A stretch of DNA of 62,741 nucleotides, the filler included, from Sphacelaria rigidula (lineage: Eukaryota): the NCBI GenBank assembly GCA_964200075.2. It is 8 parts of 8 records of this genome, joined end to end, with 100 filler letters (N's around TTAATTAATTAA, not from the genome) between each part and the next. Parts side by side here need not be neighbours in the genome. Positions count along the whole stretch, not along the records: positions 23,569 to 31,323 come from CAXNAA020013562.1; 7 more parts are not named here. The stretch is one strand, 5' to 3'. The translations under genes were made by a program, and so were the position numbers. Positions 1-62,741 of the stretch are shown here, in pieces; the first letter of the stretch is position 1; each line of letters starts with the position of its first letter. The notes beneath the pieces were generated by a model. That model did not search any database. It was not told where the DNA came from and saw nothing but the letters and a program-made list of their open reading frames with translations.

Positions 1-57
1 CGAAAGGTGTAAACTGGTGCCCAGAATAAATGGGACGACAACACAACAACAACACAC
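1..57 (+). mobile_element. 3' tail of tRNA-derived SINE (family 2)
   Basis: ccagaataaatgggacgacaacacaacaac matches the 3' end of the SINE at 50557-50905 (ccagaatagacgggatgacaacacacac). Confidence 0.6.
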
Positions 58-1069
58 TGTTTTTATGAAGGTCGGACGTCTTGTCCAAACACAATCCAAG
101 AGAGATGCTGGCACTGATATGCCAAGATGCGAAAATAGGATTTTTTATTCTTCTTTTGAGTATATTACTGGTGACGCCCCGATGTCGTTGCACTATACAA
201 TAATACCACAAGAAGTGACCAAAACCAGTCTTCAAACCAGAAACTACGGACCGTAAAATGAGAGAGTGACTCGCGGGGGTGAGTGAAGACAGGAAACCTT
301 TCGGTCTTCACCTCTGTGTCCCTCCATCTCTTCAATCGTACTTTTCCACCTAACCTGTAATCTTGACTCTAAAAAAAACCACTCTACAGTCGTCAAACAC
401 ACCCAACAGCTGGTCTATGCTGCACGAAGTCCAAAACATGATTGAAAAACGCTATATTTCGTGAATCTACCCTTCAACATACCCCTTGTGCTCTGACCTT
501 CCCATCCGGGATGCAAGTTTCTTCTTACTTTTACTACTTCAACATAGAATACGTCAGCGTGCTTATGGCCCGTAGCCAAAATAATGCCCGCTGAGCCTTC
601 AAACGCCACAAAACCATTCCTGTACCCCTGACAAGGATTATTCTTCATGTTTTACCCCGATTCCCGGATGCATACATTCATATTTTCAAACTAGAACCGG
701 TTCAGTTCAAAACCATAAAGCCTCCGAGAGCTTGGCTCACCACTAACGTTAAACCTTTTTCATGTGATAAAACGTAAATGAGCATAACGTTGACTTTTCG
801 AATGAAACGTGAACGCGACGTAATTTTTTTCAAGGTGACATACGTAGCGCAACGTGAACGTTATTATTTTTTTCACGTGATGAACGTAACGGAAACGTGA
901 ACGTGTAACTTGTAGATCCCCGGGAAAATTCGAGCCGCAACGCAGCATTTTGGAGAGCTGTCCTTTGAGAGCGCCGTGGCTCTACGAAGCAAGCATCGAC
1001 ACTGATCAAGCACCTTGTCATTGCCGACATTTTCGGATATTCTCTCCGAGAAAATAATGTCGAAAATAA

Positions 1070-1300
1070 TGGGCACAACAGGCACCATAGGAAAGGTAGG
1101 TAGCCGGTACCGGTATTTGGGACATCTCATACCCTACCGATACCTGTCCAACCGGGTATTTTCAGAGGTCATACCTGCGATAACCACGACACCACGCAAG
1201 GTATTTCGAGATTTCAATACCTACCGTACCCGCTCGATCGGGTATTTTCAAAACTCATACCTCCGATGCCTACGATACCACGGTATTTCTAGATTTTCAA
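1070..1300 (+). repeat. partial copy of interspersed element carrying 82-bp tandem repeat
   Basis: same head (ggtacc..ggtatttg.gacatctcataccctaccgatacc) and repeat units as 3199-3700. Confidence 0.75.
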
Positions 1301-1969
1301 GGACCCGAATTTGGTTGTCCCTCCATAACTTTTAATCCGAGGTGAGGGGAAAAAAAATCATGTAGCGAACGCCCGCGACCACTCGCAAAATAGTAGCTGG
1401 GGCAGGGAAAAAAAGAAAAAAATTGTTGCACAAAGCCGGGGTTCGAACCAACGTCCTGGGTCTTCCCCTCCCGTTTTTTTCTGGCGGTGACCTTTTATTT
1501 TATTTTTGCTAGTATTTGCCCACGAATTTGTTTCCAGCCACCGCAGCACCCGGCAAACACTTCTAGCCTTCACCTACAAGCCTACAGCTACTTGCAGAGA
1601 CGGACATCAAACGAAATGTATACATTCCGCACATTTGGGACTTCAAAGTACGTATTTTCACAAAATTTGAAAAAAAGTGGCGATGCCAGGCACAAAAAGG
1701 TTCGGCCCAAACGGTTTTAGAACCCGCATTTCTCGGGGATTCTTATTATGTGACAAGAAGAATCAGTTTTTTTTCGGTTGTCACCTACATCACTTTTTGT
1801 AATTTCTCCCTCATTTTGCAAAATACGGTCTGCGACGTGACTCGTGCCCATCTTCTTTGCTGACGACAAACCTATGCTCATTCGAAAGCTATCGTTTATA
1901 GCTTTCATTTGATCTACGGAGGGCACTGTGGCTCGACTATCACGGCGAGATGATTCTCAAATTACACCC

Positions 1970-2215
1970 ATTCGGGTCCTTGAAAATTTCGACTTTACCT
2001 ACCGTACCCGCCCAGTCGGGAATTTTAAAATGTCGTACCTACGATACCTACGATACCGCGGTATTTTGAGATTTCAATACCTACCGTACCCGCTCAATCA
2101 GGTATTTTCAAAACTCATACCTACGATACCTACGCATACCACGGTATGGGATGCCGCGGTAAATACCGGGGGTATACCCGGCGATACCGGACGCGATGCA
2201 CTCCCCACGGTGCAG
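1970..2215 (+). repeat. partial copy (3' part) of element carrying 82-bp tandem repeat
   Basis: acctaccgtacccgctcaatcaggtattttc units plus the gtaaataccggggg tail shared with 3199-3700. Confidence 0.75.
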
Positions 2216-3198
2216 CAGCTGGTTCCAACTTATTATGCAAAGGCCAGAAGTTGCCGGACCAGGTGCGTCTTGTTTTTACAAGTAATATATACCCAGATTC
2301 CACCTGATTTGCGTGTTTGGAGCAATTTGAATGAACTCATTATTATGTAGTCTGAAGTGCAGTCGATTTTTTTCTCTCGATCTGATAGGTCCACCACATT
2401 TCTGTTCTTAGAAGGCTTCAACTCCAATTTGTAATGAGTGGCGCGCGGAGAAAAACTACAAAAAAAGAGGCTAAGCTTTTCCGATCGAAAACATGCGGTC
2501 GAAAGGCACGAAGCGGCACTTGACTCCTATCTTACACACCACCACGCCAGATAAAACCCGGTCACAAAACCATGCTCACTCCATCCACCTCATTCTCAGC
2601 TATCATCCCAACCCTACAGCATCGAGTATGAGTTGAGCACAGAGATAGATGCGTTGCATTAGTTGGGTATGCTTTGTTCATTTTCTGTTGGCGAATACTT
2701 GCGCATTTTCTCCCATGGTAGGATCAGCGACGGAACTGCGTGGTACGGTGGGCAACCGAGTTGCGTACACGCTCACGGACAGTGCAGGCAGTACAAAGCT
2801 GCACGTTGTTCATGTCCTTCTCAAGTCGCATTGTAAGCAGAGAGAACTGATATTCCTGGGCTGTCTGCGCTGCACGTTGCCCGCTTCTCTTAAAAATCTT
2901 ATCGTACGAAACACGCACACATGCACTCGAGACACACTGCTTGTAAGCAATGCGAACAGCACAGACTGTCTGTACTGCACACGTGTGCCATGTACCGTTT
3001 ACGAATTTTACCGTCTTTTTTCGATCGAATCCTTGAAAATTCGATTAGACCCAACTCAACAAAAATGTGCGATTTTCGCTCAAATCAATTCTATCGCCAC
3101 ATTTTTCTCGATATTCAATATATATATATATATATACATTTGCCAAGACACGCCCTGAAACGCTTCTCCGCACTGCCGGATTACAGTTTTAAATTTGG

Positions 3199-3700
3199 TA
3201 TAGAGGGTAAGACAGGTACCTGGTACTGGTATTTGAGACATCTCATACCCTACCGATACCGACCCAATCGAGTATTTTCAAAACTCATACCTACGGTACT
3301 CACGATACCACGGTATTTCGAGATACCAGTACCTACCGTACTTGCCCAATCGGGTATTTTCATATGTCATACCTACGATACCTATGATACCACGGTATTT
3401 CGGTATACCAATACCCACCGTACCCGCTCAATCAGGTATTTTAATATGTCGTACCTACCATACCTACGATATCACGGTATTTCGGTATACCAACACCTAC
3501 CGTACTCGCTCAATCAGGTATTTTCATATGTCGTACCTACGATATCTACGATACCACGGTATTTCGGTATACCAATACCTACCGTACCCGCTCAATCAGG
3601 TGTTTTCGAAACTCATACCTTCGACACCCGCACATACGACTGTAGGGGATACCCCAGTAAATACCGGGGGTACGCTTGGTACGGTACCTTACCTACGGTT
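3199..3700 (+). repeat. non-autonomous element with about 5 copies of an 82-bp tandem repeat
   Basis: gata(c/t)cacggtatttcg recurs at 3304, 3386, 3468 and 3550 (period 82); this explains ORFs 2921..3841 and 3342..3785. Confidence 0.85.
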
Positions 3701-3974
3701 CCTGTGCAAACAATCGCACGTGTATTGTACACGCACATGTTGCTTTTTCCGCTCATCTATTCAACGGTGTGGTTACACGCTATAGGGCAACGTGCACCCT
3801 GTTGTAGAAACTTTGAAGGTACACGGGCCAGCGCCCGATAGATGTAGCGATATGAAGATCAACGGAGATGAGACAGGCTGTTGCGGAGAATATGTGTGTG
3901 TTGCAGATATTTTGATTGGTCCGTTTCTCACTGCTGTATTTGATGAGCCATGCACATCACAGCGAGAAGTCTTA

Positions 3975-5326
3975 CAAGGGCAGGTCGAGTAGAGTATGTA
4001 CTTTTGAGTGCTCGAGTGAAAACTCGAGTGTTAACTCTACTCAAAAGTTTGAGTAGGTCGAGTACGGCATCAAATACTCTACTCAAATTTTGAGTAGGCC
4101 GAGTACGGCCTCAAATACTCTACTCAAATTTTGAATAGATCGAGTACGACCTCAAATACTCTACTCAAATATTGAGTAAGCACTCTCAGTGGTCCTTGAG
4201 TATAGAGTATCACTTGGGTATGGTGAGTATCCGTGACCGTCGGCGGCTTCGTGACGTCACTCCACAGACTATGTTGAATACATGGGTGAACGATGGTCAT
4301 CAATTAGATGGGTGACGTTACGTTACAGGCTACAAGGAGTATGAGCGAATGATGGCCGTGAAAAAGTAAAAAAAACGTGCAGGTGAAAGAACAGTTCAAG
4401 ACTTCGACTGCCCAATACTCCGATATGATTTTCACGCTTTCCAGTACCCCCGCTAGTCTACACGGTACAATCCGAACGCCCTTCGACAATACCTCAATAT
4501 TCGTTCTACCCTAGTTTTCTACCATCTGGTTCTGATCCAAATGCTTCCTCGAATATACTGTATCCGAATGTTTGCCGCAGTTTGATCTTGAATCAGCACT
4601 AATCATGGGTGGGCAACTCTGGGAATACCTCGCTATTTCCTGTACCCGAGTTTGAGTATCTTGCGTACGAACTTGAATACTGAAGTTGAATTTATAGATT
4701 TTCGGTACATCGGGTCCGGCCTCAGATATTTTGCCCAACTTTCAGGTAGATTGGGTATGGCCGCAAATACTATACTCAATTTTTGAGTGGATTGAGTATG
4801 ACCTCAAATACTCTACTCAAAGATGTGAGTAGATCGGGTACGGCCTCAAATACTCTACTCAAAATTTGAGTAGGTCGAGTACGGCCTCAAATACTCTACT
4901 CAAATATGGAGTAAGCACTCTCAGTAATACTCGAGTATAGAGTATCACCTGGGTGCGACCTCAATACTCTACTCGAATTTTGAGTAGGTCGAGTACGGCC
5001 TCAAATACTCTACTCAAATTCTGAGCAGGTTGAGTATGGCCTCAAATACTCTACTCGAATTTTGAGTAGATCGAGTACGACCTCAAATACTCTACTCAAA
5101 TATTGAGTAAGCACTCCCAGTAACACTTGAGTATACAGTATCACTTGAGTATGACCTCAATACTCTACTCACATTTTGTGTAGATTGAGTATGATCTCAA
5201 ATACTCTACTAAAAAATTTGAGTAGATTGAGTACGACCTCAAATACTCTACTCAGAATTTGAGTACTTAAAGTGTGACTCTTCGAAAATACTGAGTATTG
5301 AGTGTACTCTACTCGACCTGGCCTCG
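3975..5326. mobile_element. non-autonomous hAT-like element with internal 41-bp palindromic satellite
   Basis: TIRs caagggcaggtcgagtagagta / tactctactcgacctggcctcg; 8-bp TSD aagtctta (3967-3974) / aagtcttt (5327-5334); 41-42 bp units actctactcaaattttgagtaggtcgagtacggcctcaaat. Confidence 0.8.
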
Positions 5327-5385
5327 AAGTCTTTCGTGTGTGCAATAGGGGCCCTCTGGCTAAATATTGAGAAGTTCTTGTGTTT

Positions 5386-5901
5386 GTGATATGGGGAGGA
5401 GGTGCGCCCCGTTTCTCTCGATGAATCTATGGTCGGTTCGTTTTTCAGTTCGACTTTCAGTTCGGCTTCTTCTCTTGAAGCTTCCGTCGTTCTCCCCTAG
5501 ATGAGCACTAATAAAGACCTTAAACACGAGCTCTGGTCTACGATTACACCACAGCCATATCCGCTACGGGGTTTCCTCGTATGCTAGCGAATGATCACTT
5601 GGGGACCTAGTGAGAGGGTCTAGTCAACAGTGCTATGTAAACATTTATGATCATGGAGCAACAAGGAACCGAAGACCCCACACCAACGAGATCCGCTGAG
5701 GATGAGCAGCTGATTGCACGTCTTACACAAAAAGTGTCAAGAGTGCGAGCTCAGAACCAAGAAGGGGCCACTGTCAACCACACAGATACCGCATACGGCG
5801 AGACAGAACCATACTTGCAACTAACGGCTGGGAAAAGGATGCCCATCTCCAGGGGTGACGAACTTGTTGAACAGCTGACCACCGCGCACGAAAGTCATTA
5901 G
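5386..5901 (+). mobile_element. possible LTR (about 5386-5643) followed by a truncated gag-like N-terminus
   Basis: TGT...ACA-bounded segment containing AATAAA, immediately followed by ORF 5647..5901; no clear PBS. Confidence 0.25.
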
Positions 5902-6169
5902 CACCAACCATCAGCGGGGCAGGGAGCCCCCTCATGCATGTTTGGACTTCAAGAGTAGTACGCCTGCGGTTTCTCCGAACAGCTGTGGTGGGGATCCATG
6001 AGTGTGCCTGGGGTTGTTTTTTGAGTTGCCCCCCCGCCCGGTGGCCTTGCGAATCTCTTTGTGTTATCTGTCTCTTCTTTTCTTTTATTTCCCTTTTCTG
6101 TCGGTGTGCTTTTCTTAGCAGATATGAAGTTTTTTTTTTCTTTCACCCCGTTCAACTCGGGGAAGCTAC

Positions 6170-6309
6170 CACACCCTGGACAACAGATTCTATTGTAAAA
6201 AAATGTACTGCGTACAGTGCATGGAATCTATTGTCTATTGCAATAGGCGCAATGGTCGATACTGTACGCAGTACACTTTTTGACTGTATGTTCTTTTGTC
6301 CAGGGTGTG
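6170..6309. mobile_element. MITE, TIR CACACCCTGGACAA, 8-bp TSD
   Basis: inverted termini; TSD gaagctac at 6162-6169 and 6310-6317. Confidence 0.9.
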
Positions 6310-6639
6310 GAAGCTACTTCTCATGTTTTTCTTGGCGTTTCTCTTCTTATTTTTATGTCGCTAATATTTGAGTTGATGGCGTTTGTTCATGTAATTAGGC
6401 TAGAGTCTCTGAAAAAATGATGGAGGACTCCATGTCTTGTAAGGAATAGAAGGGACGGTATTGGAAAGACGAGCCTACGTCTGTGACCACGGGTTCGAGA
6501 GATCGGACTTACGTGTGAAATAAGAAGAAGCAGAAGAAGAAGAGAGTAATACCAGGCCTGAGGTGTTCAGTGGGATTGTAAAGCCAGAAAAAAAATCAGG
6601 CGTGTTGGGGGGGGGTTCAGCTAAGACGGAAGCATGTTG

Positions 6640-7756
6640 TGAGCAATAGGGAGTAGCTGGGGCAGTGTCGATGAATGTACCAATTAGGGCCGCAACACCA
6701 GATGCAAACCAGGAAGCGCTCAAGCAACAATTCGGAGAGCATGAGGTGGCAAATGAGTGGAGAGCGTGGAACATAATTGTATCTTAGACTGCACACATGG
6801 CTGTCCTAGAACAATTTTTGGCCGTGGGTTCAGCTTCGGGCGGATGGTCAGTTTTCATGAGATTTTATTCAAACCGCAAGCAACAGCAGAAAAGACAAGT
6901 GTTGATGCATGAATGCTTTGAATTTAGGATGAAAGACGGAGAACCCGCCGTAGAGTACTCCGCACCGGGGTTCTCACAAAGGAATAGGCTTGCCGCCCTC
7001 GGAATTTCACAACCAGACGAAGAACTTAATTACCATTCTTCCCGTTGTCTTTCGGATTACTACGGAACGAAAACGAGCATAATATTCAGTTCCAAAGATT
7101 TGCAGCCCGACAAGTAAAAGAGCGTGGAGTACTCCACCTGGGCTGAGATGCAGGTGCGCCAGGCGAGGGACACAGGAGGCCATGCACTCGTCGTCGCCGG
7201 TATGGGTTGGGGAGGCGAAGGTGTACAATGTGGGGGGGGTGGGGGTCGGAGCGGGCGTAGTCAGCCGCGCAACCGTGGAAATCGGCAGCGACACTCAAAG
7301 TCGGACTCGCACCAGCATCAGCAGCACCCACGGAGGCAGCACTCGCCGCAACAGTCGTATCGACAACGACATAACCAGTGTGAGCGTCGGCATCAGCAGT
7401 GTAACTCCAATAGTAAAGGGGGAGATGGAAGCGGAGGCCGGAATAACAACGTACCTTGGACTTGAACCCCTCCGAACAACGAACATCTCTCCGAGCACTA
7501 CTCTGAGTATTCTACCCGGCCTGAGGGGCTCGCCGCTGTGCAGATTATGTACTGGACATAGATCTCATACGTGGATTCTCGGGCATATAGTCAACCAGCC
7601 TGGTAGGGGCCAGTGCGGTTCAGTACAACGTACCGACAGGAACGGTCCGGGAACCAGTACTGTAGCCAGTGTTTAGTCTAGCCAGACCGGCTCCGCGGCT
7701 CTATATTGTAAGCTCTACAGTTGGGGTTTGGGGCTGAGATTCAGAGAGCGAAGGTT
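6640..7756 (+). mobile_element. decayed Ty1/copia-like gag
   Basis: RAWNIIVS*...GGWSVFMRFYSN...FEFRMKDGEPAVEY...LAALGISQPDEELNYH, then HALVVAG and a Gly/Gln-rich linker; this is the pattern of copia gag (UBN2/Retrotran_gag_2); contains in-frame stops. Confidence 0.7.
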
Positions 7757-7856
7757 NNNNNNNNNNNNNNNNNNNNNNNNNNNNNNNNNNNNNNNNNNNN
7801 TTAATTAATTAANNNNNNNNNNNNNNNNNNNNNNNNNNNNNNNNNNNNNNNNNNNN
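7757..7856. other. artificial contig linker
   Basis: N44-TTAATTAATTAA-N44; gives stop codons in all six frames. Confidence 0.98.
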
Positions 7857-9805
7857 CTTTTCTCCCCATGTCTTTTATCGGGGGCGGTTTGCTTCCGGCC
7901 CCGGCCCCACCCACCCCCACACCGGCCCCCCCCCCCCCCGTCCCCCGTCCCCCCCTCCCCCCTCTCCTCCTTCTCAATCCCGCCTAAGGATATGTGTAAG
8001 TTCTAGCATGAGGTGCAATCTCACGTTCATGCCAAGAACGTTTGTCGTCGGGGTGAGGTACGGTACTGTGCTGCCACTAGTGGAGTCAAAGTTGCACCCA
8101 GTACAAGACGGTACGGTCAGTACGGCATACCCCAGGAAGCCGGTTTACGGCACAGCGGTATGGTTATGCAGCTCTTCGGTGCGACTCGTGTGTTGTGCTG
8201 TGCTGTGCTGTACGGTGCTTTAACTGCACTGGCTGCACTACTTTGTCCTCGAGTCTGTCCCCGATATGTCGCGCTCTTGCTCTCTTGTGCGAAATCAGCG
8301 GTGCAGGCAAAACCTCTGAGATTCATCAGATGCTGTACACACTGCATGTACCGTCCGGAATCAACCACAATCTGAATATTGTAGCTCTGTTTGGATGGCG
8401 TATGGCTCACAGCACGTTCAATGCAGCACAATTGCACAACCGCTGTTCCTAGACAGTAGCGTAGCTGCAACATTAGTGCCCGGTAGTGAGTCAAGCTCCG
8501 TGCCGGGTTTGGGGGATGGGGGTGTGGGTGGATGGGGGGGGGGGATACGAACGATATCTCACGCGTGGAACGCACTAGAACACGTCGACACTGTTGTTGG
8601 GGGACAAGTGGTACCTTGACAGGACACTTTGCGACTCTAACATTGGCCCGCCATATGTGCAAGTTGGCCACAGGAGTAAAACAGTTGTGAAACATGGGAC
8701 CAAACAGGTCAACGGACCGAAGGGCGCTCCTTTGCGTTATTCACCATATATACCACCGAAAATGGTGAGATTTGGACTACAGCATTTGTGGCACGGTACA
8801 AGTACCCGATACGTTGTATACCACTCCCTAAACAATATACTTGGTCATTCAGCCTTTTAACCGCGAGGGTAAGCCATCTGGTAGTGCAGTTATTTTTCAA
8901 CTTAAATTGATGCTGATCCAACAGATGGTCTATGCTCGCCGTCAAAGGGTTGAGTACCACCCGCGGGTTATATGCTCTTGGGACCCGCAATTTTTCAGTC
9001 GAGAAATCGTCCACACGGTATGGTATCCTCCCGTTCTCGATCAGTGTGCATTCCCATCTTCCATCATACGTGGCTCTGTGGATTCCGCGTCGGGAGTTGC
9101 ACGAAACCTCGGGCAGGATGGAGTTGGAGTACTATCTGTAGCTGACATCTGCAGCATCACCGAGTTCCACGTATTTTCGATCTTGCCATTGCGCTTTCAT
9201 CCGCTCCCCCTTCCCCTGGATGAGGCCGTCCGCGCGATAGTCTCGAGGGATCAGTGAACTCTCCCCCGGTAGTAGTCTTGAACGCTGTCCTTGAGGAATG
9301 AATACAGCACTTCCCCAGTCCGTCAAGTAGGTATACATTAAACATGAATACTTGGAATATGTACTCGTAGGAGCCATTATAAGCCAGTCGAGGAACTCTC
9401 GGGGATTGAACAACAGTTTTGGACGCCTCAAGAGTTTTATCAGCAGCTGAAGATTTGACTGGATAATAAAAGATCCGCACGCAGCAAATGACGCAAGATG
9501 CGAAGAAGAGGAAAAATTAAATAAGAGCGATTTGAAATTTCTAAAATAAGAAGAGAATGTCGTATTATTTCGTTAAAAGAAGAATTTTGGCCACAACCGA
9601 GCAGTCCTGCGCCGATATAAAGACAAAAAACATATTTTTCGGAACAGAATCTGAGCTCCTTTCGTCCCCGGCGCACTGTTGCAACGCCCAACGTCAGATC
9701 CAGACATATGGGCTTGTTGATCGTGGTTTGCATGACATACGACCGAAGTCTCGGCGCCTTGCGGCTACAACAGCGTGCGTACGACCCTGATGACCGAAAC
9801 CCACT

Positions 9806-10245
9806 TCCATGGCAACGAATCTCGATTTGTACAAGTATGAGGAATTCAGCCCGTCTAGAGGCGACTTTCTCCCGTGGATTGATTTTTCGGACCCCGGTCC
9901 GTTGGGCAATGTTTTTCGCCTAGCTTTGAGCAAACCAGATCAATTCTCCGATTCTCTGGACGTTGAATTTTTGTTTACAACCTTTCTGCCCAAATTGGGA
10001 CACTCCCGCATCTCCCCCGATTTTTTTGTTTGAATGATCGGGGGAGATGCGGGAGTGTCCCAATTTGGGCAGAAAGGTTGTAAACTAAAAGTCAATGTCC
10101 AGAGAATCGGAGAATTGATCTGGTTTGCTCACAGGTAGGCGAAAAACATTGCCCAACGGACTGGGGTTCAAAAAATCAATCCACGGGAGAAAATCGCCTG
10201 TGAACGGGCTGAAATCCTCATATCCAAATCGAGATTCGTTGCCAT
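9806..10245. repeat. foldback inverted repeat, arms about 215 bp, 15-nt loop
   Basis: ORFs 9809.. (+) and 10085.. (-) give nearly the same peptide; perfect 49-bp inner stem 9973-10021 / 10037-10085. Confidence 0.9.
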
Positions 10246-10901
10246 AAAAGTGTTGCGCTGGGAATCTGTACAGGCGACACGAGAACGACATTCTACATAT
10301 TGACATTTTCCAGAGGGTGTGCGAGTACTGTACTTTTCTACGTTTGTCAGTACCGCACCCTCCCAGGTGCTCACCATGTGGAAGTGAGTGCACCACCATG
10401 TCCGCATATGCATTCACTTACAGTGCACAGAATCTGGGCTGCGAGAAGGCGTATCGACGGTGTATGGGTATTCACTTAGTTTAATTTGCTCGGTGGTCGA
10501 AAGGGGCTGTTCTCCGGTGCACATGATTTTTTTTTTCTCTTGTATCGCGTCTGTGTCAATTTTTTTCCTGGGTCCGATTTCATTCTATGGTTTCTTTTAC
10601 ACTAGCTTGGGGTAGTTATAGTTAGCCTGTGGCCATGGAAGGCGTTCGCACCAGATGCCCAGTACAGAGTACTGCGCAGATATCGGAATGATTTTTAGTT
10701 TGGACAACAACAACAACCACAACAACAACAACACTCTGCCTGCATTGTGTCCGACTAGTGCACCAACTTTACCCACCGTCAGAAACTTGACTCGCGAAGC
10801 TTCCTTTCAAAAGTACAACGATTTTTTTTATGCGGGCCAAGTGCGGGCATTCACAAATATACAAATATACAAATATACAAATATATATATATAACGTCTA
10901 T

Positions 10902-10963
10902 CATGAGACCACGGCTGGACCCCTGGGGGGTCAGCCAAAGTGCGACAGTGAATCAAATCAATC
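10902..10963 (+). mobile_element. short retroposon 3' end with (AATC)n-like tail
   Basis: atgagaccacggctggacccctggggggtcag..aatcaaatcaatc; second copy at 32990-33066. Confidence 0.5.
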
Positions 10964-11869
10964 ACTTATATTTTGGCGCAGGACTGGATGGAGAATTTCA
11001 AACCTTTTGGTACTGGCAATTGAAAAGTGCTGTTTTCTGAACACAACATGGTTGGTTGAGTGCAGCTTCCAAGGGTCACTATTTTGCCCAAAGGCCTGTT
11101 TTTCAGACCCGCGACCGCTTCCAACTGGCGGTGAATCGCGTAAATACTGTATCGCACCTCAATCCTTCCACGTGTGATGAGAGGGTTTCTGTGTGCTCGG
11201 TTATACTACTTTGTTCTTATGATGTTGCTTAGCACGCTTGCCAATTGTTGGGCGAGCACGACCCCCGGACTGCAACACAACAATACTCCGGTGGGGTGCA
11301 TCACCTAAATAAATGTGTGCCGGAGTGCCACACGGGACAAAATATATAGGAAATATACAGGTGGTTCAATTTTTTGTTGTATAAAAATTCAGAGGCCGCG
11401 GTGCTGGTTTTAGCTGTGTGCACAAAATGAAGATACTTGACTCGTTGCCTCCCCTCATTCGATAAAACTAATCCAACCGCACCGGGGCGACATTTTTGGT
11501 GCGACCATGACGTATGTCGGTGGATTCTTCTGTGACCTTCCGCCGTAGATATGGTTGCTGTCGATATTTTCGTTTTCTCATATTTTCTTCTCTGTCAGCG
11601 CTTGAAATAATTGGCGTCTGGACCGGGGACGGGAGGGTAGGGTTCCCAAAGGTTTAACATTCGTGTACAAGCTGCCTGGCCAGCCTAAGGCCGCGCGTCT
11701 TGGCAAATTATTCTTCGATCGAAAAAGTGCGAGGTATGCCCAACTCAGTGCGAGGTACGCCCAACTCCAAAATTTTTCAAGAATTTCAAACGCATTTTTT
11801 TCTGCCACGATTCTGAACCGGTACCAAAACACGCACCATTATGGCATAACTTGGAGTTGTACATGGATA

Positions 11870-12345
11870 TTGAAGTTGGCGTGACGTAGGAGGTATGCAT
11901 CTCTATAACAGCACCCCAAAAAGATATGACATAAGGCGGCATTTTCTCTCGTGGATTGCTTTTTACGGACCCCAGTCCGTCGGACAAAGTTTCTCGGTTA
12001 GCTGTGAGAAAATCAAATCAATTCTCCGACTCTCTGGACGTTGACTTTGGCGTGTCAACTTTTTCGCCAAATCGAGACACTCTCGAATATGTATGCGCGA
12101 GGGACAGACTTTGGCCGCAGATCTGTTTTTTGTACATACATATTCGGAAGTATCTCGATTTGAGCAGAACGGTGAGATACCAAAAGTCAACGTTTAGAGA
12201 ATCGGAGAATTGATTTGATTTTCTCACAGCTGAACCGAGAAATATTGCCCAACGGACTGAGATCTGAAGAATCAACTCACGGGAGAGAGTCGTCCACCGA
12301 TCCCCTCAAATCTCAGATGTGTATATGAGCAGAGTTGTCGCCATC
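11870..12345. repeat. second foldback of the same family as 9806-10245
   Basis: aatcaattctccgactctctggacgttgact and its reverse complement around a centre near 12115; arms homologous to the 9806 element. Confidence 0.85.
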
Positions 12346-14089
12346 AATTAGCAGTCTTGAAACGAATTCGAGCGTTGCGGGCGATTGTGGAGCTTCAACC
12401 AAAATTTACTCCGCAGCGATTTCCACGCGTGTTTTTCGAGGTAGACCCTGAAATTTCGCACATGTACTCTCGGATATTTCGAAACTCCGTACGTGTGATA
12501 TATCGCCTCCTGGGACCCCGGATATCCAGCAAAGAAAAAAAAATCTGACGGGGTTTTGAAATTTCCCAGAGCGCACGTGTGCGAAATACCATGGTGTAAC
12601 TTGAATAACCCACGTAAGAGACTGCGAACGTGTGCGTTGAGTTGTACAAACGTGATCGGAATGCCCCTGATAATTACTTGATTGAGGAATACTGCCGACC
12701 TTCTGCCTGGGCCGCCCAAGTAACCCATTTTTCCTTCAGCCCGTTCTAACTGACGATGCATCGCTTGTTGTGCCTCTTGCGACACCTCGTGGTAGTCTGC
12801 AGATCAACGCGCGTCTTTCAATCCACATAGCACTACAATCCGACAAGTTCCCATCAAACGAAATACCAAACTGTAGTCAACTGCGAAGTGTGGAGAGTTG
12901 AGGGTAACGTGTGGCGGGAATAGAGGAACATAACTGCTGGGATCGAATTTTCGGTTACAGTCGGTTGTGCCGCGGCCGCAAAGTGGTGGTGCCCCCACAC
13001 AAGTTGTGGTTGTACACCAGTGCATGTCGGATCGTACGCGCGCAGTGTCCGAGATGGCACGCAGACGAGACCTTCAGCGCACCAAGGCGTTTTGTAGTAA
13101 TGTGCGAGCCGGTGAGCAGCGGGTTAAGAAAGCTTGTAGAGAACGTCCTGCTGAGGTTGTTGTACAGTAGTCTAAAAGCAAGTCAACCAGTTTTCAAAGA
13201 CGCGGTTGCGCTGCTCAATTTTGAGTCGTTTGCTATGAATTTTTGACACGATATACATGAGCTTTATACACAGCCCCTACTTTTACACCTTCACTTTTTC
13301 GTTTTTTTCTCGTGAGTTTTCGGTAATCCAAATTTCGGAACAGTTTTTCGGCTCAAAATCTCCGACACCGCAATGTAAGAGAATGTCACGGGGGGAGGGG
13401 GGGCAATCGAGTATTTGAACATGCCTCATGCACATTGTGTCGAAATTTCATTGAAAATATTTTGAAATGGAAGAGCGCGACCGCGGTTCGAAGTTTCCTT
13501 TCGTGTCATGGGTGGTCTGTCTCCACAAGGAAACCGGTTTTCGACACGAAAACGCGATCTCACTGCACAATTTGGGGTCGTCTACTATGAATTTCGACGA
13601 GATGTACAAGACGTGTAAACGAAGACCCCGTCTCTCCTTCTCTATCTTTTCTTTCTCGTCGTGAGTTATTGGCGACGGAACATTTTACAACAATTTTCAG
13701 GACTAGATCGCACATGAATCACAAAGGAAAAAATGTAGGGAAGAAACAATATCCATTTTTCTCACAAACGTTCTCAACTTTTTAGGGGGAAAAAAATCAC
13801 AACGTTTTGCCGTAAGTTTTCTTATTATGCTCTTGCGATTCTCCATGTCAAATTTCAAAGCACAACTCTGAAAGCTGCTCGATCCAGATTTGGTAATTTT
13901 AGTGCAATATCTTGACTTTATTAACGGGTTTTGTTTAAACCATGTCTCTCAATAGATAGGGCTTTCGATGGAGGTGAGAGTGTCGATCGTTTCGCCATGC
14001 CCTCAGGAATGTTCACACCAAAAATCAGCACCACCCGCTGATTATGTTGTCGAGAGGTGTCGTGTAGACTTGTGTTTCGAAGTACGGTA

Positions 14090-15546
14090 CAGGCTGGTTC
14101 ACGGAAAAAAAACCAAACTCTGTCATCAGCAAATGCCTTCTGCAATACGCACCCAATAGTAGTGTACATGGTATCATACTGACCGCAATGAACAGACAAA
14201 GAGGGTGACATAGCCGAATTTTTTTTTCAAGGCTATAGCGGTGGCGCTATGAACGAAAATGTGTCTCGACCAATCAGCGCCTTTCGAACTGTTCCGAAAT
14301 TGAAAATACGAAATCCAAGCCCAATTTCCACCAAATCTCCACATGCTTCAAATCGTAGTGACCGTCATCACCTCAAGAATCTGAGGGTAGAATAGGATTT
14401 GAAAACGGTTCCAACGGGGTCGAATTATACCCGAAACCGTAATGTTTCGGTGATGTGGAGTTTGGCGTGGTCTAATTTCCACTCATGATACGCGGGAAAG
14501 ACCCAGGGAGCCTCGTGACGATTTCCCTTGTATCTGTTGTAGAAAAGCTCACATCATCCTCAATCTTCGCAGTTCCGTAGGTATTGATGCTCCAATTGGA
14601 AAAATTGTGTTTTTGGCAGGGGTTTAAAGTTTCTCCGTTCTCTACCGGCTTCCGGGGGTCCCAGTACAAAGACCCCCGAAAGGCGGTACAGAATGAATCA
14701 AGAGAAAAAATAATAATATGATGCGTCCCAGGATGGTCCAAGAAACACATGTAAAATTTTTGGTGGAGAAACTCGAAAATCTCATGCAACTTTTTTTTCC
14801 TTGACGTAAAATTCACCCTAAAAGATCTTTCCATACTCAAACCAAGTAGTTAGGAGTTTGCACGTTTTAAGCTCACATGCTCGCACAAATGCGCAAATCT
14901 TTACGCATTTATTAGGAGTTAGATCCTGAACCTCTGCACAAATGTGCTTTGAATCACTACGCAAGTTTTGACCCATGAGATTTTTCCAATTCTTGGATAT
15001 TTTACCGTTTTTCGGGGGTCCGACGGGATCCAAGTCGTTTTTTCGAAGTCATCCATTCTCGGACCCCGGAAAACCACAGTTTTTTTTCATTTTTTTCGCA
15101 AACGCTCTACCGCCGCAAAACCCAAGGGAGAACCCCACAAAGTTTTGTGGCCACACTCGATCCACTGGTGCTGGATTTTTCATGTTCACGTTGATAAAAG
15201 GCCCAAAAACGCCATTTTCATACTCAAATCCAGTAGTGTGCCGTTTCACCGTGGCACGGCAAGGTTCGTCGCACAAACGCGAAAAACTTCGCGCCGTTTC
15301 AAGGAGTTGGACCCTGAAAACTTGCAAAGGTGTGCTATGGTTCATTACGCAACTTTGTATGGACAAGGTTTTCTTTTTTGTTCATTACCATTTCAAGGGG
15401 GTCCGACTGAATCGAAGCTTTCTCGAAAAACTGGGACCCCGGAAAAACGGTGAAAAAAGTAAAGAAGTGGAAAAAAACTCGTCTGTACAGAGTTGCGTTA
15501 TGACCCATAGAACACTTGTGCAAAAATTCAGGGTCTAACTCCTTAA
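14090..15546 (+). mobile_element. long non-autonomous TIR element (TA|CAGGCTGGTTCACGG terminus, Tc1/mariner-like) with nested internal inverted repeats
   Basis: terminus shared with 44607; about 14760-15546 is the reverse complement homologue of 44664-45425; repeated aaggagttagaccctgaa motif. Confidence 0.65.
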
Positions 15547-15612
15547 CCCTTTGGGAACTCAAGTGCTGATTCTTGTTTTGTGAATCTTTGTGAATCGGCA
15601 TCATTTTGACTC
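15543..15612 (+). mobile_element. piggyBac-like terminus (TTAA|CCCTTTGGGAACTC), truncated by the contig end
   Basis: similar ttaacccttttggaactc at 27953; similar reverse ends cccaaaagggttaa at 56880-56893 and cccaaaagggttga near 35731. Confidence 0.45.
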
Positions 15613-15712
15613 NNNNNNNNNNNNNNNNNNNNNNNNNNNNNNNNNNNNNNNNNNNNTTAATTAATTAANNNNNNNNNNNNNNNNNNNNNNNNNNNNNNNN
15701 NNNNNNNNNNNN
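15613..15712. other. artificial contig linker
   Basis: N44-TTAATTAATTAA-N44. Confidence 0.98.
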
Positions 15713-15778
15713 GCTTTGTAGGGATGCGAGGTCAATGGTGTTAGGACTATGGCATGCATGATCATGAGTACACCCCCC
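15713..15778 (+). mobile_element. LINE 3' end, subfamily B, C-tract tail
   Basis: gggatgcgaggtcaatggt...catgagtacacccccc; encodes GCEVNG..T.A, homologous to the LINE C-terminus GCIVNDQMTTA at 27690-27740. Confidence 0.7.
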
Positions 15779-15859
15779 AAAGAATCAACATCTTCATTTT
15801 CGTCGTGCACGATTACATATAAGCTCGAGCCTACGCGTTCGATTTGTTTGCATGATAAG

Positions 15860-16070
15860 GTTCGCGCGGGACGGTGGGCGGCTTTGTTCTTTGCGGCGTA
15901 CATGCTGCTCTGCGCCACCATGATGTTCGATGTCCTGGTAGGCGTCGTCGTCGAGGGATTCCGAGTGTCGACCAGGGGGCCTGAGGATGAGCAGCAACCG
16001 GCGACGGAGGACCGTGCGCCACTTCATCCGGAAACGATTGCAGAGAACGAGAGTGACGGAAACTGGAGCG
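15860..16070 (+). CDS. internal exon of a cation channel (ion-transport domain S6 helix; two-pore/voltage-gated Ca/Na channel-like)
   Basis: ag|GTT...AGC G|gtacga; VRAGRWAALFFAAYMLLCATMMFDVLVGVVVEGF resembles the S6 consensus WAALYF...LN(L/V)(F/L)(I/V)A(V/I)I.E.F. Confidence 0.7.
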
Positions 16071-16524
16071 GTACGAGTTGTCGCATGACCAATCATATAT
16101 TGTAGTCGCTCTCTCTATATTCCGAGTACTTTAGAAGACGGAACACCTGGGTGTAGATGCCATCGCCTAGTAACAGATGTTGTTTATAGGTGTAGACCTT
16201 GAGTGGCACTGCGTCGCGATAAGCATGAGCTAGGCGTGGAACCAGCCGCATCTATGAGGCAAGCCGTCGATGAAGGCGCACCTGAACAACATTTTTCATG
16301 CCGAGAAGTGTTCTGTCATCATACCCCAGCTTGTGGTGAGCAGGGTATGAGCCCCGTAGCAATGGGTTTGCGCAGATGACCTACACCTAAAAGTCATGCG
16401 CGCAGTCTACTGTAATGTTTTGTGTCACAAGGTACCATGCCTTCCTAGCATTCCTTCTTCGTTGATGTAGAGACTACACGGCTCACCACGTTTTGCTGTA
16501 CGTACTATTAATATATGAACATTA

Positions 16525-16890
16525 CCGCTCCGCCTTGGTAGCCTGAATCGAAGATGTTCCAACCGACACCGGTTAGGACGAAATAATTAAAAAGTATAAA
16601 ATAAATAAACATATATATAAAACTGACACTTTGTTGGGGCGAAAGAAGGCGGGATAGAATCCCGACAGATGCCAGATTTTTTTTTTCTGAGGAGAATCTG
16701 ACTTATGTCGTTGGAACGGTGAGGACGTGAGTAGCGTAGAAAAGGAGCTTCAGGTGGCGAGAATCGACGCCATGCGAGAGTACTGACTGTCATGATCCAA
16801 CCTGCGATACCGAGAAGTAAGGCGTGCGCCGGGGAAGATATGGGCTGGTCCCTTGAGACGATGAACGCTTCCCGAGGGGGGAGGGGGGTG
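16525..16890 (+). mobile_element. tRNA-derived SINE family 1, diverged copy
   Basis: body (tcatgatccaacctgcgataccga) is the reverse complement of the copies at 23569, 36345 and 52340; degenerate B box gggatagaatccc. Confidence 0.6.
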
Positions 16891-18176
16891 CTTCTGTGCG
16901 CCCTCATTCGAGGTATTTCAATGGCATCTTCAGGGATACCTATAGCCCCCAGTCTTTGATCTTCCGCTACTGATCGCCCTCGCCCACCTTCATCTCCATC
17001 ATTTTTCCCGGGGGCACACCAGACGTACGTGTCGAAATCTCTCTCGAGCGGGTTTTACAAGTTATGTTATTGATTTTACTCTCGTGTCCTTCTGGCCATA
17101 CAATCGTGTTGTGCAACAGACATATCGTCGACCGCCCTGCCAGGGGCTAGCACGGTATCGGGAGGGGCAAGAACGGGCCCGATGTTCAGGGCTCCTGTCC
17201 GAGGCCTGTCGAGAAGGGGAAGCTCGCGCAAGTACTCGCAGGTCAGGGCGGAAGACATGTTCCGTTCCTACCCCAAGGTGCGTGCATGACCATGCAAGAC
17301 ATGAACAAACGTGAGTGCAGTTTCAGTTCTAGTCGCTGACCCGAGTGTTCGCTCACTGGTTCCGACAGTACTGTGAGAGAGGGGACGAGCAGCAATCACG
17401 TAGCTACCGCTCAAGTTCAATATTTAAAGATAGTGGTCTTTGGGTGGCTCAAGGGTTGCGCCTGAAAGGTCAAGTCAATGAGCGATTGAACCCCCGCGAA
17501 ATATAGGAGTGACGTGCGCTTTGTCGACGGTAGGCGCATGGCCCTGCGTTTTGCCTCTGTAGCTTTATGCTGTGTTCTTGGTGTAAAAGATTGTGGGTCT
17601 GGGGGTGATGGCCTGTTCCGGACTGTTTTTTCAGAGTCGACGCTGCATCATCAGTGGCTACCCCTACCGTAGCGTCACAAGACGTGCTTTTCAAGGAAAG
17701 ATCTCAACCCGATTACAAAGATCGTATATATTCTTGTGAGTGCGGGTGTTGATGCCACGATCGTGGTGGTGGTGGTGCATCTCAACAACGTCGATCTCTG
17801 TACACTCGGAGTAAGTTGTTCACAGCGCAAGGCTATATTCAATTTCATATTTAGGATGTGAATCCTGCGTTCGAAAGGGGTCGTGAAAATATAACCCGCG
17901 GCATGAACAACGCTCGGACCATGACTATTGGAACATACAGTATACAGGGAACAACACCAACGTTCCGCACTCCGGTGGCTAGTGGAGCCTTCTGCCGCTG
18001 ACATCGCTTCGGCACCAAGGCTGCGCGATTGTGGATGAGACGGAACCGTTGTCGAGCAGTTGTGCCAAGGGTCATACTCTTGCACCCGCCGTCGCCGCCA
18101 GCGAGTTTAGGACGTGCCGAAGTCATCTCCCGTGATCCTTGCCACTTTCGGCAGGGCGCGCCAATTTTGTCAAAAG

Positions 18177-18255
18177 ACGAGTCTGATGGCCTCCTTGCCC
18201 CCCCCCGGGTGGGCATCTCTCGCGGTGTTACGGAAACACGAAACTTGAAAACCAG
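18177..18255 (+). CDS. candidate next exon of the channel gene
   Basis: aaag|AC...AG|gtggag; phase 1 to phase 2 exactly links exon 15860-16070 to 21241-21424 (DESDGLLAPPRVGISRGVTETRNLKTR); splice sites are weak. Confidence 0.3.
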
Positions 18256-21240
18256 GTGGAGTTAAGCGCGGTTGACCTACGTGAGCTGGAGCAGGCTGTG
18301 GAGGCGGTCGAGAAGAGGCTGCATAAAGCATGGTACGAGTAAAGCTGAATGGTCTATAGTTGTAGCTGCGAGCATGCACGCAAGTAATATTGTCGAAGCT
18401 CGGTCCCGAGAGCGTAGTGAGACGCCGAAACGGAATGGTCAGGACCCATGCACAGGCTCGAGCGTGACGATACGAAGACGAACGTAGGAGCCCCTGACTG
18501 TGCGATGCGTAGGCTAGTCGAACCTGTATCGGTGGTTTTTTTCAAGTGCATTTTCCAGCAGTGCTCGATGATGCCGCCGTCATTTTCCCGACAAATACCT
18601 TCGATGAAGATTGGTTAGGGTGTCGTGGGTGTAGACGTGGGGTAATGCCCGTTGCTGCCGGATAACAATGCTCCGCGTTCATTTGTCATCCTCTCTCGAC
18701 TGTCCTCACGTCCTGATATTGTGCATAACGTGAGCTCTACTCCCTCCCTGCTGCACGTCCCCCCCATCCCCACCCGCATGCCAGGGTGGACCGCGTTCGG
18801 AAAATGGAAATCCAGCCGATTATCCCCGATTCTGTATAGCGAGGCTCCATCTTCCCATAGGTGGTGTGTTGATACCTTTTGGTGCTGGTGCTCGTGTAGG
18901 GGTAGTGTATCTTGACGTTTGGTGTGGTATATTTTCTGCGGGTAGAGTATATTTTTATCGTTAGCATAGTTTTCTACATGCGTAGGACATGTGGTGTTTT
19001 CCACTTGTCGAGTACGCAGTTCCCAGCGCACCTGAATGGGAGTCGGAATTCATTGTCGTGAATGGAGTTGAGATTCATTGTTTTGTGTACGATGCGGTTC
19101 AAGCCAGCGCACGAAGACCATGACAGCATGTGCGTCGAAGTGTGCATTGCAGTAGTTGTGGAAGTGTTTTGAAGGTGGCCAATGACGTATGTTGTATCGT
19201 TTTTTGTCACATCTGTGTTTAGGAACTGTAGTTAGGGTTATTGTAGGGGTGGGTGTATCGGGCATGGCCGGACACGTGTGAACCCCTCTACGTATGTATC
19301 GAGACTTTTGAGAAATAAAACCAAATAGCTACGTATGTGGGAAGACTAATGGTAAGCAAAAATGAATAGCTACTCATGTATGGAGACTTTTGACGAGTAA
19401 AGACGAACAGCTACGTATGTATCTAGACTTTTGATATAAAAGCGATTAGCCTCCGGCTACCGTATGAGGCTGCCGTAACAGAATTACCAGGTAAGCTGCA
19501 TTTTCTTCGTGGGACATACTAATGCTGAGATTTGCTTTGATGTAGGTAAATGGCTATCTACGGCCACGGGGCACGCCCAGTGATATGTCAATACTACACC
19601 CTGGGAGTATGTTTCAGTGTGTGGACGCCGGGAGAGGATTTCTGTCCATGATATTCCTTTTTCTCGAGTATAGCCGACAGTGCGCTTGCTGTTCCGGACC
19701 CTAGTCTGAAAACACTGTAACTGCACCGAAGTAGAAACGTTTCCTTTTGGACAGGGTGCAAATATGCTGGCGGCCGGGACAGAGCTAGCGCACCGCAGGT
19801 ATGTACGAGAGGTTGAGTAGGTTAAATTTGATGAAGTTTAGTAGTTGAACGCAAAAACTAGTCGTTTGTCATCCTTTTGTTTGGAGCAGTCACCCTCAGT
19901 CCTTCGGACTTCGATTAGTCGCTTCTGGCTCATTTTCCCACCAGTTCGGACTACTGGGAGTTTGGATTTGTAGTTAAGATACGCAGCTGCTTCGGAGTCA
20001 AGCGTTCAACTCCGGAATAGCCGAGGTGTGTGATTGTTGCAGCCTTTCGGATCTTCTCAAAAGCTGTCTGTTTGAAGTGTTGTGTGCTATTGTATGTTGT
20101 GTCTGCTACAGAAAAGACCGGAGCAAGAAAAATGCGATGGTTGGGAAACGTTTGTGTTTGAAGAGCAAATACTGAGCAGGTGAGCCGTTGCAAGGCTGGC
20201 TGGTGGCTGTTCCACCTGTGCTTCAAATTGCTCGAAATTATTTTGTGTGTAAAGTGGCTTTTTTGCAGAGCTTTGTTTTGAGTTAAATTTGTGTTCGTTT
20301 GCAGCGTCAGGTAAATTCTGTGTTCGAGTGGTTGGTTACTGGTCTTGTGTGGGATCTTGTCGAGCTTCAGTTATACTTTTGTATGTAGGGTAATCTACGG
20401 GTTTCACCAGGGTAGCTTGGTCATTGATATTTCTATCGACTTACCATGTCGAGTGAGAGCGTCAGTGATGAGTCCCGACGCGTTTTGCTCTGTCTTGGTT
20501 AGGTATATATATTCGATTCCTGCGAAATGATGCTGTGGTGGCGACAACTGTCAGCGCCAGGCGGGTTTGCCATCGGAGGATTTGCTGCCGTGGAGAGCGT
20601 GCTAGGATAGCATGTTTTTGCTCATTCTTCCCGTGTGTTGAAATCATTGACATATAGGCAATCACACGGTGGCCCTTCAAACAGGACTCTGCATACGCAA
20701 TCGAATGGCTGCTTCGTCGGAAGTGGGAGATATGTCCGTCAATCTTATTTCTTCTTGTTCCGTTGGTTGAGAAGTACAAGTATCCATTCAGTAACCGTAC
20801 GGTATGGGACCACAGACACGAGGTCGATTTTGGCATGTATCTTGCGAATGCTTGTAGTGTCGGTACTTCCGTTGTCGAGTTGCCCCATTCATGTCGTCCA
20901 CGCTGGCCTGCGGTAAACAATGAACGTCGCTTGGATGCTGTCATGTGCTTGATCTGACGTTTGAGCCGGCGATGTTTTGAGGTGTGACTGAACTTGAGAC
21001 GTACAGGCTTGGGTTCCCGTGGGTACACGAGCTGCGACTGCGGCTGTGGTGCAGCCAAACTGCGCAAGGAGATGCTTTCTGTGTGCTCCTCTTCCCTTGA
21101 TGCATGCGACCGGATACGTGGAGTCGAACTGAAGTGGAGGCCAGAGACCAACACATTTTATTCCATCACTACTACTTGGTAAATGCATGTCACAAAGTTA
21201 GGGAGCGGACGGGATGCAATTTTCTTCAATCTTCTTCAAG

Positions 21241-21424
21241 GAGCAGTCATACTCTCCCTCGCACCCCCTCTTTGGCTCACCGTAGGCGGGGCAAGGTCGA
21301 TCCCCGGCATACAGGCCTAAGGGCCTCCCTCCCCGCCGACTGCTGCTGGAGCTACGAGCTGGGGCAGTCTAAACGCCCACATTCCTCGAGTACACACGAT
21401 AGCTTTTTCAGTGCCCCCAATTGA
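21241..21424 (+). CDS. candidate terminal exon of the channel gene
   Basis: pyrimidine tract ttttcttcaatcttcttcaag| followed by a GC-rich open frame to TGA (SSHTLPRTPSLAHRRRGK...WSYELGQ...APN*). Confidence 0.3.
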
Positions 21425-23468
21425 CCTGATGGAAGTATATCGCTGTCAGGCGCAGAGCAACCTGCTAACTCACGCTCTGCTGTAAAGGAAAATAAATTGA
21501 AACAAATGTACCGCATAATATGTGACCTCAACGGCGGAACAAGATTCTGCTGTAAAACATGTTTTTGTCGGGATTCGAAATCATGACCTTCCGCCCTTGC
21601 GGAAGTGCCCTACCAGCTAGACAGCAGGGTGCAAAAGTGTGCAGTACAAAAAGTGGAATGCATGGCCCAATGTGGCGAGTTTTCGGCTGAAAAAATTCAC
21701 GTGCGTTTTATGCGTCAATCGGTGAAAAAGTGTTACCTATGTCAGAAATAGATATACACAATTGATAAGTTATGGCATCTCGAATTTTTGCCAGGATCTC
21801 AAACTGGCCGTAGTTTGCTATTCCTTTTCTTTCTTTTGGCTAAGGCAATGCGTTTTCGCGTCTTGACACAAACCTTTTTTCAAACCTTCAGGCCCTGACT
21901 CTTGAAAACGGCCCTTGCAAAAGTGGTCAAGGGCCAAAAGATGCTTCATGCTGACCCAGCTCGTGGATAGCATGATGATCGCATCGTTCATCGTGGACTC
22001 ACATTCCCTGCACTGAAGAAGTATCCTTCGGTACTTCTGTAGCTATCAACACGGTTACGGAATATGTCATATTTCCCTCACGAGCTTCAAAATGCAACCT
22101 TACAATATCAAATGCATGAGTGAAATAATAAGATGAACCGAACAAGCATCCTTGCTCGTACTCTTTTCCACTGTGCACTGTGGTAGCTGAATGTCGCACA
22201 GAGTTGACAGGCAACCAGAAAGGCAACACCGCTCGAACCAAAACTTAAATAACACGAGTCATTGATTGATTCGGTGGATCTTATCAAATCACCGACTGGT
22301 CCGCGCCGACGTCAGCAGTCATCATCATCAGAGCCTGTACGATGCATTGCGCTCACTGTAGTCTTGGGGGGGCGTGTGGTTGACGAAAGGTAGGTCAGAC
22401 TATATCACGGGTGGCCACCGGTACACGCTATTCGCATCTCATAACGTGTCCAGGTTACGGCACATAATGGATGAGCTGACGACGCGCGTGCAGCTTGGAT
22501 CGGGTTGTCAGCGCATGCGTTGTCGCGTTGTGCAACCATTATTATATCGCCTGCTTATATCCTAGATAACCCCTATTGCAACCCGATCATACCGTGTTGT
22601 CTTGTTCTGTCTTGTCCTGTTGTAGAGGTGTAGAGGTGAGTACGCAAAGAGATCAGGCGATGCGACGATGATGATGGAGGCGAAGTCGCAATCAGTCAAA
22701 CGACAGTTCGCAGCTTTTTCGCCAGATTGAGTGTCTAGCATTATTGATTGAGTGTGGGTAGTCAGTAGGAAGACATTGTTTTAATGTGTTCCATCGACGG
22801 ATGGAGGGTAGCATGTTTGAACGTCACGGGTAACTGATACTGATCCAACACATCACCTACCCTAGCCGCCAAAGGGCTAGTGCGAGTGACACAATGGAAC
22901 ACTGGTAAAATTGGAGCCGTTAGCTCTCCGGACATCGATACGGAGCGATATGTTTTGTCGGACGAACATTGAAAATAAAAAGGAATGACGATGTCACACA
23001 TCGGAACGTTCTTATGATTCATGTGCGGGCGTACAAGGGGAAGGTTCCGATCACACGTCACACATAACGGCACGCAGTACAAAAACGCTTTTCCGACTAA
23101 TACGTTGAATAAAAGTGTAGGGTATGAACCCGCCGCGATTCCAGAGAGTGGAATGTTGGTGTCTATTTGATTTCGGGCAATAGATACAACGACTAATTTT
23201 TCGGGATGTTAACCATTTGACCAAGGGTTTTTCGAGAGAAACATTTCGGACACGGAGCCCCTCCTCCCCCCGTCCCGGAGGGCTATTTTTCGAAAAACGT
23301 CATGATTCCTTTTTGTTGTTGATATACTTGAAAGTAATTGATCAACAAACACTGACAGAAATCGAAAAGTCTGGCGGGCTTTGCGACGTTCGTACATCTG
23401 CTTCTAACAGCCAATCATCTATATTGAGGATGGTGCTATTGATTGAGGATGAGAACCCGGAGGATTAA

Positions 23469-23568
23469 NNNNNNNNNNNNNNNNNNNNNNNNNNNNNNNN
23501 NNNNNNNNNNNNTTAATTAATTAANNNNNNNNNNNNNNNNNNNNNNNNNNNNNNNNNNNNNNNNNNNN
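23469..23568. other. artificial contig linker
   Basis: N44-TTAATTAATTAA-N44. Confidence 0.98.
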
Positions 23569-23795
23569 CCCCCGGTACGTGCATTTCATTTTGGTCTCGC
23601 AGATTGGGTCAGCACTCCCGCACCGCGTCGAATCACGACACACAAACCCAGTCGACTACTTTGTTTACTCACGTTCTCACGCTTTCCACGGTGGAACTCA
23701 CATCACGAGGAAAAAACGCAACGCATCTGGAATCGAACCCCCGTTTCTCCACCCGAACGGCGACAGTCGGACCATTACACCACCGGGGCGCGGCG
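23569..23795 (-). mobile_element. tRNA-derived SINE family 1 (head and part of body)
   Basis: minus-strand A box TGGTGTAATGG (23782-23772) and B box GGTTCGATTCC (23739-23729); body shared with four other copies. Confidence 0.8.
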
Positions 23796-23924
23796 ATACC
23801 AGGAGATGAAGCAACTCATTGTAGGCTGCCATCCCTAGTGAGATAATTAGTATGCTTCAGGAAAATTTTGCAGGATGCACCTCACTCTTCATGTGACCCG
23901 CCGAACACATCACGTCACTTCGCG

Positions 23925-24148
23925 CTTGGTGATTACGAGCCCAGTCCGGCGAAAACCTGGCGTGCTCCGTCCCGGCTTTGTAGGAATGCGAGGTCAACGG
24001 TCTTGTGACTACGACATGCAAGATTATGAGTACACCACCCAAAAAAACCACCACCACAACAAAACAACAAAAAAAACAANNNNNNNNNNGACTGCGCTAT
24101 GGCTCAACACATAGAAGTTATAATCTCCCCCCCCCCCCCCCCCCCCCC
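23925..24148 (+). mobile_element. two consecutive C-tailed LINE 3' ends (subfamily B, then a different subfamily)
   Basis: ...gtaggaatgcgaggtcaacggt...gagtacaccaccc, an N10 gap, then gactgcgctatggctcaacacatagaagttataatct followed by about 21 C. Confidence 0.6.
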
Positions 24149-24199
24149 GGAAATCGCGGGCTGCCAGCCCAAGAATACTAGGAATAGTCAGAGTTGGCA

Positions 24200-26200
24200 C
24201 TGTTGTACAGGGGCGAACGTCTGATGAAGCGTACTCCGAGGGTCGTGTTTGAAATCCCAGGGACAACTTTTCATTAACGTCAACCAGTGGTGGTAGTATA
24301 CGTCAGAAGTGTAGGATAGCACAAGCAGTCGACCTCGCCATCGACACATGAAGTCCTGACCGATAACTTTCCATGCTTTTGACCCCTGCAAACTTGAAGA
24401 GTGTTTGGGGCTGCAATCGGTCACTTGAGGTGGCGGTTCGCGTTTCCCTTCGATATCCCCAGTTATCTCACAGCACAATAACGTATCCATTTTTCGTTGC
24501 TCGTCTTCCTTGGTCCCTCTCATGCGTGTCCTGAAACGGCTATACCACCATGATCCAGTGGAGAAAGAGGAAGTATCCAAGGCACTGCAGTCCCTCTCAG
24601 AGATGGAAACCTTCCCCGATCTTGAAGGTCAGCGGCTACGGCACGATTCGCGAATCTTGATGGTGTACCAAAATGGCGACGCATGACGATCCCTGTGAAG
24701 TGTGTCGTGCAACAATTGCTGATTCATGTGTCTGCTGCGTACACCGCGTCATATGCATTTCTATGTCTTCCCAGAACTGCAGGAAAGTTCTAAGTGCAGA
24801 ATACCCCTGGGGCTCGATCAGGGAGTAGCCAAAACTAACTTCCTGGACGCTATCTGCAATCAAGCCCACCTACTAATAGCTGTGTATTAGGTCGCATGTA
24901 CCTGCATTCCGCTGAGTTTCGGAAATACGGTTCAGGAGTATTGTGACACGTGTACCTTTCCCCCGAAATCTCCGAACGTTTCGGGGGACAAAACTTTTTT
25001 TCTGAGAATGTGAGAGCAGATTTCTCAGTCATGCAGGTCAGACAAGAGATTACATTAAGATCGACTACAGATTTCTCCAAAAATCTGGCGTCGGATTTTT
25101 TCCTCATGTTTTCATGGGGGAGGAAGGAATATGAAAAAACAAATGCAAGAAATGCCCCGTTATGAAGACCCCTTGGTCATTGATTTTGGCGGTGTGTTGT
25201 TTTCCCGGTTCCCGCTGACTTGACGCCAATTTTCGGAGTAACGCATCATCCATCTCCGTGCTTCTGTCTTGTGTCATTTTTCTTCGGAATTTGTTTCGCA
25301 GCGACCAATGTGGAGGGCACATGGGAGTTGGTGTTCAGCACACAACTCAAGTCGGGGTACATGCCAGTCAAGGAGTTGATTCAGTTCTACCCTTCGCGTA
25401 GGGAGATCCTCATTGACACCAAGGCCGGCCCTCTTCCTCTTGGAGGGTGAGCGGGTGCTGAACTGAGGGCATACGCCGTTGACTGTAAAGATTGTGTTGG
25501 TGGAGTGTCCCTAGCAATAAGCGTGTATATCATGGGTCATCTCCGGAGCTAGAGCAAGGTAGCCACTTTCCGGAACGTTGGAAAAGTATCATGACACCCT
25601 CCGCGAACCCCCGACAGCATGTTTGGCTCGTGTTTTCTGCATGAAAACTCCCAAGTGTTTCATCATCAATGGTTTTAAGATCGTTTCGTCCTCATGTGCT
25701 ATACTTCACAGGCTCAGATTCCCTTTTCGAAGTGGTAGGCGGCCAGCAACGTGCCGGGGACGTTTGAACGTGCATGAGCTACACTCGTGAATCTCGCACC
25801 CACGATGAAAACCCCTCACGCCCATTCCTGCATCGGCAGTGTGCGGGGAGAGTGTTCGTGGGAGGGTGGCGTGGTGAATGAACTGGCCTTCACCATATCG
25901 GTGGTGCAATTCGGACCGATTAAATTCGGCAGAGAACCGAAGCGGAAGACCTACCAATTTTTCCTGTCTGACGGCGAGGTGCGTAAGCGTTTCTGTTGGT
26001 CCGTCTAGTTGGCACTTCCAATATCCCTGTGGTTTCAACCAGTAGATCCTGGCCTGGCGGTAGTATTGTGTTGTCCTCTGCTTCCTTGCAGTCTCCTTTT
26101 TTGGTTTCCATCTTCCCCTTTCTTCTTGAATCTGTCCATACCATGCATGCTTCGCAAGTTCCATAGCATGTCCCACTCGTGCACGTGCATGACTGTGCGC
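24200..26200 (-). pseudogene. decayed hAT-type transposase
   Basis: frame-shifted pieces in the expected order: NMLSGVRGG, IHAYC*GHSTN (CxxH), YSALRTFLQFWEDI, ILHF*RILPPLVDVNEKLSLGFQ; boundaries approximate. Confidence 0.45.
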
Positions 26201-27669
26201 AATCACGGTGCACCACTTCTGCCAATTTCACCCTTGGCGCCGATTAATCTCGGCTGTCCCCCGACTCGCTCGCATGTTTTTGTTTGCTTTCCTACCGCTG
26301 CCCAGATTATGGCGGCGAAGAGTAGCGCGGGCTCACTGTCCCTTCTGTTGCGGATTTCTTCGTGAAGCCAGATTTGCTGGCTAAACAAGCACTATTGCGC
26401 ATCTCAGCGACGATGACGAGAGTAAAGTGGATGTCATCGTGCCAAGTGCTGGAGCTGTTCCATTGTTGCCACTACTTTTTATTAGCGCGGATTTTGCAAG
26501 GGGTGGTGTGGGCACGCCCGACACGGCAATATCACCATGAAACACGAAGATTTCGTGTCTTTCGTTCATCGAAAATAGTGTACTACGTGGGGCACTATCC
26601 AACGTATTTTGTCGTGGTGAAAAATATTTGCACGAATCGATGAAAAATACGCGATAGTGTACGTGAAATTCGCGGGCACATGGTTCATTCGGAGACCCAA
26701 GGGTCGCTTTCCATCTTACTACACCCGTTTCCCACTATTGACCTTCCTATTAGCACAATAACCACGTACATCAGCACGAAGATTAGAATCCCCCCACAGT
26801 CCGACGTGAAACTTGTACACAAGCGGTTGGCGAACAAGTCTCCGCGTATTTCAGAGCTAAATACTATTTGTCACTGTAGAAAAGGATCGATGAATCGACG
26901 TCCTCCTTAGCAAGCCCGGTTTGTTCCGTCTGCTTCCCGTGTCGGTGATACCGACGGTGGCGTCGTGGCTAGATGTCCTTTTGCCGGTGCTAGTGGCAGC
27001 TCCTGTCGCTGTTGAGGGAGTGATTGCGGGGGTGGTGATGGAGACTCTGTCGGCGTTTGTGGGATGACGCTGTCTAGATAAGGGCAGCAATCGACGAGCA
27101 TGGCTCTTTGTTCCACCTGACCAAAAACAGGGACGAAAGCGCGAGGGAATAACGAATACAGTGGTTGGGATAACCAAGTATTTCGATCAAGATTTTTCTC
27201 GTCAAACGGGCGGCGGTGCAAGCGGGCTGTAACAGGGAAAGGGCGAAATGAATCACCTGCACTGTAGCTGAGCACACATCAACTCACATCAGCAGGAGTA
27301 ACGCCAGGGACTGGGGTTGCAATAGAGGCCACCTCCGCATGACCTCATGAGATCTGACGCGCTGTACGATATTGTTTGCTTTACATGCTTGCGATGCTGA
27401 GACGTGTGGATTCTTGATGGGATGTATCGACGAAACCAGCTCTATTCGTACCTCTATTCGTTTTCGCCCCTCCATATTTCAAGTTGCCTTGAGCCCACGT
27501 CGCGACCCATAAAATGGCGCACGAAGAGATCAGTTCACCTAGTGAGTCATCCACGTACGTTGGTCACTCCTGCAGTTAATGCAGCTGCTTGCAGGGGCTT
27601 TCTTTCGAACAACCGCGATTACCATGATTTTCGGCTAATGCGTGGATTACTTCTGTGACGCCGGAGAAA

Positions 27670-28730
27670 GGATGGAGAGGGTGGACGTACTAACTGTTGC
27701 TTGCGGTAGTCATTTGATCGTTGACAATGCATCCCTCCCGAGACGAAGCACCGTTCCTTCTCCTAATAGAGAGACCTCCAACATCTCGGCGCTCACTACG
27801 TTTATTCCATACAGTACACAAGAGCCCTCCACATATCCCCTTTCTTTTTCGCCGTCTGTGCTCACCATCCATCTCCTAGTACCGTTTAACCACCGTTTTC
27901 CGGGTTCCATCTGATTTTTTGCCACTTTCTTTTACTATTCACATCCCCCCCTTTAACCCTTTTGGAACTCGTGAAAAACAGCACAAACTCCCATATGCAA
28001 GCCTGTCACCGGGAAAACGTCACTTCGAGTTCGGTGCACGAATCGGTCATATTCCATATAGTTGAAGTCATAGTGGTACACCGTTTCGGTGGGCTGCATT
28101 ATCAACACTTGTAGAAAAACAACTTTATCTTGTTCTTCTCGTCAATTGCAAATCATCATTTTTCCATCAACGGTCCCCCACCCGACATCGCAGTTACGCT
28201 TTTTTCGCGAGTCCATGGGGCCATGCAGATCTCTTTCCATCCTTATCCCATCTCTCAACCCTCGGTAAATCCTCAGGTGCTCTTCCTCGTCCACTTTCTG
28301 TCTTAGCACTCATGTTCCCTTTATTCCTTCATGCCCTTTACTCTTGTCTTGTCCCCCCCGCACCCTTTCCTCTTTCACCCTTCCATACTTTTTGGGCCAC
28401 GCTATCTCACCTTATTCCAGCTTGCCCTTTTGTTACTCTTTCCGACACAGCCTGATCAGCTCTGGCTGGCAGTCTCTTTCTTGGCATGTTCCTTACGTCA
28501 TATTGTCACTCCAATTTCCTCAGATTTACTTGTTTTCAAGTTGGTACATTCTTAACTCCGCTCTCAAAACTGCATTACTCCTCGGTTTTGAGCATTCAAG
28601 TACTGTCTCAGCAGCTGCAATGTGTACTGTTTCCAGCTTCTTCACGAGCTTCGCGTTCCCTTCCCATAGTTTTCCTGCATAATCTAGCTCTGGCGCGATC
28701 ACTTTAATCAGAACACATCTTTTCATAGAT
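27670..28730 (-). mobile_element. 5'-truncated, decayed LINE (subfamily A; RT thumb to C-terminus)
   Basis: IAPELDYAGKLWEGNAKLVKKLETVHIAAAETVLECSKPRSNAVLRAELRM (RT domain 8/9-like); HLRIYRGL; C-terminus WNKRSERRDVGGLSIRRRNGASSREGCIVNDQMTTASNS* followed by a decayed C tract. Confidence 0.85.
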
Positions 28731-29447
28731 TGCCCTGTGTCCAGGGCGCTTTCAATTTCAATTTATTTCGGTGTTTGGGACGTTGCCGTCTCGGATTTCG
28801 GCGGTGAACCCGGAGTGGTCTCGGCTGGGCCCTCTACTCTAAAATGAAAGTCTGCCCGTACCTTATTTTGTATTTAGACGTGGTATTTATCTCCTTACGG
28901 TAGGTAGTGGAGGGACTGGTGGACTCGTTTCAGTACCAAAACGCCCAGGTATCATCATGTACATGCTTTGTTTTGTGTTTTGTTCGAATCACGTGTTGCA
29001 TGAAAAATTACCTGTACTGCAGTATGGTTGCGCCCTTGCATTCCTTGCCAAAAACTACGGTCCCCGCGCCTCGTACCACAGTACACTTCATGACAACCAG
29101 AGCATGTCAGTGGCGTTTATTTCATGCATATCCGTTCTTGAACTGGTAAGGTGTACTAGTTCGTACAGCACGGAGCATGCGGCAGTACTAGATCGAAAAA
29201 CTGGTACACCACACCTCCAAGTGCAACAACGATGGACTCGCTGGCATTTCTTCTGCGTGCTTTCAAATGAAGCGTCATGAAGCATGAGGAGCAGTACCGT
29301 GACGGGCTGCCACAGGAAAGTACAACGCTGTAGTGCATAAGCGCGCTGGCACGGTGTCGGCAACACGGAAACGCTAACGCGCGTGCTGCTCGAAAATAAT
29401 GCGCTCCGCCCGTGTGATTTAATTCAGTACGTTTTATTGAATTCCAA

Positions 29448-29834
29448 TGCAGAGGTTACCCTTTGGGTATGGAGCCGATACTGTGTACAAACCGCGGGGT
29501 GACGTCTGCGGCGGTACTATCTGCTCACTGCACAGCGGCAGGGTTCAGGGTGACTGTAGAGTAGTCCACCTCCAGTACACGTACGTGCAGGTTCATGATG
29601 ATCTACAAGTGGAACAATCTGCTGTAGGCGTTTTCTATTGGTTCACGGACTTGCGGGTCTGATCGGCAGACTATGTGGATTCGAACATCACATGCCTCAC
29701 GCATGTGGTTACTTCCGATAACGAAGGCTGTGTGTTCATGAATAACAACTGTCTTGAAGTCTCCAGGCCCTAGTGAGGGATGAAGCCCTTGGAGCAATCT
29801 TGTGACCTTATTCTGAGTCCAGGAGGGCTCTATA
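29448..29834 (+). mobile_element. probable 5' LTR
   Basis: imperfect inverted termini tgcagag / ctctata, about 165 bp upstream of the gag ATG; no PBS recognised. Confidence 0.35.
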
Positions 29835-30641
29835 ATAAACGTTTATTAAGAGGAACCCGCTGGTTTCTGGAAGGTTTTAGCTGTGGGCAGCTGCGGAGAA
29901 ATTTTCTGAAAAGTACACAGGAGTGTGCACTCTGTAACGTGAGGGAGCTCACTGGCAACGGAGAGACGGCTAGGTTGGCTGGAACTGTTGAGTGCAGCTA
30001 TGGCAACGCGCAAGAAAGTGGGTGATGGCGATGCAGGTGAAGAGGTGGAGTTTAAGTTTACTGTGCTTATGCCTGCAGGATCGCTGAAAGCCCCAGAGTA
30101 CGGACGGCATTTTAGCGAAAATGCGTCCCGACGTTTTTATCAGAAATACGTCGAGTATGAAGAGGCGGTCAAAATGAACAACAAAGGACGTAGTATGCAG
30201 GCCGTCTTACTGACTGTTACTGAACTGGTGCCGAAGCACATCCGTGCGTGTTTGTCACGCACGAATTTTGACGGATGCGTGCTTGACGAAGATGATCTCA
30301 AGGAGGCACTAGGCCGCCATGCAAAATGTTGGCAGGATGAAGAGATTGATCCTTCAGTTGCTGCCGCTGGTGTGCGAAAAGAGTTGGCGGCCCGCAACGA
30401 GCAAAGTGCAATGGGAACAGTAGAAGGGCAGTGGGGTGCCCTGGAGGATTTTTTTGCGGAGAATACTAGCGCTGAGCGTGCGTTCCGCGATGATGCAGAT
30501 TTCAAACCAGGACTCGCTCAAATCATAACTCGGGAAATGTTGAATGGACTGACCCCCCCCCCCAATTCAAAACGAAAGTCCTCAACATGTTGAACATGAA
30601 GGGGTGGTGGAAGGAGGACCCTGGGCTTGTGTTTAACACGG

Positions 30642-30870
30642 TGTAATGCGTGCGAGGACCGCGCGCTTAGAGGACCGCATCGGAGTTTGAACATCCCCAT
30701 GGTTAGGGTTAGGGTTAGGGTTAGGGTTAGGGTTAGGGTTAGGGTTAGGGTCATGGTCAGGGGCGTGGTACCTGCAGGGACGGGCCCGATTGGTTTAAAA
30801 AAACATCGACCCTTAGGTGTTTTGAACTACGGCGCGGTCCTCTAAGCACGCGGTCCTCTCACGCATGACA
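30642..30870. mobile_element. 229-bp MITE with TGT..ACA termini, 37-bp TIRs, 4-bp TSD and internal telomeric repeats
   Basis: tgtaatgcgtgcgaggaccgcgcgcttagaggaccgc / gcggtcctctaagcacgcggtcctctcacgcatgaca (3 mismatches); TSD acgg at 30638-30641 and 30871-30874. Confidence 0.92.
30703..30750 (+). repeat. (TTAGGG)8 interstitial telomeric repeat
   Basis: eight perfect units inside the MITE. Confidence 0.97.
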
Positions 30871-31323
30871 ACGGCTCGGGAAGCAGCGGAGGCATGGAAG
30901 ACGGTGGAAGCGGCGGATGAGCAGCGCCGTCAGCAGCCGCAGCTGAAACAAAGGAGTGGCAGCGGGACGTCCGGATCCAAGCGCGAACCGAATGATGGAA
31001 AAACGGCGACCGCTGGCAGTGAGACTGCCAATTCCAGGAAATCTCGGAAAACGGGCCCAAGCTATGCAGGTTGTTTCTCATGTAGAGACAAGGGCCACTT
31101 CGTGAAGGATTGTAAGCAGCAAAGCCAAGCTGCTGCTCCACAACATACTACAGGTGGGCAGTCGAAGGCCGGCGACAAGCAGCAGCAGCAGCAGCAGGTG
31201 TCGCAGAGCCCTGGATAGGTACCTCGCGGAGGGGGCACGAGTCCCGCCCCTACAAGGGCTGTCTTTTCAGCCGATGGACAAAGTGCTCCCAGCGGGGGGG
31301 CGACGTTGCCACCAGAACCGGTC

Positions 31324-31423
31324 NNNNNNNNNNNNNNNNNNNNNNNNNNNNNNNNNNNNNNNNNNNNTTAATTAATTAANNNNNNNNNNNNNNNNNNNNN
31401 NNNNNNNNNNNNNNNNNNNNNNN
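31324..31423. other. artificial contig linker
   Basis: N44-TTAATTAATTAA-N44. Confidence 0.98.
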
Positions 31424-32199
31424 CCCGAACCCCACCTCTCGAGTCGCAACCTGTGTTTTTTCTTGGGGTTTTTGTGACCCCCCCCCCCCCCCCCGGCTCA
31501 TGGCGACTCAGCTTACGCGCCCCGGTGTTCCAACGGTTCAACTGACGTCATTGGGGAGGGAAAAACGCGGGTTTGGTTGCCGCCAGATGTTTTTTTTTTT
31601 CGAAATGTCTAATTCACCTTGGCTTTTGCTTTTCATGCGCGCACATAATTTCGCATATAACCTTATGCGTTGAAGAAAAAAAAACTATGTTTTTGGAGGT
31701 TTCATTATAACGCAGGCATAAAAGCGAAGTTTTACGTATAACTTGGCGGATATAGTAGTGCAACGAGATTATCCACCCCATGACCAGAAGCTAGTATCTG
31801 CCCACGGGCGCTCCATGTGGCGTGGCTCGTGGAGTCGTGGCGTGTGTGTCGTTATTTATTTATTTTTAGGGTTAGGTGTTGTTGCGGGCCTGGTATCGGT
31901 TATTTTGCTGTATGTAAACTACTTCATGTCCATGTAAAACTGATGAAAACAAATAAATGTTATGCATCGTATCAGATGTGGCGTTTTGCTATTCAAGCGC
32001 TTTTTTTTCCATGCCAGAAGGTACGTTCCATGAGGAGTGTCGCCAGTAACCGCCTCAAGAAGGATGCGAAAAAGGCGCATCAGTCGCGCATATTTCACCA
32101 AAATTCGCATAAATCGGCACATGATGTTCACCTTTGAGAGTGAATAAAATGAAATGAAAAGCATGAAAAACAAAATGCGCATATAAAGCAAAAGCCTAG

Positions 32200-32420
32200 A
32201 TTTTCCGGTGCTGAAAGCGTCAGGGCGTGAGCAGGAAATATAGTCTGTTTGATAAGAGCCAATGCAGTGCGGGAGTGCTGATGGTCATGATCCAATCTGC
32301 AAGACCAAAATGTACGGAGGCATGTACCGCGCGAGAGATGGGTTGATCCGTGCAGACCACGATTTGGCCCCGAGGAAGAGGAGGGGCTGAATGAAAAGTG
32401 TGACGAAAGAAAAGGTCGCG
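32200..32420 (+). mobile_element. SINE family 1 body fragment
   Basis: gagtgctgatggtcatgatccaatctgcaagaccaaaatg is the reverse complement homologue of 36470-36512. Confidence 0.65.
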
Positions 32421-32609
32421 GTACGGCCGTATGTTGTTTGGGATGGCTAGGAGCTATGAGATGGAAGAGCATCTCTGAGTGATGAAACAGAGTGAGCTGC
32501 ACGTGTTGTACCAAAACAAAAATGCTGACATACAAGCGATACCGTAAAAGCTGGACGAACGTGGTGACGCCGACATTTTTCAGGGTTATGGAGCGTATAT
32601 TATATATTC

Positions 32610-32747
32610 CACACCCTGGACAACAGATTACTTGGGCAAAACGTTTACTGCGTACAGTATTGGCTATTGCCTCTATTGCACTGGACAAAAGATTCCATAC
32701 TGCATCCAGTACATTTTTTGACAACGTAATCTTTTGTACAGGGTGTG
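32610..32747. mobile_element. MITE, TIR CACACCCTGGACAA, 8-bp TSD
   Basis: TSD atatattc at 32602-32609 and 32748-32755. Confidence 0.9.
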
Positions 32748-33203
32748 ATATATTCCAACTCCGGTGAGCTGTGCATGACTTGCTTAGTCAAGTCATGAGT
32801 ACAGTACACCTACTCGTAGCTGGCTCCGATTTGACGTCGTAGGTGAGGTGTGGCCATATTACATGGTGAGTTCATCACAATCTTACATTTTTCACGTGGT
32901 AGTCTACTGAATCGTCCTGTTTTGATTTTGCATGTTCCTTCTTTTTCTTCAGCGAGTGTTTCAGTCTTGTTTTTCTTACGTACGTCCATCATGTGACCAC
33001 GACTGGATCATGACCCCTGGGGGGTCAGGTGAAGTACCACAATCAATCCACCAATTAATCGATCAAACACAAAAATGAAAATGTTGGCCAGCCCGGCCTT
33101 TCACTACTCGTGCAACACCAGAGCACCTGTGGAGGTTGATAAATATTGCAACATCCTCTTCATGTCATGGCCCACCTTGTTGTTTCTTACATGCGCTGTG
33201 CAG

Positions 33204-33356
33204 GTGACGAAGAGCTCGTACACCCAAGACGAAGACTTTTCCGCCGCAGACAGGGTGACACCCGAGCTGGCAGAGGACGGGTCCGCTAGCGAATCAGTTA
33301 CGCTGGCAACACTCGCTGCTATCGTCGAAGAGCGCGCCAGTGTGGCTGCCTCGTGA
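33204..33356 (+). CDS. probable terminal exon of an unidentified gene, convergent with SF3A1
   Basis: acceptor tgtttcttacatgcgctgtgcag|GTG; GC-rich frame VTKSSYTQDEDFSAADRVTPELAEDGSASESVTLATLAAIVEERASVAAS*. Confidence 0.5.
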   Translation: MTKSSYTQDEDFSAADRVTPELAEDGSASESVTLATLAAIVEERASVAAS

Positions 33357-34919
33357 TTCACGCGGCATCCTCTGGGCAACGTTGAAAAAACAAATCGCAC
33401 CCATCCCGCGTGTGGGTGGTGCCTCTAGACTCCCATGTGTTCTATTTGTCGGGTCGTTTCGTTTGCAGTGTGGAAATATCGATCTATTAATTTGTTGTTT
33501 TTATCTTGTTCAGCTTCCCCGCGTCCTTGTTTCTTCACGTTGTCGCGTGAATGCTTCACCAAGGCGGGCTCGCAGGGTCCTGTTGGTGGGGCGTCGTCGC
33601 CTATTAGTTATATGCTGGGTGCTGGGGACCCATTTTGAAGACTGAAAGCATTTCACTTGTTGCGTTGGGGACAATGCCCTCTGGGGGGGGGGGGCTTCCA
33701 CCAGCGTCTTCATTGCTCCGCTCCGGTGCCTCGCGGCAGAAGCGGCGATCTGTGACTACGGCAGGCTTTCGGAAACGCACGTATTATGAATCGTTGCTTG
33801 AAACGAGTGCTCGACAAAACCATTTTTTTTTTCGACGAGAAATGAAATTATGCGTTCTCTTGAGCGGTCGAAGCGGATGAGAGAGCCGCGTTTTCCAGCC
33901 CAGCATCCACAAAAAAACTCACGCTTGAGAGCAATTGCGCCGCCGAGACATGTCCACTTGCCCAGCTTTCCCAATTTTTTCCGCGGCGATCTTCTCGGAT
34001 GTCGAAACACGTGAGCATACATTTTTTATGTCCATCAAGGTCTCACGGCTGAGAGCCAAGGTTACGAGTCGATACTGAGCATATCGAGTCATCGCGTAAC
34101 ACGATCTACACGTACTTTACCGAGCACTCATGGCGGGAGGAGATGTGCAACACCAACCAAAAAAACACTCGGCGGGAGTTGAAACAAAACAACAGCTTGG
34201 AGACGGACGATGTCGCTGTTTTTTTTTCTCCATACTGAGTATTGAGTATGCTCCTTGGTCCTAGAGTGAAGGAGTATGCAAATGATCATCATCCAAAATC
34301 GTCCGGGTGAACTCAACACACCGTGCAGAATGATAGCTTACATGTAACGCCAGCGGGCAACAGCGTACAAGATCGCTCCCGAAGTCATGATGACGTAGCC
34401 CCCCCCCCCCCCCAACAAGTGAAGAATAAGGGGGAAATATTAGCCCACCGACTTTAGCTGTGCACTGCCAACTCTACGCATCTCCTCCCCCACCCCTTTC
34501 AAGTAGACTGTGTTTTTTGTCGGTCACCCTCCTCGTACAACCCCCCATCCCCCGGAAAAATCACATCAGTACTCTGCCCATTTGACGAGTACCCACAATC
34601 TCTGCTGCAAAAATATACCATTGCATCTCCCCTCACCCACCCACACCACCGCAATATCTCGTATGCATCTGCGGAAACCAATCTTCATATTATTGTCCTT
34701 CTCCCCCGGCCAGGCAACCCGTCCCCCTCCCGACGGGCGCTGGCAAAAAATGAAAATAAAAAACCTTTGCAGAAAACCGAAAGTTTACATGGATAAGAAT
34801 CCCAAAACACGCACGCACTCACACACACACACCCGCACACGATCAACTCAACTCCTCTCGAGCAGCCAGCCGCTGGCTCATCCACATGCCCGTCTGCCCC
34901 ACTTGTATACCTACCTAAT

Positions 34920-35261
34920 TTACCGCGGTGGTGGCGGGGGCATGCCTTGTGGCGGGGGGGGAGGAGGCACGTCGTCCTCGTCATCCTCCGGCGGCGGGGG
35001 CGGCGGAGGCGCCCCTGGTGGGAGGGGTGGATTTCCAGGTGGCAAAGGCGGCATGCCCCCCACAACCCCCGGCCCGCTGGGACCAATCGCGGATACGGGG
35101 GCCTGGGGTACCGGAGGTCGCGGGGTGGTGAGTTGTTTTTGCAGGGCCGCCTGGCGCGCCGCATTGGCTGTGGCTATGTTTCCGTCCCACATCACTCGGG
35201 TCACCTCTTCCTTCCGCTTTTTGCGTCGCTCTGAATCTTCGCGGAGCTGTTGCTCTTCATC
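34920..35261 (-). CDS. SF3A1: splicing factor 3A subunit 1 (Prp21), last visible exon
   Basis: cccctcag|GAT; DEEQQLREDSERRKKRKEEVTRVMWDGNIATA (conserved V.WDG motif), then a Pro-rich tail; ends at TAA 34922-34920, or splices at CG|gtaaat (34924). Confidence 0.85.
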   Translation of the reverse strand, partial: DEEQQLREDSERRKKRKEEVTRVMWDGNIATANAARQAALQKQLTTPRPPVPQAPVSAIGPSGPGVVGGMPPLPPGNPPLPPGAPPPPPPPEDDEDDVPPPPPPQGMPPPPPR

Positions 35262-35934
35262 CTGAGGGGTTGTTGTGAAGTGTGTGAGGGGGGGGCAGGG
35301 GGTACGGCGTTAGACGCAGTTAGGAAGTGACTCGTCGGCGAAAGAGTTAGGAGTTACCTAGATGATGGACATCTAAAACGTAACCGGTCCGTGACTGAAT
35401 TGGAAAAACAAACAAACGCGGAAGCATGTTGGTTAGGTATGTTTGAAGGCAGCACGTGTGTGTACGGTGACAGAAAAATAATGAAGGTGTTTGCATCTTC
35501 GGCAGTGTTTCAACTCTCTTGCTTTTTGGACCGGGCTCATCACAATGGCTATGTTTGTGGCGCTTTCCCCCCACACCCGTGTGTTAGCGGCAGGTGTCCA
35601 TTTTCGCTGTTCACAAGTCAAAATGGTGCCGATTCACAAAAAGGCACCTGCAGCAGCATCATTTCGACCTAAGACCAACACAAATAGAAACAGACACCTG
35701 CCGCTAACACACGACTGTGGGGTAGAGGGTCCCAAAAGGGTTGAGGCAAGACTCGACAACATCACCTGTATGAACAATTTTATCCAAAACGCTATCCAGA
35801 CAAAACAAATGTATCTCTTCTTATATGTCGGTAGAAATACCTTTTCTTCACAGCGCTACTACTTGTTCTGCACAAAAATGTGCCGATCACAGTTCGCAGA
35901 CGTTTTTCGCATACTTTAATAGTTTAGTACACAC

Positions 35935-36216
35935 CTCCGCAGAGCCGAATATATCCCCACGCTTCCGCGCCAAAGACTTGAGCGACGCGGCGATCGAATC
36001 CCCCTCGGCCAGGGCCGTATCCTTCTGTTTCTCCGCAGCACGCGCCTGCTGCTCCCGCCACTTTGGATCCATGAGCTGAATACGCATGTGGTCCGACAAA
36101 TCTGAGGCAGCAACCGTCTGTCCCGTGATAGGGTCTATCACCATATTCGGGAGCGCTGCGCTGGCACCCATGGCGATGCCCGGCTTGTAGTTCATATCCA
36201 CGTTGATGTCATCATC
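35935..36216 (-). CDS. SF3A1: splicing factor 3A subunit 1 (Prp21), internal exon
   Basis: cacag|GAT...GAG|gtgtgt; 282 nt, phase 0-0; DPITGQTVAASDLSDHMRIQLMDPKWREQ...SLKSLARKRGDIFG matches the SF3A1 motif PITG...HMRI.L.DP.W.EQ...LA..R.DIFG. Confidence 0.93.
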
Positions 36217-36344
36217 CTGTGCCAAGCGAGACAGATGATATCGGACGCAACGGGGGGAAGGGGGGCTCAGACAGTCCAATGGATACTCCAACAGGGTGCA
36301 ATTTTCAAGGTATTCTCACGTGCGAGACATGGTGATGTGAGAGT

Positions 36345-36721
36345 TTTTCATGTGCGGCATGATTTTTTTCATCTCTTCCGTCATACTTCAAACCCCTCTT
36401 CTTCCTCTGGACGAGTCCGTGGTTCGTGGTCGGAAGGGATCGACCCCTCTCTCCCCACGGGACACACCTCGTATTTTGGTCTCGCGCATTGGATCATGAC
36501 CATCAGCACTCTTGCACCGTACCAGCTTTTGCCAAACAAACTCAGTCAAACGCTTTTCATCCACTGACGTCCCACGCTTTCAACATCGGAAATGATACTT
36601 GTGCTGTACTTGGAAGAAAAAACCCGAGAGGCATCTGGCGGCAATCGAACTCACCATCTCTGCACCCTAATTGTGTCAGTTGGATCATGGTCATGTTCAT
36701 GTACACCACCGGGGCGCGGCG
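36345..36721 (-). mobile_element. tRNA-derived SINE family 1, near full length, in an SF3A1 intron
   Basis: tacaccaccggggcgcggcg head and gcaatcgaactc B box on the minus strand; shared body. Confidence 0.75.
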
Positions 36722-37625
36722 AATACTCTGGGTACTCGGGTCTAAACGGCACAAAGAAAGAAGGGCGACAATCTTGTGTGTTTTCGTACGACAAAAGGCC
36801 ATACAAATGGAACCCCTCTTCGCAGTGGACCAGTTCGTTACTATGTTCGGCGGGGAGCGCTGCGAAGGACGAGGGGGACCACGCACACAGAGCGAGAGGT
36901 GCGCTGGGGCGACAAAGTGCCTCCGCACGAATTCATCATCCCCCACAACACCCCGCTAAGAACGACCTCGTACATGGAGCAAATTGTGAGAGACAATGCG
37001 CTCGGATTGTGAAGCTGTTCCGACACAACTCAATCATGAAGCGAAACGCATCAACCAATGGCGCAGCCGCACAAAGCAGCAAACAGGCCAGGGTGCGCCG
37101 TCGTTCGACTCGTGCAAGATCTACAGTCGGTCGCCTGAGACGATTTAGAATGTGTGCGGGGGGACTACTACTACTATACGGCAAGGACAAGAAACGACGC
37201 GCGGAAATTTTCAAGCCATGGCATACATTCATGGGTGTATGTGACATGAGAGATGCCGCGATGTATCCCCCCCAGAAAAATGGTCGAGAGGTAAAATCTT
37301 CATGTCAACCAAAACAACAAAAGCGTGGCACACCAAGCGACTGGCAACTTCCACGGTTGGGATCGTATTCGCCAATGTCGCATATATGACAGGCTTCATG
37401 AAGTCTGAAACCAGCTATCATGCGCTGTATGGCCATTTCCTTCGCGACAGTTTTGAAGCTGGTTTGGGGCAGGGGGGGGAGGAGGGGGGAGGGGGGAGGG
37501 GGGCTATCACTCCATCACGCACACGCGGATTTCTCCCCATTATCTACGTTTTCCAAAGTTATGGGTCGAAACGGGGGCGGATTTTTTGTACTTTATCTCG
37601 GGAAAGTGTGCGCCGACCACTGTTG

Positions 37626-37634
37626 TTATTATTA

Positions 37635-37690
<56 letters not shown>
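37626..37690 (+). repeat. (TTA)n microsatellite
   Basis: about 21 TTA units, one of them interrupted (TCA). Confidence 0.97.
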
Positions 37691-38881
37691 TCCGCACATC
37701 AGTCCGATCTCGCGAACCCGTGGTCATTGTATGCGCAAGGAATGGATAGTAGTCGGGCCAATCATATCCATCACAAATACTACGTCACCTAGAAATAACG
37801 CCTACGCTCGGACAAGACCTACCATTACCACTGCACATTCTGCAACAGACCTATGACTAACGTTGCCGTACATGCGTACACAGGGCCAAAACGACATGAG
37901 GATAGAAGCTGCTGCTTGTCTTGTTGTTACGTCCCTCTTGTTGCAGTACTATGTTGTGTCGATCTGTCAATGCGGCTATATCTCGGCAACGAAGCAGAGG
38001 ATTGGACTGCGGTTTCTTGCGTGCGCTTCCCGTTCACCAAATCGAGGTATCGCCGTTACGCGATTGCCCTCGCGCGTGATACCAAGCCGCAACAAGCCCA
38101 AATATACAAAGATGTGTTTTTCAGCTTTTGGGGCTTCTCGGGTTCGCTGTGGCGGATTGAGTAAAGAGGGTGATGGCTTGGCCTAGCTGTTGCGTGTATG
38201 CGGGGGGGCTGTGAAGTGCCGCGGGCCGGCTTGCTTCCTGTGTACTGCAGAGAAACTCGCGATGAAAAGTGGTATAGCTGTCGCATACTAAAACCAAGTT
38301 AATAAGGGGTGAAGTGTGTGTTCCGTTCGTGTTATAGTCGACAGAAATGCGACTCGCTGCTGTTGTGATGATTATCCCTCCGTGTTTATTTTTATTTTTT
38401 TCGGAGAACTTTTTTTTTTGCCGTTAGGCCTCCTCATTTCGACCGAAAACAGTAGCCGTCTCATACCCGCGGTGACGAGTGATAAATATCCAAAAAATTC
38501 TCAACAGAGATCATGGCTGTACAAGGTATATTAATGCCGTGCTGAGTCGTGATGGAAACATGCACCTATGCAGAATTTATTTATCACGACTACACCCTTC
38601 TCGTGATCATTTTTTCATGATCATCAAGGGTCAGTCTAGGGGTAGTATCTAAAAAAATAAAAGAATGAAGGGTGATGGTCCATGATGCATGCTCGGCGCT
38701 ACGCCACTCGGTACGGGTTCACGTGCCCTACACCATCGCAGCCACCTTCGCGCCTTCAACAGGGACAACTCTTCTATAGTGCTTCTGACGTAGTAGCTAG
38801 TCTCAACGATAATGTGTCATTTTCCACCTACCCCTGTTACCAGTAATATTCTCAGTTTCTCCTTTTGAATGGTTGCCATAC

Positions 38882-39028
38882 CTCGTCGTTCTGGGGCGGG
38901 GGTGGCGGAGGGGGTCCCGGCGGCGGGGGTGGGGCGTCATCTTCCTCGTTCTTGTCTTCCTGGTCGCTGTCATCCATGTCCATGTCCATGTCCATGTCGT
39001 CGTCATCATCGTCATCATCCACTTGCGG
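38882..39028 (-). CDS. SF3A1: splicing factor 3A subunit 1 (Prp21), internal acidic/Pro-rich exon; upstream exons lie off the contig
   Basis: tttttgccgcag|CCG...GAG|gtatgg; 147 nt, phase 0-0; PQVDDDDDDDDMDMDMDMDDSD...PPPPQNDE, the acidic linker expected before the PITG motif. Confidence 0.85.
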
Positions 39029-39099
39029 CTGCGGCAAAAATAAACCGAGAACATGGGGGCAGGAGAGAATAACGCAGAATGTCAGGTTCAGGCGCGCGC

Positions 39100-39178
39100 G
39101 CTCGGGGAGGGGAGAGGGTGTACTCATGATCATGCATGCCATAGTCATAAGACCATTGACCTCGCATCCCTACAAAGC
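39100..39178 (-). mobile_element. LINE 3' end, subfamily B, decayed C tail
   Basis: reverse complement of 15713-15778; the contig breaks at the same base (gctttgtaggg). Confidence 0.75.
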
Positions 39179-39278
39179 NNNNNNNNNNNNNNNNNNNNNN
39201 NNNNNNNNNNNNNNNNNNNNNNTTAATTAATTAANNNNNNNNNNNNNNNNNNNNNNNNNNNNNNNNNNNNNNNNNNNN
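39179..39278. other. artificial contig linker
   Basis: N44-TTAATTAATTAA-N44. Confidence 0.98.
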
Positions 39279-39486
39279 ATGGAAAACGCTCACACAGTCT
39301 CTAGCCATCGTTCAAGCCATCGCACGGAGCAAACGGACCCGTAACGGATGAGATACATGCATGATGCATGGTGGCATGCCACAAGAGTGCTCACTCTGCC
39401 ATTAGCATGTATCTCATCCGTTACGGGTCCGTTTGCTCCGTACGATGGCTTGAACGATAGCTAGAGACTGTGTGAGTGTTTTCCAT
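39279..39486. repeat. near-perfect hairpin, 82-bp arms, 44-nt loop
   Basis: 39279-39360 versus 39405-39486, 3 mismatches; the arm is related to 43320-43450 and to the 40930-43290 units. Confidence 0.92.
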
Positions 39487-40929
39487 GTGTTGCTGTGTCC
39501 ATGCGGTGCTTGTGGGACGGATGCTGAATGTTGACGGATGTAACAGATTACGTCAACGTTGACGTGAATAGCAAGACCCATTCCGAAACGTGAACTCCAT
39601 AGGACCCATCCTCAGCGAAAACAATGGTCCGGTCCTATCACCCAGGAGTTCCAAACATCGGTCTTGTACACTTACTTCGCCCGCACACATCCATAGCACA
39701 CGTGTCAGTTCGACATTAAGGTGAAACTCGCCAATAGTTTCGAACCCTGAAACGGCGATGTCCTTTACTGAAACATTCAGCGGGCGGGGACGCAGCACGT
39801 TTGAACCAGCCGAGCTTCTATCCCGTTGACATTCATCCCGTGGCTGCAACTGACTCTGCGCGCATGGCGCTGGAGAGAAGCGCCCTATTTCCTCCAATTT
39901 GATACAATGAGCTTGGGACTGCAAGTATCGATGGCTTGGCACTGTGCCCGCACGGCAATCTTAATAGCCGCGAACGAAGAATCCACGTGATTGAGGGCCA
40001 GTGCCGGGATTTGAAGTCTTCGGATATCACATCTATTTTGAGGACCACTGCTTCATTTTCAACCCGATGAGAATACACGTCATTGAAGAAATCACTATAT
40101 ATCTGAGTACGTCCTCATCGACATGCAGCCGCTACCGTCGGCCCTGCCCGTCTTTGCCGGCCATAAGAATGATACTGACGCGTGATGAGCCGCGTCACGT
40201 ACACACGTGAGTATTAGGCACCTCAAGTGCTGCCGTTCTCACCTTGACTCCATGATAGCCATCTACCGACGAAAGCTGTGGTCGTACTCCGCCGCAGTGG
40301 CTGTCCGCAACCTTTTATTGGCAGCTTAGTTACGCCCATGCCAGACAAGATCGTCGCCAACGCGCGAACACGCCCGCCCAAATACGAAAAATCCGGAGAG
40401 TAAAACAGTTTGGGTGGGCGCTGCGTCAGACATGCTCGTCCACTGGATTTCCACGTCATGTTCCACCATATTGTGGATACGAGCTACGGAGGTGGATATG
40501 AAATACAGGATATAAACGAGTCGGTTCCACAAGATACGAGGCAAGTTTTCCGTGCGCAGAACATCGTCCGCTTGCATTTTGTAAGTGAGGAACTTGTCAG
40601 CACACGCCCTTTATATATAATACCTTCTTGTCCGCGATATGTCTCTTCCTGTCTGCCTCTCCCTCGCTCTTGATTCCATATTCGTATCTACTGATTTTTC
40701 TCATATCACGGCATAGCACTTCTCACCCCCTTGAACACGTGAGTGACAGTCCATGGTGACATGGTGTGGTGTCGAAAACAATTCCAACGGTAATTCCATT
40801 CTGGAACGCTCGTTTGTTTAATGTCAAGCCATGTCCCACGGGTTGACCTACTCTTCTTCCTGGGTCTTGTTTCCTTCGTTTTATTATTTTGTAATTCTCT
40901 AGACTCTAAGAGCAAGGTTATTTCCGAGT

Positions 40930-43290
40930 CGCAACTTGGACACAGTTATGTCCAAGTCCAGCCGCGATTTGAATACCCACCCGCGTGTGTCGCATGCGCG
41001 TTGCATGGATGCCACAACCTGGAATACACTCATACAGCCCGTAGCCATCGTTGAAGCCATCGCACGGTGCGAACGCCTCGTGGCGGACGAAACACGCGCC
41101 CGCTGCACAGTGCCAAGAAATACCGCCGCCCGACTGGACTTGGACATAAGCTATGTCCAGGTCCAGCGAGTGTAATACCTGTCCGCGCTCGTCCCATGTA
41201 CCATGTATCGACACAACAGCACATGCAACACACTCACACAGTGCGTAGCCTTCGTTCAAGCTATCATAGGGTGCAAACCGCCTCGTGGCGGACGAGAAAC
41301 GCGCCTGCTACACACAGTGCGAAGAAATACCGCCACCTGACTGGACTTGGACACAGCTCATGTCGAAGTCGCGACTTCGACATGAGCTATGTCCAAGTTC
41401 AGCGAGTGGAATACCTGCCGGCGCTCGTCCAATATACCTTGCATCGACACCACAACACTCGGAATACACACACACAGTTCGTAGCCATCGTTCAAGCCAC
41501 TGCACGATGCATACGATTCCGTGGCGGGCGCGAATCGCGCCTGCTAGACACAGTACAGAGTCAAGAAATACCACTGCGCCCGACTCGGCTTTGACATAGC
41601 TCATGTCAAAGACGCGACTTGGGCGACTTGGACATACGCTATTTGACTGAGGGCTGGGTGTCATAGGGGCAATTGATCATGTGCTTGCGATTGATAGCGG
41701 CAGCGTTGCATAAAAGGACGCTAATGGGTGATTGCCGCTAGTACATTTTAGGGAAATGCTAAATACACAGTTATGTGTTTTCTCACGTCCATAAACGGTT
41801 ATGTATTTGGAAAAAGTCTATTTACCAGTCGCGACTGGTGAATAGTCATGTACAAGTGGCGAGTGGTGAATAGATATGTACAAGTCGCGACTTGTAACTA
41901 GTTACGTACAAGTCCAGCCGCGATTTGAATGCCTGTCCGCGTTCGTCTTATGTGCCTTGCATCGACACCACAGCAGCTGCAATACACTCACACAATCTGT
42001 AGCCATCGTTCGACCCATCGCACAGTGCGAACGGCCCAGTAGCGGACAAGAAACGAGCCTGCTTCACACAGTGCCAAAAATATCGCCACCCGACTGGACT
42101 TATAAATAGTTATGTACACGTCACTACTTTTAGGTATGTACAAGTCCAGTTAGTAGAACACCTGTCCGCGTTCGTCCCATGTGCCTTGCATCGACACCAC
42201 AGCAGCTGCACACTCGCACAATCTGTAGCCATTGTTGAAGCCATTGTACGGTGCAAGCGGCCTCGTATCGGACGAGAAACGCGCCTGCTACACACAGTGC
42301 CAAAAATACCGCCACCCGACTGGACTTGTACGTAGTTATGTACAAGTCGCGACTTGTCTCAACGTTGATGACATTTCTAGTCCATTGGACACTATAAATA
42401 CATGCTTGACCCTTATTAGACCGTGGTGCGGGTAGTCCAACTGGATCACGCATTCTTTTTCAAGTGAATATTATTCAGCAGGTGACCTACCCTCCCGGCC
42501 AAAGGGTCAACCTGCCTAAACCTAAGTGCATCGCAGAATAACGCGGTTAAAATGTACTAGCGGCAATCATCTGCTGTTGGCGTTCTTGTCTGCACCGCGG
42601 CCGCTATCAATCGCAAGCACATGATCACGTGTCCCATGGCACCCAGCCCCCAGTTGACATATATTATGCCGAAGTTGGTCCCATTTTTGACTGAAACCGT
42701 GTCCAAGGCCAGTCGGGTGCAGTGGTATTTCGTAGGACTGTGAGTAGCGGGCGCGATTCGCGCCCGCTGCGGTGGGGTTTGCACCGTGCGGTGGCTTGAA
42801 CAATGACTACGTAGTGTGTGAACGTATTGCGGCGCTGTGGTGTCGATGCAAGGCACATGGGACGAGCGCGGGCAGGTAGTCCACTCGCTGGACGTGTACA
42901 TGAACTACTTACAAGTAGCGACTTGTACATTACTATTTACAAGTGCAGCCGGGTGGCGGTATTGTTTGGTACCGTATATAGCAGGGGCATTTCTCTTCCG
43001 CTACGAGGCCGCTTGCACTGTGCGATGGGCTCGAACGATCGCTACGGATTGTGTGAGTGAACTGCAGCTAGCCGCTGTGGTGTCGATGCAAGGCACATGT
43101 GACGAACGCAGAGAGGCAAATCGCGGCTGGACTTACATCACTATTTACAAGTCTGTACACAACTATTCACCAGTCGCGGCTTGTACATACTGTAACTATT
43201 CACCAGTCGCGATTTGTACATACTTATTTACAAGTGGCGACTGGTAAAAAGCTTTTTTCCATGTATTTTGTTACATCCAGAGACCGTTAT
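40930..43290. repeat. cluster of three copies (two direct, one inverted) of an element built from about 205-235 bp tandem units
   Basis: gtagccatcgtt.aagccatcgcac recurs at about 41041, 41245, 41481, 41999 and 42225; tail 41650-41750 is inverted at 42548-42655; head aaaaag.c...ttaccagtcgc at about 41811 is inverted at about 43236-43257. Confidence 0.85.
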
Positions 43291-43539
43291 GTATGATGGT
43301 ACATCCATAACAACTCGACTACATGTCAGCGTCCGTCCCACGAGCCCCAAGTGGACATAGCAATACGTGGAAAACACTCGCACCCTCTCCAGCGGTCGTT
43401 GAAGCCAACGCATGGTGCAAACGGATCCCTGACGAATGAAAAATGTGCTCACTGTACAGTACAAATAAACACAACCATACCGCCTCTCCACCCGAGTAGA
43501 ATATCACGAAATCGAAGCCGCCCTTTTACAGTAGCTATT

Positions 43540-44270
43540 TGTGTTAATCCAAGCTGCCTCATATGGACGCAGCAACATCTTGTACACACTTCGTGCAGGC
43601 ACTACTTCGCCGTCATGGCGAAACTGTTGGATAAGAGGTCGGATACTAGTGTTGTATCCCAGCATCCGTTCGACAGCGCATGTGTGCCCAACCGTTGGCG
43701 GGAACCAACCGATGGCCGGGACGCTCCGCGGAGCGTGAACCAGGTGCTCCAATCCTCAGGGCATGATGAAGGCCGGGCCGGAAATCGCGACGGTGGCAGC
43801 GACGGCGGTTGGGGACCTACTCTTGACGTTATAATATTGACGGTGTACATTCCCCACAGCCAGCCGTGTCGAAACGAAAGGCCATGGTGGAAGCCGAACA
43901 ACGGCGCGTCTTCAACACGATGATAGCGCGGTTCAAGGAGAAAACAAGCACCGTCCTTGTTTCCGTCTCATCGCCAGCAGAAGCGTTGTCGATCCAAACA
44001 CAAATGCTGGCATACGGCGCAACTCTGATCCATATGGCGAAGGGCGCGTCCGGGCCAGGCAACCCTGCAAAGCCCCCGCAGAAACGCCGCCCGAACAGAT
44101 CAGACAATAGAGCAAAGTCTAACTCACGTAAGATGGACAGGGGGGAGGTGAACAGCAACGTGAATGTCAAGGAGGAAAAAGCGGCGAACCCTCAGCAGCG
44201 GGTGGGCAATTCCAAGCGCACGAAACACCACAGAAACTCAATGGAGACGCGGGGATCCTGCCCGAGATAA
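43540..44270 (+). pseudogene. MULE (Mutator-like) transposase C-terminal remnant with SWIM-like zinc finger
   Basis: SCLIWTQQHLVHTSCRHYFAVM...FDSACVPNRWR (CxH followed by RW); frameshifted continuation in ORF 43866..44270. Confidence 0.55.
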
Positions 44271-44606
44271 CGCTCGAAGACCGCCGCCCCATGATCCTTG
44301 ACCACCAATGCGCACTCATGAACGGCTGTGGCATGACTGACTTGCGTGCTTCCTGGGTTGCCGATGTTGCGTTCGAGCGCCTTACTGGGAAGTTTTTCGT
44401 GCTGTCACAGGTCAGTGCTCTACTTCGCAAGTCAGCACTCGTAGAAGGACCCGTAGTCGGTGGATTACCGTGCATATGGCGAGATGTCGGGGGGAGGGGT
44501 GTAATGGTTCTTCGTTTCATCCGACCTCGTGCGCGTGCTATTGCTTGTGCTGCGTGCAGCCGACGTGCGACTGTGTTTTTTATGGGCAAAAAGATTACGG
44601 CAAATA

Positions 44607-45425
44607 CAGGCTGGTTCACGGTGATCACCACAAAAACACTCATCGGCAAAACCTCACGCCCTTTTAAGGAGTTAGACCCTGAAATTTTGCACGAATGTTT
44701 CATGGGTAATTGCGCAACTTTTGACGGTTGGGTTTTTTTCTTTCTACTTTCTTACTTTTTCACCGTTTTTGGGGAGTCCCAGATTTTGGGGGGAAACCTC
44801 GACCCAATCGGACCCCGTAAAACGGTAACAAAAAATAAATGAAAAAACCCCAACCGTCAAAATTTGCGTAATTACCCGTAGAACATTCGTGCAAAATTTC
44901 AGGGTCTAAGTCCTTAAAACAGCGTGAGGGTTTTCGCTTTTGTGCGATGAAATTTGCCGTACCGCGGTGAAACCGCAAACTACTTGATTTTAGTACTAAA
45001 ACGGCGTTTTTGGGCCTTGTTTGACGTGACTATGGAAATTCAAGCATCAGTCGATCGAGGTTTGCGACGAAAATTTGTGGAGCCCATCCTTGGGTTAAAC
45101 GGAGGCAGATAGTTTGCGAAAAACTGGAAACAAACGTCGTAGTGCCGTTTTTCTGGGGTCCCAGATTGGAGACTACTTCGAAAAACGACTTCGATCCCGT
45201 CGTACCCCGAAAAACGGTGAAAAGCTCAAGAGTTGCAAGAAAAATCGTCCGTAGAAAGTTGCGTAATGATACATGGCGTATTGATGCGAAGTTTCAGGAT
45301 CTAACTCTTAGTGACAGCGTAAAAGGTTGCGCGTTTGTGGAGGACGTGGACTTGAAACGTGCAACTCCTAAATACTTGGTTTTAGTATGGATTCGTCTTC
45401 TGGGGTGAATTTGACGTCAAGGCAA
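44607..45425 (-). mobile_element. partial copy of the TA|CAGGCTGGTTCACGG element
   Basis: terminus at 44605-44621; internal palindrome of about 250 bp at 44664-44917; inverted homology to 14760-15546. Confidence 0.7.
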
Positions 45426-45899
45426 GAACAACTGTACAGGTATAGCTATTTCCGGTTACATACTACGCAGCGTATTGCGGTGTATGATGATATGTTGCCA
45501 ACAGTTGCGCATAATCGTATGTGTAACAGAGTGAGTTGGCCACGTATATTGCACTAGGTGTAGGGTAGAAGATCCCAGTGCGTGTTACACAGCAATAACT
45601 ACCGCTCAAATCTCGTGAGCAGCACTCGCAACAGACGTCGCGGTTTCGTTTCGCACACGTGTTGGTAAATTGTTCTCATCCAGTGCCTTGTCGCTGCTTG
45701 CTTTTGATATTCATCAATTGCTCCTGTCTCTGTCTCAGCTTTCCTTCACACTTCTCGGCACGAAATTTCAACTGGATTTCAATTCTTTCTCTTGGTCACA
45801 ATGCGCATCTAGCTGAAGACCAAACGAGGTTTTTTGTATGCCTTTTTCATACACGTCACTGGCGACCTCTACAGCCACTAGGCAACATGTGCGTGTCAA

Positions 45900-46635
45900 T
45901 TTCGTGAGACAACCCAAAAGTCTTGCGCGCGTTCCCCTCCACACTTCCGACTGCTCTCCTCATGAGTAGAACCACCTATAGCAACTGGGCTTCTGCGCTG
46001 CAACCACCCACAACAAACAATAGTTCCGTGAGATTGAGAGTCTACGATACGATTGAGAGTAGGCGCGACCGGAAATTTCCGAGAACTATCCATCAAGTAC
46101 CGAGTGGTGAAGTCTACTGGCATGTGACCCCATCATCAGATTCAAGGGTTCGTTCTGGGTGAAGATACCAACGGCTCGGCCAGTAAAAAATCGGAACCAG
46201 TGGCATTCGATGCGTTATATTCCATAGCATAAGTACTGGCTAAATAAATCAGAATGCGTAATGCTACAGACGTTTGAATCTTTACAATGGGAATCGGTCG
46301 GTAGGATGGCGCAAGAATGTACATCAGATTAGGAACAGTACGGTTAGAACATGGGGCTATTCACGATTGCTGGTTTGGGATGAGTGTCGATAGACTCTGT
46401 GACATTTCTTGGAAACGTTTTGACGAGAGATACGTAGCTGATACTAAAAAAAGTATTCGGAACAGAGCACATCGGGGATTTGCCATTATCATTTGCAAGC
46501 CTTGGCAGTGGTGATGATAACATGACGCCGGTCTCGCCGGAGATTGCTTTCGATTGACCTTTTCCCGACTGTTCCGCGTGTCATTTTCCAACGAGCCCAA
46601 TTTCGTTCTGACGCCCGAGACACGCCGCCCCCCCT
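45900..46635 (+). mobile_element. decayed LINE 3' region ending in a C tract (tentative further subfamily)
   Basis: frameshifted pieces LRVYDTI...HQVPSG, YIRLGTVRL...CWFGMS and FAII..LQ..WQW; ends gacacgccgccccccc. Confidence 0.35.
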
Positions 46636-47033
46636 CTATATCATTTCCTCCCAGCCACCCAGTATCCCTCTGCGGAGCGTCTTTTAAAACATTTGGTGAG
46701 TGTCATATTTCGGACAAATGAAGGTAGCTCACACAGAGACGAAATTTGTACAGCGCCGTTGTTTAAGCGTTACTCTGTTGATTGACGATATTCTTTCGTG
46801 TTGGCTCGCCGCCGGTAGTACAATGAGCACGAAATTCAAGAGGTCTGTGAGACTGCAGACTACGGGACGGTCTTTGATACACCGGCCAGTCACCACTTCA
46901 TCGATAAGTGATGTGTGCAGATGAGCCGAGGTGACGCACTGGATACCACGTGCGTGCTCGGTCGAGGCAGACGTTATTTTTTTTAAATCGGCACCTGCAT
47001 ACCCGTTGGATCAACAGGTAACATACATGGTAC

Positions 47034-47133
47034 NNNNNNNNNNNNNNNNNNNNNNNNNNNNNNNNNNNNNNNNNNNNTTAATTAATTAANNNNNNNNNNN
47101 NNNNNNNNNNNNNNNNNNNNNNNNNNNNNNNNN
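47034..47133. other. artificial contig linker
   Basis: N44-TTAATTAATTAA-N44. Confidence 0.98.
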
Positions 47134-47184
47134 CCTAACAATTCTAATCTCAGAAATTATTTCTGTACCTCTACCGTAGCATCA
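47134..47184 (-). mobile_element. terminus of the MITE family at 53439-53691
   Basis: cctaacaattctaa...ctaccgtagcatcac is the reverse complement homologue of 53440-53491. Confidence 0.7.
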
Positions 47185-47331
47185 CTCAGCAGACAGTAGA
47201 CAGCATTACTTGTGTCATGTGTTCAGCATCTGAAATTGTTTTTTTTTTTATTTGGCTTTGGAGGCGTTCACGACCTGCAGCAAGCTCTTGTTTGCATACG
47301 CCACCTGCGAATAGGTCGCGCCGAACGGATT

Positions 47332-47500
47332 CACACCCTGGACAATACATGATCAATAGTTGCAATAGACAAGAAAAGTACTGCATAAAGTATAGGCCTA
47401 TATGACTGTTGTCGGCCGGGAATAGTTGCAATAGGCCTATACTTGATGCAGTACACTTCTCGCCTAATGCATCTATTGACCATATATTGTCCAGGGTGTG
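47332..47500. mobile_element. MITE, TIR CACACCCTGGACAA, older copy
   Basis: TIRs intact; flanks aacggatt / gacgggat form only a degenerate TSD. Confidence 0.8.
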
Positions 47501-47850
47501 GACGGGATACACACATACTGTGCAGACTATGTGCAGACAGTACAGTAGTTCCTCGATCGAAAGCGCGTAAATTCGCTAGAACCCAAACCGCGCAATACGA
47601 ACGAATTCGCCCGAATCCATTCCGCCGCACTACTTCGCTCGATGGCAACAAAATGATGAGACACGGCCTGAGTACAGCTGCTGCGACGAAGGAGACTGCT
47701 TGAAATTATGAGATCGAAAACGCAGCGAGACGGCGCAACTGTGTTTGAAACCGTCAAAAACGCGGCGAGACTCTTGACTCGCGTGCGTGCTCGGCGCGGG
47801 CACACAACCGGACCACGACCTCAACCGTACAATCATAGGCTGTATAAGGC

Positions 47851-48064
47851 GTTGCAATGCATCACAATCGAACGACCATACCGAATTGGTTATTGTCGCG
47901 ATAGATGAAGCTACCAAATGAAGCTGTCAACTCGCCCAACACGTCCACCAACATATTGCTGCAATGCATTACAACCGAACGACCACACCGGATTGGCTGT
48001 TGTCGCGATAGATAAAGCCACCAAGCGAAGCTGTCAACTCACTCAACACGTCCTCCAATAGATG
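47851..48064 (+). repeat. diverged tandem duplication, period 107 bp
   Basis: g(t/c)tgcaatgcat at 47851 and 47958, colinear afterwards. Confidence 0.9.
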
Positions 48065-48895
48065 GTGCAGCGACCCGCCTGGATAAGGGGGGCGGGGGGG
48101 AGAGTACGTGTCTGATGAGGCCTCCCGACTGTATTGGTATATATGATGAGGTCTCCTACCCCCACGCCATGGTAGTTAGTGTTCTCTCGGGTTGAGAGGG
48201 CTTCCCTCGTGCTCGCGGTTAATGAGTGCGAAACTCAACCATTTTCGTACTCTCCGCAGATTTGCCGGGGTGGACGGCATGGATACGAAAATGTACTACC
48301 GTTTACTTTCTCTTCAGGGCTGGTTTTGCTGCCACCCCTTGTAGTATTTATCTTGCAGGGCTCTACTCGGGGATTAGTGGTCACCCTAGAAATGTTTCTT
48401 GTGTTACTTCCCTTTTCCTGACATCGCCATTTCGGCGAAGAAACCCGACACACGTGTCCGCATGAAGTACTCCGCATCTGCGTCCTCTCGCGCCCTGTCC
48501 CCACTCCTCACCAGCAGAGCTGTTTATTTTCTCGAACATATTTACGCGTATGCCTATCGCAATGTCTTGCCCTGCTGTTGATCTTGCCACCGCTGCCCCC
48601 TCTCTGCACCAATGCATTGTGAGAGTCTCCCAGCCCCGCTGGCTGCACATGCTTTTTAAACCGCCTCTAGAAGCGTTCAACTCTTCGATTTGGGCATGCA
48701 TGGGCGAAAAAAATACGCGTCTAGAGGCCATTATTATCGACACAGTTTTTGGGGAGATCGCCAAGAATTTAGGCGTTTTCGCACCTTTTTTTCAACCTTC
48801 TCCCGAAATGAAGCGGCGAGATTTTTTCGCCGGGCCTTCACGTTTGGCGAATGTCTCATTTTTCGAACCCCAGCACAACACTCCGCCCTTGCCGC

Positions 48896-48989
48896 TTGCA
48901 AGCGTACGAGAATCATCAGGAAACTTGCTAGTGACACCCTGGTTGCAGGCGTACGAGAATCATCAGGAAACTTGCTAGTGACACCCTGG
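48896..48989 (+). repeat. near-perfect tandem duplication, period 47 bp
   Basis: ttgca(a/g)gcgtacgagaatcatcaggaaacttgctagtgacaccctgg x2. Confidence 0.95.
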
Positions 48990-50556
48990 GCTATGTCGTA
49001 GAGTAAAAAGCACCGCGGGTTGGCGGTATCTATCTCCTTAGACGGTGTGTGCCCCGGCAACGGTGTTGGAGCTAAAAGTGTATCTGCACATACAACTCAC
49101 AGAAAGCAAGCATGATACAATCTATGCACGGGGGTTTCTACAGTCGGTATTGTTACTCATGTGTGCTGCGGTAGCATCCCGAGAGAGCCGGTCGATCACG
49201 CCCTAGCCTGTTCGCCTGCCGCCCCGTGTCACAGAGAGTTTGTGATAAATATCTTTACCACAGTTATGAACGCTATACATGGGCAGGTAGCATAACCCTG
49301 TCCTTTATTTTGCCGGCGAAGGCAAGCAAACGACGAAATCAGCACCATCTGTAATGAGATATCTAACAGCAACAGTAGATCTAGATGATAACGAGCCCTA
49401 GGCGAATGCCGAAATTTCAGGCATTCTCCCATTTTGTTTATTTGTCGATAATAAAGGCCCTTAATTTGAATCGAAGGAATTACGAATCACCCGAACGGGT
49501 CCACAATTCCTGGCGAAGCTTTGCTACTAGCTACGCGTAGCGGCGCCTGACCTCCGTTGCCCGTAGTGAATATTTTCTTGGCACTGTGACTGCATGTGGA
49601 CTCTCCCTTGCCCGAAGCTCCATGGTCTGCATTTCGCGGGGATTATGGTCGAGGTTAGGGTTAGGGTGGGGTTCGATTGCCGATATTATCAACAGTGGCA
49701 CAACGAAGTTCAGTTTTCGTTGACAATATCAGCACAGTTCTGAGATATGGTGGACCCGTACGGTGGGCCGGAAAAGGTGTTTTTATTAAATCATTTTTAA
49801 CGGCGGAGAACAACCGAGCCACTCGTCAGCGCTCAGTAACAGAATTTGGAGAGAGCACGGTCTATCCCCTCCTCCCGCCGCCCCCCTCGAAAGTACCATC
49901 TATTATTGTCATAAGTCATTACCCATAGTTGGAATATTTGGTCCATGGTCTCTGAGCATTCTTATTTCCACCCTGGCTCTCTTCCCCCCCTCTCCGTCGC
50001 GAACCCGCTCTTTGACTACTTGCTGACGACGGTGGAATCTCCAGCCTCATCATTTCCAAGATTTTGGTGTTTTGACCTGGTGGGGTGTCCGTCCATGTGC
50101 CCCATCGACTGTGCTAGGGACATTTGGCCGGATTTCGAACGGGGTCACCGTTGTGGGCGACACGAGCAAATTGATACACAGAAGAGGTTTGCGGGTGGGG
50201 GCGGCGAGATGGGTGAGCGCGCTGAAGCAATTCCGAAAGTAGCATTCGCTGAAGAATCAGACAGACGAAGGTGAGCGCGAGTGACAGGAGCAGTCGGATA
50301 CGTCAACGCGCTGAGGAGCAACCTGCATTTACATAACACAAGGACAGAAATGACAATAGGAGCTCAAAGTCAACCAAGTACGTCAAGTCCAGAACAATCG
50401 CCATCATGGTTCTTTCGAAACACAGGACCGAGCTGCAGCGCAACCCCTCTAGCCTGAGACCAATCGAGGACGGCCATTAATGGACAGCTGTACTAGGTGG
50501 ATCGGGTCCATCTCTCCGCAACGCTTTCGATACAACTAGTTTGTTTGTTGGGAATA

Positions 50557-50905
50557 CCCGGTGGCTCAGTTGGTAACCCCGATACCTCCTGACAGTTGGG
50601 TCATGGCTTCGAATCTCGGAGCGATCTGGCCTTTTTTCTCACACAATACCCAACAGTGGAGAGCGGCTATGTCGTGGGTACACAAAATTCGACGAAACGG
50701 TCAACGAGGGAAAAGGATTGCTGAACCTCTCTCGCGATAAAAACCAAAGGTAAGCACCGCAGAAGAAAGGTGGAGAACTGAAACAAAAAGGAATAAACTC
50801 CCGTGTTGGCCATCCTCCTGTGTGACCCCGGCTGGTGCACCCACATATACCGAAACGTTTAGGTCGGCGTCCAGAATAGACGGGATGACAACACACACAA
50901 CAGCA
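50557..50905 (+). mobile_element. tRNA-derived SINE family 2, full length
   Basis: A box TGGCTCAGTTGG 50562-50573; B-box-like GGCTTCGAATCT 50605-50616; CA-rich tail. Confidence 0.75.
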
Positions 50906-51069
50906 CCACGTGCACCAGAAGCGCGAATTCATATTGAAGTGCACGATATATGATATTTGTGTGTTGCCACACTCCTTTGCTCGACACCGTGGATTTGTTT
51001 CATGGTCTCACCGTACATACAGCGGCACACGTAACTGCGTCCTCCTCGAAATTCCCTGCGCATTTCCTA

Positions 51070-52200
51070 GAAAGTGTGGCTCACGACGAGGTGATTTGCG
51101 TCTTTTGCCGTGAACACAAATACGTGTTCGAAAAATATCAGACGGTCCGGCTGAAACAAGAGGGGAAAACAGGACGTGACTAGACAACGGTTTGGTGTAT
51201 GTGCGTACGTATCAACAATGCATTTCAAATTCCATCTTCTGAGCTCGCTTATGGTTTGTAACAGTGCACGGTAGGCGAGTCGAAAGCCTCCTGAGTACTG
51301 ATCATGGATCTCGTCAGAGGTTGACCGCCGTAGGTAAAATCTGCCACATGTGACCGACACGCTGGACAGGCATGGTCAAAGCGGTGCCTGTGGAAGCACA
51401 GCCTTGGCTTTCACGTAGAATAGCGCTCTCTCTTCCAACACCACACAGTGCAGCCTGCGGACAGTTATTGTCACCGATTGTGTGCTTGATGATGTGCTAG
51501 ACTCTCCTACGCGGGATGTAATGCCGCGCTCTTCTTGTAAGATATTGTTTTTTGCGACTGTCAGACGTCAGTAGTACGCACTTTCGATGCACCAACCTGA
51601 CGACCCTGTTGCTACCTCTGACGAAAAAACAAACTCAAGATGATGTTGGACGCGCAACCGGCACCTTTCACCCGATTAGAAATGCTTGCCTAGCATACAG
51701 ATGTGGCGCTCCTACCATTTTACACCAACATCTACACATTAGCAGCAACGGCAGTCGGGAACAGAGATGGAAAGCGTGCACACATTGCGGTCATGCTGAG
51801 ACCGGTAGCATAAGCATCAGAACGCCTCCCGAAGGGATTCCTGTCTTTTTCCATCGTAGCTTCACCCTCTGATTGTCATAGTAAGCAATATGTTGAGTCG
51901 GGATCATCATCACTGGACAATATGAGGCAATATCCAGATGGCCCACCCTGCCGGTCATAAGAGTCAAACTTCAGAAAACATGCAGCGTCTGCTTGCTTTA
52001 TTATGAACAGACCAAAAGTACTCACCAAGTCAGAGAAACATGACGTGCGAGGCACACACACGAGCGCTTGGCCGCTATTCAACCACGAGCGGTGTGCTTG
52101 CTTTGGCCGGATCTCTTCCTGAGTTGAGGCAGTGATTCGCGTGACTCTAGAAATTCTTGAGGGTGGGGGGGCGGCGGGGTGTTCCTGACCGTTTGGTGTT
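51070..52200 (+). pseudogene. possible decayed hAT transposase
   Basis: fragments ICVFCREHKYVFEKY, TRWTGMVKAV, LLSPIV..LDS and HTSAWPLF in hAT-like order; many stops and frameshifts. Confidence 0.3.
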
Positions 52201-52339
52201 ACTTTGAACCGAAACAAACACTAAACGCCTTGTTTCTTCACCATTTCGGTACCAGAAATTCTCGAACGAAGCACGGACCTTATCGTCCGTATCTGTCGAT
52301 GGTGACTCTAGCTGTCAACGTTAACTAAGCGAATGCAGT

Positions 52340-52648
52340 TTTTTCTTGTCTTGTCTGTCGCACTTTGAACCCCTCCCCTTCCTCGGGACGAGTCCGTTGT
52401 CTCGAGGGATCCATCCATCTCTCGCTGGTACATGCCTTGAATTTTTGTCTCGGGGACTGGGTCAGCGCTCCCACACCGCGTCAACTCACGGCAGACAAAC
52501 TTAGTCAACTACTTTGTTCACTCACGTTTTCCCGCTTCCAATGGTGGGAGTCAGATACTAAGAAAAAAACAAACGCATCGGGAATCGAACCCTCGTTCTC
52601 TCCACATTTACGGCGACAATCGGACCATTACACCACCGGGGCGCGGCG
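52340..52648 (-). mobile_element. tRNA-derived SINE family 1
   Basis: A box 52635-52625, B box 52591-52581; body homologous to the 23569 and 36345 copies. Confidence 0.8.
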
Positions 52649-53438
52649 GCAGCAGTGCGGTGCTAGAATGCAAGGTGCAGTGCATGGCTCGTTCCGACTT
52701 GATACAAAGCGTGGAATACGTGTATATGTTTAGTCACAGATCGATACCTTGCGATCCTCTTTTGCGCAGAGACACGAAGAAAGTTGATGAAAGCACCAGT
52801 TGGTTACCTTCTAAAACTTCACACTACTTTCGGGCGTGTCAACAACATCACAATCCCACTTTTCGAGAAAATACGCCCCTTGCATCCTTACAATAACGGA
52901 ATACGGGATAGCCTCCAGTTGGCGCAAGATGAAAAAAATGTACATGTAATGTCACCATGGAGCCTGCTAGGAGATCAATAACAGGCGTTCGCATACACCG
53001 TTTTAGCCCTTGGGCCGTGCCTTTTCACCTTATTTTTCGATCGAAAACTTCCTGTGGGAAAGAAAATTTGCGATCTGATTCGTCGTCATTTACCTCCACG
53101 CCTTTTACGTTGAAATGGAAGACTTTCAGATCGGAATCCTTGTGTTCCACCGCGCTTTTTCGGTAAGACAAGAGCAATTTGATAAGACACACCCTTGGGC
53201 TCCGCCATTCACTCACTATTTGATAGTCGTTTTCTTGTCTCGATCCGACCCAACCCTACATCACACCTACCCGGCCTTGTATCATGCACGCGCGAACATG
53301 AAATCAGCATAATATATATATACGGTACCGTCACCACCCCCAGGAAAACATATTTTAGATCCGCGCGGGTGCCGGACCTACAAATCAGCAAACCGTGCGG
53401 GGTGATTTCTCCTACTATGTTGCAGGTATTCTGGCTTG

Positions 53439-53691
53439 TGTGATGCTACGGTAGGGGTGCACAAATATTTTCTGGGGTTAGAATTGTTAGGAGCCCTTTA
53501 TCCCAGGCAAAACACGACTTATGAAAATATGCGAGAGTACGCCAGGATTACTACTCCAATGTGCTGGGGATATTCCGAATGAATTTGCAAACGGGGCTGC
53601 CCTGACTCATGTTCTTGTGCACCTAGAATTGTTGGGAGCCCCTGAACCAGACAAGATTTCGCGCAAAAAGTGCACCCCTACCGTAGCATTG
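53439..53691. mobile_element. MITE with perfect 20-bp IR ATGCTACGGTAGGGGTGCAC
   Basis: IR at 53443-53462 and 53670-53689; possible 4-bp TSD cttg; exact ends ambiguous. Confidence 0.8.
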
Positions 53692-54825
53692 CTTGCTTAC
53701 GTACCGGTCAGCGCGGGCTCGAGTGAACACGGTATGCTATCTCTCTTCCCAGGGGATTTTATTCAAATGCTTTTTCGTTTATTATCAAAGTCCCGAGGTG
53801 CTGGTGCATGAACATACTACACTCTTTTTCTGTACAGTAAGGTAGGTACTGACCTGGACTTACCGTTCCATCTGTACTGTTCTGTGGTGTTGCACTGACT
53901 GCACCGACCGTCCTGTTCATTTGGATTTGGAGATACCAACACTATCTTGTGTAAAATAATACCCAATGCTATTTGAAAGTCGACTACAGAATGGCACGGT
54001 GAGGGTGATCACTTGTTCGTTGCTGGAAACTTGGTTTCGAATGTAGAAAAAAAGAAGACAGACCACACAATCACTCCATTACTGTATGGGAAATGCCCGC
54101 GTACTCCATTTGCCCAGGTGTCAGTATCCCTGCATTTATCATGACGGTGAGGGCTACCACATAGAAAACGTTACATTTCATGTGTGCTGCCTAAGATTGT
54201 TCATTAGTGCATCGTAAATAAGCCGCAGAATGCCAACTTCGCTGAGGCCTGCCAAGAGGTTCTGAATTTCAACTGCATGTAGGCCACTATTAACGACTTG
54301 ATTGTACGGTGTCTCGGGCTGCGCTGTGCCTGTTCCATGACAACTGCTGCCGTACAGCTCAGCTGCTTAGCGCAAAAGACTGAGGGAGTGCTGCTTGACC
54401 ACCGCACGGTCAGCACTATCGATGTGTCTTGTACTGTCCCGTCCCAGTTCGGCAACGCCGTCTTCCTCACGATCCACGTGTCTATTGACAGCATCAAAAT
54501 GCCACCCGCTGAGTAAAAGCGCATGGGCGTGCATCGTTTTGTATCTTTGCAAAAAAAATGAGAAGAGTCTCGGCCCCGTACAAGAAAACGTGTGTGGTGG
54601 AACGAGTAACAATGAGGTCCGTTTGGGGGTAAAAACCGGGCCTTCCAATACCCCCCGATGTTTGACAGAGACGTATACCATACGAACCAAGGGTGAAAGA
54701 AGACTGGAACGAGTGACACAGTAGGAATCAACGGCGGGGAACATGTTGGGGAGAGCAGGTGTGACCCTATTTCGACTCCCAAGACATATGGCCTTTCAAA
54801 TTTGAAATTCGGTGGATTCGGAGGC

Positions 54826-54887
54826 CCGGGGGGAGGCGGAGGGGGTTACTCGTGATCATGCATGCCATATTCATAAGACCATTGACC
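54826..54887 (-). mobile_element. LINE 3' end, subfamily B, C tail
   Basis: minus strand reads ggtcaatggtcttatgaatatggcatgcatgatcacgagtaaccccc. Confidence 0.7.
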
Positions 54888-54987
54888 NNNNNNNNNNNNN
54901 NNNNNNNNNNNNNNNNNNNNNNNNNNNNNNNTTAATTAATTAANNNNNNNNNNNNNNNNNNNNNNNNNNNNNNNNNNNNNNNNNNNN
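54888..54987. other. artificial contig linker
   Basis: N44-TTAATTAATTAA-N44. Confidence 0.98.
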
Positions 54988-56539
54988 TACCCTTATCCAT
55001 ACGCTCTCGTCGAATTTCGTGTCATCGATCACCTCTCTAATGTCACACAGTTATTCCTTGACTAAAAACCCTACTCCCCCCGCTCCCCTGCCCTTACAGG
55101 TGTGAACATACACACGTATCCAACGTGTGGGATCTCTGTTCAGCGAAAGCGATTAAGAGCTATTCATCCTTTAGCCCATGTACACATGGACTCGGGGGCA
55201 AAAGGATGAATACCTTTCAGCAGCTTTTTCTGCGTGTCGGATCCCATGCGCCGGTGACGATGTAGTATGCGGGATTTGCCCAGCAGCTGACGCTACTCGC
55301 CATGAATATCTTTTCCCCCAATCTCTGGATGAATTGGAGGGAAAAGTAAATATTTATTTCGAGCTTCTTCTGCCGGTCAAATTCCGAATCTGCCAGTGTG
55401 CATGGGATTTGCGCATCAAAAGGAGCTGTTCGAAATAGATCCTCTTTCGCTCATCTCGAAATTGGGCGAAAAAAGGATCAATCTTGAACAGCTTCTTCTG
55501 CTGTTCTAAATAAATCCTTTTCTTTGCCGAAATTAATCGGGCGAGAAAAGGATCTGTTTTGGATCTAGCTTGACCTGCTGTCCAAAATAAATTCCTTTTC
55601 GCTCGACTCAAATCGGGTGAAGAGGAATTTACCTCGGACAGGGGGCCAAGGTATTGAATATATATAAATTTACAGATTTTGTGCCAAAATATTTGGAATT
55701 TTCGAAAAAGCACTACCACATGACCGTGCAGGGCTTTGCCGACGTGCCTACACAGGGCTGCAAATCCAATCCTGGGGAAAACCCTATCAAAACGCTGCGA
55801 TGGGTACAGATTTTGCATTTCACTGTCAGGATTTTTTCACAACGACTGTGGAGGATCCTTTGCGGACCCTGCACAGTGCGCCCCACAGGGTGCTATCTGT
55901 CCGCGTGTGTGGCCCAATGGGCATCCTGACGTACTCCCGAGCACACAACCGTGAGTTCGATTCTCACCCCTGCCACTTCCCGACCATTTTTATCTGCCAG
56001 TACCGTGCCCATGCTGTATAGAGTGTATTGTATGCGTGCTATAAGGGCTGCACAGCATATTAACAGCGATGAATTCTACACAGAGTGACGAAACCCTGTA
56101 AAGCACTCTACGTGTCCCAAAATAATACCCTACACTCTAATCCCCGCGAGAAACCCTGCACAGTTTCCCTGAACCCTGTAGACGTGCCCCATAGGGTACT
56201 ATTTGCCCACGTGTGCAACGTTGCAGTGCTCATGCATACAACAGTACAGTATACAGTACAGTGTAGTACCCCTCTCCGACTGAAACAGCAGCTGCCGCTG
56301 CATACACCCTTGCACGTTGTGGGCAGTTCCGGCTACCGTGATCAAGTGCCTTTATACAGCTTCTTGATCCTCATCCACTACGTAGTTGTTCACTGCACCC
56401 TGCAAGTCATCGCCAGAGGCCAGAGGGAGAAGCAGCAACTCGTGAAAGTAGATCCGTTTATCTTTCCACAGCCCACCTGGTTTTAGGGCGTGGTAAAAAT
56501 GACCACATGGTAGCATGTACACTCCTTCCGGGGGTTTTC

Positions 56540-56893
56540 CGGCCCACCCTGTGTTAGCGTAAATAACTACGGTGTAGTATAGGTTTGGGACCCTAAAAAC
56601 GCTCCGGAAAAACTCGGGAACGGTATACTGAGTGCAAGTAATACCGTAAAACCAAGCTGCGACTGCCCTGCACTTGGAAAAGTGGGAAGGCTTATCTGGG
56701 CCAGGGATAGGGCCCCACGCGACCTTTGCAGTGGCGTCACATCCGACAACAGTCCCCGCGCTGGCCGTTCGGGTCTGGTCGATAAATTTCGCCTCGCTGT
56801 CATTGGGTAGGTCGCTCGAAGACTATTTTTTCATTATTCCACTAACACAGGGTCAACCCTGTGTTAGTGGGGGTCCGGTCCCAAAAGGGTTAA
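56540..56893. mobile_element. piggyBac-like MITE remnant with subterminal hairpin
   Basis: ends cccaaaaggg|ttaa; perfect 15-bp stem ccactaacacagggt-ca-accctgtgttagtgg at 56839-56870; left boundary approximate. Confidence 0.45.
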
Positions 56894-59800
56894 TGGCTGG
56901 TTTCAGAAAATCGAAATTCGTTGTGAAAGATGCAAGAAGCCGGGTGCAAAAACAAGTTCTGAAACTTCATTAAAAGAATGAATGCAGGGTCAGCACGAAG
57001 AGCAAGCTAGCAAACACCTGGAGTGGTGCATTTTGCCTCGGTTCATATGAAACGTTTCTGGGGGGGCTACCGTAGCACGAGTTGGGTCCAGGAACGGTGC
57101 CCTTCCCTGGCCTTGCGCTTGTTGTGGGATACGGTTTGGCCCAATATGCGATCCATTCCTATGGTTGGGAGAACATACCGCCCGTTGTATAGTTTTACTC
57201 CAAGTATCAGGTGCGTAACGACGTCAAAGGTTGAGCACAATATGTTTGTCATTGCACATTCCCGGTACCCGCACATTATCAGTTTCCAGTGTCGAGGGTG
57301 TGAGCAAAATCAGCCCCAACATGCTTTTCGACGTAAATGCTAGCTTTAAATTTCAATTGCGGCAATTTCAGTTCTTGTAGGTTTCGCTCCCTTGCTGAGA
57401 AGACACGACGCAGATATGTCAACGCCGGCATCTGTTTCTAGACCGCATGGTGGTACCCACGACGGTATTCCCCACGCTCAGGCTGCGGCTCTTGCGTGCT
57501 TTTGATCCCCAAACGACCACCTGTAGTACTATACCCTGACCGACACCACCTCTTTTGGCTCCAAAGATTTCACTTGCGGACGAAAGCAGGTACCAACGTG
57601 ATGCCTCCAATAAGAAACACCCGAGACGGGTACAACATGCACCACCCCACCGTACTGGTGCCAAAAACTCGCACGGAAAAGGTACAGCTTACACCCGGCC
57701 CCGCTGAGGCCAAAAAAAAAAGAAGAAAAACAAAACAGCAACAACAGAGTGTTTCCCCCATCAACATAACTGTTACAGATCGTTTCCATTCCCTCTTCCC
57801 GCTTCTGTAGCTGAAGAGCTCAGGCATAAACCTCAATAATAACTTGCATGCATACCATAGCACCACTCTGAGTGATACGTCCAGTGAATATGCACCGCAC
57901 CGCTTACATAGTCGTGAAAGCAACAACAGAAGACGGACGAGACTCGAAAAGCAACACTGCCTGTGAGTTTATGTGTCCACTTCACCAGCGGTGGAGGCCT
58001 GATCACCAGCACTATAGTCCTCTTTCCCGAATTAAAGTCAAACAGCACGCTCTATCTCCGAAGACATATCTTGATCAAACGTACATCATCGCATGTCCAG
58101 CCACGCACGGCGAGACAGACGCTGAAAGGTACTGTAGCAACACATGTCGCAACACAAAAAAAAAAAAGCAAAAGAGCCACCTGCGGTTGTGGAGTGTATG
58201 CGAACCCGTTAATCGCCATCATTGGTCATTATTGACCACCATCCCGATGTTTTCCCCTCTTCATATCCTTTACAGTGGCACTAAAACGCACCGAAAACGC
58301 TGTCGCTTCATTGACATTGTTTTTCACGGCGAGAAGTTGCCAAAAAAGACGCCGACGAAACAAAGTTACAAATATTGGTACAACACACGGCAAGTGTCTC
58401 CTCCTCGGAGTCATTTTCAACAACAGCAGCAGCAGCAGCAACAGGTAGTGTCCCGTTTAACGCACGATTGAACCAAACAAATTCACGCGTACAGAAGAAT
58501 AGCATAGCACATGAGTTCAAGTCCTCCAAGCACGCAACACTTTGCCTCGCGCTCTTCATGCGTTGGGCTTCACTACTTGATGCCTCCGAGCCAAGCGAGA
58601 TCTCGACAGGTCGAGACCGAAAACGTCCACCCACCCACCCCCGCCCACCCTTCCTCGTAAATTACGTTATGAAAGCACCGGAAGGTCAGCCGTAATGAGG
58701 GCATTAAACCGTGCCCTGTACGACCTCAATCGTTTTCAACAGAACGAGGGCTCGATTCTGGAATGCCCTTCGGTAAATATTCGAGAACAAGTATCATCGC
58801 CCGCAGGTACAACTCGCGGGGTCAAGAGTTCCTCAAAAACGCTACTCCCACAATCCCCCCCTCCCCGCCCCTTCCCTTACTCCCTTTTCCTCCCAACCCC
58901 TTGGTCGCGATACTGGACTACTAATTATGATCGGCAGCTCACCATCAGATGAATATCGGGGCCGGTTCGGCAGCTGGTTGGTCACGTTTACTTCCGCAGT
59001 TTCGAAATTGAGCGACGGTCAGTAAATGATGAACAGCTGCATCGTGGCTGCTCTTCAGACGTGCACGAAGCACGGCTGAAGACCAACCGATGTTCCCTTA
59101 TGGGAAACCCCGCCCCTCCGCCCCCCGGCCCGGCCCCCCTCTGCCCTCCCCTCCGTATTTCCACCTCTATCCCTGAAGGGGGGGGTTCAGGTTCAAAGGT
59201 CTTCAGTATCTATCGGCCGTTTTTTGCCACCTCAAAGTCTCATGCAAATGAATCAAAACTGACTGATGGGTATGTTGCGTGTGCGGCGTGCCGGCGGGCG
59301 GGGTAATCGATATTACCATCGAGCGATCCTACGATACAGGTAGGAGGAGGTGGGGGGGGGACAGGATCACTGCACGAAACAAAGGGACGCGTGGGTGTGT
59401 AAGAAGACCTTATGAACCTCACACACTCGTTGCCACGCGCTTGTATGTGGATAAAAACATTGCTAAGTGGTACGTTCATACCACGAGCATTCAAATGTAA
59501 TCTACTGCTTGAAGCGACGCTTCCAGTGACTGGCACCTTCGTGGAAGCAGTGGCTCAACTCCTCGTCCCCGCTCACCCCACCGTCGAATCGTAGGGTAAT
59601 TCCAACGTGACCCTCATCACTACCAATTTCATCAAGATCAGTGTCCACATTATCCACGTTAAATTTTGCGTAATTCGTATGTGAACGCACCACCAGTAGG
59701 CGGCGTGCCTACTCCGTCCAACGAGCAGACGGGTCAGCACAGTAGGGTACGCTCCCCCCCATCTCTTGCCCATCTTACCCGCGAATACCATCCACCTCCC

Positions 59801-60031
59801 GCCATGTAGCACCCCCTGCCATGTTCCACCCCTTCAACCCTTAAGAGCGGGGGAGCGGGGGAGGGGGGGGGGGGGGGGGGAGGGCAACGGGGGCGCAACC
59901 GACCACTGCCGGGGGCGCGGGGGGGGGGGGTTTGTTGACCCAAAAANNNNNNNNNNCCCCCCTCCCCCGCAATCCCCCCCCCCCCCCCCCCAGGTGCCCC
60001 CCCCTGCCTTTCCCCCCCCTTCAACCCTTAA

Positions 60032-60065
<34 letters not shown>

Positions 60066-60082
60066 GATAGTCAACGGTGGCG

Positions 60083-60229
60083 TCAACGACCATCGCATGT
60101 GGCAGCGGAGGAGGTGTTTGCTTGATCCAGAAAGCAGACGGACAAGTAAGCAGGTTCCATTTTCTCGTCTCGCTCGACTGTGATCTGCATGCACCCGCAA
60201 GCCTTGCCGTCATGAGTCTTGGCCTGGAC
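60083..60229 (-). CDS. PAS-domain protein, terminal exon
   Basis: cccccccgtccag|GTC; VQAKTHDGKACGCMQITVERDEKMEPAYLSVCFLDQ...R* resembles the final PAS/PAC beta strands. Confidence 0.8.
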   Translation of the reverse strand, partial: VQAKTHDGKACGCMQITVERDEKMEPAYLSVCFLDQANTSSAATCDGR

Positions 60230-60403
60230 CTGGACGGGGGGGAACGTGGCATCTGATGGTAGAGCCAGCATAGAGCCGATCGTGCTGCACCAGCAAGGGT
60301 ACGGCGAGGACGGGCAAGAGTGGGGCGGCGCAGGTGGACGTCAAGATATTGTTGGAACACCTATGGTCCTTCCACCGCTATGGGGTGGTATTCGACGACG
60401 TAC

Positions 60404-60446
60404 CGCGTATGTCTTACATCGCATTTGGTACTTGTCTTTTACTACA
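60404..60446 (-). CDS. PAS-domain protein, 43-nt internal exon
   Basis: ttccttcattccag|T...GCG|gtacgt; phase 2 to phase 0 exactly bridges the neighbouring exons; SVVKDKYQMRCKTYA. Confidence 0.7.
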
Positions 60447-60913
60447 CTGGAATGAAGGAACTGTAGTGTACTGCACTACTTAGGTGAAGAAAAACGAGCG
60501 ATCTGAACTCAGGTGATTATGTTAGGCATGGGGAAATTGCAAGTCAAAAAGTCACGATCCAACGGTGAATATCATTCTCGGTGTTATTCCTGCCTTGCGC
60601 GAGACGCTATCAACGCCCATACCCTCCCTCCGGCGTGAAGCAAAAGCAAAAGCTGAGAGACAGTTCGATACACCCTAGTTTTGAGCTACGCATGCATAGG
60701 GAATCCAGCCTGTGCACCGGTAGCGGCGTTCTGCGGGATTTGGATAGCGATCCAGCAGCGGGAGGACATGATCCGTTCACGTTGGTATTTTGAAGGATCA
60801 TATCCTTCTTCTCAATTCTGTGGGGAGTCTTGAGAATAATGGATGTCGGAATAGGAAAACGAAACACCCCGCGAAACTGCAATAAACACCAGGAAAATGA
60901 CACACGTCGTCAC

Positions 60914-61059
60914 CTGAAGGCGTGTTGAACGAAGCCGTCCAGCACGAGATCGAAGATACTCATGTGCCGAGCATCCTCACGTGAGACGCCGGCCACCTCC
61001 GTCAGCCTCGAGTTGCAGTCCAGCAGGTTGCACCCCATGTCTGCGATGGCCATCGGCAC
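60914..61059 (-). CDS. PAS-domain protein, PAS core exon
   Basis: ctcactcgcag|GTG...AG|gtgacg; VPMAIADMGCNLLDCNSRLTEVAGVSREDARHMSIFDLV fits the PAS pattern h.h.D..G.h...N......G....E....s.f.l. Confidence 0.88.
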
Positions 61060-61674
61060 CTGCGAGTGAGATAGGAAATCGAAAGCAAGTGGTCCAACGC
61101 AAAAAATGTATATTCATACATGCACGTATATGCGTTAAAGCGTCGAGATTCATCCATTGATTGGTTCATCGATTCATTGGTTGATGGACGGACTGCTCCA
61201 TTAGTCAAATTCATTCACTGTGTGGCTGAGCGGTTGATCGGTTGCTTTGTGGTTGAATAAGTCGGTGCTTCGGATGATTGATTTGACGTGTTGGATTTGC
61301 CGCTCACGTGCTGGCTATTTTCAAGTTGGGCCGACTCCCCCAATGATTAAGACTATTCGACCCAACACACTTGTGGACGGCGTCCTTCCGTCAAACAAAA
61401 TCTGGTTTTCCCCGCCATTGAAAGCGTGAAGATCTGAGAAGAAGCAAAGCTATTTGATGACGAAAATCGCCGGACCACGGGAGTGCTAGCTACCCCGATG
61501 CTCGCTGAAAATCTTTGTCAGCCGCGACAAATCCGCAAAAGACAGGAGCATGACGATGACAGTAACATCACATCCTGCTAAATGCGAAACACGAGGGGAG
61601 AGTAACCACCATCATCACAACGGATACCTACCGCGGATTGACGTCACATCCTCCTTTCACCACGATCCGCTCAC

Positions 61675-61979
61675 CTCAGAAGCGTGGAACATCGAGTCGA
61701 GACCCGCAGCAACGCTGGCCTCTCCCGCCACCTTGGAATCTCGCTCCGTCCCGGGACTATTCTTGAGATCCTCTCCTGGACCGCTCCCGGGACCATTCTG
61801 AGGGCTGTTCTTCGAGGGAATTTTAGCGCCCCCACTTAGCCCGGAGATGAGTGATGAGCTGGACCCCCAGGCACCCGCCGCTGCGGCTGCGGCTGCGGCT
61901 GCTGCCGCCGCAGAGCGGTTCGGGCGCATGGTGCCGGTCTGCCCGTACCTGCGCCCACCAACGCTGCTCCTCACGGTAC
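61675..61979 (-). CDS. PAS-domain protein, low-complexity linker exon (5' exons not identified)
   Basis: ccccctcag|GT...GAG|gtgagc; 305 nt, poly-Ala; ends LDSMFHASE, in frame with the PAS core. Confidence 0.8.
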
Positions 61980-62632
61980 CTGAGGGGGTGGTTGACGGTG
62001 GCGGGTGTAGAAGATAGGCGACACGCGAAAAGCGGCATCAGCCGATGAGAAGAGCAAGCATCGACACACACATACATGTTTGTGGGTGAAACAATGTTTT
62101 CGTGAGATTGAGAGCCTTATGGTCACAACGATAGTCGAAGACACGCCGAAAGGTAAATAAGCAGAACACTTGCGAAAGAAACTCGAGAGAGAAGCATGGG
62201 AAAGGAGGGAGAGAAAAAGACGGCAAAGTAAAAAGAACAACCGCATCCAAAACAAACATGGAAAGAAACGACCAGGCTCTAGCCGCAGGGCATTGGTATA
62301 TATCGTTTCGTGAAAAATTGACGGGTTGTTGGATGCCACCATCAACCCAGTTATACGTCTCTAGCGCTTAGCAGATAAGTCGATGTGCGACGAACGACCA
62401 AGCAATCAACCGATCGGTCAAGCGAGTATACTGCGAAGTCTTATTTCTCGGAACTGTTCACCCGAAAATATGAAGTTACTACAGTAGTGCCGAGCGGGGT
62501 GTTGCAACAGAAGACGTTGTGAGACTGAATCGCCACTGTATTCCGAGACAGTTTCTAATCCGGGCAGCTACGACAGAAAAATTCTACATCCCCCGCCACT
62601 GTTGAGGGGTTTTTTTCATTCGTCAACGGAGG

Positions 62633-62741
62633 CCCCCCCCCCCGCGTCTCGAAAGGGATGCGTGGTCAATGGTCAAACGACTTAGGCAAGCAAAAAATGA
62701 GTACGCCCCCCCCCCCCGCGAGCCTGGTCCGGCGAAAACCC
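62633..62741 (+). mobile_element. chain of LINE 3' fragments: C11, subfamily A end, C12, start of a subfamily B fragment
   Basis: cgtctcgaaagggatgcgtggtcaatggtcaaacgacttaggcaagcaaaaaatgagtacg(C)n matches the 27690-27750 end; cgagcctggtccggcgaaaacc matches 23936-23957. Confidence 0.75.

Follow-up and report, generated by a model that had tools for sequence, protein, structure and literature searches.

We analyzed a window of 62,741 nt of DNA from Sphacelaria rigidula, which consists of eight contigs of about 7.8 kb each, taken from an assembly of 244 Mb in 27214 contigs (GCA_964200075.2) and joined by N spacers. The spacers are artificial and the contigs unrelated, so features lying across a spacer are not neighbours. 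The window contains copies of two element families, hereafter family A and family B (Table 1). Contig ends cut off three of the copies (15713, 39178 and 54887). The copy under study is a remnant of a family A LINE whose ORF is interrupted by stops and frameshifts. It matches the family A profile at 28515-28172 and 27957-27687 and presents 60-64% identity to residues 1016-1359 of the related protein P0002 (tblastn). As the preliminary description had read it, the frame closes on the minus strand with GCIVNDQMTTASNS and a stop codon, followed by a short UTR and a C-rich tract, which is decayed (about 27670-27686).

The better-preserved end reported earlier (AAA TGA GTACG, then C12) is borne out by the copy at 62645-62705, which lies at the 5' junction of the family B copy at 62718-62741. 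Profile search also recovered the ends reading GAGTAC(A) plus a C tract, at 15772(+), 24034(+), 39119(-) and 54847(-). The copy ending at 24034 is followed, after CCACCC, by an A/C-rich stretch up to an N gap, which is probably noisy sequence. Three additional termini had been suggested at 24148, 34413 and 46635. The C runs at these places (24127-24148, 34399-34413 and 46628-46634) gave no match to the 3'-end profile of either family, and the 37-70 nt upstream of them had no non-identical relative in 831 kb of loci; we therefore consider them plain C runs. A Pfam search with two short peptides of the window yielded nothing useful.

Table 1. Element copies, target site duplications (TSDs) and artificial spacers in the window.
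Feature	Position	Strand	Evidence
Remnant of a family A LINE, last ~345 codons of the EN-RT ORF	27687..28762	-	profile matches and tblastn
Family A, 61-nt 5'-truncated copy, end TGA-GTACG	62645..62705	+	profile, E 7e-18
TSD 5' copy, C11 + GCG, last two bases common to the element	62633..62646	+	sequence
C12 tail and TSD 3' copy (C run + GCG)	62706..62720	+	sequence
Family B, 5'-truncated copy, start only, cut by contig end	62718..62741	+	family B profile 483-505, E 6e-4
Family B, 245-nt 5'-truncated copy, then CCACCC	23790..24034	+	profile, E 6e-82
Family B 3' end with C6, contig start	15713..15778	+	profile, E 1e-18
Family B 3' end, interrupted C tract, contig end	39103..39178	-	profile, E 4.5e-22
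Family B 3' end, interrupted C tract, contig end	54829..54887	-	profile, E 3e-10
Artificial spacers, N44-TTAATTAATTAA-N44	7757, 15613, 23469, 31324, 39179, 47034, 54888		

Several other repeats are present in the window. A fragment of the endonuclease region of the family A LINE lies at a contig start (54988-55104, minus strand; 77% identity to residues 229-267 of P0002). Degenerate tandem repeats form two arrays (1197-3672 and 4034-5265; periods of about 82 and 41 nt), and a near-perfect hairpin resembling a MITE or foldback element was observed at 9836-10222 (arms of 186 nt, 93% complementary, spacer of 15 nt). We also observed an interstitial, telomere-like (TTAGGG)n tract (30701-30754) and, at 39280-43456, six to seven diverged copies of a repeat (57-180 nt, spaced by 200-500 nt), one of them partly inverted. 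Finally, 14884-15546 and 44834-45339 are 70-79% alike and belong to a dispersed family of repeats whose long inverted arms are possibly the termini of a DNA transposon.

Family A is an endonuclease/reverse-transcriptase LINE. The reverse transcriptase (RT) domain was found in two of the six ORF pieces scanned from the S. rigidula genome (PF00078; E 7e-19 and 2e-12) and the APE endonuclease domain in all four full-length relatives (PF03372; 4/4). Three loci of the same genome (L097, L098 and L105) align to the endonuclease region with 55-68% identity and carry the motifs GIQESW, GDFNAR and TDH, and the best match of the protein among solved structures is L1 ORF2p (E 7e-21). The elements also present the 5' truncation, fixed 3' end and TSDs of variable length that define APE-type LINEs. 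The closest full-length relatives encode a single EN-RT ORF of 1328-1360 aa, are 70-74% identical in the RT and end in nearly the same peptide as family A. Copies of S. rigidula jointly span residues 1-1360 of P0002, in broken pieces only, and no intact copy was seen among them. The copies that we examined have decayed (identity to the window remnant about 70-79%, with stops in most of them), and young long copies may have been collapsed in the assembly.

Nearly all named relatives of the family A protein are Ectocarpus proteins. In a quick RT tree of 62 rows, each aligned over more than 270 aa, the RT of S. rigidula falls in a 12-row clade with six Ectocarpus-named proteins (SH-aLRT 100). Its identity to the two Ectocarpus protein clusters is 70% and 59%. 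A search of the S. rigidula genome for a second LINE family similar to Ectocarpus P0006 returned only matches of 38-48% (best 46-48%). Family A is likely a member of the RTE-X group known from this brown alga, a label taken from the Ectocarpus table and not from a tree with Repbase references. Distant relatives were also observed (P0009-P0037; 41-51% identity in the RT), some of which form clusters of hundreds on contigs of megabase size. A GCVVNG-like peptide closes several of these proteins, a hint that the 3' RNA signal described below may be old.

We then analyzed the 3' ends across the assembly by counting exact matches to a tail-free 25-nt motif of the family A end. This motif was found 3142 times, with balanced forward and reverse counts, while its reversed control was found 0 times. 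It is followed by NNCCCC in 2405 of the 3142 matches and by NNAAAA in a single one. The corresponding 26-mer of family B has 2175 matches genome-wide, of which 1286 are followed by NNCCCC. Five As occur within 15 nt of the end in only 4 of 228 element ends, so that the 3' poly(A) tail of L1-type elements was not found here by either count. Intact family A ends present the stop codon, a UTR of 5 nt and then the C run. We further inspected 30 matches of each family at sampled loci: positions 3-9 past the motif are C in 21-29 of 30 copies for family A and 17-28 of 30 for family B (27-29 of 30 at positions 3-4 in both families), and beyond the C tract the sequences diverge, with neither a conserved UTR nor an A tail. 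The central claim of the preliminary description, a C-ended LINE with almost no 3' UTR and no A tail, is therefore confirmed at the scale of the genome.

Loose element 3' ends presented the same C-run consensus in the runs X1, X3, X4 and X6. Viral contigs gave 0 matches to the elements, and metagenome scans with P0016 and P0003 gave no confirmed loci. One 'algae metagenome' run carries the same unique flanks as the S. rigidula copies. Element ends are found about once per 10 kb (20 in 200 kb of sampled contigs) and many exact matches to the motifs lie close to contig ends. It is possible that homopolymer lengths are wrong in such a fragmented assembly.

Family B had been described as a LINE subfamily on the basis of the peptide GCEVNGLMTMA. 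We found instead a non-coding element that shares its last ~70 nt with family A and whose longest stop-free frame is 83 aa; the peptide GCEVNGLMTMA arises by chance from the tail common to both families, and the coding interpretation was rejected. Counted from its head, family B is about 500 nt long, and a variant extended at the 5' end reaches about 575-580 nt. Across 22 seed stretches of family B, the best matches to LINE proteins fall in the flanking 5' halves. An origin as a tRNA-derived SINE is not supported either, as no tRNA-like or Pol III RNA head was detected (ARAGORN, 0 of 22; Rfam on one copy, only a chance match with E 4.9). Family B is often found in tandem, with itself or with family A. 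In a variant (L195, L114, L190, L130, L116, L113 and L043), the 5' end bears a second copy of part of the element's own 3' region, which precedes the C run and the head. Family B is a SINE-like non-coding partner of family A.

Target sites were analyzed from 231 distinct 3' ends, 160 of which were testable (the other 71 were left out because of contig edges, N gaps, lack of alignment or a length beyond the profile). Requiring a duplicated unique flank of at least 6 nt at the 5' boundary, we identified TSDs in 21 of the 160 copies (shuffled-pair control: 0.85%), with 139 copies showing none under this strict test. The 5' copy of the duplication is led by at least four Cs in 19 of the 21 cases, relative to a random-position background of 1.4%, and in 13 of 15 when the six loci chosen by a C-flanked query are removed. 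The family A copy near the end of the window is one example (C11-GCG before, C12-GCG after). With the 5' copy taken as a proxy for the empty site, these results indicate that the target is a C/G run. At the one locus compared with four runs (L216), no empty allele was seen; contigs of X1, X3 and X4 break inside the same L216 insertions and the joints come from repeat copies. At this locus, a family A copy (2252-2318) and a family B copy (3086-3617) lie between four exon-like pieces of a single X6 contig and are thus probably intronic, X6 being RNA only by our guess.

Of the 21 TSDs, 9 have more Cs on the 3' side, 1 has tracts of equal length and 11 have more Cs on the 5' side, and both medians are 10. 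In four cases the 3' tract gained 10-15 Cs where the 5' run has only 2-6, from which it follows that Cs are sometimes added. In 3 of the 21 the 3' tract has only 1-3 Cs, and, as 11 in all are shorter than their 5' counterpart, a long C tail on the RNA is not required. These lengths fit a nick whose position varies along the G run, the Cs being either templated by the RNA or gained through slippage. Alternatively, the C tract could be purely target DNA: the RNA would end at GUAC(G/A) with no C tail, the endonuclease would prefer G tracts, and the longer tracts would come from later slippage or assembly error. The 12 TSDs whose 3' tract does not exceed the 5' tract, the equal medians and the three copies with 1-3 Cs are all compatible with this scenario. 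However, it leaves the four gains of 10-15 Cs to slippage over short runs, which is unlikely, and it does not account for the nearly constant Cs at positions 3-4 past the motif in both families. We therefore consider it rather unlikely.

The elements had also been proposed to explain the many C/G homopolymers of this DNA. Only 2 of the 16 C runs of at least 9 nt in the window adjoin a detectable element, as do 8 of the 35 long C/G runs in 200 kb of sequence (20 evenly spaced long contigs), and the elements were rejected as the main source of homopolymers. They use and duplicate C runs without explaining most of them. A region of dense homopolymers at 59784-60133 (G18, G12, C18 and G33 around an N10 gap) has no adjoining element and may in part represent sequencing noise.

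The end shared by the two families might be a structured RNA signal. The last 66 nt of family A before the final base are predicted to fold into a three-way junction with a 6-bp closing stem, followed by one base and then the Cs. This fold of ~67 nt lies inside the end of the ORF and overlaps its last ~20 codons. The predicted pair probability of the closing stem is 0.95-0.99 in family A and 0.43 in family B. The two families differ at only 1 of 42 paired positions, where the pair is kept, relative to 12 of 24 unpaired positions (P = 6e-6; Fisher test), and folding them jointly predicts the same three-way junction. The fold z-scores are modest (-1.9 for A and -1.3 for B), and family B alone prefers another fold (-22.8 kcal/mol, relative to -19.0 for the shared structure), with a probability of about 0.02 for the third helix. 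Among four copies folded individually, the closing stem was kept in two (L013 and window positions 23950-24036) and absent in the 3'-cut L181 and the decayed 27686-27770, and alignment folding of decayed copies (75 of family A and 35 of family B) gave no stable consensus. In L228, a related locus from another record, identity reaches 98% in the final 100 nt, relative to 66-92% upstream and 77% for the protein; the locus ends in a C run and then shows a weak match to the head of family B. Its contig is filed under a bacterial MAG although it carries a eukaryotic LINE end and a B-like head, which likely represents host contamination.

The 5' ends of family A copies are also concentrated at this structure. 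In 42 copies whose 5' end is visible, sampled without regard to length, truncation falls at 61-71 nt in 24, where the 5' arm of the closing stem lies (P = 9e-12; binomial test over 37 copies of 28-100 nt). No such peak was observed in family B (1 of 41 copies at 66-78 nt). The peak of family A is narrow and is not explained by an assembly bias against long copies; it is possible that it results from release of the RT after a protein-bound domain, from fold-back of the cDNA or from RNA trimming. A bolder and improbable extension, resting on the predicted fold, is that the last 67 nt form a tRNA-acceptor-like RNA domain, trimmed or protected at its base and C-tailed, and that this 67-nt mini-RNA would be the commonest substrate of the LINE protein. 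If true, priming of poly(C) on G tracts would here have a naturally occurring minimal cis-element, which is 98% conserved across lineages with 77% protein identity.

In vitro, poly(C) can be produced by CCA-adding enzymes. The Cs could be untemplated, an acceptor-like stem being extended by a host nucleotidyltransferase or by the RT, with trimming at the stem base generating the copies of 62-67 nt. The predicted arrangement of closing stem, single base and Cs would suit such an activity, as would the 24 of 42 copies that stop at the stem, but the predicted fold is a three-way junction rather than a cloverleaf, no tRNA-like match was found, and family B keeps the stem without showing the peak. 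Since a genomic C tract is already present in every donor copy, no C-adding enzyme is needed, and we view this explanation as very unlikely. An origin of the C tracts in sequencing or assembly errors at the edges of repeats can practically be dismissed: many copies do lie at contig ends and N gaps of an assembly in 27214 pieces, but the C-led TSDs have unique flanks on both sides, the same C-run consensus appears in four independent-looking runs, in L228 and in the Ectocarpus annotation, and forward and reverse counts are balanced.

Our preferred reading is that families A and B are a LINE, likely of the RTE-X group, and its non-coding partner, both C-ended and flanked by C-led duplications, which likely insert by target-primed reverse transcription from a G-strand nick at a C/G tract; we give this reading a probability of about 0.8. 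Target-primed reverse transcription is well known in its general outline. In the present case, the LINE protein would bind, with stringent recognition, the folded signal of ~67 nt common to A and B, and its endonuclease would nick the G strand, at a G run or inside it. The G-rich 3' end released in this way would pair with the Cs just past the signal and prime the cDNA, and a second nick about 10-25 nt away would produce the C-led TSD. The Cs of the RNA would most likely come from read-through into the genomic C tract of the donor, with slippage gaining or losing some of them. G-tract priming as a mirror of L1 had been proposed in the preliminary description: the C-led TSDs fit this proposal, under which the nick would fall in the G strand and priming would use G:C pairing. 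Mammalian L1 carries a poly(A) tail and primes on T tracts. Family A resembles it in having a homopolymer tail that matches a homopolymer-led TSD and in its heavy 5' truncation, but it presents C/G in place of A/T, a sequence-specific 3' signal, a UTR of 5 nt and, in its close relatives, a single ORF.

The preliminary description, made without a search, knew of no account of a C-ended clade. In fact, the annotation of Ectocarpus contains RTE-X LINEs that end in (C)n and have C-rich TSDs, together with a non-autonomous partner (PMC12477816). In supplementary file 1 of that study, RTEX-1_Ec32 is recorded as 'single EN-RT ORF; (C)n 3'' and RTEX-2_Ec32 as '(C)n termini/TSD', both with 'C-rich' TSDs and a very high copy number. 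A non-autonomous element of 604-607 bp, RTEX-N1_Ec32, has a 60-bp 3' end 83% like that of RTEX-1/2 and 'can be present in tandem' (PMC12477816). The RTE families listed there end in (CAA)n and the CRE families in (CA)n, so that, by elimination, the two Ectocarpus protein clusters would most naturally correspond to the (C)n pair. Compared by description only, RTEX-1/2_Ec32 resemble family A in their EN-RT ORF (single in the closest relatives of family A), (C)n end, C-rich TSD and abundance, and the S. rigidula elements combine the (C)n 3' end, the C-rich TSDs (19 of 21) and the RT grouping of this Ectocarpus type. They differ in belonging to another genome, in the decay of the copies found here and in the second Ectocarpus cluster, which has no close counterpart in S. 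rigidula (best match 46-48%). Again by description, RTEX-N1_Ec32 is similar to family B: it is non-coding, shares its 3' ~60-70 nt with the LINE, has a C-rich TSD, is often in tandem and, likewise, has a head of unknown origin, although its 604-607 bp differ from the ~500 nt (variant ~575-580 nt) of family B. The locus is a further case of an already annotated (C)n element type.

Related features are known from other systems. Stringent 3' recognition and slippage on terminal repeats have been described (PMC3747384): in the 'stringent' LINE/SINE pairs of eel (UnaL2) and silkworm (SART1), a shared stem-loop 3' end is read by the LINE protein and a terminal simple repeat is implicated in slippage. 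Here the repeat is a C homopolymer and, unlike in these pairs, the predicted signal lies inside the end of the ORF. The table of green-algal RTEX termini in the same source gives (CA)n, (CAA)n, (CCAT)n and longer units, and (C)n is not in it (PMC3747384). The term poly-C has been used for internal UTR tracts (PMC5381506), and a Saccharina RTEX-1 has been named in a paper whose passages on it say nothing on element ends (PMC4421812). Neither the C tail nor a mechanism for it was found in the main text of the Ectocarpus study (PMC12477816), and our search, which covered literature outside Repbase and most subscription journals, found no other paper.

These results extend an annotation in which the (C)n end is recorded in the supplementary table of the Ectocarpus library, with no mechanism given alongside it. 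They add the statistics of C-led TSDs, a short predicted 3' signal that lies within the ORF, the truncation peak and a partner that is predicted to keep its helices. With ends about once per 10 kb and many motifs near contig ends, the elements may contribute to the fragmentation of the S. rigidula assembly. The intact relatives P0002, P0003 and P0076 constitute material for testing the mechanism, namely whether C:G homopolymer pairing can serve in target priming as A:T pairing does, and what leads an APE endonuclease to prefer G tracts.
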